Shown here: piece after piece, positions 1 to 64,000 of the stretch | Numbering within the stretch: the first letter of the stretch is position 1 | Layout of the letters: each line of letters opens with the position of its first letter | Notes under the pieces: generated by a model | Seen by the model: only the letters and a program-made list of their open reading frames with translations | Database searches by the model: none | What the model was told of the DNA's origin: nothing | Source of the DNA: Eledone cirrhosa | Taxonomy: Eukaryota | Assembly (NCBI GenBank): GCA_964016885.1 | Contig: OZ024762.1 | Span: 8,680,001 to 8,744,000 of the forward strand | Direction: 5' to 3' | DNA length: 64,000 nt | Made by a program: the position numbers and the translations under genes

Positions 1-19
1 CACACATATGCAAAAAGCC

Positions 20-200
20 AATGGAAACAACAAAGCAAACAACCCAGTACGATACAGAAACATATTAGTTTAATGCTTGATATAGTAAGAAAGGAGTTTT
101 TAAGTTTCGGACACTAGTCCTTCATCAAAAGATAGAATGAAAAATAAAAGATGAAATAGAAAGATAGAGAGTAAGTAGAGTAAGGAACAGAAAAAGAGAT
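20..200 (-). mobile_element. Short HHR-bearing element (CTGATGAAGGACTAG family); related copies 1020-1195(-), 61990-62140(+), fragments near 6725 and 18440
   Basis: Shared sequence between copies. Consensus core tcttCTGATGA-AGGAC-TAGT-GTCC-GAAACGTT-aaga; the copy at 101-131 has a C3 to T change. Confidence 0.65.
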
Positions 201-265
201 TTTTTTGAGAAAAAAACCTGTGTGTATTGAGTCAGTTATATATAAATACTTAAATATTCACTCAC

Positions 266-317
266 CACAACACCACTGCTGACCATTCCAAATGACAGGA
301 CTTTCCGAAGTTCAAAT
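266..317 (-). CDS. SLC37A3: SLC37A3-like coding exon 5 (FELRKVLSFGMVSSGVV); gene continues beyond the left edge
   Basis: Acceptor ctccttgtag, donor gtgagt, 52 nt, phase-compatible with exon 4. Matches LNLRWVLSFGMCSSALV. Confidence 0.92.
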
Positions 318-392
318 CTACAAGGAGGATATGAAGAATATATTTAAAAGAACAGTTAATTTACCCTTTAGTATTTAAACTGGCCATATATA

Positions 393-424
<32 letters not shown>

Positions 425-429
<5 letters not shown>

Positions 430-759
430 GTTAGAGCATTGGCCTTGCAATCGAAAGGTTGTGAGTTCAATTCTCAGACCGGGTCATGTGTTGTTTCCTT
501 GAGCAAGACACTTTATTTCACATTGCTCCAGTTTACTCAGCTGTAGAAATGAGATGTTAGAGACTGGGGTCCCTATCATTCCACTGCAAAGTGGTCGTGG
601 AGGTGCCACGTCAAAAAAGCACCCAGCACTCACTGTAAATGAGGTTGGTGTTAGGAAGGGCATCCAGCTGTAGAAATCAAGCCAGAATAGTTCCCGTCCC
701 ACCCTTGCAAGCAGGGAAAAAGCGGACGTATAATGAAATGATGAAATGATGAATGAATG
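425..759 (+). mobile_element. tRNA-derived SINE family A with RTE-like 3' tail, slightly 5'-truncated
   Basis: A-box-like TAGTGGTTAG, B-box-like GAGTTCAATTC, (ATG)n tail. Near-identical copies elsewhere in the window. Confidence 0.85.
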
Positions 760-1103
760 ATATATATATATATTTATTATTTTAAATCGAGACAAGCAAA
801 CCATATTATGTTAAATTAGTATTTTTCAACCTAGCTAACTTGGTCATTTGCAATTGGAAGACATGTATAATTATATCGGTGTTCATCCCTCTCATATATT
901 CATTTGTATTACACGGCTCGGAAATATTCCCTTCTTTGAGCTTTTTAATTGTAAAAGACTATTTCGAGTTTATAACTCAATATTTGATATATATATATGT
1001 ATATATATATATGTATGTAAAAGGTAAACAGAAATAACAACACAATCGGTACAGTATATGGAAGGTATATATTAGGTTAACGCTTGATATAGCAGGAAGA
1101 GGG

Positions 1104-1139
1104 TCTTAACGTTTCAGATGCTAGTCCTTCATCAGAAGA
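1104..1139 (-). ncRNA. Minimal type I hammerhead ribozyme motif
   Basis: tctt-CTGATGA-AGGACTAGCATCT-GAAACGTT-aaga. Stem I tctt/aaga, palindromic stem III ACGT, stem II partly decayed. Confidence 0.6.
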
Positions 1140-1212
1140 AAGAATGAGAAATAAAATAGATTGAGGAGACGGGCGGGATGGAGTTGGAAAAAATGTCTTT
1201 AGATAAAAATAA

Positions 1213-1377
1213 TTAAATCAACTCCAGTGCGTGACTGGTACTTTATTTTATCGACCCCGTTAGGATGAAAGGCAAAGTTAACCTCGGCGGGATTTGAACT
1301 CAGATCATAAAGGGCCGTAACTCTATGCTGCAAAGCATGGCGTCCGACCCTCTACCGATACTGCCAATCCACCGCTC
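1213..1377 (-). mobile_element. tRNA-derived SINE family B (GCCTTTCATCCT..GGGGTCGATAAA..AGTACCAG central domain)
   Basis: B box GAGTTCAAATCC. Copies at 26605-26700, 31023-31209, 32716-32850, 32962-33056, 36436-36627, 55925-56230, 56255-56398 and 63653-63870. Confidence 0.85.
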
Positions 1378-1467
1378 TGAAAATAAATAATAACATCATC
1401 AAAATCTCATAGATTCCATATTATGTGAGATAAAGGGTTGGTGAGGCTATTTAACCCATAGCTGGGT

Positions 1468-1610
1468 AAACTCATTTCTACAGCTGAGTGAACTGGAGCA
1501 ACGTGAAATAAAGTGTTTTGCTGAAGAACATCACGCAAAGCCTGGTCCAAGAATCAAACTCACAACCTCGGGATTGTAAGCACAACACTCTAACCACTAA
1601 GCCATTTGTC
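1468..1610 (-). mobile_element. Diverged SINE family A 5' half
   Basis: ctcatttctacagctgagtgaactggagcaacgtgaaataaagtg...taaccactaagcca matches family A. Confidence 0.75.
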
Positions 1611-1780
1611 TTCATAACATTACTCTATATTTACTATCATATTTTTGTGGTAAAGTGTATATATATATATGTAAGTATATATGTGTATGTATATATGTGT
1701 GGACCTATAGTAACTATTGATGGAATTTTAGGGGTCCCCTCATGACATACAAAACAAACAGGAAGTAGGATAATGCTTAC

Positions 1781-1812
1781 TTGTCTCCAAGGTAACCAGA
1801 CAGAAACAAACC
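1781..1812 (-). CDS. SLC37A3: SLC37A3-like coding exon 4 (GLFLSGYLGD+AA)
   Basis: Acceptor ctgatttcag, donor gtaagc, 32 nt. Encodes the start of MFS motif A (GxxxD[RK]). Confidence 0.9.
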
Positions 1813-1989
1813 CTGAAATCAGATGAAAGTGAGACAAAGATTTAGATGAAAGAAGATGAAAAATGAAATGGAAATTAAATGAAAATGAGATGAAAATGAT
1901 ATAAATAGTAAAACTACTACTACTACTACTGCTGCTGCTACTACAATCACCACCACCTTAATAATAATAATAACAATTACATAATATTG

Positions 1990-2250
1990 CCAATCCACCA
2001 CCCCCAAAAATGCCTTCTAAAAGATGTATCAATTCTCACAGATGATAATATATCTTCCAAGGAAATAGAGAAACTCTCCAAATATAAAGATCTAGAGATA
2101 GAAACTCAAATGTGGAAAATGAAAACAGAAACAATACCTATAATGTGTGCTAGGATTGATAAAAAAAAAATACCCAGACAAATACATAGCCCAAACCCCA
2201 GGACTTACAAATATATACAGCATACTAAAGATAGCACTACTAGGTACTGT
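1990..2250 (+). mobile_element. R4/Dong-like non-LTR retrotransposon C-terminal restriction-like endonuclease fragment
   Basis: CLLKDVSILTDDNISSKEIEKLSKYKDLEIE..MWKMKTETIPI fits the D...KxxKYxxL RLE pattern. Preceded by (TAA)n. Confidence 0.7.
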
Positions 2251-2958
2251 ATATATATTATATAGAGTACCACAGGACTTACAAATATATACAGCATACT
2301 AAAGATAGCACTACTAGGTACTGTATATATATTATATAGAGTACCACAGGACTTACAAATATATACAGCATACTAAAGATAGCACTACTAGGTACTGTAT
2401 ATATATTATATAGAGTACCACAGGACTTACAAATATATACAGCATACTAAAGATAGCACTACTAGGTACTGTATATATATTATATAGAGTACCACAGGAC
2501 TTACAAATATATACAGCATACTAAAGATAGCACTACTAGGTACTGTATATATATTATATAGAGTACCACAGGACTTACAAATATATACAGCATACTAAAG
2601 ATAGCACTACTAGGTACTGTATATATATTATATAGAGTACCACAGGACTTACAAATATATACAGCATACTAAAGATAGCACTACAAGGTACTGTATATAT
2701 ATTATATAGAGTACCACAGGACTTACAAATATATACAACATACTAAAGATAGCACTACAAGGTACTGTATATATATTATATAGAGTACCACAGGACTTAC
2801 AAATATATACAGCATACTAAAGATAGCACTACAAGGTACTGTATATATATTATATAGAGTACCACAGGACTTACAAATATATACAGCATACTAAAGATAG
2901 CACTACAAGGTACTGTATATATATTATATAGAGTACCACAGGACTTACAAATATATAT
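2199..2958. repeat. 74-bp minisatellite, about 10 copies, derived from the end of the R4/Dong-like ORF
   Basis: ggacttacaa recurs at 2201, 2275, 2349 ... 2941. Confidence 0.95.
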
Positions 2959-3210
2959 ACATATATATATACATATACACACATATATATATATATATAC
3001 ACCCATGCAAGCGTGGAACATGGATGTTAAACGATGATGATGATGATACATATGTATATATACATATTTACACATTTTTGGATGCCTGTTGAGTTCTTCC
3101 GCCCTTTGTCAGGTTTTGTTTTTTGTCCTGCAGGGTGTCCAAAATCACCCTCCTCACCAAGTAAACTTGCATATAAATGTATGCATATGCACATACACAC
3201 ATATATACAC

Positions 3211-3242
<32 letters not shown>

Positions 3243-3549
3243 GCATATACACATGCATATACACACACATACACACTCGCACACAACACACGCACATATG
3301 CGTCGGCACGACAAAAAAAACACACAGTCCACGCTGTAATGTGGCCGTGTAGGTAACACGGTAAAAACTTCTCAGTCCAAGGACACTTTAAGTTCTAACA
3401 AAGTTATCAGCCCCACCACAACAAGGTGGAATACGATATACATATCCACTACCCTTACTCCACCCTCCCACTCCCACCAACACCACCCTTTCTCTGTAAA
3501 GTTATGTTGGTACCACAACATCCAGTCCAAAATAAATGAGGTCGTGTAG

Positions 3550-3789
3550 GTGTCACGACAAAAAATAAACACAGTCCACGCTGTAATGTGGCCGTGTAGG
3601 TAACTCGGTAAAAAGCTCCCAGTCCACACTGTAAACGTGGTTGGTGTTAGGAAGGGCATCCAGCTGTAGAAAACCCGCCAGACAGTCCTATGCGAGCGAG
3701 ACACGGTCACCCGACCAATCTCGCCTCAAGCGGGACAATTCCCGTCTAAACCCATGCTAGCGTGGAAGATAGACGTTAAATGATGATGA

Positions 3790-3826
<37 letters not shown>
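3550..3826 (+). mobile_element. SINE 3' half with RTE-type tail (related to family A); partial duplicate at 3308-3378
   Basis: gttggtgttaggaagggcatccagctgtagaaa...cccatgctagcgtggaagatagacgttaaatg(atg)n. Confidence 0.7.
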
Positions 3827-3871
3827 TATGGAAAAAATTGTAATAGTAGGAAAAAGTGAGAATTTACTGAC

Positions 3872-3961
3872 CAAAGAATAGGAGACCATGAAACTCGTAT
3901 CCATGTAACCAAGGAAAATATCTGCATCTTTTCTGTCATGGACACGGCGACTGTTCCATGT
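3872..3961 (-). CDS. SLC37A3: SLC37A3-like coding exon 3 (TWNSRRVHDRKDADIFLGYMDTSFMVSYSL)
   Basis: Acceptor ctattccag, donor gtcagt, 90 nt, phase 0/0. Matches FLGTLDTIFLFSYAV. Confidence 0.92.
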
Positions 3962-4135
3962 CTGGAATAGACAAATAAAACATTTAGATTTACATAGTGA
4001 GGGGTAGCAGGGGTGGTGTGGGGTAGGGGGTTAGATCTTAGTGGGTGGTTGTCGTGGAGGTGTTAGATCAGTCTTAGTGGGTGGGGGGGGGGGTTCAGAT
4101 AAAAGTAAAATATATATATGTATATATACGTACAT

Positions 4136-4478
4136 GGAGGCACATGGCTTAGTGGTTACAGCATTGGCCTTGCAATCGAAAGGTTGTGAGTTCAATTCTC
4201 AGACCGGGTGATGTGTTGTTTCCTTGAGCAAGACACTTTATTTCACATTGCTCCAGTTTACTCAGCTGTAGAAATGAGATGATAGAGACTGGGGTCCCTA
4301 TCATTCCACTGCAAAGTGGTCGTGGAGGTGGCACGGCAAAAAAAGCAGCCAGCACTCACTGTAAATGAGGTTGGTGTTAGGAAGGGCATCCAGCTGTAGA
4401 AATCAAGCCAGAATCAGTTCCCGTCCCACCCTTGCAAGCAGGGAAAAGTGGACGTAAAATGATGATGATGATGATGAT
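4136..4478 (+). mobile_element. Full-length SINE family A
   Basis: ggaggcacatggcttagtgg head, B box, RTE-like tail plus (ATG)n. Confidence 0.9.
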
Positions 4479-4537
4479 ATAACAATATAGAAAAAGACAT
4501 GTGTACATACATATACACACTTTCAGATAAAAGTAAA

Positions 4538-4570
<33 letters not shown>

Positions 4571-4898
4571 CACATAAAAAAAAAAATATATATATGTATA
4601 TGTGTATATATATACACATATACATATATATATATATTTTACTTTTATCTGAAAGTGTGGATACACACTTTCAGATAAAAGTAAAATATATATATATATA
4701 TACACATATACATATATATATATATTTTACTTTTATCTGAAAGTGTGTATCCACACTTTCAGATAAAAGTAAAATATATATATATATGTATATGTGTATA
4801 TATATACACATATACATATATATATATATATTTTACTTTTATCTGAAAGTGTGTATGTGTGTGTATATGTATGTACACATGTCTTTTTCTATATTGTT

Positions 4899-5526
<628 letters not shown>

Positions 5527-5689
5527 AAGGCCAGTGGTGACTGCTGACTGGAAATATGTCTAGAGTGGCAACACCCCCCCAATGACTAACTGAACTAGTT
5601 GTAAGGGAAATTGATGATGATGATGAGGATGGCGGCGGTGGTGGTAGTGTACACTATCATCTTTAATGTGTCTAGGGGCTCAAAAAATG

Positions 5690-5955
5690 ACCGAATCCAC
5701 CCCTTTTGACTGGAATTCTTGATCTCAATCCAAAGTCTTGAAATCCCTCGTGGAGAAGGAGCCCCTCCTTGGACTCCTTCCGCTGACTTCTGTTCCTTGC
5801 TGATCTTGGATATGAGGGTCCCATGTGGTTGGTGAGGTTATCTCGCCATCTTGTCCTTGGACGTCCTTCTGATCTTGTCCATTTTCTTGGTGTCCGCTCT
5901 GTCATTCTGATCGTCCATCTGTTGTCACTGAGTTGCCAGATGTGGCCCAGCCTAA
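5690..5955 (-). mobile_element. Degenerate RTE-clade LINE 3' fragment
   Basis: LGHIWQLSDNRWTIRMTERTPRKWTRSEGRPRTRWRDNL matches the RTE C-terminal GH.....R..GRP..RW.D motif. Confidence 0.75.
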
Positions 5956-6113
5956 CAACTGGTTGCAGGGAATGTATTCAAGACAAACAAACACGGATAG
6001 GATGATCACATCTGGCCACATCTGACCACATCTTGACTGGATTTAACAGAAATTAAATAAAAAGCAGAAGAAAAGATATATATAAACATATATGAAAACA
6101 AACAGAGCCTTAC

Positions 6114-6237
6114 TTCATTGGGTAAATACTGGAGATGGGTTTTGTTGGACTCAAAATAACCCTCAGGGGTCCATTCTGCGGAGATTGAAGATTTGACATT
6201 GCTGAGGGTTTTGCGAGTGGCATGGAAAAATGAATAA
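6114..6237 (-). CDS. SLC37A3: SLC37A3-like coding exon 2 (YSFFHATRKTLSNVKSSISAEWTPEGYFESNKTHLQYLPNE)
   Basis: Acceptor ttgtttttcag, donor gtaagg, 124 nt. Matches the recalled SLC37A3 segment SYSLLHASRKTFSNVKVSISEQWTP. Confidence 0.93.
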
Positions 6238-6342
6238 CTGAAAAACAAGAAGGAAATATTTCTTAGAACAACAATCTATCTTTCTGTTGTTTATTCTACT
6301 TTCCTGTGTTACCCCTATTCTGAATATACATATATGTATATA

Positions 6343-6414
<72 letters not shown>

Positions 6415-6415
6415 G

Positions 6416-6645
6416 ATAGTTGAAAATTGCAAACTTGACTGTCACCACACATTATGAACCTGAAGATTGCGAAAGCATAAAAGTACTTGTTCAATTAACA
6501 CTTAACATTTAATATTCTGCCATACTATTTCATTCTAATACCATTATAAATTTTAAAGGATTGTAAATAAAACGAGTAAATCAGACAAAGTTGGAATTCC
6601 TTTTATTAATATAATCTTCTATACACAATCATACACACCTGTGTA
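6416..6645 (+). mobile_element. HHR-bearing element (same family as 60459-60885), core at 6455-6493
   Basis: tgaac-CTGAAGA-T-TGC-GAAA-GCA-T-AAAAGTACTT-gttca (G12 to A in this copy). Flanked by (TA)n. Confidence 0.7.
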
Positions 6646-6788
6646 TATTTATCTATCTATATATATATATATATATGAATGTGTGTGTATATATATATAT
6701 ATGTATATATGTGTATGTATGTAAACGGTAAACAGAAATAACAACACAATCGGTGCAGTATATGGAAGGAATATATTAGGTTAACGCT

Positions 6789-7052
6789 TGTCCACACCAT
6801 CGCAGTCTTCTCTCCTGCACACTACAGTTTAATCCTCTTATACACAGTTTCACTCTCACCACCTCCATCCATGTTTTTAGTGGTCTTCCTTCTACTGGCA
6901 TTTCTTGGGACTTCTTTACCCAGTGGTCATCCTCCATGCGCACCACATGTCCATACCATCGCAGTCTTCTCTTCCCCACACTAAAGTTTAATCCTCTTAT
7001 AAACAGTTTCTCTCTCAACTCGTCTATGCTTGCTCGTTCATGCACATTGACA
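6789..7052 (-). mobile_element. Rearranged RTE LINE fragments
   Basis: RRLRWYGHVVRMEDDHWVKK; partial duplicates of 7170-7960. Confidence 0.8.
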
Positions 7053-7169
7053 TATATATATATATGTATAAACACACATATATATATATACACACACTTT
7101 CATGGATATAAATGTGTCTAATCTTTCTCTCTCCCTCACACACAGACACACATTATATATATATATATA

Positions 7170-7958
7170 TATCATCATCATCATCATTTTACGTCCGCTT
7201 TTCCCTGCTTGCAAGGGTGGGACGGGTCTTATTCAGCACAGCATCTCTCCACTCATCACGGTCCCTCATCATCTCCACCGTGAGCTTCAATGATCTGAGG
7301 TCTGTTCTCACCACCTCCGCCCATGTTTTTCGTGGTCTACCTCTACCACGTCTTCCTTCAACTGGCAATTCCTGGCACTTCTTCACCCATCGGTCATCCT
7401 CCATGCGCATCACATGTCCATACCACCTCAGTCTCCTCTCACGTACACTACATTCTATCCCTCTCACACACAGTTTCTCTCTCAACACATTTATGCTGGG
7501 TCGTTCACGCACATTTACACTGCACATCCAACAGAGCATGCTTGCCTATCCTCTGCGGTTGCTGCCCATGTCTCACTACCATGCAGCATCGCGCTCCTCA
7601 CACAGGCATCATACAACCGGCCTTTCGTACGCAGGGAGAAACCCTTCTTCGTCAACAGAGGAAGCAGCTCCCTAAACTTCTTCCAACCCGTCCTTATTCT
7701 AGATACTATGGCCTCGGAACACCCTCCTCCCATGCTAATCTGATCTCCTAGGTACCGGAAGCTATCCACCACTTCTATAGCGCCCTCTCGCATTTGAAAA
7801 ATGTGTCTATCAATGCGACTTCTACTGTCTAATTTCCCTGTACATCTACTGCATACATATTTCTCCCTCCCTGTTAGTTTGCCTGCTATCCCGCTACATC
7901 TCTTGTGTACCCAGGATCTGCATTGTGTGCATTTTATAGAATTTATGCCAGTTCCTGG
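7170..7958 (-). mobile_element. 5'-truncated RTE-clade LINE with intact 3' end
   Basis: FRYLGDQIS, LYDACVRSAMLHGSETWA and RRLRWYGHVMRM...GRPRKTWAEVV motifs, a Cys-rich PHD-like segment, and an (ATG)n tail. Confidence 0.9.
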
Positions 7959-8064
7959 CATAAATATATATAATTTATTTATAGACACACACACACACAT
8001 ATAAATATATATATATATAGATTATATGTATGTGTCTGTGAACTTACTCTCTGGCTGTCTATCT

Positions 8065-8101
<37 letters not shown>

Positions 8102-8249
8102 CCTCACACTTCCTATATACTTTATTTCTCTCTCTCACTGTCTCTCGTTCTCTTTGACACTCTCTCTCTTTCTCTCTCTGACTCACTTACACACCCATAA
8201 AGTGACAAACACAGACTTGTCACACTTGTTCCACTTAAAACAGTGGAAA

Positions 8250-8305
<56 letters not shown>

Positions 8306-8351
8306 TTTCTAGTTTTAAGTGGACCTATATATATATATATATATATATATA

Positions 8352-8509
8352 AAGAAGGAAATGTGGTAAGGAACCAGGTGAACCATAATGCACCAAAGTA
8401 CTCAATACTTAGGGTAGTAGAGTGGGTAATAGGAACAAGTAAGACCCCGACGGCTGAGCTTAAGCCGTTTCGAAACGGCTTGAGCTCAGCCGTCGGGGTC
8501 TTACTTGTT

Positions 8510-8513
<4 letters not shown>
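8352..8513. mobile_element. Half-hammerhead element (GAAACGGCTTGAGCTCAGCCGTC family) in head-to-head fold-back form
   Basis: Copies at 17226-17420, 17716-17925, 29503-29662, 30218-30342, 32403-32454, 45178-45372, 46857-47062, 48432-48617, 56458-56545 and 63438-63522, all bounded by (TA)n on at least one side. Confidence 0.8.
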
Positions 8514-8543
<30 letters not shown>

Positions 8544-8546
<3 letters not shown>

Positions 8547-9028
8547 AAATAAATAAGTCAAATGTTTAAAATTTGGCTTCGTTTATTACTGCTATATATA
8601 TTTCGGTGACAGCCATCTTTGGCTGTGACCTCTTCAGGCAGTGCGAATTAGTGTGGTAGAGACGAGTACACATGTTGTTGAGGTGTTTAACTTTGTCAAT
8701 ACTCTGATATGCCCAGTTCCTGGTTGGGTTGTTGTTTCATTGAGGAACTGGAATCATATGATCAGAGTATTGACAAAGTTATACACCTCAACAACATGTG
8801 TACTCGTCTCTACCACACTAATTCGGACTGCCTGAAGAGGTCACAGCCAAAGATGGTTGTCACCGAAATATATTTAGCAGTAATAAACGAAGCCAAATTT
8901 TAAACATTTGACTTATTTATTTTATTTTACATTACTCCGGAGTAACCAAACCAACCTGCGCACTTCGTCGAGTGCTCCAATCTGCATACTGAGGTGTTGG
9001 TATACAACCAACATATACTCAAAATTTA
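8544..9028. mobile_element. Head-to-head inverted HHR element; cores at 8589-8641(-) and 8828-8880(+)
   Basis: actgc-CTGAAGA-GGTCACAGCC-AAAGAT-GGCTGTCACC-GAAATATATATA-gcagt, with all core nucleotides and three stems present. A third copy lies at 38487-38710. Confidence 0.85.
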
Positions 9029-9424
9029 TATATATATATATATATATATATTGGTCCACATATATATAAATTGGTCCACTTAAAACATATAATATTTAAT
9101 ATAGAAATGGCTTCTACAGGACTAGAACTGTTTCATGCAACAGTATAAACTCGACTATGTATTGAGTACCTTACTTACTGTGGTTACCCCCGATGGAACC
9201 CAAGACACACACACACATATATACACACATATTTATATATATGAGATGGCAACAGCTGAAAGAGAGACAGACAGACAGACACACACACACACACACACGC
9301 ATATATATATATTTCATTCAAAGTTATAGATGTCATGTTTGAGATAATCTCAAACATGTGTCTTATCTCCGAAATTAATCTGAAAGAATAAATCCGAGCA
9401 TTTAATCATTACAAAATAGTGAAT

Positions 9425-9463
<39 letters not shown>

Positions 9464-9467
<4 letters not shown>

Positions 9468-9850
9468 TCATCATCATCATTTTACGTCCGCTTTTCCTGT
9501 TTGCAAGGGTTGGACGGGAACTGATTCTGGCTTGATTTCTATAGCTGGATGCCCTTCCTAACACCAACCTCATTTACAGTGAGTGCTGGGTGCTTTTTTT
9601 TCCGTGGCGCCTACACATCCATTTTACAGTGTGGGCTGGGTGCTTTTTTGCCATGGCACCTCCACGACCACTTTGCAGTGGAATGATAGGGACCCCAGTC
9701 CTATCATCTCATTTCTACAGCTGAGTAAACTGGAGCAATGTGAAATAAAGTGTCTTGCTCAAAGAAACAACACATCACTCGGTCCGAGAATTGAACTCAC
9801 AACCTTTCGATTGCAAGCCCAATGCTCTAACCACTAAGCCGTGCGCCTCC
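9464..9850 (-). mobile_element. Full-length SINE family A with internal ~48-bp duplication
   Basis: Head ggaggcgcacggcttagtgg at 9850; the tttacagtg..gctgggtgctttttt segment is duplicated. Confidence 0.9.
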
Positions 9851-9856
9851 ATAAGT

Positions 9857-9937
9857 AAACGCTTACAGCAACTAGGGTTCCCAAGCGGTCACCCATCTAA
9901 CTACTAACTAGGCCCGCAGTTGCTTAACTTCGGTGAT
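9857..9937 (-). pseudogene. 5'-truncated 5S rRNA-derived sequence
   Basis: Minus strand reads ATCACCGAAGTTAAGCAACTGCGGGCCTAGTTAGTAGTTAGATGGGTGACCGCTTGGGAACCCTAGTTGCTGTAAGCGTTT, recognisably the 3' two-thirds of metazoan 5S (box A, IE, box C). Confidence 0.85.
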
Positions 9938-9944
9938 ACATATT

Positions 9945-10210
9945 TACATTAATTTCAGTTTATTTTGATCATGCTTTATTTTTATTTTTATCTTTATTTG
10001 TTATTTTTTCATTCGCACCGTTTCCTTTCGCTATATGTCTCTCCACCACTCCCCTACACACCTTTTGAACTCTGTTCCCACACACTTCTCACCTGAGGAA
10101 GGGCTTATGCCCGAAACGTCGTCCCCCACCTACACCCCACTCTCCTGAGCGTGAAATTAATAAACATTTATTGTACTGCCTCTCTGTTTTGTCCCTGTTC
10201 AAATTTTTCC

Positions 10211-10213
<3 letters not shown>
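9945..10213 (+). mobile_element. HHR-bearing pLTR-like element (CTGAGGAAGGGCTTATGCCCGAAACGTC family); copies 47893-48200(-) and 56610-56820(+)
   Basis: CTGANGA-A-GGGC-TTAT-GCCC-GAAACGTC core at 10093-10120, AATAAA downstream, ends in (TA)n. Stem I is weak. Confidence 0.7.
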
Positions 10214-10258
<45 letters not shown>

Positions 10259-10606
10259 GATATACATGTAAAAAAAGTTTTATCAGGTATTTATATTCTA
10301 AATTTTTGTTAAATTATAATATAATACTGCAATGAACCATGTGTTCGTACATTCTATACAGATTGTCTCCTGTTAAAATTTGATTATAAAAACTTATTAT
10401 ACATTTATATCATTAGATAGATATATATATATGTATGTATATATGTCATTTACAATTTTGTAATGATATATTTAATATAGAAATGGCATCTACAGGACTA
10501 GATCTGTTTCATTCGGGAAAATGAATATATATACATATATAGACATATATATATACACACACACATATATATATATATAACCCACACAACTTAATTTTGA
10601 AATCAA

Positions 10607-10664
<58 letters not shown>

Positions 10665-11525
10665 TATGTGTGTGTGTATGTATATATGTCTATATAAAGA
10701 GTAAGCGAAAAAGAGGGAAAGGGGGAAGGGAGGGAGAGAAGAAAAAAGGAAACTTTAAGTATGACATGTTCCCTATCTCACCCAATAGTAACCCCCACTT
10801 CCCAAAGCATTCCCCCTTCATCCACCCCCACCCAATCCCGCCTCTGCCCAAATATGTAAAAAGTCTCAAAGTCACATGGTAAAGTGATTATTTACCCCCC
10901 CCCCCCCCCCCGCCACTGCCATACCACTGCTATTCTCCATGACACTATTCATTGTAAAGGTCACGGAGTCACATGGTATGACAGAGTGACACATGACATA
11001 GTACACTGTCATGGGATGACACACCTCATCATCATCATCATCATCATCATCGTTTAACGTCCATCTTCCACACTTGCATGGGTTTATGTATGTATATGTA
11101 TGTATATATATATGTATATATAAATATAAATTATCGAGAATTGCATTTCGGCCCACGAAATAACGAAAAACAACCCCCCAGATGTGTGCCAAGTGCTCAA
11201 TGATCCAGATGAACCAGAGCTATAACAGACGTTAAAGGGCAAACACACTGAGACGATGGTTAAACAATCATTCGCATATATATATATATATATATATATT
11301 TCGTTTCTGAATTTGTTTAGCAAGATTCTTTATCTGAAAACGTGACCCTCCCAAAGCATAACAATATATATATATATATACACACACATATATATATATT
11401 TATGTATATATATGTGTACATATACATACATACATCAAATGGAACAAAACCGTCTAACCCATGCTAGCGTGGAAGATGGCAGTTAAACGATGATGATGAT
11501 AAATATATATATATCTATACACATT

Positions 11526-11577
<52 letters not shown>

Positions 11578-11756
11578 TACATATACACACATATATACAT
11601 ACATACATATAAAATTAGAACTTTATTTCTCTCCCTAGCACAGCTGATACATAAATGTAAGTATGCATATGTACACACACACACATAACATGGGCGCACA
11701 CATGTACACACACACACATACATGTACACACACACACATACACACACACACACACA

Positions 11757-11920
11757 AAACATGGGCGGAGGTGGTGAGAGCAGACCTCAGATCGCTGAAA
11801 CTCACGGAGGAGATGACGAAGGACCGTGACGGGTGGAGAGATGCTGTGCTGAATAGGACCCATCCAACCCTTGCAAGCAGGGAAAAGCGGATGTAAAATG
11901 ATGATGAAGATGATGATGAT
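11757..11920 (+). mobile_element. RTE LINE extreme 3' end
   Basis: KTWAEVVRADLRSLKLTEEM plus tail, homologous to 7170-7330. Confidence 0.85.
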
Positions 11921-11954
11921 ATACACACACACACATATATATACATATACACAA

Positions 11955-12065
11955 GATTTATAAAACCATATTTATTCTATTATATATATTTCAAGGCTAC
12001 CAAAACTTTGGTACGTTCTCATCAGATAAAATACAAAGTTAGTTTTATAAATATTGACATACCCA
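11955..12065 (-). mobile_element. HHR-bearing element (ttttatCTGATGA family); relatives at 13325-13390(+), 26142-26255(-), 29680-29815(-), 30030-30175(+), 33120-33265(+), 37850-37950(+) and 45742-45842(+, deleted)
   Basis: Best copy 33157-33218: ttttat-CTGATGA-AAG..CCAA..TTGG..CTT-GAAATATATATA-ataaaa, with 6-bp stem I and palindromic stem III. Confidence 0.8.
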
Positions 12066-12081
12066 GGATTCAGACCTTAAC

Positions 12082-12235
12082 GGGCCTCCAATTTCATATA
12101 GCTTAGGGTCTAAGCAGGTGAGAGTCCGGCCCTGTGAGTGTGTATATATATGCATATATACATATATGCATATCATCATCATCATCATCACCGTTTTACG
12201 TCCGTTCTTCCACGCTAGCATGGGTTAGACATATA

Positions 12236-12287
<52 letters not shown>

Positions 12288-12342
12288 CACAGGGCTGGAC
12301 TTTCACCTGCTGAGACCCTAAGCTATATGAAATTAGAGCCCC
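12082..12342. repeat. Inverted pair of MITE-like termini (cagggccggact...) around a microsatellite and LINE-tail spacer
   Basis: 12082-12140 is the reverse complement of 12284-12342 with a few mismatches. Confidence 0.65.
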
Positions 12343-12599
12343 TTCTCTAAAAAAATGTTAACAATTATACATGGAAGGGGCTAAAAGAACTAAAACTGTT
12401 CTCCTTGGAAGAAAGGCGGAGAAGGTACACAATGATATACATATGGAAGATCATCCAACAAAGCCTCACCAAGAGGACTGCCATGATGAAAGAGATGAGC
12501 TACTGAGAGAGGCTAAAAGAACTGAACCTCTACTCCTTGGAATGAAGGCGAACCAGGTACATAGTGATATACATATGGAAGATCCTGGAAGGACTAGCA

Positions 12600-26146: not shown

Positions 26147-27063
26147 AGTATTAATAAAATAGATGTTCTTTTTATCAATTACATTTTATTATACATATTT
26201 CGGATGTACAACAGTACGTCCTCATCAGACAAAATATAATGATACATGACATACCCTGAGATGTTAAATGGTTAAGATTTAATCAAGGTAGTGATTACCG
26301 GATAGAAAATTTGCTTATATAATATCTGTGTCAGAGTGCGAAAACGTAATGAATTCATTAGAGAATGTGTGAGTAAGAAAAAACGTTCTAACATTTTAAA
26401 TTATATGATACTATATATAGGAAAACGTCTCATGAATCATAACAGCCTGTGATAGCCACTGGAAAAGGATTTATAAGGAAGGAAAGTGTGGGTTTTTTTT
26501 TGGAAAGTTAAACAATTAGAATTTGGAAATATTTAATTTATAATATTAATGTGAAGACTCCAGATTTCAGGATTATTTGCTATTTATTTATATTATTTAT
26601 ATAGTTGACTTTGCCTTTCATCCTTACGGGGTCGATAAAATAAAGTACCAGTAATGCACTGCGTATTTGCTGGCCTTGTGCCCAAAGTAGAAACAATTAT
26701 TTATATAAATTCGATAAGTGTGTTATCATTTCTAAACTTCTGAATTGTGAGAATAACATTATAAAGGATTTAGCTGGCGCATAAAGAATGAAATATTATA
26801 CTGTTGATTAATTACCTAAATCTAAACTTTAACAAATATCTCGACATATTAGGTATGTAAAGCTTTTATAGTACTTATTGTTATAAATATTTAAATAACT
26901 ATTATGTATTATAATAAAATGTAATTGATCAAAAGAACATCTATTTTATTAATACTTATATTAATAACTCCTGAAAATTATTTTTTCGTTGAGTGCTTCC
27001 AATCTACTGTAAAAATCATTCTTTGACATAATCATCGAATATTGTTTAACAATTTAATACTTA

Positions 27064-27143
<80 letters not shown>

Positions 27144-27150
<7 letters not shown>

Positions 27151-27605
27151 AATTAAAAAGAACAGAAAGATGCAGTAAAAGAGATTTATTCGGTTCTTAC
27201 GTACGTTTCAATAGACATCTATTTGCCTAGATCTCGCTACATCTATAATATTATATATTTAGTAGAGCATTCGATATCCAATGCACAATCGATCCCATAT
27301 CATCTGATGATATGGGATCGATTGTGCATTGGATATCGAATGCTCTACTAAATATATAATATTATAGATGTAGCGAGATCTAGGCAAATAGATGTCTATT
27401 GAAACGTACGTAAGAACCGAATAAATCTCTTTTACTGCATCTTTCTGTTCTTTTTAATTCTTTATACACGCCCCGGAATATAGCTAAACTGGATTATACA
27501 CCTTTTTTCTGCATTTCGTTGAGCACCACTCTGTTGTAAGCTGACATTCCACTACACGGTACATAACACCGTGTCCTGGGAAAACATTAATGCACTCGTG
27601 CATAA

Positions 27606-27610
<5 letters not shown>
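27144..27610. mobile_element. Palindromic HHR element folded at the core, with a 90-nt stem II insertion
   Basis: Mirror centre at ~27305 inside catCTGATGAt; GAAACGTACGTA at 27401. Flanked by long (TA)n. Confidence 0.8.
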
Positions 27611-27687
<77 letters not shown>

Positions 27688-27830
27688 ATGTTATAGAATA
27701 CTATTAGCTTCTCGCTAAAACAATTTCTATACCTTTCATTTATATATATATATATATATATATATAGCCATTTTGAAATGAATTCTTGGCGCGATCGTTT
27801 TGGAAAATTTAATGTCTAGATATGAGCGAG

Positions 27831-27916
27831 CTTCCTGAAGAATCCGGCGCTCGAGTTTATATAATTATTACATAATTATTGGAAAACTCAAAACACGGAC
27901 GAAACCATGGTAGAGG
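27831..27916 (+). ncRNA. Type I hammerhead ribozyme with extended stem II
   Basis: cttc-CTGAAGA-A-TCCG...CGGA-C-GAAACCATGGTA-gagg. Confidence 0.75.
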
Positions 27917-28189
27917 TATTTAAATGTATTCTATTTTCTCCTAGTTTATTTTAAACCTAATTCTGCTTAGTTGACTGTATCTAGGCGATTACGCTGTCGA
28001 AATATTCGATAAATATTCCACTACGGCCGACGCGAAGCGCTAGTTTTGGTTATTTGTCGGAGATTCCTTCATAGAAGCCTCATTCTTATAGCCTGGTCTA
28101 TTCGATTTTTTATATAGTTAATTATGCTATTTGGGAGAGGAAATAGTATATATTTTATCTTGTGATTCTATAGACATGTTTTATGATAT

Positions 28190-28870
28190 ATATAGAGAGG
28201 CTCTACAGACACGGGCGCCCGGGCAGGGATCCCTCAAAAAAGATTTGCCCTAGATGCGTGCGTCACGAAGAAACCGTTGCGCACGCATTGGTACAATGTC
28301 CGGGCGTGGCTGATCTGTGGGGCTACGCCGAACGACTACTGTCGCGGGTGGCGCCGATTCAATGGACCGCCGAGTCCGTGATGACAATCAAACCGCCTCC
28401 CCTCTTCACAAAGGAAGCAAAGGCGGTTTTTCTGTGCGTAATAGCCATGTTGAAAGAGGTTGTTTGGTGGACACGATTGAAAGGTCTGAGGTCAGGCAAC
28501 TTCCTCTCTGGCCATAGTCTGGTCTACTTCTTCCGATATCACTTCGGAAGAAGGATAAGAATGGAGAGAGAGGTGCTTGGCCACAGGCAGTTTTATGAAA
28601 GGTGGGTGATAGTGGCGAGAATGGCTCGTGTAAATGGGCCTTCTCTGTATACCATCCTGTAGGTAAAGAAGTAAAGGAGAGGGGAGCACCTTCTCCGTGT
28701 GCTCCCCGGGCAAAGGATTGCACACTTTTTCGGGGGGTGCACCCCCATCACGTCCCCTCCCTTTTGAGGTTATTTTCGATTATTTTCATTTTATACCCTT
28801 TTTACTCGATTATATGTAAACTCCCCCTTTGTATTTGTCCCTTCTTTTTATGCCTTTATGGTAAATAAAG

Positions 28871-28875
<5 letters not shown>
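28190..28875 (+). mobile_element. L1/Tx1-clade LINE 3' end (CCHC zinc knuckle plus 3' UTR)
   Basis: CPRC....EETVAHALVQC.....LW motif, AATAAA directly followed by (TA)n. Related 3' UTR at 54333-54420(-) within (GATA)n. Confidence 0.8.
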
Positions 28876-28920
<45 letters not shown>

Positions 28921-29441
28921 ACACCCACATGTGTGAAGTCATCAGTGATGTTTCAATTAATATAAATCTTCACTCGTGACGACTATTATTTACAGTGCTG
29001 ATATAATAGTGGTGGTGGTGGTGGTGGTGGTGGTGGTGGGAATGGTGGTGGTGGTGGTGGTGGTGGTGGGAGTGGTGGTGGTGGTGGTGGGAGTAGTGGT
29101 GGTGGTGGGAATGGTGATGGTGGTGGTGGTGATGATGGTGGTGGTGGTGGTGGTGGTGGTAGTGGTCGTGGTGGGAGTGGTGGTGGTGGGAATGGTGATG
29201 GTGTGGTGGTGGTGGTGGTGGTGGGAGTGGTGGTGGTGGGAATGGTGATGGTGGTGGTGATGATGGAGGTGGTGATGATGGTTGTGGTGGCAGTGGTGAT
29301 GGTTTGAGTTATGATGGTAGGGGTTGTAGGCGGTGGCGGGGGTGAAGGCGGTGGTGATTGCCTGTGTACAGGGTGTCCAAAAAATGTATACACACTTCAA
29401 CAGCATTCTAATCAAAGGGTGTATACATTTTTGGAAACACC

Positions 29442-29503
<62 letters not shown>

Positions 29504-29851
29504 CGAAGGAAATGTGGTAAGGAACCAGGTGGACCATAACGCACCAAAGTACTCAATGCTTAAGGTAGTAGAGTGGGTAATAGGAACCAGTAAGACCCCG
29601 ACGGCTGAGCTCAAGCCGTTTCGACGGCTTGAGCTCAGCCGTCGGGGTCTTACTGGTTCCTATATATATATATATATACGATATTAATAAATGGAAACTA
29701 TATTTATAAAACCATATTTATTTCATTATATATATTTCAAGGATACCAAGTTACATTATGGTATGCCTTCATCAGACAAAATACAATATATAACAGTTTT
29801 ATAAATAGACATTGACGTACTCCTTTAAAAATTGACCGTTGCTTTTGGAGG

Positions 29852-29893
<42 letters not shown>

Positions 29894-30171
29894 GAGGTTA
29901 TATTTAATTTGTTGGGATTCAACAAACTTAAACATTTGTTATAACTGATATAAAGCACTCAACAATTTAGTGGAGTAAATATACAATATATTAACTATCC
30001 AGGAAGCTCCAACCGTTAAGGTTGTCTTTTTTCAGGGTATGTCAATATTTATTTATAAAACAAATCTGTATTTTATCTGATGAAAGCGCACCATAATTTG
30101 CCTTGGTTGGCCTTGAAATATGTATAATAAAATAAATATGTTTTTTTAAATATAGTTTCCATTTGTTAATA

Positions 30172-30202
<31 letters not shown>

Positions 30203-30347
30203 CGGTTCGGATCTAGCTTTCGAAACGGCCGGAGCTCAGCCGTCGGGGTCCTGACTCTTTTCCTATTACCCACTCTACCACCCAAGGTATTGACCACCCC
30301 GGTGCGCCACGGTCCACCTAGCCTTCCACCACACCCTCCCTGTTATA

Positions 30348-30380
<33 letters not shown>

Positions 30381-30410
30381 GTACACACACACACACACAC
30401 ACATATATAT

Positions 30411-30466
<56 letters not shown>

Positions 30467-30506
30467 GTGTGTGTGTATATATATATATATATATACACAC
30501 ACACAA

Positions 30507-30629
<123 letters not shown>

Positions 30630-30634
30630 TACAT

Positions 30635-30673
<39 letters not shown>

Positions 30674-30706
30674 TATAAATATATATATATGCATATAAAT
30701 ATATAT

Positions 30707-30748
<42 letters not shown>

Positions 30749-30847
30749 TGGTGGGGGAGGGTATGTGTGTGTGAAGGCTGGTGGCTTAGTGGAATCATAA
30801 TCGTGATGTTGTGAGTTCGATCCCGGACCGGATGATGCGTTGTGTCT

Positions 30848-31246
30848 TTAACCTTTTAGCATCTTCTGTTCAAATCGGCCATAACCGGCCACTCATACCA
30901 ATGTTAAGGTATTGTTCTCAAAATAAATAATATCAAAATTTCATAAATTTGATATTATGTGAGTTAAATATGTAAGATAAAGTCTTTACTGCGAAAATAT
31001 AATAGTATATATAGAGAATAATTGTTTCTACTTTAGGCACAAGGCCAGCAAATTACTCAATGCATTACTGGTACTTTATTTTATCGACCCCGTAAGGATG
31101 AAAGGCAAAGTCAACCTCGGCGGGATTTGAACTCAGATCGTAAAGGGACGTAACTATGCTGGAAAGTATGGGGTCCGACCCTCTACTGATACTGCCAATC
31201 TACCGCCCTGTATATATAGAGAATAATGCAAATGCTAAAGGGTTAA
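30848..31246. mobile_element. TTAA-targeting (piggyBac-like) MITE inserted in SINE A and carrying a nested SINE B
   Basis: Termini ttaaccttttagcat / atgctaaagggttaa. Similar termini at 361-390 and 43576-43614. Confidence 0.75.
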
Positions 31247-31282
31247 GCAAGACACTTTATTTCACGTTGTTCCAGTTTACTC

Positions 31283-31313
<31 letters not shown>

Positions 31314-31881
31314 TATATATATCTTCATCTTGTGTTTTTTCGTACACTTTTTCAAACATCTATATTTTAATTTTTGTATATTTGATATAATAAATTATGT
31401 TTAAGCTTATTTTTTTTTACATCCAATAAAAGTGGGGGTGGGGTGGAATAAAAGCGGGGTGGGAGTGTGTGTGGAATAAAAGTGGGGGGAGGAGAGTGTG
31501 TGTGTGGAATAGGGGGGGTAAGGGGGGGGGATAAAAGCGGGGGGTGGGGGGACGAACACCTGAGAGTACCTGTCTACTAGGCCATACATCCTCCAGGAAT
31601 ATATATGACAAATAAACAAGGCAAAGGTTACTTTTGTTGTCATTGTTATTGTTCTTCACTCTAAGTCATTCCTTCATTGAGTGAACCACGATAAAATAGC
31701 CCTTTCCCTCCACCTCAAACTCACACTCACACACGCATTACATTTATTGGTTGGTGACGCGCGTTTCGCCACTGATCAGCTCAAGGTTCGATCTGTAATT
31801 TGCGGCTCGTCGGACCTCTTGTAATGCAAGTAGAAAATGAATACATGCTATCCTACAGTAACTCCAAGTTACACTCCCTCG

Positions 31882-31931
<50 letters not shown>

Positions 31932-32107
31932 GTATATATATATATGGAGTCGGGACCCCGATGGCTGAGCTCCTGCAAAACCTGTTAGACCATCCATTAC
32001 TCATATATATATATTATAATAAATTGAAGTGAAAGCAACTGGTGCGTGTGTTTCTTATTGGCAACATGACCCTCCCAAAGTATAACAATATATATATATA
32101 TATATAT

Positions 32108-32305
32108 ATACGTAGGTCCCGGGTTGAGTCGGGGATAACCACAGTAAGTAAGGTACTCAATACATGGCAGAGTAACATTTTTTTATTTTATAGAAGGAGC
32201 TTCTACAGGACTAGTACTGTTTCATTCAGATGAAATCTTCAGGAAGCTCCTGAAGATTTCATCTGAATGAAACAGTACTAGTCCTGTAGAAGCTCCTTCT
32301 ATAAA
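32108..32305. mobile_element. Head-to-head HHR element; intact core 32197-32249(-); single copy at 57193-57332(+)
   Basis: gagcttc-CTGAAGA-TTTCATCTGAAT-GAAACAG-TACTAGTC-CTGTA-gaagctc, with a 7-bp stem I. Confidence 0.85.
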
Positions 32306-32451
32306 ATATATATATATATATATATATATATTAGTATTTTGGCCCCTTACTTGTTGACCGGTCATTGTAAGATAGATTAGGCCGAGTACTACTAATTCAT
32401 AAAATTAGCCGTCGAAACGGCTTGAGCTCAGACGTCGGGGTCCTACTCGTT

Positions 32452-32530
<79 letters not shown>

Positions 32531-32556
32531 GTATATATATACATGTATATATATAT

Positions 32557-32706
<150 letters not shown>

Positions 32707-33484
32707 TATTAATTTTCAAATCCCGCCGAGGTTAACTTTGCCTTTCATCCTTACTGGATCGATAAATAAAGTACCAGTAATGCACTAGGGTTCATTTAAT
32801 CGACTTCCCCTCCCACAAAATTGCTGGCCTTGCGCCTAAATCAGAAACCATCAATGTTATTATCAAATGGTATATATGCCCTGTGCTGAAAGTATTTTTC
32901 TATGACGTAAATATATATATAGTATGAAATTCCCGGTTTATTTTTTTATATATGAATATTTTTGTTTCTACTTTAGGCACAAGGCCAGCAATAACCCAGT
33001 TCATTACTGGTACTTTATTTTATCGACCCCGTAAGGATGAAAGGCAAAGTCAACCTTTATATATGAATATTGATGTTGATATATATATACAATGATTTTA
33101 CAACCGATAAAGTATGATTTTCATGGGTATGTCTCTATTTATAAAACAAACTTTGTATTTTATCTGATGAAAGCGTACCAATGTTGTCTTGGTTACCCTT
33201 GAAATATATATAATAAAATAAATATGGTTTTATAAATATAGTTTCCATTTATTTAATATCATTGAATATTTACTCCAGTAAACTGTTGAGTGCTCTAAAT
33301 CAGTTATAAACATTTATATTTGTCGGACTTGCAACAAATTAAATACCACTTCTACTTATATATATATATATGTGTGTGTGTGTATATATATATGTGCGTA
33401 TATATATATATATGTGTGTGTGTATGTGTATATATATGCGTGTGTGTGTGTTTATACATATATGCATGTGTGTATATATATATA

Positions 33485-33539
<55 letters not shown>

Positions 33540-33582
33540 TTATACATATATGCATGTGTATATATATATATATGCGTGTGTG

Positions 33583-33613
<31 letters not shown>

Positions 33614-35729
33614 TTATATATATATGCATGTGTATATATATATATATGTGTGTGTGTATATATGTATATATATATGTGTGCATATATATATATATATATT
33701 TGTATATATGCAACTATACGAACATCATAAAAGGTAAAATAAACAATGACATTTTTATCAACAATGTCATTGTGGTGGAGATAATAACTTTCACGTGGTG
33801 TTGTAGTGTTGGTAGTAGTAGAGGTGGTGGTAGTAGTAGTTCTGTGGTGTTGGTGGTGGTGATGATGGTGGTGATGATGGTGGTATTGGTGTTGGTGGTT
33901 GTGGTGGTGGTGTTGTGGTGGTGGTGGTTGTAGTGGTTGTGGTGGTGGTGGTAGTTGTGGGGTTGGTGTTGGTGGTGTTGTTGTTCTTGTGGTGTGGTGG
34001 TGTGGTGGTGGTGTTGGTTGTGTGGTGGTAGTGGTGGTGGTGGTGGTGTTGGTTGTGGTGGTGGTGTTGGTGGTGTGGTGGTGTTGTGGTGGTGGTGGTG
34101 TTGTGGTGGTGGTGTTGTGGTGGTGGTGGTGTTGTGGTGGTGTGGTGGTGGTGTTGTGGTGTTGTAGTGGTTGTGGTAGTAGAGGTGGTAGTAGTGGTGG
34201 TGGTGTTGTGGTGTTGTGGTGGTGGTGGTTGTGGTGGTGGGGGGCTGTGGCTGTTGGTAGTAGTAGAGGTGGTGGTAGTAGTGGTGGTAGTAGTGGTGTT
34301 GTGGTGTTGGTGGTGGTGATGATGGTGGTATTGGTGTTGGTGGTTGTGGTGGTGGTGTTGTGGTGGTGGTGGTTGTAGTGGTTGTGGTGGTGGTGGTAGT
34401 TGTGGTGTTGGTGTTGGTGGTGTTGTTGTTCTTGTGGTGTGGTGGTGTTGTGGTGGTGTTAGTTGTGGTGGTGGTGTTGTTGTTGTGATGGTGTTGGTGG
34501 TCTGGTGGTGTTGTGGTGGTGGTGGTGTTGTGGTGGTGTTGTGGTGGTGGTGGTCTTGTGGTGGTGTGGTGATGGTGTTATGGTGTTGTAGTGGTTGTGG
34601 TAGTAGTGGTGGTGGTGTTGTGGTGTTGTGGTGGTGGTGGTGGTGGTTGTGGTGGTGGAGGGCTGTAGCTGTTGGTAGTAGTAGAGGTGGTGGTAGTAGT
34701 GGTGTTGTGGTGTTGGTGGTGGTGATGATGGTGGTATTGGTGTTGGTGGTTGTGGTGGTGGTGTTGTGGTGGTGGTGGTTGTAGTGGTTGTGGTGGTGGT
34801 GGTAGTTGTGTTGTTGGTGTTGGTGGTGTTGTTGTTCTTGTGGTGTGGTGGTGTTGTGGTGGTGTTGGTTGTGGTGGTGGTGTTGGTGGTGTTGGTGGTG
34901 GTGTTGGTGGTGGTGGTGTTGTTGTTGTGATGGTGTTGGTGGTGTGGTGGTAGTTGTGGTGGTGGTGGTGTGGTGGTGGTGTTGTGGTGGTGGTGGTGTT
35001 GTGGTGGTGTGGTGGTGGCGGTGGTGTGGTGGTGGTGGTGTTGTGGTGGTGTGGTGGTGGTGTTGTGATGTTGTAGTGGTGGTGTTGTGGTGGTGTGGTG
35101 GTGGTGTTGTGGTGTTGTAGTGGTTGTGGTAGTAGAGGTGGTAGTAGTGGTGGTGGTGTTGTGGTGGGGGGGGGGGGGCTGTAGCTGTTGCCATTCTTGT
35201 TATGGTGTTGTTGTTATCGTTTTGTTTTTGTCTCTTTTGTTTTGGTTTTGCTGCTGATGCTGATTTTACTTTTTTAACCATAAAAATAAAAAATTATTCA
35301 AGGGATATAACTTTGAATAACTTTTCAGAGTTATTTCCCTTGTTTACTGTGACTGTTAGAGTAACCTCCCTTACTAACCTTTACATAAAATTGCCAAACA
35401 ATTTAGAAATGAATTAAATTCAGTCTGAAGCATTTGTAGAGTGGGAAAAATTTCAAGTTGGGTATGAGCCAGCTTCAGCTTTCAGTAACGTAAGGAGGTA
35501 AGCGTAAAACCCAAACTTGCTATCTTCAACTCGTTATTTGTGCCAACCACCACCACAACACCACCACACCACCAACACCACCACCACAACCAACACCACC
35601 ACCACCACCACTACCACCACACAACCAACACCACCACCACACCACCACAAGAACAACAACACCACCAACACCAACCCCACAACTACCACCACCACCACAA
35701 CCACTATGGTCATACATTTTGGGTAATGT

Positions 35730-36380
35730 TCGAAAGAATACGACCGGGGATACAAGCGGCCAAAATGGGGTTCACCCGAAGTGTCTTTAGAGTAACATTA
35801 CTAGATAAATTGCGTAGCTCGGTGACCAGAGAGTCACTCCAGGTAGAGCTGCTACTTCTTCGAATTGAGAGATCACAGCTCCAATACTATGGACATGTGG
35901 TTAGAATGTCTCAGGAAAGAATCACTGGACAGATTTGTAGCTCAGAGATCAGAGAGTCACTCCAGATAGAGCTGCTAGTTCTCCGAATTGAGAGATCACA
36001 GCTTCGATACTATAGGTTACTCCGAAGGGTCTTTGGAGTAATGTTACTCGATAAAGTGCGTAACTCCAGCGAGTCACTCCAGGTAGAGCCACTACATCTC
36101 CGAATTGAGAGGTCACAGCTCTGATATTATGGACATGTGGTTAGAATGTCTCAGGAAAGAATCGCTGGACAGATTGTATGGGCAAAACCAACCGACAGGA
36201 GACCCAGGGGTAGACCCCGAGCAAGATGGTTGGATAACATCCATGAGCTTAGCTGGTCTCGCTTGGGGATCCAGCCGGTTCAGTAGGAGACGGTTGTTTC
36301 TGACAGGGCCCGCTAGAGGGAGTGTTTGAGGACTCTGCCTCCACGATCCTCTCATAGATAAATAGGCAAAGAAAGAAGGG
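35730..36380 (+). mobile_element. RTE-like LINE 3' fragment with internal duplications
   Basis: IQAAKMGF.R....VTLLDK.RS...RESLQVELLLLRIERSQLQYYGHVVRM. Confidence 0.8.
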
Positions 36381-37560
36381 TATATGTTTTTTCAACAACC
36401 CCTAAAAACAACCTTCTTCTCTCACCATCTCTCATCGGTGGATTGGCAGTATCGTATCGGTAGAGGGTCGGACGCCATGCTTTCAGCATAGTTACGTCCC
36501 TTTACGATCTGAGTTCAAATCCCGCCGAGGTTGACTTTGCCTTTCATCCTTACGGGGTCGATAAAATAAAGTACCAGTAATGCACTGGGTAATTGCTGGC
36601 CTTGTGCCTAAAGTAGAAACAATTATTATAAGCAAATGGGAGCCCACGAGCTGGCCGCTCGGCGGACAGAGCAAGCAAACATGATTGAGGGTGGGGGTTC
36701 CTTGTGGTCGTGGTGGGGAGTTTCAGGTAATGTCAGAACGTGTATCTTCCGCTACCAACTAACTTACCCTCCCTCCACCTGGGGTGTATTGGGGTGGATG
36801 TGGATGTGTGTGTGTGGGGGGGGGGGGGGCTGTGTGTGTTAGCATGTGTGTGGGGTGTGACTGTATGTGTGTTCAGGTGACTGTGTGTTTATGTCGAGGT
36901 GGTTGTGTGTGAGCATGTGTTGAGGAAGCTGTTTGTGTGTGTGTGTTTGTGAGGGAGGGGGGGGGGGGGGGGTTAAGTTGGCTGTGGTGTGTGTGTGTGT
37001 TTGTGTATGTGTGTTTGTATGCGTGTGTGTGAGAATATATGCGTGTATATGTGTTAAAGTGGCTGTGTGAGTGGGTCTATGTGTGTGTGTGTGTGTGTGA
37101 TACTATCAGAGTGTCTAGATGGCCATGTGTGAATTTTGTATGTGTGTGTGTGTGTGTGTGCGTGTCCATGTTGATGTAGCTGTGTGCCCACGCGTGTGTA
37201 AGTGCCCTCTTTCTCGCACTAACACTCACATATACATATATTTACATATACACCCCCACCCCCATATACATACATATACACTCAAACATATATGTATATA
37301 TATATACATATATATTCCTGTGTCCCATTCATCAATTGTCCTCCCACCTGTGACACAATAATCTCAATATCACGACGTGTATTGTCTCCCCTTCCCTCCC
37401 AACGCGGAGAGTGGCGAACAGGCGATACCACGTGGTAATACAAAGACTTTATTGAATTCTTGTTCGCCATCTTGATTCCTTTTCACAGTTCCACCAACCT
37501 TTCTCTTAAACATGATCCTACACCTTTCTCTCTCTCTCGCCCTCCCCCCTCCCCCACCCC

Positions 37561-37610
<50 letters not shown>

Positions 37611-37627
37611 CAAACGCATACGTATAT

Positions 37628-37794
<167 letters not shown>

Positions 37795-37944
37795 ATTTAA
37801 AACTGCACTATCCACAAGTGTTTTTTAGCCTTCATATCATGTCCTCCTGTTTTATCTGATGAAAACACAAATATTATTGCATGATGATGTTTGTTTTTGA
37901 AATGCGCATAATAAAATACATGGAACTCCTTTAACCATCTTTTG

Positions 37945-38001
<57 letters not shown>

Positions 38002-38116
38002 GAATTGGTAGTTTACTTGAAGCATTGAATTTAGAAGGCTAGAACAATGCAGGTTTGGAGATAGAAGATAAATGTAAAAGATAACGCTGACAATTAGTCT
38101 TTTATCTTAATTTATT

Positions 38117-38167
<51 letters not shown>

Positions 38168-38170
<3 letters not shown>

Positions 38171-38389
38171 AATGAATATATGAGGGGGATAAACACTGAT
38201 ACAAGTATACATGTGTTCGAATTGCAAATGACCAACTTAGGTTGGTTGAAAAATATTAATTTAAAATTATATGGTTTGCCTGTCTCGATTTAAAATAATA
38301 TTTGTATTACACGGCTCGGAAATATTCCCTTCTTTGAGCTATTTAATTGTAAAAGACTATTCTGAGTTTATAACTCAATATATAATATA

Positions 38390-38464
<75 letters not shown>

Positions 38465-38707
38465 TATATACATATATATATATATATGATTCCAGTTCCT
38501 CAGTGAAATAACAACCCAACCAGGAAGTGGGCATATCAGAGTATTGACAAAATTATACACCTCAACAACATATGTACTTGTCTATACCACACTAATTTGG
38601 ACTGCCTGAAGAGGTCACAGCCAAAGATGGCTGTCACCGAAATATATATAGCAGTAATAAACGAAGCTAAATTTTAAACATTTGACTTATTTATTTTACT
38701 TTATTTT

Positions 38708-38753
<46 letters not shown>

Positions 38754-38972
38754 AATGAATATATGAGAGGGATAAACACTGATACAAGTATACATGTGTT
38801 CGAATTGCAAATGACCAACTTAGGTTGGTTGAAAAATATTAATTTAAAATTATATGGTTTGCCTGTCTCGATTTAAAATAATATTTGTATTACACGGCTC
38901 GGAAATATTCCCTTCTTTGAGCTATTTAATTGTAAAAGACTATTCTGAGTTTATAACTCAATATATAATATA

Positions 38973-38978
<6 letters not shown>
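38168..38978. repeat. ~230-bp direct duplication (38168-38395 / 38750-38978) flanking an HHR element (core 38601-38655,+)
   Basis: Copies are near-identical and separated by (TA)n. A related piece lies at 903-985. Confidence 0.85.
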
Positions 38979-39037
<59 letters not shown>

Positions 39038-39542
39038 CAAAGAAAGTGTGCTAAGATAAGTGTGGACCATAACGCACCAGATTACTCGATACATAGGGTA
39101 GTAGAGTGGGTAATAGAAAAAGAGTCAGCTGTGGGAGTCCTACCTTTTTTTCTATATATTTATAATCGAAGTAATCATTTCTTTTTCCTTTCTGAAAAAT
39201 GTATATGAATGTTGACTGTACTGTGACACACTGATAGTACACGTAAAGGAACTAAAAATGGTAATATGATTTCGGAGCATATTCTCTTAGGAGTGAGGGA
39301 ATATGCTCCGAAATCAATAGACGTGTCCGTCGAACCTGCGGGTCCAGAATCAGACAGATCCCTACAATGATCGCGTCTCGAGCTGTCCGCCGACGAAACA
39401 ACTGTAACAGACAATAAATTGAGTTCTGATGCATCACTGATTTTCGTTTTCTATTCCATCATACTCTGCTCTGTAAGAGCATAGAGTTCTCAACTGGCAT
39501 ACCGCCTATGGAAGCATCTTAGCTACCATTAGACACACACAA

Positions 39543-39649
<107 letters not shown>

Positions 39650-40217
39650 CAGGATGTCCCAAAAAATATATACACACTTCAACAGCATTCAAATAAATAT
39701 AAGTATACAGTTTTGGGGGACATCCTGTGTGTATATATATATATAGAGAGAGAGAATTAGCATATCTATGAACATATGCGTACAGATGTACACTAATGCT
39801 AGCAAATACATAAGTTATGTCATAGTACCTAGGTGGTAGTAGGCTTTGTCATAGTACCTGTAGTGGTAGTAGGCTTTGTCATTTTACTACCCCACTCCTT
39901 CCGACTAGCCTCAGTGTCACGTGATTGATTCTTTAGAATCTGCCATTTGACCAGAAGCAGTGAACTTTTTCAGTGCTTTGGAATTCAGTCCTCGCTAGCT
40001 GTTCCATCCACCGAATTATTATTATTTTTATATGAGTCCCTAGTGTCCGCGCACTGCCTGGAGACTTAGCTGAGAATAGACTCCCTGATGACGTAATGAA
40101 TTCTCGACAGTTACATTACGTAACTATCTTTATCCCATTACAGAAACTAATTAGTTGGAGTGAAAATTTTAGTAAGTAAGTTAATTTTTAATTTTTAAAA
40201 TTTTCTTATTTTACGTC

Positions 40218-40262
<45 letters not shown>

Positions 40263-40313
40263 TAACTTGATTAGTTAGTGCGTGTGTTCTTGCATGTGTG
40301 TGTGTGTGCATAG

Positions 40314-40357
<44 letters not shown>

Positions 40358-40676
40358 ATGTGTGTATATGTGTGTGTGTGTGTGCGTGTGTGCGTGTGTG
40401 CGTGTGTGAGACACACCATCCAGCCACTGATACAAACCAGTATGGTTTATAATAAGTATATGGGTCAACAGAATGTTGACCTACTGACAAGTAGATATAA
40501 AACTAGGTCAAACCAAGGTGGCTTAATTCTGTCATGGCGTCATTACCATATTACACATTGTACAACCAGTCGGTGATACAGTATAGCTTAGTTATGAATA
40601 GTTATATGTAACCTGCCCCCTGGTTACATATATATATGTATATATATATATGTATATATATATGTATATATATATG

Positions 40677-40764
<88 letters not shown>

Positions 40765-40882
40765 GTTATGTAATAAACAACATAAGGCAATTATTTCATT
40801 TACCAGTGGTTTCTTAAAACCAAAAAAATTTTGCTTTCAATCATCAGAATGAAAAAATCATCAGAATGAAAAAATCCATATA

Positions 40883-40942
<60 letters not shown>

Positions 40943-40947
<5 letters not shown>

Positions 40948-43412
40948 ATAAATGCTCTGAAATAGCGATATATATGTGAATATAGACATAGAATATTCGA
41001 AAATATTCTGTATGTTTATAATAAACATTTTGAAGACCTAATCGCTATAGAATAGAATACGTCACGTATTACAATTAGATTCTCGATAAAAGCAAGGGAA
41101 GTAATCTACGCGTTTCATTCTTGTTAGAAATCATCAGGACCACATATCCAGTGCTTTTATCGAGAATGACACAGCTAGAGACTTATAGAATACTTAGCTG
41201 TGTACAGGAACTGGTTTGAAAGAGCGGTTGCCGGTCCGGCAGAAATTAGAAATTGGAATAAATGCTCTGAAATAGCGATATATATGTGAATATAGACATA
41301 GAATATTCGAAAATATTCTGTATGTTTATAATAAACATTTTGAAGACCTAATCGCTATAGAATAGAATACGTCACGTATTACAATTAGATTCTCGATAAA
41401 AGCAAGGGAAGTAATCTACGCGTTTCATTCTTGTTAGAAATCATCAGGACCACATATCCAGTGCTTTTATCGAGAATGACACAGCTAGAGACTTATAGAA
41501 TACTTAGCTGTGTACAGGAACTGGTTTGAAAGAGCGGTTGCCGGTCCGGCAGAAATTAGAAATTGGAATAAATGCTCTGAAATAGCGATATATATGTGAA
41601 TATAGACATAGAATATTCGAAAATATTCTGTATGTTTATAATAAACATTTTGAAGACCTAATCGCTATAGAATAGAATACGTCACGTATTACAATTAGAT
41701 TCTCGATAAAAGCAAGGGAAGTAATCTACGCGTTTCATTCTTGTTAGAAATCATCAGGACCACATATCCAGTGCTTTTATCGAGAATGACACAGCTAGAG
41801 ACTTATAGAATACTTAGCTGTGTACAGGAACTGGTTTGAAAGAGCGGTTGCCGGTCCGGCAGAAATTAGAAATTGGAATAAATGCTCTGAAATAGCGATA
41901 TATATGTGAATATAGACATAGAATATTCGAAAATATTCTGTATGTTTATAATAAACATTTTGAAGACCTAATCGCTATAGAATAGAATACGTCACGTATT
42001 ACAATTAGATTCTCGATAAAAGCAAGGGAAGTAATCTACGCGTTTCATTCTTGTTAGAAATCATCAGGACCACATATCCAGTGCTTTTATCGAGAATGAC
42101 ACAGCTAGAGACTTATAGAATACTTAGCTGTGTACAGGAACTGGTTTGAAAGAGCGGTTGCCGGTCCGGCAGAAATTAGAAATTGGAATAAATGCTCTGA
42201 AATAGCGATATATATGTGAATATAGACATAGAATATTCGAAAATATTCTGTATGTTTATAATAAACATTTTGAAGACCTAATCGCTATAGAATAGAATAC
42301 GTCACGTATTACAATTAGATTCTCGATAAAAGCAAGGGAAGTAATCTACGCGTTTCATTCTTGTTAGAAATCATCAGGACCACATATCCAGTGCTTTTAT
42401 CGAGAATGACACAGCTAGAGACTTATAGAATACTTAGCTGTGTACAGGAACTGGTTTGAAAGAGCGGTTGCCGGTCCGGCAGAAATTAGAAATTGGAATA
42501 AATGCTCTGAAATAGCGATATATATGTGAATATAGACATAGAATATTCGAAAATATTCTGTATGTTTATAATAAACATTTTGAAGACCTAATCGCTAGCT
42601 GTGTCATTCTCGATAAAAGCACTGGATATGTGGTCCTGATGATTTCTAACAAGAATGAAACGCGTAGATTACTTCCCTTGCTTTTATCGAGAATCTAATT
42701 GTAATACGTGACGTATTCTATTCTATAGCGATTAGGTCTTCAAAATGTTTATTATAAACATACAGAATATTTTCGAATATTCTATGTCTATATTCACATA
42801 TATATCGCTATTTCAGAGCATTTATTCCAATTTCTAATTTCTGCCGGACCGGCAACCGCTCTTTCAAACCAGTTCCTGTACACAGCTAAGTATTCTATAA
42901 GTCTCTAGCTGTGTCATTCTCGATAAAAGCACTGGATATGTGGTCCTGATGATTTCTAACAAGAATGAAACGCGTAGATTACTTCCCTTGCTTTTATCGA
43001 GAATCTAATTGTAATACGTGACGTATTCTATTCTATAGCGATTAGGTCTTCAAAATGTTTATTATAAACATACAGAATATTTTCGAATATTCTATGTCTA
43101 TATTCACATATATATCGCTATTTCAGAGCATTTATTCCAATTTCTAATTTCTGCCGGACCGGCAACCGCTCTTTCAAACCAGTTCCTGTACACAGCTAAG
43201 TATTCTATAAGTCTCTAGCTGTGTCATTCTCGATAAAAGCACTGGATATGTGGTCCTGATGATTTCTAACAAGAATGAAACGCGTAGATTACTTCCCTTG
43301 CTTTTATCGAGAATCTAATTGTAATACGTGACGTATTCTATTCTATAGCGATTAGGTCTTCAAAATGTTTATTATAAACATACAGAATATTTTCGAATAT
43401 TCTATGTCTATA

Positions 43413-43416
<4 letters not shown>
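40943..43416. mobile_element. Retrozyme-like tandem array of 310-bp monomers, each with a type I HHR; ~5.3 units (-) joined head-to-head to ~2.6 units (+)
   Basis: ttggaataaatgctctg at 40943, 41253, 41563, 41873, 42183 and 42493; inversion at ~42596. Core gtggtc-CTGATGA-TTTCTAACAAGAAT-GAAACGCGTA-gattac at 41101, 41411, 41721, 42031, 42341 (-) and 42630, 42940, 43250 (+). Confidence 0.9.
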
Positions 43417-43450
<34 letters not shown>

Positions 43451-43689
43451 AGTATATATATATATATGTATGTATAAATATATATTCAGCGAGAATCGTA
43501 TTTCGGCTGGTAGAAAAAGCGAAACGATGAACGATCGGTTACAGCCAGTTTCAACAGAAAGAGGTAGAGAATTCTGGCCGGTTTTGGCCGGTTTGAACAT
43601 TAAAGGGTTTTAAAAAAAACCTTTGAAACGGAGAAACTGATCTAATTATTCGCGTGACATTATTTCTTATGACTCCGCCATGATTCTGA

Positions 43690-44440
43690 CACACACACAT
43701 ACACAGATATAGATGTAGTCATGTACACACACTCACATGGACTTACATACATTCACATACACACACACACACATCCATGGATACAGATGTAGTCATGTAC
43801 ACACACTCACATGGACATAGATACATTCACATACACACACACACATACACAGATATAGATGTAGTCATGTACACACACTCACATGGACATAGATACATTC
43901 ACATACACACACACACATACACAGATATAGATGTAGTCATGTATACACACTCACATGGACATAGATACATTCACATACACACACACACATACACAGATAT
44001 AGATGTAGCCATGTACACACACTCACATGGACATAGATACATTCACATACACACACACACATACACAGATATAGATGTAGTCATGTACACACACTCACAT
44101 GGACATAGATACATTCACATACACACACACACACATACACAGATATAGATGTAGTCATGTACACACACTCACATGGACATAGATACATTCACATACACAC
44201 ACGCACATACACAGATATAGATGTAGCCATGTACACACACTCACATGGACTTACATACATTCACATACACACACACACACATCCATGGATACAGATGTAG
44301 TCATGTACACACACTCACATGGACATAGATACATTCACACACACACACACACAGATATAGATGTAGCCATGTACACACACTCACATGGACATACATACAT
44401 TCACATACACACACACACACACATACATGGATATAGAAAT
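43690..44440. repeat. ~72-bp CA-rich minisatellite, about 10 copies
   Basis: Repeating agatatagatgtagtcatgtacacacactcacatggacatagatacattcac. Confidence 0.9.
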
Positions 44441-44442
44441 AG

Positions 44443-44475
<33 letters not shown>

Positions 44476-44525
44476 GATATAGATACAGCCATATACACAC
44501 ACACACACAGCTACCCCCACACACA

Positions 44526-44559
<34 letters not shown>

Positions 44560-44783
44560 ACACAAAAACAGCACCACAGATACACACACACAGCCCCCCG
44601 CCCCTCCCCGCCACACCACACGCCATCCTCACACACAACACACACACAGCCACCACACACTCACACACATACAAACACAGCCCTCCCCTCGCAGCTGCCC
44701 CCCCGCCACACTCAGTACCCCCACACTTCCTCAGCCCACACACATACGGCCACACCACACACACATACACACACAAAGACAGC

Positions 44784-44820
<37 letters not shown>

Positions 44821-44943
44821 GTAATAGACTGGTTCCCATAACTAAGTAAATCTATTAATAGAGAACTCGAAACAAAGAAACAAGAGCAACAACCGGCGAA
44901 GAAACGAAATAAAAAGGAAAATCTTAGTAAAGAATATATTCAT

Positions 44944-45668
<725 letters not shown>

Positions 45669-45681
45669 TTATATATTTATA

Positions 45682-45748
<67 letters not shown>

Positions 45749-45907
45749 AACTTTGTATTTTATCTGATGAAAGCGTACCAATGTGTCTTAATAAAATAAA
45801 TATGGTTTTATAAATATAGTTTCCATTTATTTAATATCATTGTATGTATATATATATATATATATATAAATGTAATGAATGAGTACCCAATCGTCCTTGT
45901 TATCTTT

Positions 45908-45969
<62 letters not shown>

Positions 45970-46064
45970 GAGGTTATATTTAATTTGTTGGGATTCAACA
46001 AGCTTAAAAATGTATATATATATATATATATCAGTATGTATATATGTATATGAATATATATATA

Positions 46065-46212
<148 letters not shown>

Positions 46213-46230
46213 TATCTGTATGTATATATG

Positions 46231-46298
<68 letters not shown>

Positions 46299-46359
46299 AT
46301 ATATATACACATGCATATATATATGTGTGTGGGGTGGGGGATGTACGTAGGTACGTATT

Positions 46360-46391
<32 letters not shown>

Positions 46392-46767
46392 TATACATAT
46401 ATGCATACACACACTGACATATATATATAATATTTGTTTCTTTGTGTGTATGTGTATATATGTGTATGCGTGTGTATGTGTATATGTGTGTGCATGCGTA
46501 TACGTGTCTATAAATGTGTGTGTATGTGTATTCGTCTGTCTATGAATGTGTGTGTATGCGCGTGTGTGTGTGTATATGTGTGTGTGTATGTGTGTGTGTA
46601 TGTGTGTGTGTACGTATGTGTGTGTGTGTGTGTATAGAACGTGATACGGTACATCAGATAAGTTTCTTAGATGACCTAAATACTCTTAACACCGTAACTA
46701 GGTCAGTAAGCCTGGTAGAAACGTCAAAACCACGTATAAGCACTTTACTTAATAAAACGTCATAGTG

Positions 46768-46809
<42 letters not shown>

Positions 46810-47058
46810 CATACATACATACATACACACACACACATTCATATATATATATATATAGGAACGAGTAGGACCCCGACGGCTGAGCTCAAGCCGTTTCGAC
46901 GGCTAATTCTGGACTTAGACTTCTCCAGAATTAGCCGTCGAAACGGCTTGAGCTCAGCCGTCGGGGTCCTACTCGTTCCTATTACCCACTCTACTACCCT
47001 AAGTATTGAGTACTTTGGTGCTTTATGGTCCACCTGGTTCCTTACCACATTTCCTTCG

Positions 47059-47171
<113 letters not shown>

Positions 47172-47191
47172 CATATACATACATACATATT

Positions 47192-47244
<53 letters not shown>

Positions 47245-47260
47245 GAAATAATGTATTCAA

Positions 47261-47313
<53 letters not shown>

Positions 47314-47545
47314 AGTGGAAGGTTAGTAAAATCGAAGCGTTGGTTGTGCCCAAGCAAAGTCGACCTACAATAAAGAATGAGTAGCAAAGCACTCAATGGC
47401 GGTAGATCCTTAGAGTAATAACATTACGTTTAAAAGCTTGACAAATTGAAAATTGCGGTAGGCAAAACCCAACCATACAATACCAAAAACAACGAGTAAA
47501 CAAATCAGGTTATATATATATATACACTCGAAATAATGTATTCAA

Positions 47546-47583
<38 letters not shown>

Positions 47584-47828
47584 AAGAACACAAGAGCGTC
47601 TACAACATCAAAAGATTTTTTATTGGCTAACAATGTTGCTTCCTTAAGTGTAACCGTAGGATTCATCAGAGCTATAAAAGGGGTTTGATTGGTGTTATGG
47701 ACTCTACCAACCAAACATTCTAATATATATATATATAAGAATTAAAATACTAGAGTGCGTTGGAGTAAAACACACTCGTCGTATTATAGAAATGACAGTA
47801 TATCTTTTTGTCTATTTTTATAATTTTA

Positions 47829-47896
<68 letters not shown>

Positions 47897-48865
47897 GGAA
47901 AAATTTGAACAGGGACAAAACAGAGAGGCAGTACAATAAATGTTTATTAATTTCACGCTCAGGAGAGTGGGGGGTAGGTGGGGGACGACGTTTCGGGCAT
48001 AAGCCCTTCTTCAGGTGAGAAGTGTGTGGGGACAGAGTTCAAAAGGTGTGTAGGGGAGTGGTGGAGAGACATATAGCGAAAGGAAACGGTGCGAATGAAA
48101 AAATAACAAATAAAGATAAAAAATAAAAATAAAGCATGATCAAAATACAAGGAATGAGAAAATTTAAAAATAAAGGCATGATCAAAATAAACTGAAATTA
48201 AAAGGGGGGTAAACAGGTGGTGGAAGGGTGTGGGGTGAGTAGGGGTGGTGGCGGGTGGAGTGGGGAGAGGGAGACGGGGTGTCCGAGCGGGGAGGGCTGA
48301 AGGTGGTGTGTGTGTGTAGGTGTGCGTGTGTGTGTGTGTGTGTGTATGTGAAAGTAAGGGTTGGGGGAAGAACGGGGTGTGGTAACACAACAGTTAGTTC
48401 ACCATACCGAGAACAATTGTTTCACCTTAGCGGTGTGGTAAGGAACCAGATGGACCATAACGCACCAGAATACTCAATACTTAGGGTATTAGATTGGGTA
48501 ACAGGAAAAAATGTAACCCCGACGGCAGAGCTCAAGCCGTTTCAACGGCTATTTCTGCACTCCAGAAATAGCCGTCGAAACGGCTTGAGCTCTACCGTCG
48601 GGGTTAAACTTTTTCCTATATATATATATGTATGTGTACACATACACATAAACATTTATTTTACGATTTAAAAAAAAATTCACTTATACTCTTACACATC
48701 CATACGCACACTGGGTGGTTTATTTCCTAGGCAACGTCAGGTTGCCATCTAGTCTCTCTCTCTCTCCCCTCTCTCTCGTTATCTCTCTCTCCCTCTTTCT
48801 TTCTTTATATATATGTATCTCTTTTTCTATATATATGTGTGTATGTGTGCGTGTATGATTGCGTG

Positions 48866-48936
<71 letters not shown>

Positions 48937-49054
48937 TAGACCACTGCCAACAGCTCACCACCACTACCACACCACCACACCGTTCCTACCGATAGCCACT
49001 TCTTAAAGCTCTCTCCCTCCCCCTCTCTCTCTGCATGTCTCTCTATCTCTCCCT

Positions 49055-49092
<38 letters not shown>

Positions 49093-49416
49093 TTCTTTTC
49101 CTAAGGCGAAAAAAAAAAATAAAAATAACAAAAGAAATTACAACAACAACGACGACCAAAACACAACTCCACAAAGAAATTGCTAATTTGCCCTTTTAAT
49201 ATGTCGGAAGTTCCTTTCTAAATGAGGTGGGAGCGAGGTGTGGTGGCTGTTGATCAAAGTACTTGAGGTGAAGGATAAAAGGCGGCCGACTTGGCAAATA
49301 TAGAGGGGACAGGGAAGTAGGGAGGCAGAAAAAAAAAATGAAACCGTTGTGACGGGAATATTGGTGGAATTTCATTTTTGTTTGAAAAATGACATTTCAA
49401 ATCAAATATGAGACGA

Positions 49417-51657
49417 ACCCTTTTGGTAGCCATATTTCTAATGAAACTGCCTGTCTAACTCTTTTGGTAGCCATATTTCTAATGAAAGACACTGCCCATC
49501 TTTACCCCTTTTGGTAGCCATATTTCTAATGAAAGACACTGCCTGTCTTAAACTCTTTTGGTAGCCATATTTCTAATGAAAGACACTGCCCATCTTTACC
49601 CCTTTTGGTAGCCATATTTCTAATGAAAGACACTGCCTGTCTTAAACCCTTTTGGTAGCCATATTTCTAATGAAAGACACAGCCCATCTTTAGTCCTTTT
49701 GGTAGCCATATTTCTAATGAAAGACACTGCCTGTCTTTAACCCTTTTGGTAGCCATATTTCTAATGAAAGACACTGCCTGTCTTTAACCCTTTTGGTAGC
49801 CATATTTCTAATGAAAGACACTGCCTGTCTTTAACCCTTTTGGTAGCCATATTTCTAATGAAAGACACTGCCTGTCTTAAACTCTTTTGGTAGCCATATT
49901 TCTAATGAAAGACACTGCCCATCTTTACCCCTTTTGGTAGCCATATTTCTAATGAAAGACACTGCCTGTCTTAAACCCTTTTGGTAGCCATATTTCTAAT
50001 GAAAGACACAGCCCATCTTTAGTCCTTTTGGTAGCCATATTTCTAATGAAAGACACTGCCTGTCTTTAACCCTTTTGGTAGCCATATTTCTAATGAAAGA
50101 CACTGCCTGTCTTTAACCCTTTTGGTAGCCATATTTCTAATGAAAGACACTGCCTGTCTAACTCTTTTGGTAGCCATATTTCTAATGAAAGACACTGCCC
50201 ATCTTTACCCCTTTTGGTAGCCATATTTCTAATGAAAGACACTGCCTGTTTTTAACCCTTTTGGTAGCCATATTTCTAATGAAAGACACTGCCTGTCTTT
50301 AACCCTTTTGGTAGCCATATTTCTAATGAAAGACACTGCCTGTCTTTAACCCTTTTGGTAGCCATATTTCTAATGAAAGACATTGCTTGTCTTTAACCCT
50401 TTTGGTAGCCATATTTCTAATGAAAGACACTGCCCATCTTTACCCCTTTTGGTAGCCATATTTCTAATGAAAGACACTGCCTGTCTTTAACCCTTTTGGT
50501 AGCCATATTTCTAATGAAAGACACTGCCCGTCTTTAACCCTTTTGGTAGCCATATTTCTAATGAAAGACACTGCCTGTCTTTAACCCTTTTGGTAGCCAT
50601 ATTTCTAATGAAAGACACTGCCTGTCTTTAACCCTTTTGGTAGCCATATTTCTAATGAAAGACACTGCCCGTCTTTAACCCTTTTGGTAGCCATATTTCT
50701 AATGAAAGACACTGCCTGTCTTTAACCCTTTTGGTAGCCATATTTCTAATGAAAGACACTGCCCGTCTTTAACCCTTTTGGTAGCCATATTTCTAATGAA
50801 AGACACTGCCTGTCTTTAACCCTTTTGGTAGCCATATTTCTAATGAAAGACACTGCCTGTTTTTAACCCTTTTGGTAGCCATATTTCTAATGAAAGACAC
50901 TGCCTGTCTTTAACCCTTTTGGTAGCCATATTTCTAATGAAAGACACTGCCCGTCTTTAACCTTTTTGGTAGCCATATTTCTAATGAAAGACACTGCCTG
51001 TCTTTAACCCTTTTGGTAGCCATATTTCTAATGAAAGACACTGCCTGTCTTTAACCCTTTTGGTAGCCATATTTCTAATGAAAGACACTGCCTGTCTTTA
51101 ACCCTTTTGGTAGCCATATTTCTAATGAAAGACACTGCCTGTCTTTAACCCTTTTGGTAGCCATATTTCTAATGAAAGACACTGCCCATCTTTACCCCTT
51201 TTGGTAGCCATATTTCTAATGAAAGACACTGCCTGTCTTTACCCCTTTTGGTAGCCATATTTCTAATGATAGACACTGCCTGTCTTAAACCCTTTTGGTA
51301 GCCATATTTCCAATGGAGGAAACTGCCTGTCTTTAACCCTTTTGTTACCATATTTCTAATGAAAGACACTGCCTGTCTTTAACGCTTCTGGTAGCCATAT
51401 TTCTAATGAAAGACACTGCCCGTCTTTAACCCTTTTGGTAGCCATATTTCTAATGAAAGACACTGCCTGTCTTTAACGCTTCTGGTAGCCATATTTCTAA
51501 TGAAAGACACTGCCCGTCTTAAACCCTTTTGGCAGCCATATTTCTAATGAAAGACACAGCCTGTCTTTAACCCTTTTGGTAGCCATATTTCTAATGAAAG
51601 ACACTGCCTGTCTTTAACCCTTTTGGTAGCCATATTTCTAATGAAAGACACTGCCTA
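49417..51657. repeat. 47-bp satellite, about 48 copies
   Basis: Unit cccttttggtagccatatttctaatgaaagacactgcctgtctttaa. Confidence 0.97.
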
Positions 51658-52257
51658 TGATTTACAGATAATTTTCTCATCGTAATTCAAGGTCCTTGAG
51701 TCATGCGAATGTCAAACGAACAACTTAACTACACGGCCAGTCTGTGACTTTTCGTTTATTTATTTATTTATTGAATGTATATTTTATTGTATAGCTATTG
51801 TTAGTGGTAGTGATGGGGTGGGTGGTGTTATTGTTGGTGGTGTTATTTGTAGTGGTGGTGTTAATGGCAGTAGTGGTGGTGGTGGTTATAGTGGTGGTGG
51901 TGGTTATAGTGGTGGTGGTGGTGGTGTTAGTGTTGGTGGTAGTGGTGATGGTGGTAGTATTGGTAGTAGTAGTAGTAGTGGTGGTGGTGGTGGTAGTGGT
52001 AGTGGTGATTGTGGCGTTATTGGTAATGGTAGTGGTGTTATTGGTAGTAGTGGTGGTAGTAGTGGTGGTGGTAGTGGTGGTAGTAGTGGTGGTGGTAGTG
52101 GTGGTAGTAGTGGCGGTGGTATTGGTTGTAGTAGTTGTACTAGTGGCAGTGGTAGTGTTAGTAGTAGTAGTGGTGGTAGTAGCGGCAGTGGTGCTGTTAG
52201 TGGTAGTAGAAGTGCTGGTGGTATTATTAGTAGTTGTACTAGTGGTAGTGGTAGTGT

Positions 52258-52326
<69 letters not shown>

Positions 52327-52403
52327 CGGCAGTGGTGGTGGTATTGGTAGTAGTTGTACTAGTGCTACTAACAGTGATGCTGCTGATGATGATGATGATG
52401 AAT

Positions 52404-52449
<46 letters not shown>

Positions 52450-53115
52450 GCAATTTTAATGTCTGTCTTGAATTTTCTTTTTGATTTCATATTCGTTGTC
52501 TCAGAATATATGTGGTGGGGGTGGGGGGATGTCTGTGTACACAACACACACACATATATACATATGTGTGTGAGTGTGTGTGTATATGTGTTTATATGTG
52601 TATGTTTACGTGTGTATATGTGTGTGTATATGTGTCAGTGTATATGTGTCAGTGTGTATGTTTATGTGTGTGTATGTTCATGTTTACGTGTGTATATGTG
52701 TATATGTGTCAGTGTGTATGTGTCAGTGTGTATGTTTATGTGTGTGTATGTTTATGTTTACGTGTGTATATGTGTATATATGTGTCAGTGTGTATGTTTA
52801 TATGTGTATATGTGTCAGTGTATATGTGTCAGTGTGTATGTTTATGTGTGTATATGTGTATATATGTGTATGTTTACGTGTGTATATGTGTATATGTGTG
52901 TGTATATGTGTCAGTGTGTATGTTTATGTGTGCATATGTGTATATGTGTATATGTGTGTATGTTTATGTGTGTGTATGTGTTCGTGCGTGTCGGTGTGTG
53001 TACGTTTATGCCTGTTTGTGTTTGTGTGTGTTCATCTGTGTATGAGTGTGTGTTTATGTGCGTATGTGTGTGGGTGTGTTTATGTGTATATGTATATATG
53101 CCTGTATGTATGTTT

Positions 53116-53157
<42 letters not shown>

Positions 53158-53892
53158 GCATATGTATATTTTAATCTAAATTTTTTCCGATGGAAGAAAA
53201 ATAATTTTTTTCAGTAAATCTGATTTAACGTTGAAGAGGCTTGCATCACCACCACCACCACCATCACAACCGCTACCACCACCACCACCACCACCACCAC
53301 CACCACCATCACTACCGCTACCACCACCACCACCACCATCACCACCGCTACCACCACCACCACCATCACCAACACCATCACCAACACCAACATCATCATC
53401 ACCACCACCACCACCACCACCACCATCACCACCGCTACCACCACCACCATCATCATCACCATCACCAACACCAACATCATCACCACCACCACCACCACCA
53501 CCACCACCACAACCATCAACACCACCACCACCACCACCACCACCATCACCACCGCTACCATCAACGCCACCACCACCACCATCACCAAAACCATCAACAC
53601 CACCACCACCATCACCACCGCCACCATCACCACAACCATCAACACCACCACCACCACCATCACCACCGCTACCATCAACGCCACCACCACCACCATCACC
53701 AAAACCATCAACACCACCACCACCACCATCACCACCGCCACCACCACCATCACCACAACCATCAACGCCACCACCGCCATCACCACAACCATCAACACCA
53801 CCACCACCACCACCATCATAGAATGAACATCTATAGAATGAGCATCAATGAAATTTTCTGCCCAATGAAAAGTGATATTGGTCATTCAACAG

Positions 53893-53926
<34 letters not shown>

Positions 53927-54090
53927 TGTGTGTGTGTGTGTGTGCTTGGAGTGTGTTTTGGTGTGTGCATGTATGTACTATGTATGTATGTGAGTGAGTG
54001 CATGTGAGGGTGCTGTGTGTACGTGAGAACGAGAGAGAGAGAAAGAGACAAGCAGACAAACGGACAGATAGGTAGGTAGATAGATAGAGA

Positions 54091-54162
<72 letters not shown>

Positions 54163-54246
54163 CAGACAGACAGATAGATAGAGAGACAGATATACAGGTA
54201 GACAGATAGATACACGGAGACACACATACACACACACACACAATAT

Positions 54247-54287
<41 letters not shown>

Positions 54288-54426
54288 CAGATAGACAGAT
54301 AGATAGATAGACAGATAGACAGATAGATAGATATATTTCTTTATTAGCCACAAGGGCGCACAAGAAAAGGGGACAAAAGAAAGACATGTCGGGGATTTTA
54401 CATACAATCGTGTAAAAATATAGATG

Positions 54427-54476
<50 letters not shown>

Positions 54477-54785
54477 CAGATAGATAGATAGATAGATAGA
54501 TAGACATATAGACAGATATATAGAAAGACCAGTGATATGTATGGCGGTGAATATAGACATAATGTCCAGCAAAACCATCAAAACGTCTTATACACAATAA
54601 CACTTGATTACATTTGAAGCGTTTCAACATTAAGATCTTAACCAAAGCTTCTCAATAATCGATTGATTACCAATCTTACCTCTTCACATCAACCTCAAAG
54701 ACATTTCTCTTTGAACACAATGTGTCGAGGTCGATCTGGCTACATTTTTACTGCATTTATATTTACATTAGGATGATGTGCGCAG

Positions 54786-54873
<88 letters not shown>

Positions 54874-54884
54874 GTGTGTGTGTG

Positions 54885-54993
<109 letters not shown>

Positions 54994-55094
54994 ATGTATA
55001 TTTATATGAATATATGTGTGCGTGTGTGTATATATATATATATATATATTTATGTATATATGTGTGTGTGCATGTGTGTGTGTTCATATATGTA

Positions 55095-55157
<63 letters not shown>

Positions 55158-55339
55158 TCGTGTACATATGTAAATATATATAGACATCTTCACTCACACA
55201 CAAACGCACGCACACACACATACATATATACACATATATATATAAAGATAGAGAAAGATATAGATATATATATATAAATGTATGTCTGTGTGATGTAGTG
55301 TTTATGTGTATATATATATATATATGTGTGTGTGTGTGG

Positions 55340-55374
<35 letters not shown>

Positions 55375-55419
55375 GGGGGGGAGAGAGAGAAAGAGAAAGA
55401 GACAGAAAAAGAGACAGAA

Positions 55420-55510
<91 letters not shown>

Positions 55511-55681
55511 GTGGGTGTCGTAAGGGCATCGTATTGACAACACACCGTGTATCTTCAGCAGTTTTAGTACCGAGATATACGAACAAGGAACATATTTGAA
55601 ATATGTAAGAAACAGACGACAGATGAAATAAACACTCGAAATTAATATAAAACCAGTCTCATAGGTTTTTCTCCAAGCATA

Positions 55682-55780
<99 letters not shown>

Positions 55781-56394
55781 CTCAGCCTTTTGATCTGGGC
55801 GAAGATGTTTAGATGGGCGCTTAAGAAATCTAAGAGGGCGCTCTGCTCGGTAGCCATATTGAATGAGAGAATCCTGTATGATGCGTTGACTGGATGTCAA
55901 CAGCTATGGTTGGGGTTGAGGGGAATATCGATTAAATCGACTCCAGTACATTACTGCTACTTTATTTTATCGACCCTGTAAGGATGAAAGGCAAAGTTAA
56001 CCTCGGTGGGATTTGAAGTCAGATCGTAAAGGGTCATAACTCTGCTGCAAAGCATGGCGTCCGACCCTCTACCAATACTGCCAATATGGTTTCTGATATA
56101 GGCACAAGGCCAACCATTTTGGGAAAGGGGGGAAAGTCGAATGAATCGACCCTAGAGCATTACTGGAACTTTATTTTATTGACCTCGAAAGGATGAAAGG
56201 AAAAATTGACCTCCGTGAGAATTGAACTCAGAGAGACGAAACGAAACCGCTTTGTAGCATAGAGTTACGCCCCTTTAAGGTCTGAGTTCAAATCCCGCCG
56301 AGGTTAACTTTGCCTTTCATCCTTACGGGGTCGATAAAATAAAGTATCAGTAATGTACTGGGGTATTTGCTGGCCTTTTGCCAAAAGTAGAAAC

Positions 56395-56460
<66 letters not shown>

Positions 56461-56566
56461 GAGGGAAGTGTGGTAAGGAAGAGTACTCAATACTTTGGGT
56501 AGTAGAGTGGGTAATAGGAGAATGTTCAAGATCCCGACAGGGTTTTGAAGATATTCTTATATACTC

Positions 56567-56611
<45 letters not shown>

Positions 56612-57354
56612 CACCGTTTCCTCTCACCCCCTTTTTGCTATATGTCTCTCCACCACTCTCCTACACACCCTTTGAACTCTCTTCCCACACACTTTTCACC
56701 TGAAGAAGGGCTTATGCCCGAAACGTCGTTCCCCACCACCACCCCACTCTCAAGAGCGTGAAACTAATAAACCTTTGTTCGTACTGCCTCTCTGTTTTGT
56801 TCTCGTTCAATTTTTCACTATATATATATATATATATATATATGTGCCATGATTCGGTCTTGTTAAATGTTTAATTTCTATTACCAACCCACCTAAATTT
56901 CCCTACTATATATCTGTTGAATTACTATTCTTGGGGTTTTTATTTATTTATTTTATTTATTTTTTTATTTATTTTATTTATTTATTCTTTTATCTATTTA
57001 TTCATTTATTTATTTATTTACTTATTTATTTATTTCAAAAAAGCACTCTGGCTAATTGACCACTCCCCAAAGAAAAAACGGCCTGTGCCATGAAGTGGTC
57101 CTGTGTACCTAAATACCCCCCCCCCCCCCCTTCCACCACCCCTCCCTTACCACTACCTAAATGTATAAATACCAGAACTTAATATGACACCCAGCTTCCT
57201 GAAGATTTCATCTGAATGAAACAGTACTAGTCCTGTAGAAGCTCCTTCTATAAAATAAAAAAAATTTACTCTGCCATGTATTGAGTACCTTACTTACTGT
57301 GGTTATCCCCGACTCAACCCGGGACCTACGTATATATATATATATAGAGAGAGA

Positions 57355-57716
57355 GAGAAAATTGAGGTTGGTAATGGCACATGGAATATATAAGAGACAG
57401 AATACTTTTTTGTGAAAAAACATATAATTTTATAAGGTAAGGAAATAATAAAGGGTATAAAAAATGACCGGTTTCGATGGGTCTGCAAAAACCATCTTTT
57501 CAAATGTTGATTAATATTAAGAAAAATTAATAAAAATTATTAATTTTTCTTAATATTAATCAACATTTGAAAATATGGCTTTTGCAGACCCATCGAAACC
57601 GGTCATTTTTTATACCCTTTATTATTTCCTTACCTTATAAAATTATATGTTTTTTCACAAAAAAGTATTCTGTCTCTTATATATTCCATGTGCCATTACC
57701 AACCTCAATTTTCTCT
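57355..57716. mobile_element. Palindromic head-to-head element with decayed HHR
   Basis: Mirror about ~57535; tTGAAAA-GATGG...CCATC-GAAACCGGTC in both arms. Confidence 0.7.
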
Positions 57717-57747
57717 ATAACCTTCGTTTTGTGTAGTAAATTACACT

Positions 57748-57799
<52 letters not shown>

Positions 57800-57998
57800 T
57801 TTAGTACAGCATCAACGAAGCTTTAGTTCGCGGCCAAGCTAACGAATGCAAAATCGGTCTGTAGCTTTAGCACTCGGATGGGGAAAAAGTACCCCAGAGT
57901 AATAACAATACGTTTAGACAGCTTAGCAAATCAGATATAGCGATCGGCAGTCCAGCCGCATCAATAGAGCAACAAAAATACAGGACTCAGGAAAAGAT

Positions 57999-58029
<31 letters not shown>

Positions 58030-58061
58030 TGTTACACTTTGGGAGGGTCATGTTGCCAATG

Positions 58062-58097
<36 letters not shown>

Positions 58098-58146
58098 GGA
58101 GAGAGAGAGAGAGAGAGAGAGTGAGAGAGAGAGAGAGGGAGAGAGC

Positions 58147-58200
<54 letters not shown>

Positions 58201-58566
58201 ACGAACTCTACCAATTCTCTGATACTGGTTTTAAACAATGAAATACTTGCAGACGATAGTAACATAAATTACGGCAATAGTTGAAGATAGAGAAAAAAAA
58301 TATTCGCTTTCAAGTGATCTTTTTCAACTTGCGTTAGCAATCCCGAGTGACCTTTCGACGACTTAGGTTATTTAATTCATTATTTTTGTACGAGAAACTT
58401 GCTTTGACATGGTTTTATTCGTTACCAAGTTGTTGTGGTTTTGTTGTGTAGTTGTTGTAGTCATTCGTTAAAGAGATTTTTCCTTATCATTGCGTTCGTT
58501 ACCAAATGAACAGCTGCATACAGATACTGAACTATATATAGAAACACTGACATTACACACGTACAT

Positions 58567-58603
<37 letters not shown>

Positions 58604-58742
58604 GAAACACTGACACATACATACACACATACATACAAACACATACATACACACACATACATACACACACATACACATACACACACATATATACATACAC
58701 ACATACATACATACACACACATACATACACACGTACACACAT

Positions 58743-58773
<31 letters not shown>

Positions 58774-59756
58774 CATAGAAACACTGACACACATACATAC
58801 AGACATGCAGACTCACCTTCACACACACAACCACGCACACACACACACAAGCACTCACATACAAGCTGTACTCACCCACTCTACACACACTTTATACACA
58901 CACTCTACACACACTCTACACACACTCTACACACACACTCTACACACACTCTCTACGCACACTCTACACACACACTCTACACACACACTCTACACACACT
59001 CTACACACACTCTACATACACTCTACACACACACTCTACTCACACACTCTACACACACACTCTATACACACTCTACACACACACACTCTACACACACTCT
59101 ACACACACACTCTACACACACTCTACACACACACTCTACACACACTCTACACACACACTCTACACACACTCTACACACACTCTACACACACTCTATATAT
59201 AAACGAGGAGTGGTTGTAAAAGGAGACATCTGGTAGGGGTATATCTTTAGTTCGATCTCACTTCTCTCTCTCTCTCTCTCTATACCTCTGTCTATCTCTC
59301 TATTTCTCTCTCTTTCCCCATCCACCCATCTGTCTACCTATCTACCTCTCTCTCTATCTATCTACCTATCTACCTACCTCTCTCTCTATCTATCTACCTA
59401 TCTACCTACCTCTCTCTCTATCTATCTACCTATCTACCTACCTCTCTCTCTATATATATACCTATGCTTCTGTCTATCTCTCTATTTCTCTCTCTTTCCC
59501 CATCCACCCATCTGTCTACCTATCTACCTCTCTCTCTCTATCTATCTACCTATCTACCTACCTCTCTCTCTATCTATCTACCTATCTACCTACCTCTCTC
59601 TCTATCTATCTACCTATCTACCTACCTCTCTCTCTATCTATCTATATCACCGTCCCCTCCCCACCCCCACCCGTTACCCCTCAATCTCTTTGATCTGGAA
59701 AATTCGTTAAAGAAATTTATACTTCCTCTTAAAGGTCAAGAACGTTTTCATCGCTG

Positions 59757-59864
<108 letters not shown>

Positions 59865-59904
59865 TAAATATATGTGTATATGTATAAACATATATATATG
59901 TTAA

Positions 59905-59976
<72 letters not shown>

Positions 59977-60042
59977 CATACATATACATATATACATATA
60001 TACACATATATCTATATATATACATATACATACATATACATG

Positions 60043-60087
<45 letters not shown>

Positions 60088-60179
60088 GTATATGTATATA
60101 TGTGTGTGTGTGTATATATATGTATGCGTGTTATATGTATATATGTGTATGTGTATATATATGTGTGTGTGTGTATGTG

Positions 60180-60212
<33 letters not shown>

Positions 60213-60296
60213 ATTTTGATGTGTTTGTTCGGACGCTTTTGCTAAATATATTGTTGTATTTTTGTATTTAGTCCTAATTACATTAACACCAGGACA

Positions 60297-60340
<44 letters not shown>

Positions 60341-60355
60341 GGTATATATATATAC

Positions 60356-60388
<33 letters not shown>

Positions 60389-60405
60389 TGTATATATATA
60401 TAAAG

Positions 60406-60458
<53 letters not shown>

Positions 60459-60464
<6 letters not shown>

Positions 60465-60885
60465 TAAGAGGAATTCCAACTTTGTCTGATTTACTCGTTT
60501 TATTTACAATCCTTTAAAATTTATAATGGTATTAGAATGAAATAGTATGATAGAATATTAAATGTTAAGTGTTAATTGAACAAGTACCTTCATGCTTTCG
60601 CAATCTTCAGGTTCATAATGTGTGGTGACAGTCAAGTTTGCAATTTTCAATTTGCGCAGTTGAAAATTGCAAACTTGACTGTCACCACACATTATGAACC
60701 TGAAGATTGCGAAAGCATGAAGGTACTTGTTCAATTAACACTTAACATTTAATATTCTATCATACTATTTTATTCTAATACCATTATAAATTTTAAAGGA
60801 TTGTAAATAAAACGAGTAAATCAGACAAAGTTGGAATTCCTCTTATTAATATAATCTTCTATACACAATCATACACACCCGTGTA
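60459..60885. mobile_element. Palindromic head-to-head HHR element; cores 60577-60615(-) and 60695-60733(+)
   Basis: tgaac-CTGAAGA-T-TGC-GAAA-GCA-T-GAAGGTACTT-gttca in both arms; centre ttgcgcag at ~60655. Confidence 0.8.
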
Positions 60886-60889
60886 TATT

Positions 60890-61027
<138 letters not shown>

Positions 61028-61209
61028 GTATATATATATATCTTTATATATAAATGGAATAGAATGAAACGAAATTTCATTTCTCACTCTTAGTACGTCA
61101 CTTACTTAAATGTAAGTATGTATGTATGTATACGTACATACATATATGTATACAGACGTACAGTAGTATGTATATATATACATACTACATCTATCTATAT
61201 ATATATATA

Positions 61210-61258
<49 letters not shown>

Positions 61259-62139
61259 AATATGATAATAATGGAGCTGCGGCGTTGCAAATGGGATACA
61301 TATGAAAAAGTGAGTCCTTCATCAGTGACCCTCCAACCGTCCTGGGCATTTCATCGCTTTAAGGGCCATATGCCTCGGGTTGGTGCGAACAACGGCTAAA
61401 AAAAGTCGTTGGGACACGTAAATAAAGGGGGACGCCAGAGTAACAACAAAAAAGTTTTAGCAACGGAAAGTGAGTAGAAATAGACAAGTCCCAGATCTCT
61501 ATGAATATAAACTCTGTGAAATCGTGAACAAGAGACAAAAGACCATCAAACCTGGTTGAAATGTGAGCAAGGAAAGAATTTCGCCCAAGTTTGACATATA
61601 TATATATATATATATATACTGTATATATATATATAAAGATATATACATATCTATCTATCTATCTATCTATATATATATATACAAACATAAATATATAATA
61701 CACACATAAACATACATACACTCACAGGGTAGAGAAAAAGAGAACGGAAATCGACCGTAAGGCCTCTACGTTTTACAGTGTCTACACTAAGCTCTCTTTA
61801 AACTATGGAACACTAAAATGTCTTACTTGTCTTGATTAGAAATATTTCATCTTTTACACACAGTCACTCTCTCAAAATTTCCTATCGGTTTGCGAATAGT
61901 TTCGGTTTACAAACATTTCGAGGTCCCACTGTATATATATTTTTCCTGCCCCAATATTTTTCTCAATTTCCCCGTTCCTTCCTCTCATCACTCTTTACTT
62001 TCTATTTATCTTAACTCTATCTTCTGATGAACGACTGGTGTCCGAAATGTTAAGACTCTCTTCCTACTATTTCAAGCGTTAAACTAATATATTTCTTCCA
62101 TGTACTGTGCCGTTTGTTTTGTTATTTTTGTTATTACTG

Positions 62140-62199
<60 letters not shown>

Positions 62200-62384
62200 A
62201 TGTGTGTGTGTGTATGTGTGTGCGTGTCATAATCGTCCTCATCACCACCGTTTAACGTCCATTTTCTACGCTAGCATGGGTTAGACAATTTTCCCCATTG
62301 TGAGATAAGCCAGGTTAGATGATTACATTTTGCTCATACAGAACTGATTTTTGGCTTGGTTGCACTTCCTAACGCCAGCCATAT

Positions 62385-62743
62385 TCACAGTGTAGAGTGG
62401 GTGCTTTGTGTCGTGACACCTACACAACCACTTTACAGTGTGTACTGGGTGCTTTGCGTCGTGACACCTACACAACCACTTTACAGTGTGTACTGGGTGC
62501 TTTGTGTCGTGACACCTACATGACCACTTTACAGTGTGTACTGGGTGCTTTGTGTCGTGACACCTACATGACGACTTTACAGTGTGTACTGGGTGCTTTG
62601 TGTCGTGACACCTACATGACCACTTTACAGTGTGTACTGGGTGCTTTGTGTCGTGATACCTACAAGACCACTTTACAGTGTGTACTGGGTGCTTTGTGTC
62701 GTGACACCTACATGACCACTTTACAGTGTGTACTGGGTGCTTT
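62385..62743. repeat. 48-bp minisatellite (~7 copies) amplified inside a minus-strand SINE (62240-62400)
   Basis: gtgctttgtgtcgtgacacctac recurs at 62401, 62449 and onward; similar to the segment duplicated within the SINE at 9570-9680. Confidence 0.9.
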
Positions 62744-62899
62744 GGTGGGGGAGGTGTATGGGGATTGGGGAGGTGGGTATATAGGCGTGTATGAGGGGTG
62801 GAGTGTTAGAACGTGGGAAGTTTATGGATGGAGGAGGTTGGGGAAAGTGGCGCATACTAGATATATGCTTCAGTCTGTGCTCATTGGAATGTGGGTCTT

Positions 62900-63420
62900 C
62901 TGTATAACTACATAACGCTAGAGATCTCAGTCAGTCCTGTGTCACAACCTTTGAGAGGTGCAACTGTGCAAGGTCAGCTTTTATCACCTCGATCATCCCA
63001 AGTCTTCCTGGGTCGTCCTACTCCAAGGCTTCCATCAACTTTGAGCGCCCTGCATCTTTTTATGCAGCTGTCATCCTTCATACGCATCACAGGTCCATAC
63101 CAACATAATCTCCTTTCTTGCACACAACATTTGATTCATCTTATGCCCAGTTTCTCTCTCAGTTCATTTATGCTTTGCTGTTCAAGTATATTACTATTAC
63201 ATATCAATCGAAGCATGCAAGCTTCATTTCTTTCCAATTTTTGCAGGTCCTCTGCACACAACACCCAGGCCTCACTACTATGCAGCATTGCTGTTCGTAT
63301 ACACACATTATGCAATCTGCATTTCTGGTTGCTGTACTTTCAGAACTGCTGATTTGGTCTCCCAAATAGCAAATGGTCCTACAGAACATTCCAAGAATTT
63401 AATACCACTTCTTTCCTGCA
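62900..63420 (-). mobile_element. Old degenerate RTE LINE fragment
   Basis: Residual YLGDQIS, LCWYGPVMRMKDD and GRPRKTWDD motifs across frameshifts. Confidence 0.75.
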
Positions 63421-64000
63421 GTTGTTTGCTGACTATTTTCCTATTACCCCCTCTACTACCCTAAGTATTGAGTACTCTGGTGCGTTAGGGTCCACCTGGT
63501 TCCTTACCACACTTTCTTTGTTATATATATATATATATATATATATTGTTATACTTTGGGAGGTCATGTTGCCAATAAAAACACACACACACACACACAC
63601 ACACATATATGTATATATATAATTATTATCATTATCATTATTATTATTATTATTCAAATCCCACCGAGGTTAGCTCTGCCTTTCATCCTTACGGGGTCGG
63701 TAAAATAAAGTACCAGTCACACACTGGGGCCGATTTAATCGCCCCCCCCCCCCGCCAAAAAAAAAAACTGCTGGCCGTGTGCATATATAAGAAACCACGG
63801 GGTCGATAAAATAAAGTACCAGTAATGCACTGGGTAATTTCTGGCCTTGTGCCTAAAATAGAAACAATTATTATCATTATCAATAGGCGCGTTAGTATAA
63901 TTAAAACATTTCCAATCAATGAAACAATTAAAGTCATCAATAGATCAATGGCTTATTCCCCCAAACCAACAAACAAAAGCAGAAGAGTTTAACAGATTAT

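Follow-up and report, generated by a model that had tools for sequence, protein, structure and literature searches.

The array and its repeat unit

The window analysed here is a 64,000-nucleotide stretch of the Eledone cirrhosa genome (contig OZ024762.1, positions 8,680,001 to 8,744,000), and it contains two inverted arms of a non-coding tandem repeat that meet at their 5' ends (Table 1). The left arm, on the minus strand, comprises 5.34 units with an exact 310-nt period and zero mismatches, and the right arm, on the plus strand, comprises 2.65 units of 310 nt, likewise without a mismatch. Unit positions are numbered from the base after the predicted hammerhead cut. The longest ATG-initiated frame of the unit encodes 30 aa and the longest stop-to-stop frame 59 aa, the GC content is 34.5% (below 50%), and the reverse transcriptase (RT) plus GIY-YIG ORF of an autonomous Penelope-like element (PLE) is absent from the 310-nt unit. 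There is no LTR layout, both arms passing directly into (TA)n, and since (TA)n lies on both flanks no target-site duplication can be read.

The initial annotation described identical non-coding 310-nt units with eight hammerheads, an inversion near 42596 by means of a 3-nt cta microhomology, and (TA)n at both outer ends. All of these features were recovered, with the eight hammerhead cores divided between the minus strand (five) and the plus strand (three); the left boundary, which had been placed at 40943, was corrected by one nucleotide.

Table 1. Coordinates of the array, its flanks and its predicted RNA motifs in the window
Feature	Position	Strand	Remarks
(TA)n target tract, left	40878..40941
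Left arm	40942..42597	-	Long end (3') at unit position 165; 5' end at 60
35-nt tail (unit positions 131-165)	40942..40976	-	At the left-arm end only; between two inferred RT start sites
Five left-arm hammerhead cores	41107-41137, 41417-41447, 41727-41757, 42037-42067, 42347-42377	-
5'-to-5' arm junction	42595..42597		CTA common to both arms, 3-nt microhomology
Right arm	42595..43416	+	5' end at unit position 239; short end (3') at 130
16-bp helix, perfect	42606-42621 with 42679-42694	+	Encloses the hammerhead
Type I hammerhead, first plus unit	42630..42672	+	Predicted cleavage after 42666; recurs every 310 nt
Further plus-arm hammerhead cores	42946-42976, 43256-43286	+
(TA)n target tract, right	43417..43485

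Predicted hammerhead and RNA fold

The predicted hammerhead consists of a 6-bp stem I, a CUGAUGA core, a stem II of 4 bp with a U.U mismatch beneath it, GAAA and a palindromic stem III. Metazoan non-LTR retrozymes are tandem arrays of 150-450 bp units that each carry a type I hammerhead, and the array, with its 310-nt unit and eight full conserved cores, agrees with this DNA-level definition, as do many other loci described below; the retrozyme identity proposed in the initial annotation was thereby upheld. The complete type I hammerhead that had been assigned to each unit stands for its core and stem I and has to be qualified for stem II, at the base of which the U.U mismatch lies. Stem III, given as ACGCGU, is indeed a palindrome, but it has a single base pair and a palindromic loop, and two units must be folded together for it to form. 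The 16-bp helix reported around the hammerhead is perfect.

The monomer folds clearly better than its shuffles (z -4.0 linear, -3.9 circular), and so does the hammerhead domain (z -6.2). In the circular monomer prediction pairing is firm in stem I and in the 16-bp helix, stem II has a probability of about 0.15 and stem III is missing, while joint folding of two ribozyme domains yields a double hammerhead whose palindromic stem III has 6 bp. On these models the hammerhead looks weak, given the U.U under stem II and the low stem II probability. The Rfam scan proposed as a check returned no hammerhead reaching threshold: none was found at E<=1 in positions 39000-45000, and a single unit gave HH9 with 17.7 bits (E 0.034), below the gathering score of 52, under a best-hit filter that masks the rest of clan CL00010.

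An older subfamily, approximately 70% identical to the 310-nt element, shares both of its end sites (copies at L121-L140, L049:105-502 and L101:1466-1773) and has a longer stem III in some copies. In its core U3-A8 replaces C3-G8, an exchange reported as a natural covariation of the hammerhead core in the text of PMC4209133. An alignment of 11 rows, one young unit and ten older-subfamily units, was used to analyze covariation: 93% of the cells pair, and 12 of the 29 pairs change on both sides, among them the core pair C3-G8, and the enclosing 16-bp helix also shows compensatory changes. None of 500 shuffles reached the observed value, and slid controls gave 0-2 both-side pairs. The comparison of sequences supports a hammerhead fold conserved across the subfamilies; because the older copies are decayed and related, the covariation speaks for the fold and not for activity.

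Genome-wide abundance, arms and ends

In the 3.0-Gb genome there are 4,541 exact matches to the 37-nt core and 17,216 matches to a degenerate core pattern. Patterns designed on the ends matched 798 long ends and 1,008 short ends on the forward strand, where the short pattern may match internal variants, and reverse-strand end counts were inflated by overlapping matches; doubling the forward-strand counts puts the number of insertions at an estimated 1,600-2,000, most of them with two arms. The window array is a real insertion of a young and very abundant non-coding retrozyme. The single young insertion seen in the initial annotation is confirmed as such, but it is not an isolated oddity: the genome-wide count, which had been proposed as a check, shows that it is not a one-off, and its two-armed form is the rule of the family.

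Among 20 loci picked only by their likeness to the window unit, 18 were two-armed with their 5' ends meeting centrally, and 17 of these 18 paired a long with a short end, one arm ending at positions 165-172 and the other at 127-139. A total of 53 long and 52 short ends were listed on C1 (0-97.5 Mb), forming 41 divergent pairs, of which 40 were long-plus-short, one was short-plus-short and none was long-plus-long; the sole short-plus-short pair (L147) turned out to be long-plus-short on inspection. When 20 of the 23 unpaired C1 ends were fetched, nine proved to be long-plus-short pairs masked by SNPs and 11 were single-armed. Taken together, 81 loci were considered, 39 of them fetched for being paired, and 68 were two-armed, 67 of which obeyed the long-plus-short rule. 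Most of the 13 single arms (10 short, 3 long) have TA-rich sequence next to their 5' end.

The exact end positions seen most often are 165 and 130, 35 nt apart (tail range about 26-45), and a TA run follows the 3' end in 122 of 148 cases under a strict 14-nt score. Arm lengths are uncorrelated across loci (rho 0.14), and in 54 of 67 loci each arm is longer than one unit. The initial annotation had noticed that the two outer ends fall at different points of the unit; these points are two fixed sites about 35 nt apart that correspond to the PLE tail, and such unequal fixed ends therefore indicate the enzyme class.

The 5' ends follow no such rule. Only 2 of 136 lie within 3 nt of the cleavage site, and their phases are uniform (p 0.31). 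Overlap between the arms was tested at 48 clean junctions out of 66, after 15 with inserts or nearby differences and three unanchored ones had been omitted. Of these, 38 overlap by at least 1 nt (expectation 46.5%) and 27 by at least 2 nt (expectation 18%). Within each of two pairs of loci, L045 with L148 and L101 with L180, unlike haplotypes have identical junction phases; the phase of L101/L180 lies within the 16-bp helix, a hint at hot spots for junctions.

Relation to Penelope-like elements

According to the text of Craig et al. 2021 (PMC8557442), PLEs show an inverted 5'-truncated copy, a tail of 30-40 bp at one end and targeting of (TA)n. The text of Frangieh et al. 2024 (PMC11167929) describes a purified PLE that cleaves both strands, extends both, and begins synthesis at a pair of adjacent sites inside the RNA that match the genomic tail; hammerhead cleavage was dispensable and the main substrate was unprocessed RNA. 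The inverted 5'-truncated copy, the tail at one end and the microsatellite target that mark a PLE-mobilised element were all found in the retrozyme insertions. Two-strand priming at a (TA)n site, which had been suggested from the window array, is now backed by many loci, and we regard insertion by PLE two-sided priming as very probable.

At least four young TA-targeting PLE families are present in the genome, named here PLE-A, PLE-C, PLE-D and PLE-E. PLE-D, which has an 887-aa ORF and encodes RVT_1 and GIY-YIG domains, is itself two-armed with a 41-nt tail, the closest in length to that of the retrozyme, and its arms were long-plus-short in all eight pairs with both ends seen. The tails of PLE-A measure 45-60 nt and that of PLE-C 77 nt, and PLE-E has a single end class in which no tail was seen. 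PLE-C (L181-L210), PLE-D (L211-L240) and PLE-E (L241-L265) are very young and form multi-copy tandems with long ORFs that end in (TA)n. PLE-A is a large young family with about 24,000 first-look candidates, a GIY-YIG relic of which lies in the window at 14257-14613 (+); its ORFs exceed 900 aa and contain a long Asn-rich stretch and a CxxxxCxxC linker, and it is two-armed in (TA)n and has a hammerhead of its own.

BLAST of the retrozyme against the 3' regions of the four young PLE families revealed no likeness, alignments of the end regions against three of them remained at shuffle level, and no homology of the pLTR/RT-binding region to a named autonomous PLE was found among the four families sampled. 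Since the anatomy of the tail matches and none of the four PLEs is alike in sequence, the enzyme class is well supported and no individual partner is named. In a tblastn search with five PLE proteins, none of the single-armed loci that were checked was attached to a coding PLE arm. Two candidate links were rejected: a match beside PLE-A in L098 belongs to the older retrozyme subfamily, and a retrozyme arm facing a PLE-E arm (L104:525-3970), considered as a hybrid insertion, is separated from it by a 200-N gap and proves nothing.

Proposed insertion route

The DNA itself shows that the insertions are two-armed, obey the long-plus-short rule, target (TA)n, have randomly placed 5' ends joined with microhomology, keep to a single haplotype each and conserve the hammerhead fold. 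The reading that we prefer, with a probability of roughly three in four, is that the window array represents one insertion of a hammerhead repeat, in which the RT/endonuclease of a PLE primed on both (TA)n strands and likely copied a single 310-nt circle for several laps. Existing arrays would be transcribed, neighbouring hammerheads would cut as dimers, and the monomer would be closed by a host ligase, some circles possibly undergoing A-to-I editing within their helices. A pair of PLE enzymes would then nick both strands and start at two RNA sites; both cDNAs would roll, halt at random and anneal by 1-5 nt at their 3' ends, so that each could prime the second strand of the other. A minority of events would copy multimeric RNA.

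Haplotypes and the nature of the template

About 720 units were typed in the 81 loci. Every insertion has one haplotype through both arms, and none of the 81 loci is a haplotype patchwork. L107 (diverged), L111 (a duplicate of L163 across a gap) and loci with fewer than 2.5 units were left out of the haplotype counts, and the 70 loci with at least 2.5 units comprised 26 haplotypes, 19 of which were seen once, each fixed across the units of its locus. A new change that is fixed in all units at once implies a one-unit bottleneck, and passage through the cut site without stops or scars implies a closed or uncut RNA. The 310-nt circle proposed in the initial annotation is thus favoured, and a monomer circle is probably the main template, with two loci (L044 and L172) arguing for a multimer in some events.

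L044 and L172 each have a variant that both arms carry in their first lap and in no other, lying 310/277 nt from the ends in L044 and 272/246 nt in L172, the offset being the tail as expected from one pair of start sites; both arms therefore came from one molecule, and a multimeric one. Other variants behave differently: a minority variant is common to both arms at unmatched laps in L174 and L156, and variants are repeated within an arm in L152, L156 (with a spacing of 7 units) and L157, so later duplication or conversion is indicated in these four loci.

The main alternative retains PLE two-sided priming and supposes that insertions usually copy the uncut, multimeric transcript of an array already in the genome, so that the hammerhead would be incidental to insertion. 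This is consistent with the lap-matched variants of L044 and L172, with the weakness of the predicted ribozyme, with the use of unprocessed RNA by a PLE in vitro (text of PMC11167929) and with the multimeric retrozyme RNAs described from axolotl in the text of PMC7229834. However, with 184 shorter-arm units, 13-27 lap-matched shared variants would be expected from multimers against the two that were seen, on the assumption that the donor load was half to all of the present 0.146 single-unit changes per unit; at a quarter of that load the test is marginal (P 0.036). Haplotypes unique to one locus are fixed in all its units, and arms should shorten in each generation, yet derived haplotypes reach 28 units. 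We therefore consider a multimer as the usual template unlikely.

The preferred reading also agrees with a strand bias among the changes. On the RNA strand, the inherited changes in a minimum spanning tree of the haplotypes include ten A>G and one T>C, compared with nine A>G and 18 T>C among changes confined to a single unit (Fisher p 0.003). A20G stands on four haplotype backgrounds, and nine of the ten A>G sites checked are predicted to be paired. ADAR editing is the likely cause of this bias; selection for pairing could also produce it, as a change from A-U to G.U retains the pair. Either cause, editing or G.U-compatible selection, implies an RNA stage. That two PLE RTs roll simultaneously on one host-edited ribozyme RNA circle from two fixed starts until they meet midway, so that ADAR edits are written into germline DNA and drive the evolution of the element, is a fuller proposal to which we give even odds.

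Growth after insertion, by which short PLE-inserted copies would expand locally like satellites through unequal crossing-over (a scenario in Li et al. 2026), appears very improbable. The few variants repeated within one arm (L152, L156 and L157) would suit it, but 109 substitutions are found in one unit only, as against nine variants recurring in a minority of units (two of the nine being one alignment-ambiguous deletion). The growth of one arm would leave unexplained why both arms so often exceed one unit, and unit length and haplotype are equal across the inverted arms.

Still less credence can be given to viroid-like RNA-to-RNA copying or to movement between organisms, with the genomic arrays as by-products of capture by PLEs. 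The strand-biased changes do arise at the RNA level, but the hammerhead is on one strand only. Five sequencing runs under other organism labels (X3, X5, X6, X9 and X16) each contain one closed contig of 331-340 nt with a single haplotype, which might point to movement; these haplotypes are nevertheless ones of this genome, their depth of 10-34 is what trace contaminating long reads would give, and the approximately 70% identical older subfamily indicates long residence in the genome. The contigs are likely contamination. Matches under 17 organism labels were not read as horizontal transfer, the five examined having yielded a single low-depth contig each. No RNA run containing the element was found among the matches listed.

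An artefact of assembly or library, such as a fold-back chimera, as the source of the inversion or of the unit number is hardly credible, since, although one array of this kind was duplicated by the assembly across a gap (L111 and L163), fold-back predicts symmetric ends where the observed ones are systematically unequal by the tail, arm lengths are uncorrelated, and at least 13 minus-to-plus joints occur in contigs of run X1 (which may be the assembled sample itself) at other phases and with the unique left flank outside them.

Comparison with known systems

Metazoan non-LTR retrozymes have been described from coral, mussel, axolotl and newt, the last as satellite 2 (text of Cervera and de la Pena 2020, PMC7229834). 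The element shares with them non-coding tandem units of 150-450 bp, one type I hammerhead, a GC content below 50% and a stable fold; as in the axolotl motifs, its palindromic stem III is weak and its stem II has a basal U.U. The arrays in that text are head-to-tail, whereas the element here has two arms whose fixed ends in (TA)n are unequal; both cleavage and circles were demonstrated there, whereas the element here is known from DNA and its cleavage is predicted. The text of PMC7229834 makes no mention of array orientation, a microsatellite target, octopus or cephalopods.

PLE mobilisation via a circle was proposed for animal retrozymes in the texts of PMC7229834 and PMC7761336. Li, Clavereau and Pollet 2026 (bioRxiv 10.64898/2026.07.22.740005) regard animal retrozymes as non-autonomous PLE derivatives, their text relying on co-occurrence and pLTR homology in Xenopus and discussing local tandem expansion. 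That proposal rests on homology, whereas no pLTR homologue was found here and the evidence is the anatomy of the insertions; in its text a tail, octopus or molluscs are not mentioned, and inverted appears only within a reference title. With EN+ PLEs (texts of PMC8557442 and PMC11167929) the element shares the inverted 5'-truncated copy, a 30-40 bp tail, (TA)n, two RT starts and the cutting and extension of both strands. Unlike them, it has no ORF, and where they form partial tandems of a 3-4 kb element its arms are multi-lap copies of 310 nt. Descriptions of retrozyme insertions with two arms and a tail, or of editing marks in them, were not found in the texts consulted.

Retrozymes and the proposed link to PLEs are known, and the insertion anatomy is absent from those texts. 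Inverted insertions are also produced by LINE-1 twin priming, in which two target ends prime on one RNA and the inversion is joined by microhomology. The element differs in having no poly(A), in that both starts are fixed and internal, and in that the arms overlap in the template over many units.

With two precisely placed putative start sites on an RNA of 310 nt, a known target sequence, and candidate PLEs that are young, intact and resident in this very genome, the family makes it possible to reconstruct the insertion step of a retrozyme in vitro. It also suggests a source for the second strand of PLE insertions, namely two first-strand cDNAs priming each other, and it may be a case of RNA editing turned heritable in a mobile element. 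If two RTs do act on one circle, well over a thousand products of rolling-circle retrotransposition have been sequenced in this genome.

Neighbouring hammerhead families and repeats

A short non-coding hammerhead family with a similar stem II was observed in the window at 25720-25870, 32130-32310 and near 57197, and also in L043, L092, L093, L097, L098, L104, L105 and L133. Its copies are often small two-armed (TA)n insertions with long and short ends about 70 nt apart. Another retrozyme family is represented in L081:8700-9900 (-) by a tandem of approximately 460-bp units with a related hammerhead. Two further repeats adjoin the target tract of the window array. Directly to its left, at 40765-40877 (-), lies a degenerate copy of another hammerhead-bearing repeat, which is also found in L094 and has a high depth in run X1; to its right, at 43488-43640, depth evidence indicates another high-copy repeat.
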